Assembly: GCF_044324875.1 (NCBI RefSeq)
Contig: NZ_CP172185.1
DNA: 64,000 nucleotides
Reading direction: 5' to 3' (one strand)
Source of the DNA: Escherichia coli
GTDB lineage: Bacteria; Pseudomonadota; Gammaproteobacteria; Enterobacterales; Enterobacteriaceae
The translations under genes were made by a program, and so were the position numbers. The notes beneath the pieces were generated by a model. That model did no database searches and had not been told where the DNA came from. It saw only the letters and a list, made by a program, of their open reading frames with translations. Position 1 is the first letter of the stretch. Every line of letters begins with the position of its first letter. This document shows, in pieces, positions 1-64,000 of the stretch.

Positions 1-135
1 TCGTTCGCCAGGCTCCACGCCGCCACCCGAAAGCGCCCATTGACCGGGGAAAACGCCGCGATCGTCGGCCATTTTACACAGCAAATAAGCACCATCATTT
101 TGAATCAAAGGGCATACAATAGTCCGTTGTCGCAC
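1..135 (-). CDS. nudI: Nudix hydrolase NudI (YfaO), N-terminal 45 codons only; gene runs off the window start
   Basis: Reverse-strand translation from GTG at 135-133 gives [45 protein letters not shown], ending in the start of a Nudix box (GGGVEPGER). Position next to yfaZ fits the K-12 order as I recall it. Confidence 0.6.
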
Positions 136-413
136 AGGGGTATTCCTTATAAATAAAAAGAAACCATGAGAATACGGTAACTCAGAAATATGTGAAAGTG
201 ACAGTAATCTCTTTTGCGATGATAACTACATTTATTATTATTTTTGTGTGTATCGATAAAGTGTGTTTATTTTTTCGGCGTTTAATTATTTAAGAAGTAT
301 TTAGTTACAATAAGTGACTAGATCCCTTTTTTCGCTCATTGAATCCTCTGCGCCAGGCAGTACAATCCCGCAGCTTTGGGAATTTTGATTAATTGCTTGT
401 GGGAAAGAGGATA

Positions 414-956
414 ATGAAAAAAATTGCGCTAGCAGGTCTGGCCGGAATGCTGTTGGTTTCTGCATCGGTCAATGCAATGAGCATCAGCGGCCAGGCGGGT
501 AAAGAATACACCAATATTGGTGTCGGTTTTGGGACTGAATCGACGGGCCTGGCGTTAAGCGGTAACTGGACACATAACGACGACGACGGTGATGCCGCGG
601 GCGTGGGGCTGGGGTTGAATCTGCCTCTCGGGCCATTAATGGCGACCGTTGGCGGAAAAGGCGTTTACACCAACCCGAACGATGGTGATGAAGGTTATGC
701 AGCGGCAGTTGGCGGTGGTTTGCAGTGGCAAATTGGTGACAGCTTCCGCTTGTTTGGTGAGTATTACTACTCTCCGGATTCGCTCTCCAGCGGAATTAAA
801 AGTTATGAAGAAGCGAATGCTGGCGCGCGTTACACCATTATGCGTCCAGTCAGCATTGAGGCGGGTTATCGCTACCTGAACCTTTCTGGTAAAGATGGTA
901 ACCGCGACAACGCCGTGGCTGACGGCCCGTATGTGGGGGTTAACGCCAGTTTCTGA
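414..956 (+). CDS. yfaZ: YfaZ family outer-membrane protein (signal peptide, Gly/Tyr-rich beta-barrel-like)
   Basis: ORF 393..956; preferred start is ATG 414 (MKKIALAGLAGMLLVSASVNA), preceded by AAGAGGA. Signal peptide and C-terminal aromatic residue are consistent with an OMP. Confidence 0.75.
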   Translation: MKKIALAGLAGMLLVSASVNAMSISGQAGKEYTNIGVGFGTESTGLALSGNWTHNDDDGDAAGVGLGLNLPLGPLMATVGGKGVYTNPNDGDEGYAAAVGGGLQWQIGDSFRLFGEYYYSPDSLSSGIKSYEEANAGARYTIMRPVSIEAGYRYLNLSGKDGNRDNAVADGPYVGVNASF

Positions 957-1055
957 TCCCTTCCGGCGCGGCATTCTGCCGCGCCATTCAGTTTCTTACT
1001 ACGCCTCATCTCCCTTTGCGTTATAGTGATTCGATAACAAAAGCAGGAGATAACC

Positions 1056-2258
1056 ATGTTAAAAGTGGAAATGCTATCCACCGGGGATGAAGTGTTACAC
1101 GGGCAAATCGTTGACACTAACGCTGTCTGGCTGGCCGATTTTTTCTTTCATCAGGGGTTGCCATTATCTCGCCGCAATACGGTGGGGGATAACCTTGATG
1201 ACTTAGTCACCATTCTTCGCGAACGTAGTCAGCACGCCGATGTGCTGATCGTTAACGGCGGGCTGGGGCCGACCAGTGATGATTTAAGCGCACTCGCCGC
1301 TGCGACAGCAAAAGGTGAAGGCCTGGTGTTGCATGAAGCCTGGCTCAAAGAGATGGAACGCTATTTCCACGAACGTGGACGAGTAATGGCACCGAGCAAC
1401 CGTAAACAAGCGGAGCTACCTGCCAGTGCTGAATTTATCAATAACCCGGTAGGCACCGCCTGTGGTTTTGCCGTGCAGCTTAATCGTTGCCTGATGTTCT
1501 TTACCCCCGGCGTACCGTCAGAATTTAAGGTGATGGTCGAGCACGAAATCCTGCCGCGCCTGCGCGAGCGTTTTTCTTTACCACAGCCGCCGGTTTGTCT
1601 GCGTTTAACTACCTTTGGTCGTTCGGAAAGCGATCTGGCACAAAGCCTGGACACTCTACAACTGCCGCCGGGGGTAACAATGGGCTATCGCTCCTCAATG
1701 CCTATCATCGAACTGAAACTCACCGGACCGGCAAGCGAGCAACAGGCGATGGAAAAACTGTGGCTGGACGTTAAACGTGTTGCCGGACAGAGCGTGATTT
1801 TCGAAGGCACCGAAGGACTGCCCGCGCAGATCAGTCGCGAATTGCAAAACCGCCAGTTCAGCCTGACGTTGAGCGAGCAATTCACCGGCGGTTTATTGGC
1901 TTTGCAACTTTCTCGCGCAGGTGCTCCATTGCTGGCGTGTGAAGTGGTTCCTTCACAGGAAGAAACCCTGGCGCAAACGGCGCACTGGATTACAGAACGG
2001 CGGGCCAACCATTTTGCCGGGCTGGCACTGGCTGTTTCTGGTTTCGAGAACGAACATCTCAACTTTGCGCTAGCCACGCCAGACGGCACTTTCGCTCTGC
2101 GTGTGCGTTTCAGCACTACGCGCTACAGCCTGGCTATCCGTCAGGAAGTGTGCGCAATGATGGCACTGAATATGCTGCGCCGTTGGTTAAACGGCCAGGA
2201 CATCGCCAGTGAGCATGGCTGGATTGAGGTTGTTGAGTCCATGACCTTATCTGTCTGA
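1056..2258 (+). CDS. yfaY: CinA-family protein YfaY (MoCF-binding N-domain plus CinA C-domain)
   Basis: 400-aa ORF with AGGAG SD; N-terminus MLKVEMLSTGDEVLHGQIVDTNA is the classic CinA start; hairpin terminator follows at about 2268-2292. Confidence 0.85.
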   Translation: MLKVEMLSTGDEVLHGQIVDTNAVWLADFFFHQGLPLSRRNTVGDNLDDLVTILRERSQHADVLIVNGGLGPTSDDLSALAAATAKGEGLVLHEAWLKEMERYFHERGRVMAPSNRKQAELPASAEFINNPVGTACGFAVQLNRCLMFFTPGVPSEFKVMVEHEILPRLRERFSLPQPPVCLRLTTFGRSESDLAQSLDTLQLPPGVTMGYRSSMPIIELKLTGPASEQQAMEKLWLDVKRVAGQSVIFEGTEGLPAQISRELQNRQFSLTLSEQFTGGLLALQLSRAGAPLLACEVVPSQEETLAQTAHWITERRANHFAGLALAVSGFENEHLNFALATPDGTFALRVRFSTTRYSLAIRQEVCAMMALNMLRRWLNGQDIASEHGWIEVVESMTLSV

Positions 2259-2477
2259 TTCCGCCACTCTGTGCCGGTTTACTGCACCGGCACATCCCCC
2301 CTCCGGCAAAATTTGTCCAACCTGTTGTACTCAATAAGAAAAAATCCGTGCGCTAATTCACAAATTTGTGCGTAATTTCTCCAGTCCGCTGGACGAGGAG
2401 CGGGATTTGATGCGCTTCACAATTTTACTCCCCCTGAGCAACGAGACTGATTCCAGTATCTAAGACTGGAGTCCAGT

Positions 2478-3260
2478 ATGTTGGAATCAAGCAAAGTTCC
2501 CGCCCTAACACGGGCTATTGATATTCTCAATTTGATTGCCCGCATTGGCCCCTGTAGTGCTGCGACGATCATTGACACATTGGGGATCCCTAAAAGCACG
2601 GCCTATTTGCTGCTTAATGAACTCAGGCGTCAGCGTTTTCTTAGCCTTGATCACCAGGAAAATTTTTGTTTGTGGACCAAGCTGGTGGAGCTTTCCGGTC
2701 ATGCGTTAAGCAAGATGGATCTCCGGGAACTGGCTCGACCGCGTTTGACGCAACTGATGGATACCACCGGGCTGTTATGTCACCTGGGGATTATTGATAA
2801 CGGCAGCGCTTATTACATTTTGAAAGTGGAGTCATCAGCCACTATCAGCGTGCGTTCCCATGAAGGAAAAAGCCTTTCGCTTTATCGCTCCGGAATAGGT
2901 AAATGCCTGCTTGCCTGGCAACCTGCAGCTGTACAGCAAAGTATTATCGAAGGGCTGGTCTGGGAGCAGGCGACACCCACAACGATTACTCATCCACAGC
3001 AACTTCACGAAGAACTGGCGCGTATTCGCCGTCAGGGCTGGAGTTATGACAACGGCGAAGATTATGCTGATGTCCGTTGTGTCTCAGCGCCGGTGTTTAA
3101 CGCCAATAACGAGCTTACCGCTGCGATTTCGGTGGTCGGTACCCGCTTACAAATCAATGAAGAATACCGTGATTATCTGGCGGGCAAGGCCATTGCCTGC
3201 GCCAGGGATATTTCACGTCTGTTGGGATGGAAAAGTCCCTTTGACTTACAGGCCTCATAA
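2478..3260 (+). CDS. rhmR: IclR-family transcriptional regulator of the rhamnonate operon
   Basis: 260-aa ORF with N-terminal HTH ([13 protein letters not shown]...) and C-terminal IclR effector domain; sits directly upstream of rhmD-rhmT-rhmA. Confidence 0.85.
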
Positions 3261-3274
3261 CAATGGAGAACATT

Positions 3275-4480
3275 ATGACCCTACCAAAAATCAAACAGGT
3301 TCGCGCCTGGTTTACTGGCGGTGCGACAGCAGAAAAAGGCGCTGGCGGCGGTGATTATCACGACCAGGGGGCAAATCACTGGATTGATGATCATATTGCC
3401 ACCCCGATGAGTAAATACCGCGATTACGAGCAGTCACGCCAGTCATTTGGCATTAACGTTCTTGGCACGTTGATTGTTGAAGTCGAAGCAGAAAACGGCC
3501 AGACCGGATTCGCCGTTTCGACAGCCGGTGAAATGGGCTGTTTTATTGTCGAAAAACATCTTAACCGTTTCATTGAGGGTAAATGCGTCAGTGATATCAA
3601 ACTGATCCACGATCAAATGCTCAATGCCACCCTGTATTACTCCGGCTCTGGTGGCCTGGTGATGAATACGATTTCCTGTGTCGATCTGGCTCTGTGGGAT
3701 CTGTTCGGCAAAGTGGTCGGGCTTCCGGTTTATAAACTTTTAGGCGGCGCAGTTCGTGATGAGATTCAGTTCTACGCCACAGGTGCGCGTCCGGATCTGG
3801 CAAAAGAGATGGGCTTTATCGGTGGCAAAATGCCGACGCACTGGGGGCCACATGATGGCGATGCGGGGATCCGCAAAGATGCCGCTATGGTCGCGGATAT
3901 GCGTGAAAAATGCGGTGAGGATTTCTGGTTAATGCTCGACTGCTGGATGAGTCAGGACGTGAACTATGCCACCAAACTGGCCCACGCTTGCGCGCCCTAT
4001 AACCTGAAATGGATCGAAGAGTGCCTGCCGCCACAGCAGTATGAAGGTTATCGCGAACTGAAACGCAACGCGCCAGTCGGAATGATGGTCACCAGCGGTG
4101 AGCATCACGGCACACTGCAATCTTTCCGTACGCTTTCAGAAACCGGTATCGACATTATGCAGCCGGATGTTGGCTGGTGCGGTGGCTTAACCACGCTGGT
4201 GGAAATTGCCGCAATCGCCAAATCCAGAGGGCAACTGGTGGTGCCGCACGGTTCGTCTGTTTACTCTCACCATGCGGTGATCACCTTCACCAATACGCCA
4301 TTCAGCGAATTCCTGATGACCAGCCCGGATTGTTCAACGATGCGTCCGCAATTTGATCCGATTCTGCTTAATGAGCCAGTGCCGGTGAATGGTCGTATTC
4401 ATAAATCAGTGCTTGATAAACCCGGTTTCGGCGTCGAACTCAATCGTGACTGCAATTTGAAACGCCCCTACAGCCACTAA
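3275..4480 (+). CDS. rhmD: L-rhamnonate dehydratase (enolase superfamily)
   Basis: ORF 3263..4480; start chosen at ATG 3275 ([13 protein letters not shown]) with GGAGA SD. Enolase-superfamily features throughout. Confidence 0.85.
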
Positions 4481-4536
4481 TCACTCCGGGCGTTGCTGTG
4501 ACAACGGTAACGCCCACATATTCTAAGGAGCTTTTT

Positions 4537-5826
4537 ATGAGCACCGCTTTGCTTGACGCCGTGGTGAAGAAAAACCGCGCGCGTTTAATTCCGTTTATGT
4601 TGGCGCTTTATGTGCTGGCGTTTCTCGACCGTTCGAATATTGGTTTTGCCAAACAGACCTACCAGATTGATACCGGGCTGAGTAATGAAGCTTATGCGCT
4701 GGGAGCAGGCATTTTCTTTGTGGTATACGCGTTTCTGGGGGTTCCGGCGAATCTTTTGATGCGCAAACTGGGGGCCAGAACCTGGATTGGTACGACAACA
4801 CTGCTGTGGGGATTTCTTTCGGCAGCCATGGCATGGGCCGATACTGAAGCGAAATTTCTGATCGTTCGCACTCTGCTTGGTGCTGCGGAGGCCGGGTTTT
4901 TCCCTGGTATGATTTATCTCACCTCGCAATGGTTTCCGCAGCGTAATCGCGCCAGCATTATGGGGTTGTTCTATATGGGCGCACCGCTGGCGTTAACACT
5001 GGGATCACCGCTTTCCGGCGCGCTGCTGGAGATGCATGGATTTATGGGGCATCCCGGCTGGTTCTGGATGTTTGTGATTGAAGGATTGCTGGCAGTCGGC
5101 GCTGGGGTATTCACATTCTTTTGGCTTGATGACACACCGGAGCAGGCACGTTTTCTGAGTAAACAAGAAAAAACGTTGCTTATCAATCAACTGGCAAGTG
5201 AAGAACAACAGAAAGTGACTTCTCGATTGAGCGATGCGCTGCGTAATGGCCGAGTCTGGCAACTGGCGATTATCTACCTGACCATTCAGGTGGCGGTTTA
5301 CGGATTAATTTTCTTCCTGCCGACGCAGGTTGCTGCATTGTTGGGGACAAAAGTGGGCTTTACGGCGTCGGTGGTCACCGCCATTCCGTGGGTCGCGGCC
5401 TTGTTTGGGACCTGGCTTATTCCGCGCTATTCCGATAAAACCGGCGAACGGCGTAATGTCGCGGCGCTGACATTACTGGCGGCGGGCATTGGTATTGGTC
5501 TCTCCGGGCTGCTTTCTCCAGTACTGGCGATCGTAGCGCTGTGTGTTGCAGCCATCGGGTTTATTGCCGTGCAGCCGGTGTTCTGGACGATGCCGACACA
5601 ACTGCTTTCCGGTACGGCGCTGGCGGCGGGGATTGGTTTTGTAAACCTGTTTGGTGCAGTGGGCGGGTTTATTGCCCCGATCCTGCGCGTGAAAGCAGAA
5701 ACGTTGTTTGCCAGCGATGCGGCGGGATTACTGACGCTGGCAGCGGTGGCGGTCATCGGTTCGCTGATTATTTTCACTCTGCGTTTAAATCGCACTGTTG
5801 CGCAGACCGACGTGGCACATCATTAA
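4537..5826 (+). CDS. rhmT: MFS transporter, putative L-rhamnonate permease
   Basis: ORF 4498..5826; start chosen at ATG 4537 ([12 protein letters not shown]) after AAGGAG; multiple hydrophobic spans and MFS-like motifs. Confidence 0.85.
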
Positions 5827-5842
5827 TAGGTTAAGGAACACC

Positions 5843-6646
5843 ATGAACGCATTATTAACCAATCCCTTTAAAGAACGTTTACGCAAGGGCGAAGTGCAAA
5901 TTGGTCTGTGGTTAAGCTCGACTACTTCTTATATGGCAGAAATTGCCGCCACCTCCGGTTATGACTGGTTGCTGATTGACGGGGAGCACGCGCCAAACAC
6001 CATTCAGGATCTTTATCACCAGCTACAGGCGGTAGCGCCCTATGCCAGCCAACCCGTGATCCGTCCGGTGGAAGGCAGTAAGTCGCTGATTAAACAAGTC
6101 CTGGATATTGGCGCGCAAACTCTACTGATCCCGATGGTCGATACTGCCGATCAGGCACGTCAGGTGGTGTCTGCCACGCGCTATCCTCCCTACGGTGAGC
6201 GTGGTGTCGGGGCCAGTGTGGCACGGGCTGCGCGCTGGGGACGCATTGAGAATTACATGGCGCAAGTCAACGATTCGCTTTGTCTGTTGGTGCAGGTGGA
6301 AAGTAAAACAGCACTGGATAACCTGGACGAAATCCTCGACGTTGAAGGGATTGACGGCGTGTTTATTGGACCTGCGGATCTTTCTGCCTCGTTGGGCTAC
6401 CCGGATAACGCCGGGCACCCGGAAGTGCAGCGAATTATTGAAACCAGCATTCGGCGGATCCGTGCTGCGGGTAAAGCGGCTGGTTTTCTGGCTGTGGCTC
6501 CTGATATGGCGCAGCAATGCCTGGCGTGGGGAGCGAACTTTGTCGCTGTTGGCGTTGACACGATGCTCTACAGCGATGCCCTGGATCAACGACTGGCGAT
6601 GTTTAAATCAGGCAAAAATGGGCCACGCATAAAAGGTAGTTATTGA
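5843..6646 (+). CDS. rhmA: 2-keto-3-deoxy-L-rhamnonate aldolase (HpcH/HpaI family)
   Basis: ORF 5798..6646; start at ATG 5843 ([13 protein letters not shown]) after AAGGA; HpcH/HpaI aldolase-like sequence. Confidence 0.85.
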
Positions 6647-6652
6647 TATCAA

Positions 6653-6680
6653 AGGCCCATGGGGATCGGCTGTGGGCCTG
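6653..6680. terminator. Bidirectional hairpin between convergent rhmA (+) and ypaA (-)
   Basis: aggcccatggggatcggctgtgggcct is a GC-rich inverted repeat lying between the two stop codons. Confidence 0.5.
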
Positions 6681-6686
6681 TGTTAA

Positions 6687-6872
6687 TTAGTGGTTATTCG
6701 CTGCCAGGTCGGCTTCGCTTAGCTGGGTGGCTGCGAGCACCAGGTCACGATCAATGCCCTGTTCCAGCATGCGCAAAGCAATTTTAATGGCTTGTTCATG
6801 CATGCCTTCTAATTTACCCTCCTGCCAGCCAATTTGATGTCCTTCCTGCCGTAGCCGTTCAGCAATAGTCAT
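6687..6872 (-). CDS. ypaA: Small protein duplicating the C-terminal tail module of RpnE
   Basis: 61-aa [42 protein letters not shown]..., nearly identical to the last ~76 aa of the upstream rpnE product; own SD AAGGAGAG before the ATG; DNA duplication visible (6830-6890 vs 7079-7130). Confidence 0.7.
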   Translation of the reverse strand: MTIAERLRQEGHQIGWQEGKLEGMHEQAIKIALRMLEQGIDRDLVLAATQLSEADLAANNH

Positions 6873-6884
6873 TAATCTCTCCTT

Positions 6885-7844
6885 TTAATGACCGTTCGGA
6901 ATATCAGCATCAGTGAGTTGGGTTGTCGCCAGCACAATCTTACGTTCAAAGCCCTGTTCCAGCATGCGCAAGGCAATTTTAATGGCTTGTTCATGCATAC
7001 CTTCTACTTTGCCTTTCTGCAACCCCTCCAATTTCCCCTCCTGCCAACCTTCAATTTTACCTTCCTGCCAGCCAATTTGATGTCCTTCCTGCCGCAGCCG
7101 TTCAGCAATAGTCATTAATCTCTCCTTTTGTAGTGGTGAACGTTCGGCAATCTCCTCAATAAAACGGGTGAAACGGGAGGTATCGCCGCATTGCAGCAGA
7201 TAATTAAACAGCGTTTGTAGCTGGCTGTCATTAGTGAAGCCTCTAACCAAAAGCGTGGTGATCCTGTCGACCATACCGATTAAATCGCGGTCGCGAATAT
7301 GCTTTTGAATCAGTTCAAGCAGAGCTATACGCCGATGTTGCATGATCTCATCGTCAGGTACGATGGTGATATCCACCAACGGAAAAGCTTCGGTGTACAA
7401 CTGCCGGGCAAGTTGCGGATCGTCAAACTCATCCAGCCAGTTGAGTGAGTACGGGTAGGGCGAGGTTTCGCCATGATAAAACAGCAATGGTACCACCAGC
7501 GGGACTCTGTCATAGCCTTTGTCCAGATGACGTTGCATGGCGGCAGTGGCATAGCGCATTAGCCGAAAGGCCATATTCTTTTCCGCGGAACTTTGATGTT
7601 CAATCACGCAGTAGATATACCCGTCACCGTCGCTGGTTTCCACCGACCACAAAACATCCGAGTAGTAAGCGCGTAAACTTTTTTCAATAAAGCTGGTGGG
7701 TTCCAGGCGTAAGGTTTGCAGGTTGCAAAGCTTGCGCAGCGGCTCTGGCAGATGTATTTCGAGAAAATCCCGTGCGGTTTCGGGTGTGAACATAAAGGTT
7801 TTAAACACCGCATCATGCGGGGAGGAGGTTGTTGATTCGGTCAT
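6885..7844 (-). CDS. rpnE: Rpn (YhgA-like, PD-(D/E)XK) recombination-promoting nuclease family protein
   Basis: 319-aa ORF; N-terminus and overall sequence resemble the YhgA-like/transposase_31 family (yfaD in K-12 nomenclature); C-terminus has QEGKxEG repeats and a helical tail. Confidence 0.8.
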
Positions 7845-8036
7845 GGTTGTCCGTCACCTGATATTTATGATGACGCGACATTACGGTTATCCCAGACCTT
7901 TGACATCTGCCAGTTTCAGCCTTTGCGAGACGTTTTCAGAGGAATTTTCACTGCGTTGCAACGTATACATTGAGCGCGGAATCATGCACGCAAAAATGCC
8001 CGGTAACAACATGCTTACCGGGCATCAGATGGGAGT

Positions 8037-12101
<4,065 letters not shown>

Positions 12102-12244
12102 TGTTATCCCTCTGAAGTTCGTTTTTTACCATTTAGCCATAGTAAAAACATGAATTGTTTGATTTCGCGCATATTCGCTCATAATTCGAAAGTGAAACGT
12201 GATTTCATGCGTCATTATGAACATTTAACCCATCGTATTTAATA

Positions 12245-12266
12245 ATGTGTGCGGTAATTCACATTT
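12245..12266. promoter_or_regulatory. CRP-binding site in the glpA/glpT divergent control region
   Basis: tgtgcggtaattcaca matches TGTGA-N6-TCACA; sits in the 272-bp AT-rich region between the divergent glpACB and glpTQ operons, which also holds ATGAACAT-like GlpR half-sites. Confidence 0.6.
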
Positions 12267-12373
12267 AATTTATGAATGTTTTCTTAACATCGCGGCAACT
12301 CAAGAAACGGCAGGTTCTCCCACTGAATCAGGCTGTTAATCATAAATAAGACCACGGGCCACGGAGGCTATCA

Positions 12374-13732
12374 ATGTTGAGTGTTTTTAAACCAGCGCCA
12401 CACAAAGCGCGCTTACCTGCCGCGGAGATCGATCCGACTTATCGTCGATTGCGCTGGCAAATTTTCCTGGGGATATTCTTTGGTTATGCTGCTTACTATT
12501 TGGTTCGTAAGAACTTTGCCCTCGCTATGCCTTATCTGGTTGAGCAGGGCTTCTCACGCGGTGATTTAGGTTTTGCCCTTTCGGGGATCTCAATTGCTTA
12601 TGGATTTTCGAAATTCATCATGGGCTCGGTGTCGGATCGATCGAATCCGCGCGTTTTCCTGCCCGCAGGTTTGATTCTGGCGGCGGCAGTGATGTTGTTT
12701 ATGGGCTTTGTGCCGTGGGCGACGTCGAGCATCGCGGTGATGTTTGTACTGTTGTTCCTCTGCGGTTGGTTCCAGGGGATGGGGTGGCCGCCGTGTGGTC
12801 GTACTATGGTGCACTGGTGGTCGCAGAAAGAACGTGGCGGCATTGTGTCAGTGTGGAACTGTGCACACAACGTCGGTGGTGGTATTCCGCCGCTGCTGTT
12901 CCTGCTGGGGATGGCCTGGTTCAATGACTGGCACGCGGCGCTCTATATGCCCGCTTTCTGCGCCATTCTGGTGGCACTGTTCGCCTTTGCGATGATGCGC
13001 GATACCCCGCAATCTTGTGGCCTGCCGCCGATCGAAGAGTACAAAAATGATTATCCGGACGACTATAACGAAAAAGCGGAACAGGAGCTGACTGCGAAGC
13101 AAATCTTCATGCAGTACGTGCTGCCGAACAAACTGCTGTGGTACATCGCTATCGCCAACGTGTTCGTTTATCTGCTGCGTTACGGCATCCTCGACTGGTC
13201 ACCGACTTATCTGAAAGAGGTGAAACACTTCGCGCTGGATAAATCCTCCTGGGCCTACTTCTTCTATGAGTATGCGGGCATTCCGGGCACCCTGCTGTGC
13301 GGCTGGATGTCGGATAAAGTCTTCCGTGGCAACCGTGGGGCCACCGGCGTCTTCTTTATGACACTGGTGACCATCGCGACTATCGTTTACTGGATGAACC
13401 CGGCAGGTAACCCAACCGTAGATATGATTTGTATGATTGTTATCGGCTTCCTGATCTACGGCCCTGTGATGCTGATCGGTCTGCATGCGCTGGAACTGGC
13501 ACCGAAAAAAGCGGCAGGTACGGCAGCGGGCTTTACCGGGCTGTTTGGTTACCTGGGCGGTTCGGTGGCGGCGAGCGCGATTGTTGGCTACACCGTGGAC
13601 TTCTTCGGCTGGGATGGCGGCTTTATGGTAATGATTGGCGGCAGCATTCTCGCGGTTATCTTGTTGATTGTTGTGATGATTGGCGAAAAACGTCGCCATC
13701 AGGAATTACTGCAAAAACGCAACGGAGGCTAA
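12374..13732 (+). CDS. glpT: Glycerol-3-phosphate:phosphate antiporter (MFS)
   Basis: 452-aa [34 protein letters not shown]...; 12 hydrophobic spans. Confidence 0.9.
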
Positions 13733-13736
13733 TGGC

Positions 13737-14813
13737 ATGAAATTGACGCTAAAAAACCTTAGCATGGCGATCATGATGAGTGGAATGATCATGGGAAGCA
13801 GTGCAATGGCGGCGGATAGCAACGAAAAAATAGTCATCGCCCATCGCGGTGCCAGTGGATATTTGCCGGAGCATACGCTGCCAGCAAAAGCGATGGCGTA
13901 TGCGCAGGGAGCGGATTATCTGGAACAAGATTTGGTGATGACCAAAGACGACCATCTGGTTGTCCTGCATGACCATTATCTCGATCGTGTTACTGATGTT
14001 GCCGATCGTTTCCCGGATCGGGCGCGCAAAGACGGTCGTTACTACGCGATAGATTTCACGCTCGATGAAATTAAGTCACTGAAATTTACCGAAGGTTTCG
14101 ATATTGAAAACGGTAAGAAAGTACAGACTTATCCGGGGCGTTTCCCGATGGGTAAATCTGACTTCCGGGTACACACTTTCGAAGAAGAGATTGAATTTGT
14201 TCAGGGGTTAAATCACTCTACCGGGAAAAATATCGGTATCTATCCAGAAATTAAAGCGCCGTGGTTCCATCATCAGGAAGGGAAGGATATTGCGGCAAAA
14301 ACGCTGGAAGTGCTGAAGAAATATGGTTACACCGATAAGGACGACAAAGTTTATTTGCAATGTTTTGATGCCGATGAACTGAAGCGTATTAAGAATGAGC
14401 TGGAACCTAAAATGGGCATGGACCTCAATCTGGTACAGCTGATTGCCTATACCGACTGGAATGAAACGCAGCAGAAACAGCCGGACGGAAGCTGGATTAA
14501 TTACAACTACGACTGGATGTTTAAGCCGGGAGCCATGAAACAGGTGGCGGAATATGCAGATGGTATTGGTCCGGATTACCATATGTTGATTGAGGAGACA
14601 TCGCAGCCGGGTAATATCAAACTCACTGGCATGGTGCAAGATGCTCAGCAGAACAAGCTGGCAGTGCATCCTTATACCGTGCGGTCAGATAAACTGCCTG
14701 AATACACTACTGATGTGAATCAGTTATATGATGCTCTGTATAACAAAGCGGGTGTAAATGGGCTGTTTACTGATTTCCCTGATAAGGCAGTAAAATTCCT
14801 TAATAAAGAGTAA
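13737..14813 (+). CDS. glpQ: Periplasmic glycerophosphodiester phosphodiesterase
   Basis: ORF 13680..14813; start chosen at ATG 13737 (MKLTLKNLSMAIMM...SSAMA signal peptide), 5 nt after the glpT stop with GGAGG SD; HRG catalytic motif (IAHRGASG). Confidence 0.9.
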   Translation: MKLTLKNLSMAIMMSGMIMGSSAMAADSNEKIVIAHRGASGYLPEHTLPAKAMAYAQGADYLEQDLVMTKDDHLVVLHDHYLDRVTDVADRFPDRARKDGRYYAIDFTLDEIKSLKFTEGFDIENGKKVQTYPGRFPMGKSDFRVHTFEEEIEFVQGLNHSTGKNIGIYPEIKAPWFHHQEGKDIAAKTLEVLKKYGYTDKDDKVYLQCFDADELKRIKNELEPKMGMDLNLVQLIAYTDWNETQQKQPDGSWINYNYDWMFKPGAMKQVAEYADGIGPDYHMLIEETSQPGNIKLTGMVQDAQQNKLAVHPYTVRSDKLPEYTTDVNQLYDALYNKAGVNGLFTDFPDKAVKFLNKE

Positions 14814-14822
14814 TGCTATTGC

Positions 14823-14847
14823 AGGATGGCGTTCATGCGCCATCCTC
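14823..14847 (+). terminator. Hairpin downstream of glpQ
   Basis: aggatggcg-ttcat-gcgccatcct inverted repeat immediately after the glpQ stop. Confidence 0.45.
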
Positions 14848-15033
14848 TGCTAAAGCGAAATAATGCTACTTCCGGTTGTTCTATTCATTAACCGGTGCAT
14901 CCTGTTAAAAAAGATGCCAACATATTTGCGTAAAACTCATTCGTTAAGAAAGCTAACACTGGGCATTGTTATTCCTTAAACAGTATGAATTGGGTTCAAT
15001 AATAAATTGTATTGCAGTTTATACTGTAAAGTA

Positions 15034-16140
15034 TTATTCGCATTTCGGGAAAGTAAAGAAAATATTAATGTATCTTATTAATTTATTATATTGTTCTTGA
15101 GTGAATGCTATTTGCACACCTTCAGGATAATATTCACCAGTAATAACCAGTTGTCCATTGCTGTGTTGTACCATTAAACCTTTTTTTTCCTTTGGATCTT
15201 CAAACTTAGAATTATCAAACGTGAAGATGTTATTTTCCTGTTTTGAGTAAGCAAAGAAATCTCGTGTATAGCTGAAACTATCATTTATTAATGGTGCTAA
15301 CTTTTTGTCGGCGATATCGATAAGCTCACCACTTAATTTATTGATGTATTTCATTTGGTTCAATTTTTTCTGCGCTTGTACAATTTGCTTGTAGGTATTT
15401 TTAATTTCCTTAGAAGAATTCTTGAATTTATCATAGCGTTCCACGGAGGATGCGTATTTGTACCATTCTGTATTTTTCTCAGAATGTAGTAGCAGGTCTG
15501 TATATTTTTTTTGATCGCTGTAAAGTTGACTTTTAATACTTTCCTCACTGCTGGTTTTATAAGGTTTATCAGAGCTGTTTATTTTTGAAATGTCTTTTTC
15601 TGTCGGTGACTGGACCGTGTTGTGGATATTTTCTTTTATAACATGTTCATTGATGATGTTAATTGCAGTTTCATATTCATTTAAGTTTATTGTTCTTTGT
15701 GAAATAAACCCTTCTTTGCTTTCGACACTCAAAATACCTTCGTTGTTTTCACCTCGGGTAAAGGTAAGGGTATAGGGTTCATAATCCGCTGCAAATTCAT
15801 TTTTATACGTTATGACATGTTCGACAAAATGTCTTATTGGTACGAAACCATAACTGTGAACGTCAATTTTTTGGGTCTTGATACTATCAATTGCATCTGA
15901 GGCTTTCGTGAAAAAAGCCAATAAATTAGCTATACTGTCTGCTGAAGTTGATAACCCGTATCTACTTTGAGATATTTTTAGAAACTCATCGCAAAAAAAC
16001 TCAAGTTTCGCGGTTTGTTGTGATTCTTTGTAAATTTCTGCTGGTTGCAATTTATTATTTTGTAAAATATTACAGCGAGATAAGTGAATAGATGTATTTG
16101 GAATAAATGATTCCTTGTATTGTGAGTTAACAAGATACAA
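15034..16140 (-). CDS. Hypothetical protein, 368 aa, AT-rich orphan; no recognisable domain, no signal peptide or TM segment
   Basis: Long uninterrupted ORF in a markedly AT-rich stretch (roughly 30% G+C by eye against about 50% around it); Lys/Asn/Tyr/Ile-rich codon usage unlike neighbours; no canonical SD at the first ATG, so the start is uncertain. Confidence 0.55.
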   Translation of the reverse strand: MYLVNSQYKESFIPNTSIHLSRCNILQNNKLQPAEIYKESQQTAKLEFFCDEFLKISQSRYGLSTSADSIANLLAFFTKASDAIDSIKTQKIDVHSYGFVPIRHFVEHVITYKNEFAADYEPYTLTFTRGENNEGILSVESKEGFISQRTINLNEYETAINIINEHVIKENIHNTVQSPTEKDISKINSSDKPYKTSSEESIKSQLYSDQKKYTDLLLHSEKNTEWYKYASSVERYDKFKNSSKEIKNTYKQIVQAQKKLNQMKYINKLSGELIDIADKKLAPLINDSFSYTRDFFAYSKQENNIFTFDNSKFEDPKEKKGLMVQHSNGQLVITGEYYPEGVQIAFTQEQYNKLIRYINIFFTFPKCE

Positions 16141-16569
16141 TCTAATCTTTGCAAAATATATTCACTATCAAATTTAGCTCATTTTATTACGAAGACCTTT
16201 ACGCATGGTAGAAAGTATCATTATTGTTAATAAATACGGTAATAAGTAACAAACAGATATTGATAACTTCCCTGAAAAGTTACTAGGTATCCCACTTGAA
16301 GATTGAGAATGGCTCCAGAGTAAACTGTGTACTGTTCGCCGGAGTGTCATTACTCTCAACGATCGGTTTTGACAGTGAGTCGGGCGCTTCATACCGATTT
16401 CTACCTGGAGTCATTGTCACTTCTCCCAACTGGATAAATATATATCGCCAATTCACAAAGTGGGCCAAAATCAGGTGAAAACGAATTATTACGCCTGGTA
16501 AAGGCTATAGTACAACTAAGTGTGGCGAATCAGGCAGTCTTGCATTTGTCATCAATCTCATGTCTTACA

Positions 16570-17448
16570 TCAAATTTTTCCACTCACCACGAGTTGTTCC
16601 GTACACATTTGTAGTAAAAACAGTGGACTGCCTTCTACCGGTTTTTCTTTAGCCAACAACGAAATCTGTCGATAGAAGGTTGGTTCGAGAGGAACGGAAC
16701 ACAATTCACCTGCAATGGTTTTCAGCGTTAACTCTGGTAATAAGGCGATACCTAATCCCTGTCGAATAAAACTGATCGCTGTATCCGGGTGATTAAATTC
16801 ATATTTTATCTGTGGGGTAATATTCTTTTCTTTAAATAGTGCCATAATGCTTAATTCATAGCGTCCTTTACTAATGATTAATGGTTCACCCATTAATTCT
16901 TCCACTGTAATAGTGCTGTTTTTTGCCAGAGCATGGTTGGGCGGTAACACTACGGTGAATTTATCCTGATAAATGGGCACGGAGTACATTCCGCTCACCG
17001 GAAAATGAACAAAACCGGCATCAATGGATTCATTCTGAAGGGAATCAATAATCGCTGTGCTATTTTCCTCAAAAGGAATAATTTTTATATTCGGATGATG
17101 AATTTCAAAGTAGCGAATCACAACCGGTAAGATACAGGCGCAGACGCTGGGGAAACAACCAAGTCTCAGCGTTCTTTGAGGGTTCTGCTTTTCCTGCTCG
17201 GCTATCTCTTTTACTGCGTTCACTTCCCGATTAATGGCGCGCAGATGATGCATAATGCGGTGACCTGCAGAGGTCAGTTGTATAGCTTTACGGCGATCGC
17301 GTAACAGTATATTCACGCCAAGTTCTTGTTCGAGGGCAGCAATTGCCTGACTTACCGCCGACTGCGTCATGAACAATCGTTTGCTGGCTTCAGTAAAGCC
17401 ACCGTAATCCAGCACGGCGAGTAAAGAATTTATTTGGGTAAGAGTCAT
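16570..17448 (-). CDS. LysR-family transcriptional regulator (intact yfaH-like gene)
   Basis: 292-aa ORF with N-terminal LysR HTH (FTEASKRLFMTQSAVSQAIAALEQELG) and C-terminal substrate-binding domain; divergent from an MFS gene. Confidence 0.8.
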   Translation of the reverse strand: MTLTQINSLLAVLDYGGFTEASKRLFMTQSAVSQAIAALEQELGVNILLRDRRKAIQLTSAGHRIMHHLRAINREVNAVKEIAEQEKQNPQRTLRLGCFPSVCACILPVVIRYFEIHHPNIKIIPFEENSTAIIDSLQNESIDAGFVHFPVSGMYSVPIYQDKFTVVLPPNHALAKNSTITVEELMGEPLIISKGRYELSIMALFKEKNITPQIKYEFNHPDTAISFIRQGLGIALLPELTLKTIAGELCSVPLEPTFYRQISLLAKEKPVEGSPLFLLQMCTEQLVVSGKI

Positions 17449-17469
17449 TAGAGTTTGCTAATCAATAAT

Positions 17470-17484
17470 ATTAAAACGATTAAT
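17470..17484. promoter_or_regulatory. Candidate LysR-type binding motif (T-N11-A-like dyad) in the LysR/MFS divergent region
   Basis: attaaaacgattaat = ATTAA-N5-TTAAT inverted repeat in the 151-bp divergent intergenic region. Confidence 0.35.
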
Positions 17485-17599
17485 TTCTCTAATAGCATGC
17501 CGCCATTTATACTTCTGTTCTGCAAAGTACATCACAATTTGACGCAACCGCAGTAACGGGAGTGTTGTCTGCGTGCGTCATCCTGACAGGCGGTAGGGT

Positions 17600-18790
17600 A
17601 TGAAAGAGAAGTTATGGACGAAGGATTTTTGGGCAATAACCATCATCAGCTTTATTATTTTCTTCGTCTTTTATGTTTTACTAACATTGTTGCCAATTTA
17701 TATCTCTGACCGCTTGCATGCCTCTCCTGATAAAGCAGGTTTGTTGGTGACTTTATTTTTAATTGCGGCGATTGTTATTCGCCCCTTTGCCGGGCAATGG
17801 GTGGGTAAATATTCGAATAAAACTATTCTGGTGCTCTCTTCTCTGGCCTTTTTGTTGGTCACTGCGTTGTATCCTTTTTGCCTCTCAATTGAATCACTGC
17901 TTTTTATTCGGGTGCTTCATGGTATTACCTTCGGGGTTATCACTACGGTAAAAGGAACGATTTCCGCGCGGCTGATCCCGGCCTCCCGACGTGGGGAGGG
18001 CATCAGTTTTTTCTCTTTGGCAATGGGGCTGGCAATGGTGGTCGGGCCGTGGATTGGCCTGAATATGGCGCGCTGGGAGGCCTTTAATATGGCTTTCTGG
18101 TTATGCACCGGCGTGGCAGCGGTGGGGATTATTCTGTCGCTGATTATGACAGTGCCGCCGGTTATCAGCCATGCTGATGGTTCAACGCCGAAAATGGGCT
18201 TCGCCGCCATGTTCGATCGCGCGGCGTTGCCATTTGCGATGGTCACCTTTTTTATGACCTTTTCGTATGCCGGGGTTTCTGCTTTTCTGGCGCTTTATGC
18301 ACGCGAACTTAACCTGATGTCGGCAGCCAGTAATTTCCTGCTTTGCTACGCTATCTTCCTGATGATTTGCCGTACCTTTACCGGCAATGTCTGCGACAAA
18401 AAAGGACCGAAATATGTGGTTTACCCTTGCCTTGTGTTCTTTACGGTAGGACTGGTGGTTCTCGGCTACACCCAGGGAAGCATAATGATGGTTGTTTCTG
18501 GCGCATTGATTGGTATCGGGTATGGTTCCGTGACGCCAGTTTTTCAGACGCAGATTATCAGTTCAGTGGAACCGCATAAAATCGGTGTCGCAAACTCCCT
18601 CTTCTTCAATGCGATGGATGCAGGCCTGGCGCTGGGAGCCTGTGTGATGGGGATGATGGTTGCACATACTGGCTACCGAATGATTTATCTGCTGGGTGCA
18701 CTATTAGTGGTAGTGGCTGGTGGAGTCTATGCGCTGCAAATGAAGGGTAAAAGCGGTGTCGCGCTAGTAGTGGCAAAAGAAATTCATTAA
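17600..18790 (+). CDS. MFS transporter (12-TM), substrate unknown
   Basis: 396-aa highly hydrophobic ORF with MFS-like organisation, divergently paired with the LysR regulator. Confidence 0.8.
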   Translation: MKEKLWTKDFWAITIISFIIFFVFYVLLTLLPIYISDRLHASPDKAGLLVTLFLIAAIVIRPFAGQWVGKYSNKTILVLSSLAFLLVTALYPFCLSIESLLFIRVLHGITFGVITTVKGTISARLIPASRRGEGISFFSLAMGLAMVVGPWIGLNMARWEAFNMAFWLCTGVAAVGIILSLIMTVPPVISHADGSTPKMGFAAMFDRAALPFAMVTFFMTFSYAGVSAFLALYARELNLMSAASNFLLCYAIFLMICRTFTGNVCDKKGPKYVVYPCLVFFTVGLVVLGYTQGSIMMVVSGALIGIGYGSVTPVFQTQIISSVEPHKIGVANSLFFNAMDAGLALGACVMGMMVAHTGYRMIYLLGALLVVVAGGVYALQMKGKSGVALVVAKEIH

Positions 18791-18870
18791 TACGACACGT
18801 TTCATTAAGATTTTTCGCAGGTAACCACCTATAGTCATTGTCGTAAATAAAAAATGACAGGCGATAGGGT

Positions 18871-19521
18871 ATGGCAGTTTCAGCAAAGCACGACGAATTT
18901 AATCACTGGTGGGCAACAGAGGGCGACTGGGTTGAAGAGCCTAACTATCGCCGTAATGGTATGAGCGGGGTGCAATGCGTCGAGCGCAACGGCAAAAAGC
19001 TATATGTAAAGCGCATGACGCATCATCTGTTTCATTCCGTACGTTATCCGTTCGGCCGACCAACGATTGTCCGTGAGGTTGCGGTAATTAAAGAACTGGA
19101 ACGGGCTGGTGTCATCGTGCCGAAGATTGTTTTTGGTGAAGCGGTGAAAATTGAGGGGGAATGGCGCGCGTTGCTGGTGACTGAAGATATGGCGGGGTTC
19201 ATCAGCATTGCTGACTGGTATGCCCGGCATGCAGTAACGCCCTATTCTGACGAAGTACGGCAAGCCATGTTGAAAGCAGTGGCGCTGGCGTTTAAGAAAA
19301 TGCATAGCGTTAATCGTCAGCATGGCTGTTGCTATGTTCGCCATATCTATGTGAAAACAGAAGGTAAGGCAGAAGCTGGATTTCTTGATCTGGAGAAAAG
19401 TCGTCGCCGCTTGCGTCGCGATAAAGCGATTAATCATGACTTCCGCCAGCTGGAAAAATATCTGGAGCCGATCCCCAAAGCGGACTGGGAGCAGGTGAAA
19501 GCGTATTACTACGCCATGTAA
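18871..19521 (+). CDS. inaA: InaA, Kdo/lipopolysaccharide-kinase-like protein
   Basis: 216-aa ORF MAVSAKHDEFNHWWATEGDWVEE...; matches InaA as I recall it. Confidence 0.8.
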   Translation: MAVSAKHDEFNHWWATEGDWVEEPNYRRNGMSGVQCVERNGKKLYVKRMTHHLFHSVRYPFGRPTIVREVAVIKELERAGVIVPKIVFGEAVKIEGEWRALLVTEDMAGFISIADWYARHAVTPYSDEVRQAMLKAVALAFKKMHSVNRQHGCCYVRHIYVKTEGKAEAGFLDLEKSRRRLRRDKAINHDFRQLEKYLEPIPKADWEQVKAYYYAM

Positions 19522-19524
19522 TCG

Positions 19525-19565
19525 TTGTAGGCCAGATAATACGCGTAAGCGTCGTATCTGGCGCT
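19525..19565. repeat. REP-like palindromic element between convergent inaA and yfaE
   Basis: aggccagataatacgcgtaagcgtcgtatctggcg, an imperfect palindrome of REP type. Confidence 0.4.
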
Positions 19566-19574
19566 AGTACCCGA

Positions 19575-19829
19575 TCACAACTCGATTTCAATATCGCCTT
19601 TTGCCCGGCAACAACAAGGCAAAATTTCCCCCGGCTGAATAAAGGCTAACGGTTCGGCAATCCAGTCCACCTGGCCTGCAACAAGGCGCGTGCGACAGGA
19701 ACCGCAGTAACCTTCGCGGCACTGGTACTCAACCGCCACATTGTGGGATTCCAGCGCCGCCAGAAGGGAAGGGTGTTCATCCTGGCACAGCAGTTGTGTG
19801 CCAGTGATGCGCAGGGTAATGCGAGCCAT
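19575..19829 (-). CDS. yfaE: 2Fe-2S ferredoxin YfaE (NrdB cofactor maintenance)
   Basis: 84-aa ORF with CxxxxCxxC...C ferredoxin cysteines (CREGYCGSC...CCC); start overlaps the nrdB stop by 1 nt. Confidence 0.85.
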   Translation of the reverse strand: MARITLRITGTQLLCQDEHPSLLAALESHNVAVEYQCREGYCGSCRTRLVAGQVDWIAEPLAFIQPGEILPCCCRAKGDIEIEL

Positions 19830-20959
19830 CAGAGCTGGAAGTTACTCAAATCGTCGGTGTCCACTTCCGAGTCAATCTGCCCGACCAGATAAGAACTGAC
19901 TTCCACTTCCTGCGGAGCAACCTGCACGTTATCAGACACCAGCCAGGTATTGATCCACGGGATCGGGTTGGAGCGAGTCTGGAACGGCAGATCCAAACCG
20001 ACTGCCTGCATGCGGATATTGGTGATGTATTCAACGTACTGGCAGAGAATGTCTTTATTCAGACCAATCATCGAACCGTCACGGAACAGATAATCCGCCC
20101 AGTCTTTCTCTTGCTGTGCCGCCTGGACAAACAGGTCATAGCATTCCTGCTTACATTCTTCGGCAATTTCCGCCATCTCCGGATCATCCGCGCCGCTGCG
20201 CAGCAGATTCAGCATATGCTGAGTACCGGTCAGGTGCAGGGCTTCATCGCGGGCAATCAGGCGAATAATTTTGGCGTTACCTTCCATCAGTTCGCGTTCT
20301 GCAAAGGCAAAGGAACAAGCAAAGCTGACGTAGAAGCGGATCGCTTCCAGCGCGTTAACGCTCATCAGGCAGAGATACAGTTTTTTCTTCAGCTCGCGCA
20401 GGCTAACGGTTACGGTTTTACCGTTAACGGTGTGGGTACCTTCGCCCAGCAGATGCCAGTAGCTGGTCATTTCGATCAGCTCATCGTAATAGCTGGAGAT
20501 CCCTTCCGCACGTTTCTGGATCTGCTCGTTGGTGACGATATCATCAAACACAACGGACGGATCGTTAACGATATTACGAATGATATGGGTATAAGAACGA
20601 GAGTGAATGGTTTCTGAGAACGCCCAGGTTTCGACCCAGGTTTCCAGTTCAGGGATCGAGATCAGCGGCAGCAGTGCCACGTTCGGGCTGCGACCCTGAA
20701 TGGAGTCCAGCAACGTCTGATATTTCAGGTTGCTGATAAAGATGTGTTTTTCGTGTTCAGGCAGTGCCTGGTAATCGATACGGTCACGAGAAACGTCAAC
20801 TTCTTCCGGACGCCAGAAGAAAGAGAGCTGCTTTTCGATCAGCTTTTCGAAGATGTCATATTTTTGCTGATCGTAGCGAGCCACGTTGACCGGCTGACCA
20901 AAGAACATCGGTTCTTTGAGCTGATCATTTTTCGTCTGTGAAAAGGTGGTATATGCCAT
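19829..20959 (-). CDS. nrdB: Class Ia ribonucleotide reductase beta subunit
   Basis: ORF 19829..21040; start chosen at ATG 20959 ([17 protein letters not shown]); the 5' extension of the ORF lies inside a REP cluster and is rejected. Confidence 0.95.
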
Positions 20960-20983
20960 GAATGTGTCCTGTTGGGAGTTTAA

Positions 20984-21094
20984 TGCCGGATAAGGCATTT
21001 TACGCCGCATCCTGTGCCTGATGCGACGCTGGCGCGTCATATCAGGCCTACAAACCGAGCCGTATGCCGGATAAGGCGTTCACGCCGCATCCGG
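20984..21094. repeat. REP/BIME cluster in the nrdA-nrdB intergenic region
   Basis: Two copies of gccggataaggc...gccgcatccggc-type palindromic units. Confidence 0.7.
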
Positions 21095-21104
21095 CATCTC
21101 AATA

Positions 21105-23390
21105 TCAGATCTTACATGCGCCGCTTTCGCAGCCATCGTCCTGGATTGACGGCACCAGATCGTCTTGTGCGTCTTCAGCGCCGTCACGGGTGTTCTGATA
21201 ATACAGCGTTTTGACCCCGAATTTGTAGGCGGTGAGCAGGTCTTTCAGCAACTGCTGCATCGGCACTTTTCCTGACGGGAAGCGTGACGGATCGTAGTTG
21301 GTGTTAGCAGAGATCGACTGATCGATAAATTTCTGCATGATACCCACCAGTTGCAGGTAGCCATCGTTACCCGGCATTTCCCACAGCAGCTCATAGGCGT
21401 CGTGCAGATGCTCGTAGTCCGGCACCACCTGGCGCAGAATACCGTCTTTCGACGCTTTGATGCTGACGTAACCACGCGGCGGTTCAATACCGTTAGTGGC
21501 GTTAGAGATCTGCGAAGAGGTCTCGGACGGCATCAGAGCAGAAAGCGTGGAGTTACGCAGGCCGTGCGTTTTGATTGACTCACGCAGTGCTTCCCAGTCG
21601 TAATGCAGCGGCTCATTAGCGATGGCATCCAGATCTTTCTTATAGGTATCGATCGGCAGGATCCCTTTCGCGTAAGTGGTTTCGTTAAACCACGGGCACG
21701 CGCCTTGCTCTTTCGCCAGCTCGTTAGACGCTTTCAGCAGGTAATACTGAATGGCTTCGAAGGTTTTATGCGTCAGGTTGTTGGCGCTGCCGTCGGAGTA
21801 GCGTTTACCGTGCTTCGCCAGGTAGTAAGCGAAGTTGATCACACCAATCCCCAGCGTACGGCGACCCATCGCCCCGCGTTTGGCGGCCGGGATCGGGTAA
21901 TCCTGATAATTCAGCAGCGCGTCGAGTGCGCGTACCGCCAGAATTGCCAGCTCTTCCAGTTCATCCAGGCTGTTAATTGCGCCCAGGTTGAAAGCAGACA
22001 GCGTACAGAGCGCGATTTCACCGTTCTCGTCGTTGACGTCGTTCAGCGGTTTGGTCGGCAGGGCGATCTCCAGGCACAGGTTAGACTGGCGCACTGGCGC
22101 GATGGCCGGATCAAACGGGCTATGGGTATTGCAGTGGTCAACGTTCTGAATATAGATACGACCGGTAGACGCACGTTCCTGCATCATCAGCGAGAACAGC
22201 TCAACGGCTTTCACACGCTGCTTGCGGATGCTGTCGTCTTTCTCATATTTGGTATACAGACGTTCAAACTCTTCCTGATCGGCGAAGAACGCGTCGTACA
22301 GCCCCGGTACGTCGGACGGGCTGAACAGGGTGATATCTTCACCTTTCAGCAGACGGGTATACATCAGTTTGTTGATTTGTACCCCGTAGTCCATATGACG
22401 CACGCGGTTGCCTTCCACCCCACGGTTGTTTTTCAACACCAGCAGGCTTTCAACTTCCAGATGCCACATCGGGTAGAACAGCGTTGCTGCACCGCCACGC
22501 ACACCGCCCTGAGAGCAGGATTTCACCGCTGTCTGGAAATGTTTGTAAAACGGAATACAGCCGGTGTGGAATGCTTCGCCACCGCGAATCGGGCTACCCA
22601 GCGCACGAATACGCCCGGCGTTGATGCCGATCCCGGCACGCTGGGAAACGTATTTAACAATCGCGCTGGAGGTGGCGTTAATGGAATCCAGGCTGTCGCC
22701 GCACTCGATCAGTACGCATGAGCTGAACTGACGAGTCGGGGTACGCACGCCGGACATGATTGGCGTCGGCAGCGAAATTTTAAATGTGGAAACCGCGTCG
22801 TAAAAACGCTTCACGTATTGCAGGCGCGTTTCACGCGGGTAGTTCGAGAACAGGCACGCGGCAACCAGAATATAAAGGAACTGGGCGCTTTCATAGATTT
22901 CGCCGGTCACGCGGTTCTGTACCAGATATTTGCCTTCCAGCTGCTTAACGGCAGCATAAGAGAAGGTCATATCACGGTCGTGATCGATAAACGTGTCCAT
23001 CTGCTTGAACTCTTCTTCCGTGTAGTCTTCCAGCAGATGATTATCGTATTTGCCCATCTCGACCATTTTCACCACGTGGTCGTACAGCGCAGGCGGCTCA
23101 AACTGACCGTAGGCTTTTTTACGCAGGTGGAAGATCGCCAGGCGCGCGGCGAGATACTGATAATCCGGCGCATCACGGGAGATCAGGTCTGCGGCAGCCT
23201 TAATAATGGTTTCGTGGATGTCAGAGGTCTTGATACCGTCATAAAACTGAATGTGGGAGCGCAGTTCGACCTGGGAAATAGAAACGTTATGCAGTCCTTC
23301 TGCCGCCCAATCCAGAACGCGATGGATTTTGTCGAGATTGATGCGCTCTGTGCTACCGTCGCGCTTTGTCACCAGCAGATTCTGATTCAT
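21105..23390 (-). CDS. nrdA: Class Ia ribonucleotide reductase alpha subunit
   Basis: 761-aa ORF MNQNLLVTKRDGSTERINLDKIHRVLDWAAEGL... with ATP-cone and catalytic cysteines. Confidence 0.95.
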   Translation of the reverse strand: MNQNLLVTKRDGSTERINLDKIHRVLDWAAEGLHNVSISQVELRSHIQFYDGIKTSDIHETIIKAAADLISRDAPDYQYLAARLAIFHLRKKAYGQFEPPALYDHVVKMVEMGKYDNHLLEDYTEEEFKQMDTFIDHDRDMTFSYAAVKQLEGKYLVQNRVTGEIYESAQFLYILVAACLFSNYPRETRLQYVKRFYDAVSTFKISLPTPIMSGVRTPTRQFSSCVLIECGDSLDSINATSSAIVKYVSQRAGIGINAGRIRALGSPIRGGEAFHTGCIPFYKHFQTAVKSCSQGGVRGGAATLFYPMWHLEVESLLVLKNNRGVEGNRVRHMDYGVQINKLMYTRLLKGEDITLFSPSDVPGLYDAFFADQEEFERLYTKYEKDDSIRKQRVKAVELFSLMMQERASTGRIYIQNVDHCNTHSPFDPAIAPVRQSNLCLEIALPTKPLNDVNDENGEIALCTLSAFNLGAINSLDELEELAILAVRALDALLNYQDYPIPAAKRGAMGRRTLGIGVINFAYYLAKHGKRYSDGSANNLTHKTFEAIQYYLLKASNELAKEQGACPWFNETTYAKGILPIDTYKKDLDAIANEPLHYDWEALRESIKTHGLRNSTLSALMPSETSSQISNATNGIEPPRGYVSIKASKDGILRQVVPDYEHLHDAYELLWEMPGNDGYLQLVGIMQKFIDQSISANTNYDPSRFPSGKVPMQQLLKDLLTAYKFGVKTLYYQNTRDGAEDAQDDLVPSIQDDGCESGACKI

Positions 23391-23465
23391 GTATGTCGTA
23401 CCTGTTTTTGGAATTCTTTCCGCAATAGTTTCATGCAGACTACCTGTAGTGAGGGAAGCTGCTTA

Positions 23466-23515
23466 GAACACTATATATAGGGGGTATGTTTGGGATTCAC
23501 TGCAAGATAGTGTGA
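23466..23515 (-). promoter_or_regulatory. Pair of NrdR boxes in the nrdA promoter region
   Basis: On the nrdA strand: ccccctatatatagtgttc and tcacactatcttgcagtg, two 16-18-bp palindromic boxes about 30 bp apart, 75-125 bp upstream of the nrdA ATG. Confidence 0.6.
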
Positions 23516-23544
23516 AAATGGCCCTCTTGCAAGTGCATAACTTT

Positions 23545-23553
23545 GTGGATAAC
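23545..23553 (-). promoter_or_regulatory. DnaA box (TTATCCACA) upstream of nrdA
   Basis: tgtggataa on the plus strand is TTATCCACA on the nrdA strand. Confidence 0.5.
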
Positions 23554-24085
23554 TCAGGAAGGAAAAAGTGGCTTTCGCGCACCTTAGGTCAGACAAGGTG
23601 TCCGGGAAAGTCAATGGGAAGAGAAAAATTTGTTAAAAATAACTGTTCGGCGATTTCTTGAACGGAAGAATAGGTTAGATAAATTGATATAGATGGTTTA
23701 TTAATCTTTTGGCTAATGATTGCAAAAATTGATCTAAGCACGAGTCATCACATAATCTGATGTATCAGTTATGGTCAATATATAAGCGAATGTAAGCGAT
23801 TGTTGATATCGAAATGGTTGTTTTCTCTTCGGTTGTTGTTAAATGCGAAGCCATTTTGTTAATTTACCTTATATTATAAGAAAATTATTCATTACTTTAA
23901 TTCAGTTTAAACATAACTGATATCCCTTAAGGTGATTAACTTGAATTATGACGCACTGATATTATTCATGAAATAATAACAAAATAGCCATTGCACCGGG
24001 TTGAACAATTTACAAAAGAAAAATAACCCATATCGTATAATGCGATTAAATATGCCGTCTTATAGAAAATGATGGTCAGATTAAT

Positions 24086-27000
24086 ATGCGGATTATTTTT
24101 CTACGCAAGGAGTATTTATCTTTACTCCCGTCAATGATTGCATCTCTTTTCTCTGCTAACGGTGTCGCGGCGGTCATTGATTCATGTCAGGGATATGATA
24201 TCAAAGCGAGTTGTCACGCCAGCAGGCAAAGCCTTTCAGGCATTACGCAGGACTGGAGCATCGCCGATGGGCAATGGCTGGTTTTTTCGGATATGACCAA
24301 TAACGCCAGCGGTGGGGCCGTATTTTTGCAACAAGGAGCGGAGTTTTCTCTATCGCCAGAAAATGAAACTGGAATGACTCTGTTTTCCAATAATACTGTC
24401 TCAGGAGAATATAATAACGGCGGGGCAATATTTGCTAAAGAAAACTCAACGCTGAATCTTACTAATGTTATTTTTTCCGATAACGTTGCAGGTGGCTATG
24501 GTGGCGCAATCTATTCTTCTGGTACTAACGATACCGGTGTCGTCGATTTAAGTGTCACTAACGCCGTGTTTCGCAATAACATCGCTAATGACGGCAAAGG
24601 TGGTGGAATTTATACCATCAACAATGACGTCTATTTAAGTAAAGTTATTTTTGATAACAACCAGGCATATACATCAACAAGTTACAGTGATGGCGATGGG
24701 GGTGCAATCGATGTCACCGATAATAATAGCGATATCACGCATCCGTCAGGTTTCACAATAATAAATAACACCGCATTTACAAATAACACTGCCGAAGGTT
24801 ATGGTGGGGCAATTTATACCAATAGCGTGTCGGCTCCCTATCTTATTGATATTTCGATTGATGACAGCTACAGCCAGAACGGCGGCGTGTTAATCGATGA
24901 GAACAATAGCGCGGCAGGTTATGGGGATGGTCCTTCCACTGCGGCGGGCGGCTTTATGTATCTCGGCTTAAGTGAAGTTACCTTTGATATTGCCGACGGA
25001 AAAACGCTGGTTATCGGCAATACAGAGAATGACGGAGCTGTTGACTCTATTGCTGGTACCGGGGTAATCACCAAAACAGGTTCCGGCGATCTGGTACTTA
25101 ATGCAGATAACAATGACTTTACTGGTGAGATGCAGATAGAAAACGGTGAAGTTACCCTGGGCCGCAGCAACTCCCTGATGAATGTCGGCGATACGCATTG
25201 CCAGGACGATCCGCAAGACTGCTATGGTCTGACGATAGGGAGTATTGATCAGTATCAGAATCAGGCTGAGCTAAACGTTGGCTCGACCCAACAAACTTTT
25301 GTGCACGCATTGACGGGCTTTCAGAATGGCACTTTAAATATCGATGCTGGTGGCAACGTTACTGTTAATCAGGGCAGTTTTGCTGGCACCATCGAAGGTG
25401 CTGGTCAGCTCACCATTGCGCAAAACGGCAGCTACGTGCTGGCAGGGGCTCAGTCGATGGCGCTAACTGGCGATATAGTCGTTGATGATGGCGCGGTGCT
25501 TACGCTGGAAGGCGACGCGGCAGATCTTGCCGCTCTCCAGGACGATCCGCAGTCGATCGTGTTAAACGGCGGTGTGCTTGATCTCTCTGATTTCGCCACC
25601 TGGCAGAGCGGCACATCATACAACGATGGCCTTGCAGTCAGCGGCAGCGGCGGTACGGTTATCGGCAGTCAGGATGTGGTGGATCTCGCAGGGGGCGACA
25701 ATTTGCATATCGGCGGCGACGGGAAAGATGGCGTCTACGTGGTGATCGATGCGGGCGACGGGCTGGTTAGCCTGGCAAACAATAATAGTTACCTGGGCAC
25801 CACGCAAATCGCTTCCGGTACGCTGGTGGTGAGCGACAACTCGCAGCTTGGAGATACCCATTGCAACCGCCAGGTTATCTTTACCGATAATCAACAAGAA
25901 AGCGTGATGGAGATTACTGCCAATGTCGATACTCGCTCTACAACGACTGAGCATGGGCGTGATATTGAAATGCGCGCCGACGGTGAAGTGGCAGTTGATG
26001 CGGGGGTAGACACGCAGTGGGGCGGACTGATGGCTGACAGCAGCGGGCAGCATCAGGATGAGGGTAGCACATTGACTAAAACGGGGGCGGGTACGCTGGA
26101 ACTGACCGCCAGCGGTACGACGCAGTCGGCGGTACGTGTCGAAGAAGGCACCCTGAAAGGCGATGTTGCGGATATCTTCCCTTATGCTTCGTCGCTGTGG
26201 GTCGGTGACGGGGCAACATTCAAGACTGGCGCGGATCAGGATATTCAGTCAATTGATGCTACTTCCAGCGGCACTATCGACATCAGCGATGGTACGGTTT
26301 TGCGCCTGACCGGGCAGGATACTTCCGTCGCCCTTAATGCCTCACTGTTTAACGGCGATGGGACGCTGGTGAATGCCACCGATGGTGTGACGTTGACAGG
26401 TGAGCTTAATACCAACCTTGAAACTGACAGCCTGACTTATCTTTCCAACGTGACGGTTAATGGCAATCTGACCAATACGTCCGGTGCGGTTAGCCTGCAA
26501 AATGGCGTCGCTGGCGATACGCTGACGGTAAACGGTGATTATACCGGCGGCGGTACGCTACTGCTCGATAGCGAATTAAACGGCGATGACTCGGCAAGTG
26601 ACCAACTGGTGTTGAACGGTAATACTGCTGGCAACACGACCGTGGTAATTAATCCCATTACGGGTATTGGTGAGCCGACATCTACAGGCATTAAAGTGGT
26701 TGATTTCGCAGCTGATCCCACGCAGTTTCAAAACAATGCGCAGTTCAGTCTGGCAGGTAGTGGCTACGTCAATATGGGAGCGTATGACTACACGCTGGTG
26801 GAAGATAACAACGACTGGTATCTGCGATCGCAAGAAGTAACGCCGCCATCGCCACCTGATCCCGACCCGACTCCCGATCCTGATCCCACACCGGATCCCG
26901 ATCCAACACCCGACCCAGACCCTACGCCTGCTTACCAGCCGGTGCTGAATGCCAAAGTTGGTGGATATTTTAATAACCTGCGGGCGGCAAATCAGGCGTT

Positions 27001-27838
27001 TGTGATGGAGCGACACGATCACGCTGGTGGCAATGGTCAGACGCTGAATTTACGTGTTATCGGCGGAGATTATCATTACACAGCAGCGGGGCAACTGGCT
27101 CAGCATGAAGACACTTCTACGGTGCAGCTTAGCGGCGACTTGTTTAGCGGGCGCTGGGGCACGGATGGCGAGTGGATGCTTGGGGCGGTTGGTGGCTACA
27201 GTGATAACCAGGGCGACAGCCGCTCGAATATGACCGGAACTTGCGCCGATAACCAGAACCACGGTTATGCCGTTGGTCTGACCTCAAGCTGGTTTCAGCA
27301 CGGTAATCAGAAGCAGGGGGCCTGGCTGGATAGCTGGCTGCAATACGCGTGGTTTAACAATGATGTTTCCGAACATGAAGATGGCGCGGATCATTACCAC
27401 TCATCGGGGATTATCGCCTCGCTGGAAGCCGGGTATCAGTGGTTACCGGGGCGTGGTGTGGTGATTGAACCGCAGGCGCAGGTGATTTATCAGGGCGTGC
27501 AGCAGGATGATTTTACCGCCGCTAACCATGCGCGCGTGTCACAATCGCAGGGGGATGATATTCAGACGCGGCTGGGTTTACACAGCGAATGGCGTACCGC
27601 GGTTGGTGTCACACCAACATTAGATCTGAATTATTATCACGATCCCCATGCGACGGAAATTGAAGAAGATGGCAGCACTATCAGTGACGATGCGGTGAAG
27701 CAACGGGGTGAAATAAAAGTGGGAGTCACGGGCAATATCAGTCAGCGAGTGTCCCTGCGTGGTAACGTGGCGTGGCAGAAAGGGAGTGATGATTTTGCCC
27801 AGACGGCAGGGTTTTTGTCGATGACGGTGAAATGGTAA
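24086..27838 (+). CDS. yfaL: AIDA-type autotransporter adhesin (beta-helix passenger, Pro-rich linker, C-terminal beta-barrel)
   Basis: 1250-aa ORF with N-terminal signal, GGA(I/V)Y-type passenger repeats, a (PDPT)n linker and C-terminal barrel ending in aromatic W; a 690-bp AT-rich leader lies upstream. Confidence 0.9.
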   Translation: MRIIFLRKEYLSLLPSMIASLFSANGVAAVIDSCQGYDIKASCHASRQSLSGITQDWSIADGQWLVFSDMTNNASGGAVFLQQGAEFSLSPENETGMTLFSNNTVSGEYNNGGAIFAKENSTLNLTNVIFSDNVAGGYGGAIYSSGTNDTGVVDLSVTNAVFRNNIANDGKGGGIYTINNDVYLSKVIFDNNQAYTSTSYSDGDGGAIDVTDNNSDITHPSGFTIINNTAFTNNTAEGYGGAIYTNSVSAPYLIDISIDDSYSQNGGVLIDENNSAAGYGDGPSTAAGGFMYLGLSEVTFDIADGKTLVIGNTENDGAVDSIAGTGVITKTGSGDLVLNADNNDFTGEMQIENGEVTLGRSNSLMNVGDTHCQDDPQDCYGLTIGSIDQYQNQAELNVGSTQQTFVHALTGFQNGTLNIDAGGNVTVNQGSFAGTIEGAGQLTIAQNGSYVLAGAQSMALTGDIVVDDGAVLTLEGDAADLAALQDDPQSIVLNGGVLDLSDFATWQSGTSYNDGLAVSGSGGTVIGSQDVVDLAGGDNLHIGGDGKDGVYVVIDAGDGLVSLANNNSYLGTTQIASGTLVVSDNSQLGDTHCNRQVIFTDNQQESVMEITANVDTRSTTTEHGRDIEMRADGEVAVDAGVDTQWGGLMADSSGQHQDEGSTLTKTGAGTLELTASGTTQSAVRVEEGTLKGDVADIFPYASSLWVGDGATFKTGADQDIQSIDATSSGTIDISDGTVLRLTGQDTSVALNASLFNGDGTLVNATDGVTLTGELNTNLETDSLTYLSNVTVNGNLTNTSGAVSLQNGVAGDTLTVNGDYTGGGTLLLDSELNGDDSASDQLVLNGNTAGNTTVVINPITGIGEPTSTGIKVVDFAADPTQFQNNAQFSLAGSGYVNMGAYDYTLVEDNNDWYLRSQEVTPPSPPDPDPTPDPDPTPDPDPTPDPDPTPAYQPVLNAKVGGYFNNLRAANQAFVMERHDHAGGNGQTLNLRVIGGDYHYTAAGQLAQHEDTSTVQLSGDLFSGRWGTDGEWMLGAVGGYSDNQGDSRSNMTGTCADNQNHGYAVGLTSSWFQHGNQKQGAWLDSWLQYAWFNNDVSEHEDGADHYHSSGIIASLEAGYQWLPGRGVVIEPQAQVIYQGVQQDDFTAANHARVSQSQGDDIQTRLGLHSEWRTAVGVTPTLDLNYYHDPHATEIEEDGSTISDDAVKQRGEIKVGVTGNISQRVSLRGNVAWQKGSDDFAQTAGFLSMTVKW
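26853..26928 (+). repeat. In-frame (CCN GAY CCN ACN)n repeat encoding the (PDPT)n linker of YfaL
   Basis: Translation SPPDPDPTPDPDPTPDPDPTPDPDPTP; the DNA is a near-perfect 12-bp tandem repeat. Confidence 0.8.
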
Positions 27839-27860
27839 TCGCTGTCTGACCGGCACTATT

Positions 27861-27962
27861 GCCGGATGCGGCGTAAACGCCTTATCTGGCCTACGGGAGC
27901 ATTTGTAGGCCTGATAAGACGCGGCAAGCGTCGCATCAGGCATTGGCACGGTTGCCGGATGA
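27861..27962. repeat. REP/BIME cluster between convergent yfaL and ubiG
   Basis: gccggatgcggcgtaaacgccttatctggcctac and gcctgataagacgcggcaagcgtcgcatcaggc palindromic units. Confidence 0.7.
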
Positions 27963-27977
27963 ATCCAAACAACAACC

Positions 27978-28700
27978 TCACTTATTCTGCGTGTGCAGCA
28001 TATAGTTCACATCGACGCCGGGGCCGAGCTTAAAGGAATTAGTGATCGGGTTGTAATGCAGCCCGGTTATATGTCGCTCTTTTAAACTGGTCTGATCCAC
28101 CCAGCCCAGCAGTTCTGCCGGTTTTATAAATTTCTTCACGTCGTGCGTACCTTTGGGCACCATGCGCAAAATATATTCCGCGCCAACCACCGCCATCAGC
28201 CATGACTTGCCGTTGCGGTTAAGCGTTGAGAAAAAGACATCGCCGCCCGGTTTCACCAGTTGCGCACAGGCTCTGACCACTGACTGCGGATCGGGAACGT
28301 GCTCCAGCATCTCCATGCAGGTCACCACATCATACTGCCCGGCATGTTTTGCCGCGTGCTCTTCCACGGTTTCCTGCACGTACTCTACCTGAATGCCACT
28401 TTCCAGCGCGTGCAACTTTGCCACCTGCAATGGCTCAAAGCCCATATCCAGACCGGTCACCGTCGCGCCTTCGCGCGCCATACTCTCGGCCAGAATGCCG
28501 CCGCCACAACCGACATCGAGCACCTTTTTGCCAAATAAACCGCCAGCACGCTCGGCAATATAGCCCAGACGCAGCGGGTTAATGCGGTGCAGCGGTTTGA
28601 ACTCACCTTCAAGATCCCACCAGCGGGAGGCGACAGCTTCAAATTTAGCGATCTCTTCGTGGTCTACGTTATGGTTTACCGGCGATTTTTCGGCATTCAT
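27978..28700 (-). CDS. ubiG: Ubiquinone biosynthesis O-methyltransferase
   Basis: ORF 27978..28748; start chosen at ATG 28700 ([20 protein letters not shown]) with GGAG SD; SAM-binding motif LDVGCGGG. Confidence 0.9.
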
Positions 28701-28846
28701 TGGCACTTCTACTCCGTAATTGGCAAGACAAACGAGTATATCAGGCATTGGATGTGAATAAAGCGTATAGGTTTACCTCAAACTGCGCGGCTGTGTTATA
28801 ATTTGCGACCTTTGAATCCGGGATACAGTAGAGGGATAGCGGTTAG

Positions 28847-31474
28847 ATGAGCGACCTTGCGAGAGAAATTACACCGGTCAACATTGAGGAAGAGCTGAAG
28901 AGCTCCTATCTGGATTATGCGATGTCGGTCATTGTTGGCCGTGCGCTGCCAGATGTCCGAGATGGCCTGAAGCCGGTACACCGTCGCGTACTTTACGCCA
29001 TGAACGTACTAGGCAATGACTGGAACAAAGCCTATAAAAAATCTGCCCGTGTCGTTGGTGACGTAATCGGTAAATACCATCCCCATGGTGACTCGGCGGT
29101 TTATGACACGATCGTCCGTATGGCGCAGCCATTCTCGCTGCGTTACATGCTGGTAGACGGTCAGGGTAACTTCGGTTCCATCGACGGCGACTCTGCGGCG
29201 GCAATGCGTTATACGGAAATCCGTCTGGCGAAAATTGCCCATGAACTGATGGCCGATCTCGAAAAAGAGACGGTCGATTTCGTTGATAACTATGACGGCA
29301 CGGAAAAAATTCCGGACGTCATGCCAACCAAAATTCCTAACCTGCTGGTGAACGGTTCTTCCGGTATCGCCGTAGGTATGGCAACCAACATCCCGCCGCA
29401 CAACCTGACGGAAGTTATCAACGGTTGTCTGGCGTATATCGATGATGAAGACATCAGCATTGAAGGGCTGATGGAACACATCCCGGGGCCGGACTTCCCG
29501 ACGGCGGCAATCATCAACGGTCGTCGCGGTATTGAAGAAGCTTACCGTACCGGTCGCGGCAAGGTATATATCCGCGCCCGTGCTGAAGTGGAAGTTGACG
29601 CTAAAACCGGACGTGAAACCATTATCGTCCACGAAATTCCGTATCAGGTAAACAAAGCGCGCCTGATCGAGAAGATTGCGGAACTGGTAAAAGAAAAACG
29701 CGTGGAAGGCATCAGCGCGCTGCGTGACGAGTCTGACAAAGACGGTATGCGCATCGTGATTGAAGTGAAACGCGATGCGGTCGGTGAAGTTGTGCTTAAC
29801 AACCTCTACTCCCAGACCCAGTTGCAGGTTTCTTTCGGTATCAACATGGTGGCATTGCATCATGGTCAGCCGAAGATCATGAACCTGAAAGACATCATCG
29901 CGGCGTTTGTTCGTCACCGCCGTGAAGTGGTGACCCGTCGTACTATTTTCGAACTGCGTAAAGCTCGCGATCGTGCTCATATCCTTGAAGCATTAGCCGT
30001 GGCGCTGGCGAACATCGACCCGATCATCGAACTGATCCGTCATGCGCCGACGCCTGCAGAAGCGAAAACTGCGCTGGTGGCTAATCCGTGGCAGCTGGGC
30101 AACGTTGCCGCGATGCTCGAACGAGCGGGCGATGATGCTGCGCGTCCGGAATGGCTGGAACCAGAGTTCGGCGTGCGCGATGGTCTGTACTATCTGACCG
30201 AACAGCAAGCCCAGGCAATTCTGGATCTGCGTCTGCAGAAACTGACCGGTCTTGAGCACGAAAAACTGCTCGACGAATACAAAGAGCTGCTGGATCAGAT
30301 CGCAGAACTGCTGCGTATTCTTGGCAGTGCCGATCGTCTGATGGAAGTGATCCGCGAAGAGCTGGAACTGGTTCGTGAACAGTTCGGTGACAAACGTCGT
30401 ACTGAAATTACTGCCAACAGCGCCGACATCAACCTGGAAGATCTGATCACCCAGGAAGATGTGGTCGTGACGCTCTCTCACCAGGGCTACGTGAAGTATC
30501 AGCCGCTTTCTGAATACGAAGCGCAGCGTCGTGGCGGGAAAGGTAAATCTGCCGCACGTATTAAAGAAGAAGACTTTATCGACCGACTGCTGGTGGCGAA
30601 CACCCACGACCATATTCTGTGCTTCTCCAGCCGTGGTCGCGTCTATTCGATGAAAGTCTATCAGTTGCCGGAAGCCACTCGTGGCGCGCGCGGTCGTCCG
30701 ATCGTCAACCTGCTGCCGCTGGAGCAGGACGAACGTATCACTGCCATCCTGCCGGTGACCGAGTTTGAAGAGGGCGTGAAAGTCTTCATGGCGACCGCTA
30801 ACGGTACCGTGAAGAAAACTGTCCTCACCGAGTTCAACCGTCTGCGTACCGCCGGTAAAGTGGCGATCAAACTTGTTGAAGGCGATGAGCTGATCGGCGT
30901 TGACCTGACCAGCGGCGAAGACGAAGTAATGCTGTTCTCCGCCGAAGGTAAAGTGGTGCGCTTTAAAGAGTCTTCTGTCCGTGCGATGGGCTGCAACACC
31001 ACCGGTGTTCGCGGTATTCGTTTAGGCGAAGGCGATAAAGTCGTCTCTCTGATCGTGCCTCGTGGCGATGGCGCAATCCTCACCGCAACGCAGAACGGTT
31101 ATGGTAAACGTACCGCAGTGGCGGAATACCCGACTAAGTCGCGTGCGACGAAAGGGGTTATCTCCATCAAGGTTACCGAACGTAACGGTTTAGTGGTTGG
31201 CGCGGTGCAGGTAGATGACTGCGACCAGATCATGATGATCACCGATGCCGGTACGCTGGTACGTACTCGCGTTTCGGAAATCAGCATCGTGGGCCGTAAC
31301 ACCCAGGGCGTGATCCTCATCCGTACTGCGGAAGATGAAAACGTAGTGGCTCTGCAACGTGTTGCTGAACCGGTTGACGAGGAAGATCTGGATACCATCG
31401 ACGGCAGTGCCGCGGAAGGGGACGATGAAATCGCTCCGGAAGTGGACGTTGACGACGAGCCAGAAGAAGAATAA
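28847..31474 (+). CDS. gyrA: DNA gyrase subunit A
   Basis: 875-aa [50 protein letters not shown]...; QRDR reads [11 protein letters not shown] (Ser83 and Asp87 wild type); acidic C-terminal tail. Confidence 0.97.
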
Positions 31475-31622
31475 TTTTACTTCTTCATGCCAAAAGGGAG
31501 CTATCTCCCTTGTTTGAATTGAAAAGTCCAGGCTGCAAAGTCTGGGCTTTTGTCGTATTAGGGCGCGGTAAAGTTTTGCTGTGCTCGTAAAAAATGGCTG
31601 GCTTTACACAAGGAATGTGGCA

Positions 31623-38469
<6,847 letters not shown>

Positions 38470-40119
38470 GTGAACTGGCGCAGAATCGTCTGGCTATTGG
38501 CGTTGGTTACTCTGCCAACGCTTGCGGAGGAGACGCCGTTACAACTGGTGCTGCGCGGTGCGCAGCACGATCAACTGTATCAGCTGTCGTCATCAGGCGT
38601 GACCAAAGTCTCAGCATTACCTGACACTCTCACCACGCCGTTAGGGAGTTTGTGGAAACTGTATGTTTACGCCTGGCTGGAGGATACCCATCAACCGGAG
38701 CAGCCCTACCAGTGTCGTGGAAACTCCCCGGAAGAGGTTTATTGTTGTCAGGCTGGGGAGAGCATAACGCGCGATACCGCGCTGGTACGTTCCTGTGGGC
38801 TCTATTTTGCGCCGCAGCGGTTGCATATTAGCGCAGATGTGTGGGGGCAATACTGGCAACAGCGTCAGGCACCTGCGTGGTTAGCGTCTCTTACTACGCT
38901 GAAGCCAGAAACCTCGGTAACGGTTAAATCACTGCTTGATTCATTAGCGACGTTACCCGCGCAAAACAAAGCTCAGGAAGTCTTACTGGATGTGGTGCTG
39001 GACGAGGCGAAAATCGGTGTCGCATCCATGCTCGGTAGTCGGGTACGGGTGAAAACCTGGAGCTGGTTTGCCGATGATAAACAGGAAATCCGTCAGGGTG
39101 GTTTTGCCGGCTGGTTAACCGATGGTTCACCGCTGTGGGTTACTGGCAGTGGCACCAGCAAAACGGTACTAACCCGTTATGCGACGGTGCTTAATCGGGT
39201 TTTGCCAGTGCCGACGCAGGTTGCCAGTGGGCAATGTGTAGAGGTGGAGCTGTTTGCCCGCTATCCGCTGAAGAAAATCACAGCGGAAAAGAGTACGACG
39301 GCAGTAAAACCCGGCGTACTTAATGGGCGCTATCGTGTGACATTTGCCAATGGTAACCACATTACGTTTGTCAGCCACGGTGAGACGACCTTACTGAGCG
39401 AAAAGGGCAAACTGAAATTGCAGTCGCATCTTGATCGTGAAGAGTACGTTGCCAGAGTTCTGGATCGCGAGGCGAAAAGTACGCCCCCTGAGGCAGCGAA
39501 AGCCATGACCGTGGCGATTCGCACTTTTTTACAGCAAAACGCCAATCGGGAAGGCGATTGCCTGACCATCCCCGACAGTAGCGCCACGCAGCGTGTTTCT
39601 GCTTCGCCAGCGACCACGGGGGCGCGAACGATGACCGCCTGGACGCAGGATCTTATCTATGCGGGCGATCCGGTTCATTATCATGGCAGTCGCGCTACCG
39701 AAGGGACGCTTTCCTGGCGGCAAGCCACGGCCCAGGCGGGGCAGGGAGAGCGTTACGATCAGATACTCGCATTTGCTTATCCCGACAATAGCCTTAGCCG
39801 CTGGGGAGCGCCGCGCTCAACCTGCCAGTTATTACCCAAAGCGAAAGCCTGGCTGGCGAAAAAAATGCCGCAGTGGCGGCGTATATTACAAGGCGAGACG
39901 GGGTACAACGAACCAGACGTGTTTGCGGTCTGTCGTTTAGTCTCAGGTTTCCCCTATACCGATCGGCAGCAGAAACGGCTGTTTATTCGTAACTTCTTTA
40001 CGCTTCAGGATCGGCTGGATTTAACCCATGAGTATCTGCACCTGGCCTTTGATGGTTATCCCACCGGGCTTGATGAGAACTATATCGAAACGCTGACCCG
40101 ACAATTATTAATGGACTAA
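38470..40119 (+). CDS. yfaQ: YfaQ family protein (DUF2300-like), signal peptide
   Basis: 549-aa ORF starting at GTG immediately after the yfaS stop (TAA-GTG); N-terminus MNWRRIVWLLALVTLPTLA. Confidence 0.8.
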   Translation: MNWRRIVWLLALVTLPTLAEETPLQLVLRGAQHDQLYQLSSSGVTKVSALPDTLTTPLGSLWKLYVYAWLEDTHQPEQPYQCRGNSPEEVYCCQAGESITRDTALVRSCGLYFAPQRLHISADVWGQYWQQRQAPAWLASLTTLKPETSVTVKSLLDSLATLPAQNKAQEVLLDVVLDEAKIGVASMLGSRVRVKTWSWFADDKQEIRQGGFAGWLTDGSPLWVTGSGTSKTVLTRYATVLNRVLPVPTQVASGQCVEVELFARYPLKKITAEKSTTAVKPGVLNGRYRVTFANGNHITFVSHGETTLLSEKGKLKLQSHLDREEYVARVLDREAKSTPPEAAKAMTVAIRTFLQQNANREGDCLTIPDSSATQRVSASPATTGARTMTAWTQDLIYAGDPVHYHGSRATEGTLSWRQATAQAGQGERYDQILAFAYPDNSLSRWGAPRSTCQLLPKAKAWLAKKMPQWRRILQGETGYNEPDVFAVCRLVSGFPYTDRQQKRLFIRNFFTLQDRLDLTHEYLHLAFDGYPTGLDENYIETLTRQLLMD

Positions 40120-40123
40120 TGCT

Positions 40124-40900
40124 ATGCGAAAGATTTTTCTTCCGTTGTTACTGGTGGCGCTTTCGCCTGTCGCTCACAGTGAAGGTGTGCAGGAAGTCGA
40201 GATTGATGCACCGCTCTCTGGCTGGCATCCGGCAGAGGGCGAAGATGCCAGTTTTTCACAATCGCTCAATTACCCGGCGTCGTCCGTCAACATGGCAGAT
40301 GATCAAAATATCTCAGCGCAGATCCGCGGCAAAATAAAGAATTATGCTGCGGCGGGTAAAGTTCAGCAGGGCCGGCTGGTGGTCAACGGTGCCAGTATGC
40401 CGCAGAGAATTGAATCCGATGGTTCATTTGCACGCCCTTATATTTTTACTGAAGGCAGCAACAGCGTGCAGGTCATCAGCCCAGATGGGCAAAGCCGACA
40501 AAAAATGCAGTTTTACTCAACGCCGGGCGCTGGAGTGATCCGCGCGCGTTTACGGCTGGTTCTCTCCTGGGATACGGACAATACCGACCTCGACCTTCAC
40601 GTTGTTACACCTGATGGCGAACACGCCTGGTACGGTAACACCGTGCTGAAAAACAGTGGTGCACTGGATATGGATGTCACGACGGGGTACGGCCCCGAGA
40701 TTTTCGCCATGCCAGCGCCGATTCACGGACGTTATCAGGTGTATATAAACTACTATGGCGGACGCAGCGAAACGGAATTAACCACCGCCCAACTGACGCT
40801 GATCACTGATGAAGGATCGGTCAATGAGAAACAGGAAACTTTCATTGTACCGATGCGTAATGCTGGCGAGTTGACGCTGGTGAAAAGTTTTGACTGGTGA
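40124..40900 (+). CDS. yfaP: YfaP family protein (DUF2135-like), signal peptide
   Basis: 258-aa ORF MRKIFLPLLLVALSPVAHS, 4 nt after the yfaQ stop; last gene of the cassette. Confidence 0.8.
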   Translation: MRKIFLPLLLVALSPVAHSEGVQEVEIDAPLSGWHPAEGEDASFSQSLNYPASSVNMADDQNISAQIRGKIKNYAAAGKVQQGRLVVNGASMPQRIESDGSFARPYIFTEGSNSVQVISPDGQSRQKMQFYSTPGAGVIRARLRLVLSWDTDNTDLDLHVVTPDGEHAWYGNTVLKNSGALDMDVTTGYGPEIFAMPAPIHGRYQVYINYYGGRSETELTTAQLTLITDEGSVNEKQETFIVPMRNAGELTLVKSFDW

Positions 40901-40933
40901 TTAATGGGGTTACCTTCGCCGTCGATGTTCAAG

Positions 40934-40968
40934 AAAACACCCGATAACTTTCGCTATCGGGTGTTTTT
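40934..40968. terminator. Bidirectional rho-independent terminator between yfaP (+) and atoB (-)
   Basis: aaaacacccgataactttcgctatcgggtgttttt: hairpin flanked by A-run and T-run. Confidence 0.7.
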
Positions 40969-40973
40969 ATTGA

Positions 40974-42158
40974 TTAATTCAACCGTTCAATCACCATCGC
41001 AATTCCCTGGCCGCCACCAATGCACAGTGTTGCCAGCCCCAGCGTTTTATCGCGTGCCTGCATGGCATGTAATAGTGTGACCAGAATACGAGCACCACTG
41101 GCACCGATAGGATGCCCGAGCGCGATGGCCCCGCCGTTGACATTCACTTTCTCAGAATCAAAGCCCAGGGTTTTCCCAACGGCAAGGAACTGTGCAGCAA
41201 ATGCTTCATTAGCCTCAATGAGATCAATATCCGCCAGTTGCAGCCCCGCCAGTTGTAACGCTTTTTGCGTGGCAGGTACTGGCCCCATACCCATCAATGC
41301 GGGGGGCACGCCACCGCTGGCATAACTTTTAATGCGAGCCAGGGGGGTAAGGCCTGCTGCCAGCGCCGCAGATTCTTCCATAATCACCAGAGCGGCAGCA
41401 CCGTCGTTAATACCAGACGCGTTCCCGGCGGTGACTGTTCCTGCTTTATCGAAGGCCGGGCGCAACGCGCCTAACGCTTCAGTCGTAGAATCCGCTTTCG
41501 GGAATTCGTCTTGACTGAAGACGAAGGTTTTCTTCCGAGTGACAACATTTACCGGGACGATTTCGGCTGTAAAAGCACCGGACTCAATTGCGGCTGCCGC
41601 TTTACGCTGTGAATGTAGCGCCAGTTCATCCTGCATTTCTCGGGTAATTCCGTACTCTTTGGCCACGTTCTCGGCGGTAATCCCCATATGATAACCATGG
41701 GTGGCGCACATCAGACCATCGCGCAGGATTACGTCATAAACCTGTCCGTCTCCAAGACGATAACCAGAGCGTGCTTTTGCATCGAGTAAGTAGGGCGCTA
41801 AACTCATATTTTCCATACCCCCCGCCACAATGCTTTGCGCCTGACCTGCCTGAATTGCCTGGGCGGCAAGCGCCACACTTTTAAGACCCGAACCACACAC
41901 TTTATTGACCGTGAATCCGCACACCGTTTCTGCCAGCCCGCTTTTTAACAGTGCCTGACGTGCCGGATTTTGCCCCAACCCGGCTTGCAACACGTTACCC
42001 ATAATCACTTCATCAATGTGTAGTGAATCGATTTTTGCACGTTCAATGGCGGCTTTAATTACTGTCGCCCCCAGGTCGATGGCGCTGGTGGAAGCGAGTG
42101 AACCGTTAAAACTACCGATAGCAGTACGTACCGCACTGACGATGACACAATTTTTCAT
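40974..42158 (-). CDS. atoB: Acetyl-CoA acetyltransferase (thiolase II)
   Basis: 394-aa [24 protein letters not shown]... with thiolase active-site Cys; C-terminus [16 protein letters not shown]. Confidence 0.9.
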
Positions 42159-42188
42159 TTTTTATTCCTTCTGTCTGTAGGGTTGCCG

Positions 42189-43511
42189 TCAGAACAGCGT
42201 TAAACCAATGACGAAAATGACGCCGGAGAAGAGCAGGGCAGTGATGCAATAGCCCATGATGTCGCGGACACCGAGTCCGGCGATTGCCAGTGCTGGCAGC
42301 GCCCAGAATGGTTGTGCCATGTTCATCCATTGCTCGCCGTAGGCGATCGCCATTACCGATTTACCGAGATCAGCGCCCAGCGCCTGGGCTGCGGGTATCA
42401 CGAAAGGTCCCTGAATAACCCAGTGACCGCCGCCAGACGGAACGGCGAAGTTAATCAGTGCAGAACTAAAAAAGGTCATTACCGGGAAGGTGTCTTTGTT
42501 CGCAACATTGATGAAGAATTCGGTAATGAGTCCGCCCAGACCGGAATGCTCCATCATCAGTTGGATCCCAGCGTAGAAGGGGAATTGCACCAGAATACCG
42601 GCAGTACTGCGTGCTGCCGCGCTGATAGCACGCATATAAGCCATTGGCGTTTTATGTAGCAGCAGACCCGCAATCATAAACATCAGGTTGACGGTATTGA
42701 TGGTGATGTTGAAGCCATGTTCGCTGAAGTACATCGCAAGGTAAGCGATACCGAGTGCGCCGATGATCAACGTCAGAATGCGGCTTTCTTCCAGTCGCTC
42801 GGATGGTGGGGCATCTTTCGGTAGCTGCTTTTGGAAATCAGCCTCTTCCATGAGTAGTTTCGGATCGATACTCACCACGTCAGACGGTTTTGGCATCATC
42901 ATGCGGGTGATAAATGGCATCACCACAATCAACGCCACAGTGATGAAAATGTTAAAACCACTGAACAGAGTATCGCCCACCGGGATCAGCCCGGCGATAT
43001 GCTCAACCGGGTTGCCCGGTGTTGCAGCCAACAGAGGCATTGAGCCAGAGAAACCGCCACCCCAGGTGAGAAAACCAATGTAGGCGCAGGCAATGAGCAA
43101 CGGATAATCAGAACCGGGTACTCGGCGGGCGACTTCACGGGCAAACATTGCGCCGACAACCAAACCAAATCCCCAGTTGATGACACAAGCGACTGAACCG
43201 AAGAAAGTAACCAGCATGACGCCCTGTACGGGCGTCTTTGCGGCGGAGGCGGCAGTACGCAGCAAACTTTTTACCGGAGCAGAGCTGGCAAGGGCATGAC
43301 CGGTAACGATGATAAGTGCCATCTGCATACCAAACGCCAGCAAGTTCCAGAAACCGTCACCCCACATTTTCACCATGCTGATCGGCGTTTGTGGTGTTAA
43401 CCAAAGCGCGATCACGAAAGTTAGCAATGTCAGCAACATGGCAAAGATCAGTGGATCGGGAAGCCACCGGCTGACAAAACGCGTCATAAAACGCGATATG
43501 CGACCAATCAT
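42189..43511 (-). CDS. atoE: Short-chain fatty acid transporter
   Basis: 440-aa polytopic membrane protein; start overlaps the atoA stop. Confidence 0.9.
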   Translation of the reverse strand: MIGRISRFMTRFVSRWLPDPLIFAMLLTLLTFVIALWLTPQTPISMVKMWGDGFWNLLAFGMQMALIIVTGHALASSAPVKSLLRTAASAAKTPVQGVMLVTFFGSVACVINWGFGLVVGAMFAREVARRVPGSDYPLLIACAYIGFLTWGGGFSGSMPLLAATPGNPVEHIAGLIPVGDTLFSGFNIFITVALIVVMPFITRMMMPKPSDVVSIDPKLLMEEADFQKQLPKDAPPSERLEESRILTLIIGALGIAYLAMYFSEHGFNITINTVNLMFMIAGLLLHKTPMAYMRAISAAARSTAGILVQFPFYAGIQLMMEHSGLGGLITEFFINVANKDTFPVMTFFSSALINFAVPSGGGHWVIQGPFVIPAAQALGADLGKSVMAIAYGEQWMNMAQPFWALPALAIAGLGVRDIMGYCITALLFSGVIFVIGLTLF

Positions 43512-44158
43512 AAATCACCCCGTTGCGTATTCAGATCGGCGGCAACTTCAAACCGAGCTTCTGTTTTGGCACACACGGTGGCTAAATCACACCCGTCGGC
43601 AATTTCGGTGAGCCACATTTTGCCGTCAATAAAACGAAAGACAGCCAGTTCAGTAACCAGCATATGCACCGCATGTTGCGCAGTGAGTGGCATGGTGCAG
43701 CGGCGCAAAATTTTTGCTGAACCATCTTTGGCACAATGTTCCATGGCGATGATCACTTTGCGCGACCCGGTCACCAGATCCATCGCGCCACCCATACCGG
43801 GCACCATTTTCCCAGGCACTACCCAGTTCGCGAGGTTGGCTTCTTCGTCTACCTGCAAACCGCCGAGCACGCAGGCATCAATATGACCGCCGCGGATTAG
43901 CGCAAATGACATGGCGCTATCAAACATGGCTGCACCGGGTAAAACACCGCACGGTTGTCCGCCAGCGTTCACCAGATCTGGATGCGCTGTCGTGACCGGG
44001 CCTAAACCGAGGAAGCCGTTTTCCGATTGCAGAGTGATATGAATACCCTCCGGTAAATAATTGGCGACCATTGTGGGTAAACCGATCCCTAAGTTAACGA
44101 TGTCACCATCACGAAGCTCTTGCGCCACACGGCGCGCAATACGTTGTTTCGCATCCAT
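43508..44158 (-). CDS. atoA: Acetate CoA-transferase beta subunit
   Basis: 216-aa [31 protein letters not shown]... Confidence 0.9.
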   Translation of the reverse strand: MDAKQRIARRVAQELRDGDIVNLGIGLPTMVANYLPEGIHITLQSENGFLGLGPVTTAHPDLVNAGGQPCGVLPGAAMFDSAMSFALIRGGHIDACVLGGLQVDEEANLANWVVPGKMVPGMGGAMDLVTGSRKVIIAMEHCAKDGSAKILRRCTMPLTAQHAVHMLVTELAVFRFIDGKMWLTEIADGCDLATVCAKTEARFEVAADLNTQRGDL

Positions 44159-44820
44159 TATTTGCTCTCCTGTGAAACGATGATGTGGTCGATAACGGCA
44201 CCAGGGGTGACAATATGGTCAGGTTGCAGCTCGCCGATTTCGACCAGTTCATCTGGCTCTACCAGCGTGATATCAGCCGCAAGGGCTATCAGGGGGTTAA
44301 AGTTGCGGGCGCTAAGGTGATAGGTCAGGTTGCCAAGTGTGTCGCAACGATGAGCGCGAATTAGCGCCAGGTCGGCGCGCAGTGGGCGTTCGAGCAGCCA
44401 GGTTTTACCGTCGAGTGTCAGTGTCTGTTTGCCTTCCTCTACGACGGTGCCGACACCCGTTGGGGTGAGAAAACCACCAAGTCCAGCTCCACCACAGCGA
44501 ATTTGCTCGATTAGCGTACCTTGCGGCACCAGAACGACGTCCATCTCACCAGATATCATGCGCCGACCTGTTTCCGGGTTGGTGCCGATATGTGAAGCAA
44601 TCACTTTGCGGACTCGACCATTGACGATGAGCGGACCGATGCCAGTATCAACAAACGCGGTATCATTGGCTATCAATGTCAGGTCGCGAACACCAGATTC
44701 CAGTAATGCTTCAACCAGGCGGGATGGAGTGCCAATCCCCATAAATCCGCCCACCATGATGGTCATGCCGTCACGAAAGAAGCCGGTGGCATCTTGTAAT
44801 GTCATCAATTTTGTTTTCAT
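44158..44820 (-). CDS. atoD: Acetate CoA-transferase alpha subunit
   Basis: 220-aa [29 protein letters not shown]... Confidence 0.9.
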
Positions 44821-44860
44821 TTTTTATCCCTCTTGCATACACCGTTGTGGGTACAGTCAG

Positions 44861-44882
44861 GGAATAGCAAGGGGAGTGCCAG
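44861..44882 (-). promoter_or_regulatory. Sigma-54 (-24/-12) promoter for atoDAEB
   Basis: On the ato strand: cTGGCACtccccTTGCTa (TGGCAC-N5-TTGC), about 40-60 bp upstream of the atoD ATG; fits AtoC being an NtrC-type activator. Confidence 0.55.
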
Positions 44883-44963
44883 AATGAGATTACTGGATTT
44901 TGTTATTTAACTAATTGAATATGAAGGGATAAATTGGATGGGGATTTATAAGGAGAATGAGCG

Positions 44964-45004
44964 GCTATGCAGAAAATTGCGCACTGTGCAAATTTCTGCA
45001 TAGC
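44964..45004. promoter_or_regulatory. AtoC enhancer: 20-bp inverted repeat pair
   Basis: gctatgcagaaaattgcgca-c-tgtgcaaatttctgcatagc, about 18/20 symmetrical, just downstream of the atoC stop and about 100 bp upstream of the sigma-54 promoter. Confidence 0.6.
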
Positions 45005-45015
45005 AAGTTTTAGCG

Positions 45016-46401
45016 TTATACATCCGCCGGATCGATACCGTATTCCTGGAGTTTATACATCAATGCACGGCGACTGATGCCCAGCATTAAAGCAGTGCGG
45101 GTTCGGTTTCCTTCTTGTTGTTCCAGCACTTCCATAATGATGCGTTTTTCGACGCGTTTAATTTCCTCTTTTAAATTACGCTCTCCGACAGGGGATGTTT
45201 TTACCTCGCCAGCATTACTGACTGGCTGACGAATCTGCGGCGGAAGATCCTCAGAAAAAATGATCGGGCCTGAGTTCATCACGACGGCGCGTTCAATAAC
45301 GTTGGAAAGCTCTCGAATATTTCCCGGCCATGACCAGGCGGTAAGCAGTGACATTGCCATCGGATCGATGTCGATAATATCGCGCTGATTCTCACTACTG
45401 AATTTTTGCAAAAAGTGATTAGCTAACAGGGAAATATCTTCCCGGCGATCGCGCAGAGGCGGCAGTATTAAATGAATAACGTTAAGGCGATAAAAGAGAT
45501 CTTCACGGAAGGTGCCTTCTTTCACCATTGCCTGCAAGTCGCGGTTGGTGGCAGCAATGATGCGGATATCAACTTTTATGGTCTGATGGCCGCCAATCCG
45601 TTCAAATTCCCGTTCCTGCAGAATGCGTAGTAATTTGGCTTGCAGTACGAGCGGCATTTCGCCAATTTCGTCGAGGAGCAGAGTACCTTCGTTGGCACGT
45701 TCAAATAATCCCTGACGCAAGGTTTGTGCACCAGTAAATGCCCCTTTTTCATGACCAAACAGTTCACTTTCGAGCAACGATTCCGGCAGCGCCGCGCAGT
45801 TGACTTTAATGAACGGCCCCTTTGCCCGCCGCGAATTGTAGTGAATCGCTCTGGCAATCAACTCTTTCCCGGTGCCGCTTTCACCGCTAATCAAGACGCT
45901 GGCCTGAGAAAGGGCAATTTTGGCGGTGTCTTTGCAGATATCCATCATCGCCGGGCTGTTGGTGAGAATGTGCCCCCATTGCCAGCTGGTGCTCAGTGCC
46001 TGGTGCAGATGACGGATCTCTTTTTTCATTGACTGGAGTTGTAAAGCGCGCTGAACGATTAAATTCAACTCATCGAGATCAAACGGTTTGATAACATAGT
46101 CGAAGGCCCCGCAGCGTAGCGCTTCGACGGCGGTTTCCACTTCAGCATAGGCCGTCATCAGAATAACGGGGGTCCGTGTCTCATGGCTGCGCATCTCCTT
46201 GAGTGCCTTGATGCCGTCCATCTCTGGCATGCGGATATCCATCAACACCACGTCAGGGTGAATATCAGCAAACAGGTGTAATGCTGTGCGTCCGTTGTTC
46301 GCACAATGTGTTTCGAAACCTTGTAGTGCAAAAGCGGTGCTCAGCATACGGCGAACATTATCTTCATCATCCACAATAAGGATGCGATTAATAGCAGTCA
46401 T
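45016..46401 (-). CDS. atoC: NtrC-family sigma-54-dependent response regulator
   Basis: 461-aa ORF with receiver domain (ILIVDDEDNVRRML), AAA+ sigma-54 interaction domain (GESGTGKE, GAFTGA) and C-terminal HTH. Confidence 0.9.
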   Translation of the reverse strand: MTAINRILIVDDEDNVRRMLSTAFALQGFETHCANNGRTALHLFADIHPDVVLMDIRMPEMDGIKALKEMRSHETRTPVILMTAYAEVETAVEALRCGAFDYVIKPFDLDELNLIVQRALQLQSMKKEIRHLHQALSTSWQWGHILTNSPAMMDICKDTAKIALSQASVLISGESGTGKELIARAIHYNSRRAKGPFIKVNCAALPESLLESELFGHEKGAFTGAQTLRQGLFERANEGTLLLDEIGEMPLVLQAKLLRILQEREFERIGGHQTIKVDIRIIAATNRDLQAMVKEGTFREDLFYRLNVIHLILPPLRDRREDISLLANHFLQKFSSENQRDIIDIDPMAMSLLTAWSWPGNIRELSNVIERAVVMNSGPIIFSEDLPPQIRQPVSNAGEVKTSPVGERNLKEEIKRVEKRIIMEVLEQQEGNRTRTALMLGISRRALMYKLQEYGIDPADV

Positions 46402-48224
46402 ACAGTCTGATTTCCCTGCGGGTTGATCGGTAAAATAAGCGTGAAGGTTGCGCCGTAGCCCGGCAAACTGGCGACGCGAATATCACCCTGATGGGCATTA
46501 ATGATGCGTTGACTTAACGCCAGACCAAGCCCGGTTCCTGAGGCTTTGGTGGTGAAAAAGGGATCGAAGATCTTTTTTTGCAGCGAGAGATCAATGCCAC
46601 AGCCGTTGTCCTCTATCGAAATGGCCTGTTGTGAGTCGCTGTACTGCCAGGTTCGAATGCGAATTTTCCCTCGTGCACTGATAGCCTGGACGGCATTGAT
46701 CAGGATATTCAGTAGTACCTGTTTGAGCAGTTCACGATCGGCGTTAATCGGGCTTAATTCATTATCCAGTTCGCTTATGAAGTCGATCCGCGCTTGTACG
46801 CCAGCGGTTTGTACCAGTACCAGAGTTTCTTCAACCAATGCATTGAGGCTGACTTGTTGCCATTGACTGTGGCGTGGACGTGAAAATTCGAGCAATTGCT
46901 GAATAACTTTGTTAATTGAATCGATTTCTTTGAGTACTACGGACAGATATTCCTGATGTATTGGGTCACCGGTTTGTTGGCGCAAGATCTGTACATAACC
47001 ACGAATAGCCGTTAGCGGATTACGTACTTCATGCGCGACGCCAGCCATCAGCTCACCCAGTGTGGCGAGGCGTTCTGCTTGCGCCATGCGGCGCTGGGTT
47101 TCTTTGCGGGCAGTTAAATCAGAGAAAATCACCAAAGCACCTATCATTTCACCATGCGTGTTATGAATACGACTGGTAGTGACACTGAGTTCAATGGTGC
47201 GGTCACGGCCTGGAAAACTGATCTCCAGCGCTACATGTTCGGTGCCATGTTCCAGCGTATCCAGTACTGGACTGTAGAACTGAGTATTGTCGAACAACAT
47301 GGAGTAAGGCTGCCCTACCAGTTCATGACGTTGATAGCCAGTGATGACTTCTGCTGCCGGGTTCATGGTGGTTACATCACCCTGGCGGTCAATGGCAATG
47401 ACGCCATCGGCAGCGTTTTCAATAATCAGATCGTTAAGTGTCCGCGTTTCACGCAGTGCCTGGGCGAGGTTGTTAACACTCTGACTGATTTGCCCCATTT
47501 CACCGGGCAATTGTGGTAATCGAGTGGGAATATTTTGCGCCAGAGTCGAGAGGCCATCGGTGATGATATCAATATTGGCGCTCAGGCGACGGGAGAAAAG
47601 GACAATCAACAGCAGGCTTATCAGCAAACCGGCGGTGAGCACAATGATAATCCTCACATCCATTTTCCAGGCCTGGCGGCGAATATCTTCGGTTAATTCA
47701 TTGGCCCAGATATAGCCGAGGATTTCACCATTACGCTCAATGGGGATCATTGAATTCAAAATATCGCCGCGCACCTGCCTGCCTGAATAAACCAAAGGGG
47801 TATTTGTACGCATGACTTCGCGACCAGGGTGATCTGCGGCAATGGTAACGCCGACATTATTCTGATATAGCGCTGAAGGCGCGTAGGTGATTATCGCATC
47901 CAGCGTTTTGTTGTAATAACTAGCGCCGATGCCAGGGAAGGCGTGAGTGATATTTTCGGTAATGGGGGCAAGTTCTGCATTTAATGCGCGGATACGCTCC
48001 TCACGTGGTAAGTCGATGTAGAGATCATAGCGATCGCCTAGTGCCTGATTAAGCAGGTTGACCACGGCAGAAAGTTTTTTCTCTTTTTCAGATAAGACTG
48101 CTGAACGTCCTTCCGTTTCTACGATATAACCAATAGTAAGCGTTGGGACAATGACCATCAGGATTGCCATCAGGATCATTTGATTGCGTAAGCGGCGTGG
48201 ATAAATCCACTTCATATAATGCAT
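46398..48224 (-). CDS. atoS: Sensor histidine kinase of the AtoSC two-component system
   Basis: ORF 46398..48236; ATG 48224 preferred (MHYMKWIYPRRL); TM segments, PAS domain, H-box (HEVRNPL), ATPase domain; 4-nt overlap with atoC. Confidence 0.9.
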   Translation of the reverse strand: MHYMKWIYPRRLRNQMILMAILMVIVPTLTIGYIVETEGRSAVLSEKEKKLSAVVNLLNQALGDRYDLYIDLPREERIRALNAELAPITENITHAFPGIGASYYNKTLDAIITYAPSALYQNNVGVTIAADHPGREVMRTNTPLVYSGRQVRGDILNSMIPIERNGEILGYIWANELTEDIRRQAWKMDVRIIIVLTAGLLISLLLIVLFSRRLSANIDIITDGLSTLAQNIPTRLPQLPGEMGQISQSVNNLAQALRETRTLNDLIIENAADGVIAIDRQGDVTTMNPAAEVITGYQRHELVGQPYSMLFDNTQFYSPVLDTLEHGTEHVALEISFPGRDRTIELSVTTSRIHNTHGEMIGALVIFSDLTARKETQRRMAQAERLATLGELMAGVAHEVRNPLTAIRGYVQILRQQTGDPIHQEYLSVVLKEIDSINKVIQQLLEFSRPRHSQWQQVSLNALVEETLVLVQTAGVQARIDFISELDNELSPINADRELLKQVLLNILINAVQAISARGKIRIRTWQYSDSQQAISIEDNGCGIDLSLQKKIFDPFFTTKASGTGLGLALSQRIINAHQGDIRVASLPGYGATFTLILPINPQGNQTV

Positions 48225-48390
48225 GCTGAAATCCACTAGTCTTGTCCGGTATATGACGATTATCAGAGGTTAAGGTGATGATTTCTCGGCGGTGTATCAT
48301 ATTCCAGAGAAGAGAGAACATTGCGGTAACACGCTTTTACCGCTACCTTAACCACACTCCATCGGTCACCTGAGGCGGAGCTTCGCCCCT

Positions 48391-51240
48391 TTGAAATACC
48401 TTGCTTCTTTTCGTACAACCCTGAAAGCCTCGCGCTACATGTTCAGAGCATTGGCGTTAGTGCTCTGGCTGTTGATTGCTTTTTCATCCGTTTTTTACAT
48501 CGTTAATGCGTTACATCAGCGAGAATCGGAAATTCGTCAGGAATTTAATCTGAGTTCCGATCAGGCTCAGCGCTTTATTCAACGCACCTCTGATGTGATG
48601 AAAGAGCTGAAGTACATCGCCGAAAATCGCTTATCGGCAGAAAACGGTGTGCTTTCCCCGCGTGGACGAGAAACGCAGGCGGATGTGCCTGCGTTTGAAC
48701 CGCTGTTTGCCGACTCCGATTGTTCCGCAATGAGTAACACCTGGCGAGGCTCTCTGGAGTCATTGGCGTGGTTTATGCGCTACTGGCGCGATAATTTCTC
48801 TGCAGCTTACGATCTCAACCGGGTATTTTTAATCGGCAGCGATAACCTCTGCATGGCCAATTTCGGTCTGCGTGATATGCCAGTGGAACGCGATACCGCG
48901 TTGAAAGCGTTGCATGAACGCATCAATAAATATCGAAATGCACCACAAGATGATAGCGGCAGTAACCTCTACTGGATCAGCGAAGGTCCGCGCCCTGGCG
49001 TCGGGTATTTTTACGCGTTGACGCCAGTTTATCTGGCGAACCGGTTGCAGGCGCTTTTGGGTGTCGAGCAGACCATCCGGATGGAGAACTTTTTCTTACC
49101 TGGTACGTTGCCGATGGGGGTTACCATTCTTGATGAAAATGGTCATACCCTGATTTCGCTTACCGGACCAGAAAGCAAAATTAAGGGCGATCCTCGCTGG
49201 ATGCAGGAACGCTCCTGGTTTGGCTATACGGAAGGGTTCCGGGAGCTGGTGCTGAAGAAAAATCTGCCACCCTCATCGCTAAGCATCGTGTATTCGGTGC
49301 CGGTTGATAAGGTGCTGGAACGCATTCGCATGTTGATCCTTAACGCAATTTTGCTGAATGTGCTTGCCGGAGCTGCATTGTTTACTCTCGCGCGGATGTA
49401 CGAGCGGCGTATTTTCATTCCGGCGGAAAGCGACGCCTTGCGACTGGAAGAACATGAGCAGTTTAATCGCAAGATTGTCGCCTCCGCGCCAGTGGGTATC
49501 TGCATTTTGCGTACCGCTGATGGCGTCAATATTTTAAGTAACGAACTGGCGCATACCTATCTCAATATGCTTACGCATGAGGATCGCCAACGACTGACGC
49601 AAATTATCTGTGGGCAGCAGGTCAATTTTGTTGATGTCCTGACCAGCAACAATACCAATCTGCAAATCAGCTTCGTCCATTCGCGCTATCGTAATGAAAA
49701 CGTGGCCATTTGTGTGCTGGTGGATGTTTCTTCGCGCGTGAAGATGGAAGAGTCGTTGCAGGAGATGGCACAAGCAGCGGAACAGGCGAGCCAGTCAAAA
49801 TCGATGTTCCTTGCCACCGTCAGTCATGAGCTGCGAACGCCGCTGTATGGCATTATCGGTAACCTGGATCTGTTGCAAACCAAAGAGTTACCGAAAGGCG
49901 TCGATCGTCTGGTGACGGCAATGAACAACTCTTCCAGCCTGTTGTTGAAAATTATCAGCGATATTCTCGATTTCTCGAAGATTGAATCGGAACAGTTGAA
50001 GATCGAACCGCGTGAGTTTTCACCGCGTGAAGTGATGAACCACATCACCGCCAACTATTTACCGCTGGTGGTACGCAAGCAGTTAGGCTTGTACTGCTTT
50101 ATTGAACCGGATGTGCCAGTGGCCTTAAATGGCGACCCGATGCGTTTACAGCAGGTCATCTCCAACCTGTTGAGTAACGCCATAAAATTCACCGATACCG
50201 GCTGTATAGTTTTGCATGTTCGCACTGATGGCGATTATCTCTCTATCCGTGTTCGCGATACCGGCGTGGGGATTCCGGCGAAAGAAGTGGTGCGCTTGTT
50301 TGATCCCTTCTTCCAGGTCGGAACGGGCGTACAGCGTAACTTCCAGGGGACCGGTCTGGGTCTGGCGATTTGTGAAAAACTGATCAGCATGATGGACGGC
50401 GATATCTCGGTAGATTCAGAACCGGGAATGGGTAGCCAGTTTACCGTGCGTATTCCGTTGTACGGCGCTCAGTACCCGCAGAAAAAAGGCGTGGAAGGGT
50501 TGAGTGGTAAACGCTGCTGGCTGGCGGTCCGCAATGCGTCGCTCTGTCAGTTCCTGGAAACCAGTTTGCAGCGCAGCGGCATCGTCGTTACAACATACGA
50601 AGGGCAGGAACCGACTCCCGAAGATGTGTTAATCACTGACGAGGTAGTGAGCAAAAAATGGCAGGGTAGAGCGGTAGTGACCTTCTGTCGTCGCCATATT
50701 GGTATTCCGCTGGAGAAAGCGCCAGGAGAGTGGGTACACAGTGTGGCTGCTCCGCATGAGCTACCGGCATTGTTGGCGCGTATTTATTTGATCGAGATGG
50801 AGAGCGACGATCCTGCTAACGCTCTGCCGTCGACGGACAAAGCGGTCAGCGATAATGACGATATGATGATTCTGGTCGTGGATGATCATCCGATTAACCG
50901 ACGTCTGCTGGCAGATCAGTTGGGATCGTTGGGCTATCAATGTAAAACCGCGAATGATGGCGTCGATGCGCTTAATGTACTTAGCAAGAATCATATTGAT
51001 ATCGTGCTTAGCGACGTCAACATGCCAAATATGGATGGTTACCGCTTGACGCAACGCATTCGTCAGTTGGGACTGACGTTGCCGGTAATCGGAGTAACTG
51101 CTAATGCGTTGGCTGAAGAGAAGCAGCGGTGTCTGGAGTCTGGTATGGACAGCTGCCTGTCGAAGCCGGTAACGCTGGATGTGATAAAACAGACGCTAAC
51201 GGTATATGCCGAGAGGGTCAGGAAATCGCGGGAATCGTAG
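48391..51240 (+). CDS. rcsC: Hybrid sensor kinase RcsC
   Basis: 949-aa ORF MKYLASFRTTLKASRYMFRALALVLWLL... with H-box (SHELRTPL), ATPase and C-terminal receiver domain. Confidence 0.95.
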   Translation: MKYLASFRTTLKASRYMFRALALVLWLLIAFSSVFYIVNALHQRESEIRQEFNLSSDQAQRFIQRTSDVMKELKYIAENRLSAENGVLSPRGRETQADVPAFEPLFADSDCSAMSNTWRGSLESLAWFMRYWRDNFSAAYDLNRVFLIGSDNLCMANFGLRDMPVERDTALKALHERINKYRNAPQDDSGSNLYWISEGPRPGVGYFYALTPVYLANRLQALLGVEQTIRMENFFLPGTLPMGVTILDENGHTLISLTGPESKIKGDPRWMQERSWFGYTEGFRELVLKKNLPPSSLSIVYSVPVDKVLERIRMLILNAILLNVLAGAALFTLARMYERRIFIPAESDALRLEEHEQFNRKIVASAPVGICILRTADGVNILSNELAHTYLNMLTHEDRQRLTQIICGQQVNFVDVLTSNNTNLQISFVHSRYRNENVAICVLVDVSSRVKMEESLQEMAQAAEQASQSKSMFLATVSHELRTPLYGIIGNLDLLQTKELPKGVDRLVTAMNNSSSLLLKIISDILDFSKIESEQLKIEPREFSPREVMNHITANYLPLVVRKQLGLYCFIEPDVPVALNGDPMRLQQVISNLLSNAIKFTDTGCIVLHVRTDGDYLSIRVRDTGVGIPAKEVVRLFDPFFQVGTGVQRNFQGTGLGLAICEKLISMMDGDISVDSEPGMGSQFTVRIPLYGAQYPQKKGVEGLSGKRCWLAVRNASLCQFLETSLQRSGIVVTTYEGQEPTPEDVLITDEVVSKKWQGRAVVTFCRRHIGIPLEKAPGEWVHSVAAPHELPALLARIYLIEMESDDPANALPSTDKAVSDNDDMMILVVDDHPINRRLLADQLGSLGYQCKTANDGVDALNVLSKNHIDIVLSDVNMPNMDGYRLTQRIRQLGLTLPVIGVTANALAEEKQRCLESGMDSCLSKPVTLDVIKQTLTVYAERVRKSRES

Positions 51241-51432
<192 letters not shown>

Positions 51433-51439
51433 CAGGTGA

Positions 51440-52090
51440 TTAGTCTTTATCTGCCGGACTTAAGGTCACAGAAGAGAGATAATTCAGCAGAGCAATATCG
51501 TTCTCGACACCCAGCTTCATCATCGCAGATTTCTTCTGGCTACTGATGGTTTTGATACTGCGGTTCAGCTTTTTAGCGATCTCAGTCACCAGGAAACCTT
51601 CCGCAAACAGGCGCAGAACTTCACTCTCTTTTGGCGAGAGACGCTTGTCACCGTAACCACCAGCACTGATTTTTTCCAACAGGCGAGAAACGCTTTCCGG
51701 GGTAAATTTCTTCCCTTTCTGCAGCGCGGCGAGAGCTTTCGGCAGATCGGTCGGTGCACCTTGTTTCAGCACGATCCCTTCGATATCCAGATCCAATACC
51801 GCACTAAGAATCGCCGGGTTGTTGTTCATAGTCAGAACAATGATCGACAGGCTTGGGAAATGGCGCTTGATGTACTTGATTAAGGTAATGCCATCGCCGT
51901 ACTTATCGCCAGGCATGGAGAGATCGGTAATCAACACATGCGCATCCAGTTTCGGCAGGTTGTTGATCAGTGCTGTAGAGTCTTCAAATTCGCCGACAAC
52001 ATTCACCCACTCAATTTGCTCAAGTGATTTGCGAATACCGAACAAGACTATCGGATGGTCATCGGCAATAATTACGTTCATATTGTTCAT
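51440..52090 (-). CDS. rcsB: Response regulator RcsB (LuxR/FixJ family)
   Basis: ORF 51440..52135; start chosen at ATG 52090 (MNNMNVIIADDHPIVLFGIRKSL); C-terminal LuxR-type HTH. Confidence 0.95.
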   Translation of the reverse strand: MNNMNVIIADDHPIVLFGIRKSLEQIEWVNVVGEFEDSTALINNLPKLDAHVLITDLSMPGDKYGDGITLIKYIKRHFPSLSIIVLTMNNNPAILSAVLDLDIEGIVLKQGAPTDLPKALAALQKGKKFTPESVSRLLEKISAGGYGDKRLSPKESEVLRLFAEGFLVTEIAKKLNRSIKTISSQKKSAMMKLGVENDIALLNYLSSVTLSPADKD

Positions 52091-52106
52091 GTAATAGGCT
52101 ACCTTG

Positions 52107-54779
52107 CTACAGCAAGCTCTTGACATAACTGTCAATGTCGCTGATGTATTTTTCTATTCCTGGAACATCCTTCTCACGAATCAGATGTTCCAGCGTTTCA
52201 CATAACTGCTTGCCGGGTACCAGATTTAGCATGGCAAATACGCCTTTAAGACGATGAGCCGTTTGGGCTAACGCAGCAAAGTCACTGGTTGCTGCTTCAG
52301 TATACAGCCTCTTAACATCATCCGGTACTGTGTCTACAAAGAGCGCATAATAGCCGCTGGCATGGAGTTGCGCATTTTCATCTCCGCCCAGAGGCGATTC
52401 TGTCACCTCTTCCTGCGCCAGTTGCACTTCAATTAATTGTAAGACCGCTTCCTGCATAGCGTTGCTCATATTGAAGTTGACGCACAATTGACCAGGCCCA
52501 ATTTCCCGTACGCCAGACTCATCATCGCTTAAAAGCAAGCCAGAGGCAGTAAGATTAGACGGATTATCCGTTAAAAAGATATCATAATCTTGACTAATTA
52601 ATCTTTCATCGGGTGTGATACAGGTTGCACCCCAATTTTCTAACTGGCGAGTGACAATATTCCGAATTTCTGCCGAAGTAACATCCACCATTACGCAGAC
52701 ATCATCCAGTAAACGCTCTTCTTCCTCTTCAACTTCCGGGTCAGCTGCGAGCATTTTGATATGCACAGAGTAGCGTGTACCAAGCCCATCCCGCGTTTTG
52801 ATGTTTAAATGACCGCCCAGTTTACGTGCCAGTTGATCGCTCAGCCAGAATGCCAGCGGGTCCGCCTTGCCATAGCGATCGTTTTGGGTCTGGTTGATAA
52901 ACGGGAAGTGCAAATTATCCATTTCATGAATACTTACGCCTTCTCCCGTGTCCAGAATGCGGAACGTCAGGCGGTCTTCGGAGGACTCATCCTGATCAAC
53001 CTCAAGGGTGATTTTTCCCAATTGCGTTGAGGTCACGGCATATTGCATCAGTAGCAGCAAAATACGTCGTAAGGCATCGCGATCGCCGCGGCGCATATCG
53101 TGTGCTTTCAGATGATTGTTAATCAGCAGTTGCAGACCTTTACGCTTGATGGCAGGCAACACTGAAGGCACAACTTCATCAATCAAATCCTGCACGGAGA
53201 ACAGCACCGTCTCACTTTTCCAGCTATCGTCCGCAAGCATGTTCGCTAACTGTATTTCATCGACCAGCCGCACCAGCACATCTGCCTGATTCGCCAGTTG
53301 TTTGCTTTCCGGGGCGTTGAGTTTAGCCGCGCTCTCCGCCAGGGACTGTGCGGGTTCTTTCAGCGCATCGCCAATGTTTTTCATAAAGGTCATCCGCCCC
53401 TGCTGGTTTTTCTCATACAGACGCTGCGCCTGCTTGAGTTTCTTGTTTACCAGCACTTCGCGATCCTGATCGCGAATAATGAAAATTTGTGTGCGCGGCG
53501 CAACCTGGCTGCGGAACATGCGGATCTCATACAGCTCGTTATTGATCGTCGCCTGAATAATCCCCTGATGCTGTTCCGCCATGGTGGTGATGTTTTGCAG
53601 ATTCAAATGCGGCAGCAAATGATCGGCAATTTTGTTACTTATGACAGTGCGGTTCGATTCCTGATCGTGAACCAGCAGGCCGAGCGGCAGCAGTGAGACT
53701 ATCTCTTCATTGATTGCCCGTAAAATGCGCAATTCGTTATTGACCGCCGAGCTGGGGACGTTTTCTGTACTGCGGCTGGAGAAATGGCGGAATGTGGTAT
53801 AGCCAAATAACGCCAGCGCCAGCAAACCGATATTCAGCAGCAGTGGCAGCAGAATGTTTTGCAACGTATCCAGCAATAAGGTGCCATAAGGTACCTGCCA
53901 GACCAGGCGCATATCGGTAGAGTTGAGTGCGGAGGAGATTTCAATCTTCGTACTGTTAAAGTGGATACTGACGCTATCCGTCCCTTCTTTCTCATTATCA
54001 TTGTTTCCCGTTGCCGTCGCGTCTGGCTCAAGGCGGAAACTGTCCAGCGGCATACCCGGTGGGATCAAATCATTAATCGGCAGATCAAAAGCCACGACCG
54101 TTGCCAGATGTCCTGGCTGGTTAAAGGTAGTACGCAAGGTAAAGTAATGACCGTTCTGCCAGGCCAGGCGGCGCATGTTAGAAAAGCTTTCGCGTTCATC
54201 GAGGGCGTTGGCCTGTTGCAACATCTCTGCACGACGTGAATCAACAATGTCGCTGACGGTCGATTCTTTAAATCCGGAGGTGAGATCTTTGAGGGGCAGG
54301 GTTGAGATCAGCACCAGACTGTTATCCTGACCATTCAGGTAATACATCGACCACGGTACATTTTCTGCGCCCCACAATGTGTCCAGATAGGTGGACATCC
54401 GTTGAGTCATCTCAAGCGTTGAGTTGTCGTGAGAGCCAAAGATTAACGCTTCCGTTTTGCGGCGTGGTTTTTCCAGATAGTAGACATCCTGTTTCAGGCG
54501 CGTCTCTTGTAAACCTTCGCCGGAGGAGGGGGCGGTCGTCGCGGCAATGTTGTCGTAGATCTGCCAGGTCACGTAACGCCAGGTATCGACGCGCTTTTGG
54601 ATAGCGTGGGTAATGTCGACAATCTGGTAACTTTTATCTTTCAGCCAGGCGTTAACGGCGCTTTGTACCATTACACCCATCGTCACCAGTAACACAATGA
54701 TCAACAGTAAAAAGAAGCGGGTAATGCTCCCCGGTAGGAGTGAAAAGCGGGTCGTGGCCGTTGTCTCTTTCTGACGCAT
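52107..54779 (-). CDS. rcsD: Phosphotransfer intermediate RcsD (YojN)
   Basis: 890-aa ORF MRQKETTATTRFSLLPGSITRFFLLLIIVLLV... with N-terminal TM segments, degenerate kinase-like core and C-terminal HPt domain. Confidence 0.9.
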   Translation of the reverse strand: MRQKETTATTRFSLLPGSITRFFLLLIIVLLVTMGVMVQSAVNAWLKDKSYQIVDITHAIQKRVDTWRYVTWQIYDNIAATTAPSSGEGLQETRLKQDVYYLEKPRRKTEALIFGSHDNSTLEMTQRMSTYLDTLWGAENVPWSMYYLNGQDNSLVLISTLPLKDLTSGFKESTVSDIVDSRRAEMLQQANALDERESFSNMRRLAWQNGHYFTLRTTFNQPGHLATVVAFDLPINDLIPPGMPLDSFRLEPDATATGNNDNEKEGTDSVSIHFNSTKIEISSALNSTDMRLVWQVPYGTLLLDTLQNILLPLLLNIGLLALALFGYTTFRHFSSRSTENVPSSAVNNELRILRAINEEIVSLLPLGLLVHDQESNRTVISNKIADHLLPHLNLQNITTMAEQHQGIIQATINNELYEIRMFRSQVAPRTQIFIIRDQDREVLVNKKLKQAQRLYEKNQQGRMTFMKNIGDALKEPAQSLAESAAKLNAPESKQLANQADVLVRLVDEIQLANMLADDSWKSETVLFSVQDLIDEVVPSVLPAIKRKGLQLLINNHLKAHDMRRGDRDALRRILLLLMQYAVTSTQLGKITLEVDQDESSEDRLTFRILDTGEGVSIHEMDNLHFPFINQTQNDRYGKADPLAFWLSDQLARKLGGHLNIKTRDGLGTRYSVHIKMLAADPEVEEEEERLLDDVCVMVDVTSAEIRNIVTRQLENWGATCITPDERLISQDYDIFLTDNPSNLTASGLLLSDDESGVREIGPGQLCVNFNMSNAMQEAVLQLIEVQLAQEEVTESPLGGDENAQLHASGYYALFVDTVPDDVKRLYTEAATSDFAALAQTAHRLKGVFAMLNLVPGKQLCETLEHLIREKDVPGIEKYISDIDSYVKSLL

Positions 54780-55090
54780 TCGTGTTTATGACCTGTTAAA
54801 ACTTCGCGAAGTGATAGGGCAGTATAAAGGGTACAGTGTGAAATTCCAGACTCTTACCTGATTGATGATTCTCTATTCTCCCGTGATATTTATCATCCTG
54901 CATTGGGGGAAATAGATGTACAAGCGCCATTTTGCTGTACAAATAACCTACAAAAAGCCCAACGAAATTAATTGCAAATAAACGAAGATTGCTGGAAATT
55001 ATGCTGATGTTAATTATTTGTGAAATAGTTAACAAGCGTTATAGTTTTTCTGTGGTAGCACAGAATAATGAAAAGTGTGTAAAGAAGGGT

Positions 55091-55183
55091 AAAAAAAACC
55101 GGATGCGAGGCATCCGGTTGAAATAGGGGTAAACAGACATTCAGAAATGAATGACGGTAATAAATAAAGTTAATGATGATAGC
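55091..55183 (-). ncRNA. micF: MicF antisense sRNA
   Basis: Minus-strand sequence gctatcatcattaactttatttattaccgtcattcatttctgaatgtctgtttacccctatttcaaccggatgcctcgcatccggtttttttt matches micF as I recall it, including the terminal stem-loop and U-run; divergent from ompC. Confidence 0.85.
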
Positions 55184-55329
55184 GGGAGTTATTCTAGTTG
55201 CGAGTGAAGGTTTTGTTTTGACATTCAGTGCTGTCAAATACTTAAGAATAAGTTATTGATTTTAACCTTGAATTATTATTGCTTGATGTTAGGTGCTTAT
55301 TTCGCCATTCCGCAATAATCTTAAAAAGT

Positions 55330-55410
55330 TCCCTTCTATTTACATTTTGAAACATCTATAGCGATAAATGAAACATCTTAAAAGTTTTAGTATCATATTC
55401 GTGTTGGATT
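55330..55410 (+). promoter_or_regulatory. OmpR-binding boxes of the ompC promoter
   Basis: tttacattttgaaacatcta (55338-55357) followed by aaatgaaacatcttaaaagttttagtatcatattcgtgttgg; tandem TTTAC/GAAACA-type repeats about 110-180 bp upstream of the ompC ATG. Confidence 0.6.
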
Positions 55411-55502
55411 ATTCTGCATTTTTGGGGAGAATGGACTTGCCGACTGATTAATGAGGGTTAATCAGTATGCAGTGGCATAAAAAAGCAAATAAAGGCATAT
55501 AA

Positions 55503-56645
<1,143 letters not shown>

Positions 56646-56663
56646 TCTCGATTGATATCGAAC

Positions 56664-56687
56664 AAAGGGCCTGCGGGCCCTTTTTTC
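56664..56687 (+). terminator. Rho-independent terminator of ompC
   Basis: aaagggcctgcgggcccttttttc: GC stem followed by T-run. Confidence 0.75.
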
Positions 56688-56756
56688 ATTGTTTTCAGCG
56701 TACAAACACAGTTTTTTGGTGTACTCTTGCGACCGTTCGCATGAGGATAATCACGT

Positions 56757-57812
56757 ATGGAAATAAGCTTTACCCGCGTGGCACTGCTGGCTGCCGCGCT
56801 CTTCTTTGTTGGTTGCGATCAAAAACCACAACCCGCCAAAACCCACGCTACTGAAGTTACCGTTCTTGAAGGCAAAACCATGGGTACCTTCTGGCGTGCC
56901 AGCATTCCGGGCATTGACGCCAAACGCAGTACCGAACTTAAAGAAAAGATTCAGACCCAGCTGGACGCTGACGATCAGCTGCTTTCGACCTATAAAAAAG
57001 ATTCCGCGCTGATGCGATTTAACGACTCGCAAAGTTTATCGCCGTGGCCGGTAAGTGAAGCGATGGCCGATATCGTCACTACCTCGCTGCGCATTGGCGC
57101 AAGGACCGATGGTGCGATGGATATAACCGTCGGGCCGCTGGTGAATCTGTGGGGCTTTGGCCCGGAACAACAGCCGGTTCAAATTCCGAGCCAGGAACAA
57201 ATTGATGCGATGAAAGCCAAAACCGGCTTACAGCACCTGACGGTCATTAATCAGTCGCATCAGCAATATCTGCAAAAAGACCTGCCGGATTTATATGTCG
57301 ATCTCTCTACCGTCGGTGAAGGTTATGCGGCGGATCACCTGGCACGCTTGATAGAGCAGGAAGGGATTTCCCGCTATCTGGTGTCGGTGGGCGGCGCGCT
57401 GAACAGCCGTGGTATGAACGGTGAAGGCCAGCCGTGGCGGGTAGCGATTCAAAAACCAACCGATAAAGAAAACGCAGTTCAGGCCGTGGTGGATATCAAC
57501 GGTCATGGCATTAGCACCTCTGGCAGCTACCGTAACTATTACGAACTGGATGGCAAACGTCTTTCTCATGTTATCGATCCGCAAACCGGGCGTCCCATCG
57601 AACACAATCTGGTATCCGTGACGGTGATTGCCCCGACGGCGCTGGTAGCCGATGCCTGGGATACTGGCTTGATGGTACTGGGGCCGGAGAAAGCCAAAGA
57701 GGTTGTTCGTCGGGAAGGGCTGGCGGTTTATATGATCACCAAAGAGGGCGATAGTTTTAAAACCTGGATGTCGCCGCAGTTTAAAAGCTTCCTTATCAGC
57801 GAAAAAAATTAA
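56757..57812 (+). CDS. apbE: FAD:protein FMN transferase (ApbE/Ftp) lipoprotein
   Basis: 351-aa ORF; lipobox-like FFVGC in the signal peptide; ApbE-family sequence. Confidence 0.85.
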   Translation: MEISFTRVALLAAALFFVGCDQKPQPAKTHATEVTVLEGKTMGTFWRASIPGIDAKRSTELKEKIQTQLDADDQLLSTYKKDSALMRFNDSQSLSPWPVSEAMADIVTTSLRIGARTDGAMDITVGPLVNLWGFGPEQQPVQIPSQEQIDAMKAKTGLQHLTVINQSHQQYLQKDLPDLYVDLSTVGEGYAADHLARLIEQEGISRYLVSVGGALNSRGMNGEGQPWRVAIQKPTDKENAVQAVVDINGHGISTSGSYRNYYELDGKRLSHVIDPQTGRPIEHNLVSVTVIAPTALVADAWDTGLMVLGPEKAKEVVRREGLAVYMITKEGDSFKTWMSPQFKSFLISEKN

Positions 57813-57818
57813 AGCGCA
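57803..57818 (+). promoter_or_regulatory. Ada box (AAANNAAAGCGCA) of the ada-alkB promoter
   Basis: aaaaaaattaaagcgca overlaps the apbE stop codon, about 70 bp upstream of the ada ATG. Confidence 0.55.
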
Positions 57819-57885
57819 AGATTGTTGGTTTTTGCGCGATGGTGACCGGGCAGACTAAAGGCTATCCTTAACCAGGGAGCTGATT

Positions 57886-58950
57886 ATGAAAAACGCCACA
57901 TGCTTAACTGACGATCAACGCTGGCAATCTGTCTTAGCCCGCGACCCGAATGCCGACGGCGAATTCGTTTTCGCCGTGCGCACCACAGGCATCTTTTGCC
58001 GTCCGTCTTGCCGCGCCAGACATGCTTTGCGGGAAAACGTCTCCTTCTACGCAAATGCCAGTGAGGCACTCACCGCCGGATTTCGCCCCTGCAAACGCTG
58101 CCAACCCGATAAAGCCAATGCCCAGCAACATCGGTTGGATAAAATCACCCACGCCTGCCGACTGCTGGAACAGGAAACGCCTGTAACGCTGGAAACCTTA
58201 GCCGACCAGGTGGCGATGAGCCCGTTCCATCTGCATCGGTTGTTTAAAGCGACTACCGGAATGACGCCGAAAGCCTGGCAACAGGCCTGGCGCGCTCGCC
58301 GTTTGCGCGAATCGCTGGCGAAAGGGGAGAGCGTGACTACATCTATTCTTAACGCCGGATTTCCCGACAGCAGCAGTTACTACCGCAAAGCCGACGAAAC
58401 GCTGGGCATGACGGCTAAACAATTCCGTCACGGTGGCGAAAATCTGGCGGTGCGTTACGCGCTGGCTGATTGTGAGCTGGGCCGTTGCCTGGTGGCAGAA
58501 AGCGAGCGGGGGATTTGCGCGATATTGCTGGGCGATGATGACGCGACATTAATCAGCGAGTTGCAGCAGATGTTTCCCGCTGCCGACAACGCGCCTGCCG
58601 ATTTGACGTTTCAACAACATGTGCGTGAAGTGATCGCCAGCCTCAATCAACGCGATACGCCGCTGACGTTACCGCTGGACATTCGCGGCACTGCTTTTCA
58701 GCAACAAGTCTGGCAGGCACTGCGCACGATACCTTGCGGTGAAACCGTCAGTTATCAGCAACTGGCGAACGCCATCGGCAAACCGAAAGCGGTACGGGCC
58801 GTTGCCAGCGCCTGTGCCGCCAACAAGCTGGCTATCATAATACCCTGTCATCGGGTGGTCCGTGGTGATGGCACACTTTCCGGTTACCGCTGGGGCGTGT
58901 CGCGTAAAGCGCAACTGCTGCGCCGCGAAGCTGAGAATGAGGAGAGGTAA
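57886..58950 (+). CDS. ada: Ada: O6-methylguanine-DNA methyltransferase / AraC-type transcriptional activator
   Basis: 354-aa ORF with N-terminal Zn-Cys cluster (CRPSCRARH...CKRC), AraC HTH and C-terminal PCHRV active site. Confidence 0.9.
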   Translation: MKNATCLTDDQRWQSVLARDPNADGEFVFAVRTTGIFCRPSCRARHALRENVSFYANASEALTAGFRPCKRCQPDKANAQQHRLDKITHACRLLEQETPVTLETLADQVAMSPFHLHRLFKATTGMTPKAWQQAWRARRLRESLAKGESVTTSILNAGFPDSSSYYRKADETLGMTAKQFRHGGENLAVRYALADCELGRCLVAESERGICAILLGDDDATLISELQQMFPAADNAPADLTFQQHVREVIASLNQRDTPLTLPLDIRGTAFQQQVWQALRTIPCGETVSYQQLANAIGKPKAVRAVASACAANKLAIIIPCHRVVRGDGTLSGYRWGVSRKAQLLRREAENEER

Positions 58951-59600
58951 TGTTGGATCTGTTTGCCGATGCTGAACCGTGGCAAGAGCCACTGGCGGCT
59001 GGTGCGGTAATTTTACGGCGTTTTGCTTTTAACGCTGCGGAGCAACTGATCCGCGATATTAATGACGTTGCCAGCCAGTCGCCGTTTCGCCAGATGGTCA
59101 CCCCCGGCGGATATACCATGTCGGTGGCGATGACCAACAGTGGGCATCTGGGCTGGACGACCCATCGGCAAGGTTATCTCTATTCGCCCATTGATCCGCA
59201 AACAAATAAACCGTGGCCCGCCATGCCACAAAGCTTTCATGATTTATGTCAACGTGCGGCTACGGCGGCGGGCTATCCAGATTTCCAGCCAGATGCTTGT
59301 CTTATCAACCGCTACGCTCCTGGCGCGAAACTGTCGCTGCATCAGGATAAAGACGAACCGGATCTGCGCGCGCCGATTGTTTCTGTTTCTCTGGGCTTAC
59401 CCGCAATTTTTCAATTTGGCGGCCTGAAACGAAATGATCCGCTAAAACGTTTGTTGTTGGAACATGGCGATGTGGTGGTATGGGGCGGTGAATCGCGGCT
59501 GTTTTATCATGGCATTCAACCGTTGAAAGCGGGGTTTCATCCACTCACCACCGACTGCCGCTACAACCTGACATTCCGTCAGGCAGGTAAAAAAGAATAA
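58950..59600 (+). CDS. alkB: AlkB Fe(II)/2-oxoglutarate-dependent DNA/RNA demethylase
   Basis: 216-aa ORF MLDLFADAEPWQEPLAAGAVILRRFA...; start overlaps the ada stop (TAATG). Confidence 0.9.
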   Translation: MLDLFADAEPWQEPLAAGAVILRRFAFNAAEQLIRDINDVASQSPFRQMVTPGGYTMSVAMTNSGHLGWTTHRQGYLYSPIDPQTNKPWPAMPQSFHDLCQRAATAAGYPDFQPDACLINRYAPGAKLSLHQDKDEPDLRAPIVSVSLGLPAIFQFGGLKRNDPLKRLLLEHGDVVVWGGESRLFYHGIQPLKAGFHPLTTDCRYNLTFRQAGKKE

Positions 59601-59675
59601 AAATAAGAATTATTATTGCTGTGCGCGCGAAGATGTTTAAACTGCGGGCTGTAATTCATTGTCCGGGTTTTCTGC

Positions 59676-61319
59676 ATGGAACTTCTTGTACTTGTCTGGC
59701 GGCAGTATCGCTGGCCATTTATCAGTGTGATGGCGCTAAGCCTCGCCAGTGCGGCTTTAGGCATTGGCTTAATTGCTTTTATCAATCAGCGCCTTATCGA
59801 AACGGCGGATACCAGTCTGCTGGTGTTGCCGGAGTTTCTGGGATTATTGCTGCTGTTGATGGCAGTCACTCTCGGATCGCAACTGGCGCTCACCACTTTG
59901 GGGCATCACTTCGTTTACCGACTGCGTAGTGAATTTATCAAGCGGATTCTCGATACTCACGTCGAGCGCATTGAACAACTCGGTAGCGCCTCGTTGCTGG
60001 CGGGATTAACCAGCGATGTGCGCAATATCACCATTGCTTTTGTGCGTCTGCCGGAACTGGTGCAGGGGATCATCCTCACTATCGGTTCCGCGGCGTACTT
60101 GTGGATGCTGTCGGGCAAAATGTTGCTGGTAACGGCTATCTGGATGGCAGTCACCATCTGGGGCGGTTTTATACTGGTGGCGCGGGTGTACAAACATATG
60201 GCGACCCTGCGTGAAACCGAAGATAAGCTGTACACGGATTTTCAAACCGTACTCGAAGGGCGCAAAGAGCTGACTCTGAACCGTGAACGCGCCGAGTATG
60301 TGTTTAACAACCTCTACATTCCTGATGCGCAAGAGTATCGCCATCATATTATCCGCGCAGACACCTTCCATCTTAGTGCCGTGAACTGGTCAAACATCAT
60401 GATGCTGGGCGCAATCGGCCTGGTGTTCTGGATGGCGAACAGTCTCGGTTGGGCTGATACCAACGTTGCCGCGACCTATTCGTTGACGCTGTTATTCCTG
60501 CGTACGCCGCTGCTTTCGGCGGTTGGCGCATTACCGACGCTGCTGACGGCGCAGGTGGCGTTTAACAAGCTGAACAAATTCGCGCTCGCACCTTTCAAAG
60601 CAGAGTTTCCACGCCCGCAGGCGTTTCCCAACTGGCAAACGCTGGAGCTGCGTAACGTGACGTTTGCTTATCAGGATAATGCGTTTTCCGTTGGGCCGAT
60701 TAACCTCACCATTAAACGTGGCGAGCTGCTGTTTCTGATTGGTGGCAACGGTAGTGGAAAATCGACGCTGGCGATGTTGCTGACGGGCTTGTATCAGCCA
60801 CAAAGCGGCGAAATCTTGCTGGATGGCAAACCTGTCAGCGGCGAACAACCGGAAGATTATCGCAAACTGTTTTCGGCAGTGTTTACCGATGTCTGGCTGT
60901 TCGATCAACTGCTGGGGCCGGAGGGTCAACCCGCTAACCCGCAACTGATTGAGAAGTGGCTGGCGCAACTGAAAATGGCTCATAAGCTTGAGTTAAGTAA
61001 CGGGCGTATTGTTAACCTGAAGTTATCGAAAGGGCAGAAAAAACGCGTGGCGCTGTTGCTGGCGCTGGCAGAAGAACGCGATATTATCCTGCTGGATGAA
61101 TGGGCGGCGGATCAGGACCCACACTTCCGTCGTGAGTTTTATCAGGTGCTGCTGCCGCTGATGCAGGAGATGGGTAAAACGATTTTCGCCATCAGTCATG
61201 ATGATCATTACTTTATCCACGCTGACCGCCTGCTGGAAATGCGCAACGGGCTACTTAGCGAGCTGACAGGCGAAGAGCGCGATGCTGCTTCGCGTGATGC
61301 CGTTGCCCGGACGGCATAA
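59676..61319 (+). CDS. yojI: ABC transporter, fused permease/ATPase (YojI, microcin J25 efflux type)
   Basis: 547-aa ORF with N-terminal TM domain and C-terminal NBD (Walker [10 protein letters not shown], signature LSKGQKKR, Walker B ILLDE). Confidence 0.85.
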
Positions 61320-61524
61320 TATTTCGACGCTGACCTGGCGGACTGCTGCTGCCAGGTCAATATTCTAAAAATCCCTTCGTTTCTAATAACCCTATAATTA
61401 ATCAACGAAATTATAATGTTTCTAAAAATAGAATATAATTTATAAACATTATTTAAATGTTGTTACTTAAGTGTTACCGTTGATGCCGCGCAAATCTCAC
61501 CTGCAATAAAGCGACTAAAAGTAA

Positions 61525-63183
<1,659 letters not shown>

Positions 63184-63189
63184 TGATGT

Positions 63190-63312
63190 GCCACATCCGG
63201 CATGGTATGCCGGATGTGGCGTATGCAGATAAGACGCGTCAGCGTCGCATCAGGCAACCGGCTCGGGCGTTAGATGTCGGATGCGGCGTGACCGCCTTAT
63301 CTGACCTACGGG
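63190..63312. repeat. REP/BIME cluster between convergent mqo and eco
   Basis: gccacatccggcatggtatgccggatgtggc, gcagataagacgcgtcagcgtcgcatcaggc and gatgcggcgtgaccgccttatctgacctac palindromic units. Confidence 0.7.
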
Positions 63313-63332
63313 GTGCCGCACTTCACGGCAGT

Positions 63333-63821
63333 TTAGCGAACTACCGCGTTGTCAATTTTCTCTTCCGCCTTCCAGATGCGGTATTTCACATCCACATTGT
63401 CTGGCGTATACACCACGATAGGCAGCTTGCTGTTGTAACGCAGCATTCCAGCATCGCCCAGATACGCGGTGACAAATTTCTTCTCTTTCTTGCCATCCGG
63501 GCAGGCCATCATCGTCGAAACCGGGGAACTGACTTTATCAAAGACATAATAATCATAGCCCCAGCCTTCCAGCGTTTTGCTTTCCAGCTTCCCGCCGAGA
63601 CGATGCAAATTGCAATCGACTTCCAGCGTCTGACCGATTAACAGTTCTACTTTCAGGGTAGATTCATCTTCTTGCGGGGTTAACTGAATCACCTGACGCT
63701 TCATGCCTTTTTCAGCTTGCGGATAAGGAGCGATTTTTTCCAGTGGCTGGACGCTCTCTGCCGCCCAGGCGGAGGTGGTGGCGAAAGCGGCAAACAATAC
63801 TGCAGGTAGAATGGTCTTCAT
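63333..63821 (-). CDS. eco: Ecotin, periplasmic serine-protease inhibitor
   Basis: 162-aa [47 protein letters not shown]... Confidence 0.9.
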
Positions 63822-64000
63822 TTTTGCTTTCCTTCTTCATTTATAGGTTTTCACCGATGATGTCGCTGAAGGTTAACATATTCATCAGATTTATTAATTT
63901 GCTTTATGAATAACTTAAAGAACATTCAGATAATTTTACCTGCTCTTTTAGTGTTAAATTCTGATGAGAGAGCAAACCAACAGAAATATTTCTGGTGAAT

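Follow-up and report, generated by a model that had tools for sequence, protein, structure and literature searches.

The ada promoter and the ada-alkB operon of Escherichia coli K-12 were reportedly described by Teo et al. 1986, Nakabeppu and Sekiguchi 1986 and Kondo et al. 1986 (J Biol Chem 261:15772), and the primary papers on footprinting and start-site mapping at the ada promoter are said to be Teo 1986, Nakabeppu and Sekiguchi 1986, Sakumi and Sekiguchi 1989, and Landini and Volkert 1995. The published footprint of methylated Ada spans about -63 to -31, and the older 13-mer consensus for the Ada box is AAANNAAAGCGCA. Sequences published as bound by Ada are the octamer AAAGCGCA and AAT(N6)GCAA (PMC3788762, PMC4437013). 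In a GFP reporter, both MMS and MNNG strongly induced the -100 to -1 fragment of E. coli ada (PMC3788762), and ada and alkB have been described as one operon (PMC8643705, PMC6813329, PMC6505713). The K-12 literature is our source for Ada binding to the motif, for the inducibility of the -100 to -1 fragment, and for the co-transcription of ada and alkB.

We analyzed this locus in a window comprising the whole of a 64,000-nucleotide stretch of DNA (contig NZ_CP172185.1) from an Escherichia strain with 97% identity to K-12 across the stretch. The window shares with K-12 the gene order ompC-apbE-ada-alkB-yojI, the Ada box AATTAAAGCGCAA, the TAATG junction between ada and alkB, and the GAGGAG Shine-Dalgarno sequence of alkB. 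The two differ by two substitutions in the apbE-ada spacer and a few amino-acid changes, none of which touches the Ada box or the junction.

More distant systems share some of these features. The Salmonella enterica ada promoter has been given as GAATTAAAACGCA (Hakura et al. 1991, cited in PMC3788762), and the S. enterica loci (L025 and L026) have the same gene order apbE-ada-alkB, with the Ada box holding an unchanged register relative to the apbE end (AAT TAA AACGCAAG). However, a spacer base differs (AACGCAA compared to AGCGCAA in the window), and ada ends in TAG with alkB starting 2 nt later (GAGGAG TAG CG ATG), leaving no overlap. Pseudomonas putida uses the same Ada box logic (ATT-N6-GCAA) and conserves the Ada contact residues, but its Ada drives alkA-ada, while a constitutive, non-inducible alkB lies about 3 Mb away (PMC3788762). 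Because alkB is separate in P. putida, the joining of ada and alkB into one operon is lineage-specific. The other Ada-dependent promoters of E. coli, those of aidB and alkA, are found at separate loci outside the window; their sites lie at different distances from the start of transcription, the action of RNA polymerase and Ada at alkA is different, and the affinity of Ada for the ada site is about 10-fold higher (PMC4437013).

Results

All three genes of interest lie on the plus strand. The apbE (ftp) coding sequence occupies positions 56757-57812, as judged by its open reading frame, a Pfam ApbE match (E = 2.5e-83) and the RefSeq annotation of homologous loci. It is followed by ada at 57886-58950, encoding 354 aa with Pfam Ada_Zn_binding, HTH_AraC and O6-methylguanine-methyltransferase (MGMT) domains, and by alkB at 58950-59600, encoding a 216-aa 2OG-Fe(II) oxygenase (Pfam 2OG-FeII_Oxy_2, E = 4.6e-59). 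The Pfam domains and the RefSeq annotation of homologous loci thus bear out the gene names proposed in the first-pass annotation. The segment is present, with RefSeq-annotated apbE, ada and alkB, in 5421 of 5426 complete E. coli genomes.

The Ada protein retains the Zn-Cys4 residues C38, C42, C69 and C72, and its methyl-acceptor residues are all intact, including C321 of the PCHR motif. The contacts to the A box (R45 and R71) and the B box (F114, H115 and R118), as assigned in PMC3788762, are likewise all found. Ada and AlkB are each 98.6% identical to their K-12 counterparts (5 and 3 amino-acid differences, respectively), and ApbE differs from K-12 ApbE at 6 residues.

We compared the locus with those of 80 other Enterobacteriaceae species (83 loci), 78 loci being used for phylogenetic footprinting. 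Gene order was invariant in these species, and in 80 of 80 species loci an AlkB 2OG-Fe(II) dioxygenase comes directly after a full-length bifunctional Ada on the same strand. The tight packing of the operon against its neighbor, which had been remarked on from the window alone, is a feature conserved across the Enterobacteriaceae. Taken together, these data make it very probable that the locus is the canonical, well-studied Escherichia ada-alkB adaptive-response (alkylation-repair) operon, to which the methylated-Ada promoter model and the alkB start model set out below would apply.

The Ada box, AAT-N6-GCAA, is located at 57807-57819 on the plus strand. It was assigned from the published consensus, from conservation and from its identity over all 13 nucleotides to the K-12 promoter, and no other match to AAT-N6-GCAA occurs within 100 bp upstream of the ada start codon. 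Its A box, AAT (57807-57809), is the last sense codon of apbE, Asn351; the spacer TAAAGC (57810-57815) includes the apbE stop codon TAA (57810-57812), and the B box, GCAA, lies at 57816-57819. The octamer AAAGCGCA is read at 57811-57818, within a match to the older consensus, AAATTAAAGCGCA, at 57806-57818. An Ada-box-like motif over the last apbE codons and stop had been reported previously as the 17-mer AAAAAAATTAAAGCGCA. This 17-mer occurs once in the window, at 57802-57818, and since the apbE frame ends at 57812, it runs across the stop codon and overlaps the final three sense codons; the overlap thus stands, although the start given for it, 57803, was one base late.

The spacer between apbE and ada is 73 nt long, as in K-12, and differs from K-12 at 57837 (T>C) and 57854 (C>A). 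Directly downstream of the Ada box is the block GATTGTTGGTTTTT (57820-57833, plus strand; majority form GATTGCGGGTTTTT), most columns of which are at least 90% conserved in the phylogenetic footprint. The block lies between the Ada box and the variable part of the spacer. Its position is where a -35 element and RNA polymerase contacts would be expected, and it may serve such a role, although we found no good -35 hexamer within 57820-57833. A -10-like hexamer, CAGACT, follows at 57851-57856 on the plus strand (CAGCCT in K-12 and B); its C51, A52 and T56 each reach at least 90% conservation, with variation at the flanking positions. The Shine-Dalgarno sequence of ada, AGGGAG (57874-57879, plus strand), is positioned 6 nt upstream of the ATG and has a GGAG core with at least 90% conservation. 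In K-12, a tiling-array segment boundary maps 19 nt upstream of the ada ATG (~57867 in the window), and we infer that ada transcription starts at about 57862-57867, ~20-24 nt upstream of the ATG. Judged from this boundary and the -10-like hexamer, the Ada box would fall at roughly -60 to -44. A sigma-70 consensus scan detected no promoter upstream of ada, but this is uninformative regarding the start site, since such a result is expected for an activator-dependent promoter. A hairpin, GCGCAAGA...UUUUGCGC (57814-57837), was considered as an apbE terminator and rejected, as it has no U-tail, is not significantly stable (z = -0.69), is not conserved outside Escherichia and was missed by the terminator scan.

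In the promoter model, methylated Ada would bind as a monomer to the A box (57807-57809) and B box (57816-57819) and would recruit RNA polymerase to a promoter whose -35 region is poor and whose -10 element, CAGACT, is weak. Promoter and leader fill the 73-nt spacer, and the operator therefore reaches into the 3' end of apbE, such that the final sense codon of apbE and its stop double as operator bases.

At the other end of ada, the stop codon TAA (58948-58950) and the alkB ATG (58950-58952) form a TAATG overlap (58948-58952, plus strand) in which the single base 58950 is common to both open reading frames. The overlap had been noticed before; it agrees with the reading frames and is conserved, with TAATG or TGATG kept in 75 of the 83 loci and most of the others starting within 2 nt. 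The alkB Shine-Dalgarno sequence, GAGGAG (58939-58944, plus strand), lies in the last ada codons (Glu-Glu), its AGGAG ending 5 nt before the alkB ATG. In 80 of 82 loci, a Shine-Dalgarno match of at least 4 nt precedes the alkB start by 2-8 nt, with a spacing of 4-6 nt in 71, and it stayed conserved while the C-terminal residues of Ada varied. The ribosome-binding site of alkB appears to dictate the C-terminal Glu-Glu of Ada. A scan of the junction identified no promoter-like or terminator-like site between ada and alkB.

The overlap had also been taken to imply that alkB translation is coupled to that of ada. A single mRNA would carry both genes, and because the alkB ATG shares a base with the ada stop and lies 5 nt past the GAGGAG sequence, ribosomes that terminate on ada could reinitiate on alkB; free ribosomes probably also start alkB directly. 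Coupling is plausible but unproven, and its degree is something that we can only infer. It is favored by the conserved one-base overlap, by the conserved Shine-Dalgarno sequence in the ada 3' end and by precedent in other gene pairs. Like the coupled overlapping pairs described previously (Huber et al. 2019, PMC6728339; PMC10666635), ada-alkB has a -1 stop/start overlap (TGATG class) and a Shine-Dalgarno sequence in the 3' end of the upstream gene. In contrast, the pairs of Huber et al. had 4-nt overlaps and did not include ada-alkB (PMC6728339), and Ada and AlkB are not subunits of one complex. Our literature search found no paper testing coupling for ada-alkB.

Alternatively, alkB could be translated independently of ada by de novo initiation at its own Shine-Dalgarno sequence, with the overlap reflecting mere genome compaction; we rate this possibility somewhat below an even chance. 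The strong, conserved alkB Shine-Dalgarno sequence (AGGAG or AGGAGG at 4-6 nt spacing) is in line with such initiation, and no RNA structure was found that would tie the alkB start to an upstream ribosome: the junction was no more structured than shuffled sequences (MFE z = -0.48), and a consensus fold of 14 species reached -1.5 kcal/mol with no pairs at the Shine-Dalgarno sequence or AUG and no covariation. Coupling through the unmasking of a structured ribosome-binding site was rejected, since no stable or conserved structure sequesters the alkB Shine-Dalgarno sequence or start. Given this strong signal and the lack of significant or conserved masking structure, coupling need not be required, and independent initiation is just as possible as reinitiation. 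The basal level of AlkB, about 0.2 per cell, is below that of Ada, about 1 per cell (PMC8643705), indicating that output from the two genes is not 1:1, and short overlaps are common: of the 30 co-directional gene pairs within the 64 kb, 3 have a one-base overlap and 7 have an overlap of one or four bases. However, the exact -1 register persists in 75 of 83 loci despite variation in the length and sequence of the Ada tail and switching between TAA and TGA, and loci with a TAG stop in ada have a gap of just 2 nt. Of the five overlapping E. coli gene pairs tested experimentally, four were strictly coupled and one, bioBF, initiated de novo (PMC6728339).

We also examined the apbE end across the comparison set. 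The motif AAT-TAA-AnnGCAAG was found in register with the end of apbE in about 80 of the 83 loci, and the Ada box columns were at least 90% conserved among the 78 footprinted loci. The terminal Asn codon of apbE was AAT in all 72 cases, whereas six other conserved apbE Asn columns held 166 AAT versus 269 AAC codons (38% AAT). The apbE stop was TAA in 73 of 73 loci, while the ada stop in the same loci was TAA in 49, TGA in 20 and TAG in 4. Synonymous positions at the apbE end are under selection.

This conservation could in principle be due to ApbE itself, through its C-terminal residue or the efficiency of termination, with the A-box match being incidental. The C-terminal Asn is indeed invariant in 72 of 73 loci, TAA is the commonest and most efficient enterobacterial stop codon, and apbE also ends AAT TAA in a syntenic outgroup (L096) that carries porin-apbE without ada downstream. 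Nevertheless, we consider this explanation quite improbable. The synonymous codon AAC is never used at the terminal Asn, yet it is the majority codon at the six other conserved Asn positions, and the non-coding bases directly downstream (AnnGCAAGATTG) are conserved to an equal degree. The whole motif also remains intact in one locus where apbE stops 6 nt earlier (L077) and in another where apbE is disrupted (L082). Furthermore, the ApbE tail (residues 326-351) falls outside the Pfam ApbE domain, which covers residues 42-325, and the residues preceding the final Asn vary. Two of the three outgroup apbE genes end otherwise (CGA TGA and AAA TAG); the three usable loci, obtained from a 50%-representative search, are too few to decide the matter but agree with constraint by the operator. 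The best 120 ApbE homologues contained only close Enterobacteriaceae relatives and no outgroups.

It is hardly credible that the motif overlapping the apbE stop arose by chance and that Ada acts on this operon from another site, such as the exact AAAGCGCAA inside ada (at 58906-58914 and 36 nt before the alkB start codon) driving alkB separately: although AAAGCGCA occurs 7 times in the window versus 4.8 expected and two Ada-box-like fragments have been noted upstream of E. coli alkB (PMC3788762), the upstream copy is identical to the K-12 ada promoter, is conserved in 80 species and is the only full AAT-N6-GCAA in the inducible -100 to -1 fragment. As an internal Ada site or alkB promoter, the 58906-58914 copy was rejected, since it lacks an A box, occurs in just 24 of the 82 loci, shows variation at synonymous positions and is lost in the closest relative, GMF054. 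Motif counts alone reveal no enrichment above chance in the window, with AAT-N6-GCAA found 10 times compared to 15.9 expected. What marks the copy at 57807-57819 as meaningful is where it lies, that it is identical to the K-12 promoter, and that 80 other species conserve it.

Discussion

The operon, the Ada box, the overlap and their regulation are already known and are textbook material, and the compact layout is an ordinary one conserved across enteric bacteria. To this, the in-register conservation of the apbE end makes only a small addition. A more far-reaching reading would hold that the apbE 3' end and the Ada operator are an anciently fixed dual-use sequence, with AAT-TAA frozen across the Enterobacteriaceae by selection for Ada binding, and that, as apbE lacks a terminator, transcripts running on from it into ada-alkB may provide some of the basal Ada (~1 molecule per cell) that seeds the stochastic adaptive response. 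We regard this combined proposal as speculative and, on balance, unlikely.

Few features of bacterial operons are as common as short stop/start overlaps, and the locus has little importance past its correct annotation. There are nonetheless practical consequences, as deleting apbE or tagging it C-terminally would disturb the ada promoter, and a C-terminal tag on ada would disturb the alkB translation start. The locus also offers a clean case of a regulatory sequence embedded in a coding sequence, in which an operator limits the synonymous and stop-codon choice of the neighboring gene across the family.

Organization and identity of the ada-alkB locus

The ORF list and the raw sequence place five co-directional genes on the + strand of this part of the window: a porin gene (55518-56645), apbE (56757-57812; Pfam ApbE), ada (57886-58950; Pfam Ada_Zn_binding, HTH_AraC, and O6-methylguanine-methyltransferase), alkB (58950-59600; Pfam 2OG-Fe(II) oxygenase), and yojI (59676-61319; Pfam ABC-transporter domains). 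A 1.5-kb query across the Ada box and the ada/alkB junction matched 5421 of 5426 complete E. coli genomes, each annotated with apbE, ada, and alkB; identity was 97% to K-12 and reached a maximum of 99.5% to any genome. Relative to the K-12 ada-alkB operon, the spacer differs at two positions (57837 T>C and 57854 C>A) and the proteins by a few amino acids. All contact and methyl-acceptor residues of Ada are present. Sequence comparison identifies the locus as a natural allele of the K-12 operon, and its differences spare both the Ada box and the overlap features.

An Ada box in register with the end of apbE

The first-pass annotation had proposed that an Ada-box-like motif overlaps the last codons and stop of apbE, and this overlap was borne out, since the final sense codon of apbE (AAT) occupies 57807-57809 and its stop (TAA) 57810-57812. 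The 17-mer AAAAAAATTAAAGCGCA occurs only once in the window, at 57802-57818, and the start originally assigned to it, 57803, is one base too late. The published recognition sequence of Ada at its own promoter is AAAGCGCA, and the A and B boxes follow the pattern AAT-N6-GCAA, with R45 and R71 contacting the A box and F114, H115, and R118 contacting the B box (PMC3788762, PMC4437013). Identification of the motif as an Ada box agrees with these sequences: AATTAAAGCGCAA at 57807-57819 is the sole AAT-N6-GCAA in the 100 bp preceding the ada ATG and is the same as in the K-12 ada promoter. A fragment covering -100 to -1 of E. coli ada gave very strong GFP induction by MMS and MNNG (PMC3788762); this fragment takes in the final 27 nt of apbE. 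Ada-motif counts across the 64-kb window showed no excess over chance, so the case for the Ada box rests on its position, its identity to a characterised promoter, and its conservation.

An Ada-protein scan of a species-representative genome collection yielded 80 loci, with Ada identities from 97% down to 64%, that span Escherichia, Citrobacter, Salmonella, Kluyvera, Trabulsiella, Kosakonia, Enterobacter, Lelliottia, Leclercia, Klebsiella, Raoultella, and others; together with K-12, GMF054 (the closest relative), and the window itself, they make up a set of 83 sequences. The gene order apbE-ada-alkB was found in 80/80 loci, and AAT TAA A-n-n-GCAAG lies at the end of apbE in identical register in about 80 of the 83 sequences. 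The exceptions were loci L034, where CAT replaces AAT; L077, where the apbE stop falls 6 nt earlier and the complete AATTAAAGCGCAA is kept immediately after it; and L082, where apbE is disrupted and the motif is kept. When 78 spacers were compared column by column, conservation was at least 90% from about 57805 to 57833. A variable stretch comes next, and beyond it lie the conserved C57851, A57852, and T57856 of a -10-like hexamer and then the ada Shine-Dalgarno (SD).

These bases could be kept either by ApbE or by the operator. The terminal apbE Asn codon was AAT in 72/72 loci, compared with totals of 166 AAT and 269 AAC at six other conserved apbE Asn columns, and the apbE stop was TAA in 73/73 loci, compared with 49 TAA, 20 TGA, and 4 TAG for the ada stop in the same loci. 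In addition, the C-terminal tail of apbE lies outside the Pfam domain, and the residues preceding the final Asn are variable. We conclude that the AAT-TAA bases are fixed by the operator rather than by ApbE. Three outgroup apbE genes that lack ada downstream end in CGA-TGA, AAA-TAG, and AAT-TAA, which is consistent with a constraint arising from the Ada box, three being too few to decide. The AAT-TAA case is on the AT-rich outgroup contig L096 (2501-3592), which has the order gyrA-porin-apbE and no ada downstream and whose ApbE ends in Asn; the similarity of this gene end to an A box may predate the arrival of the ada promoter.

A 10-bp palindrome, GCAAGATTGC, has the B box as its left half in most Enterobacteriaceae; its E. 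coli counterpart is GCAAGATTGT, and a near-invariant GGGTTTTT comes after it (57816-57833 in the window, with equivalents in L009-L081). This block is conserved as strongly as the Ada box, and it might provide a -35 or alpha-CTD contact or act as an inverted second B box.

Core promoter, leader, and transcript boundaries

A sigma-70 consensus scan upstream of ada found no promoter. Conserved columns mark the -10-like hexamer CAGACT at 57851-57856, from which a start near 57862-57865 is predicted. K-12 and B, both laboratory strains, have CAGCCT, one step farther from TATAAT, whereas CAGACT was present in 8 of 10 sampled E. coli (all but K-12 and B) and in every other Escherichia species compared. 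Classic promoter studies may thus describe a slightly weaker ada promoter allele.

In a K-12 tiling-array supplement, the apbE segment ends at 2308447 (PMC6505713). Converted to the window via the NC_000913.3 annotation and a 1977-bp offset between genome versions, this end falls 19 nt upstream of the ada ATG, at about 57867. The offset is consistent with the position listed for the apbE/ompC intergenic region. From the hexamer and the tiling-array boundary, rather than by mapping, we infer that the Ada box lies at roughly -60 to -44. The published footprint of methylated Ada is reported to cover about -63 to -31.

No intrinsic terminator was found for apbE, and the 73-nt spacer (57813-57885) is wholly promoter and leader. 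Transcription could therefore run on from apbE into ada-alkB, which might add to basal Ada. The ada 5' leaders of L024 (Citrobacter sedlakii, about 2340-2500) and L081 (Klebsiella indica, about 2330-2500) hold unrelated inserts of about 155-160 bp, downstream of the -10 region and upstream of the SD. The spacers of these two loci measure 227 nt and 234 nt, respectively, compared with the usual length of about 72, and the Ada box is still at the apbE stop. Downstream, the interval from the alkB stop to the yojI start (59601-59675) contains no terminator-like site, and a single MNNG-induced transcript covers ada, alkB, and yojI (PMC6505713), so the microcin J25 efflux gene yojI may be co-induced through read-through.

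The ada/alkB junction and translational coupling

The proposed overlap of the ada stop with the alkB start was confirmed, with base 58950 common to the TAA (58948-58950) and the ATG (58950-58952). This one-base overlap was found in 75 of the 83 sequences (TAATG in 55, TGATG in 20); the other eight junctions comprise four 2-nt gaps (three TAG, one TGA), one direct abutment, one ATGA-type overlap, one 7-nt overlap, and one apparently frameshifted assembly. An alkB SD of at least 4 nt was present in 80/82 loci, most commonly AGGAG at 5 nt and AGGAGG or GGAGG at 4 nt, and is kept even though the C-terminal residues of Ada are diverse (NEER, GEER, REET, KEES, and others). The Glu-Glu close to the end of Ada is therefore probably imposed by the ribosome-binding site of alkB. 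A second exact AAAGCGCAA inside ada (58906-58914, Arg-Lys-Ala-Gln codons), 36 nt upstream of the alkB ATG, was considered as an internal Ada site; it has no A box, is conserved in only 24/82 loci, is lost in GMF054, and is probably a chance match.

Of the 30 co-directional neighbour pairs annotated across this 64 kb in the near-identical GMF054, three overlap by one base (yfaE/nrdB, atoA/atoD, and ada/alkB), four by four bases (glpC/glpB, yfaA/yfaT, atoE/atoA, and atoC/atoS), and one by 11 bases (glpB/glpA). Those other than ada/alkB lie in the window at about 20045, about 43960, and further gene junctions. Given these counts, and an overlap rate of about 15% among co-directional pairs in most prokaryotes (PMC6728339), the TAATG junction is a routine operon feature.

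The overlap had also been taken to imply that alkB translation is coupled to that of ada. The junction RNA did not exceed shuffled sequence in stability (z = -0.48), and neither the SD nor the AUG was structured in a 14-species consensus fold, which also lacked covariation; any coupling would therefore occur by termination-reinitiation rather than by the opening of a structured site. Ribosomes may also initiate directly at alkB. Among five overlapping E. coli gene pairs, four were strictly coupled and the fifth initiated de novo (Huber et al., PMC6728339). Per cell, the basal levels are about 0.2 molecules of AlkB and about 1 of Ada (PMC8643705). Our literature search for coupling tests on ada-alkB found no paper, and we consider coupling, as deduced from the junction, moderately likely but unproven.

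Conservation of a known operon layout

All sources consulted on ada and alkB treat them as one operon. Their overlapping stop and start were reportedly described already by Kondo et al. in 1986. What the first-pass annotation saw and how it read the locus both stand, with translational coupling as the one deduced element. The operon layout is already known, and the conservation analysis is a tidy illustration of it rather than a discovery. Comparison across Enterobacteriaceae shows that the Ada box keeps its in-register overlap with the terminal codon and stop of apbE, where synonymous positions are visibly under selection; the one-base ada/alkB overlap and its SD are likewise conserved across the family and visibly under selection.
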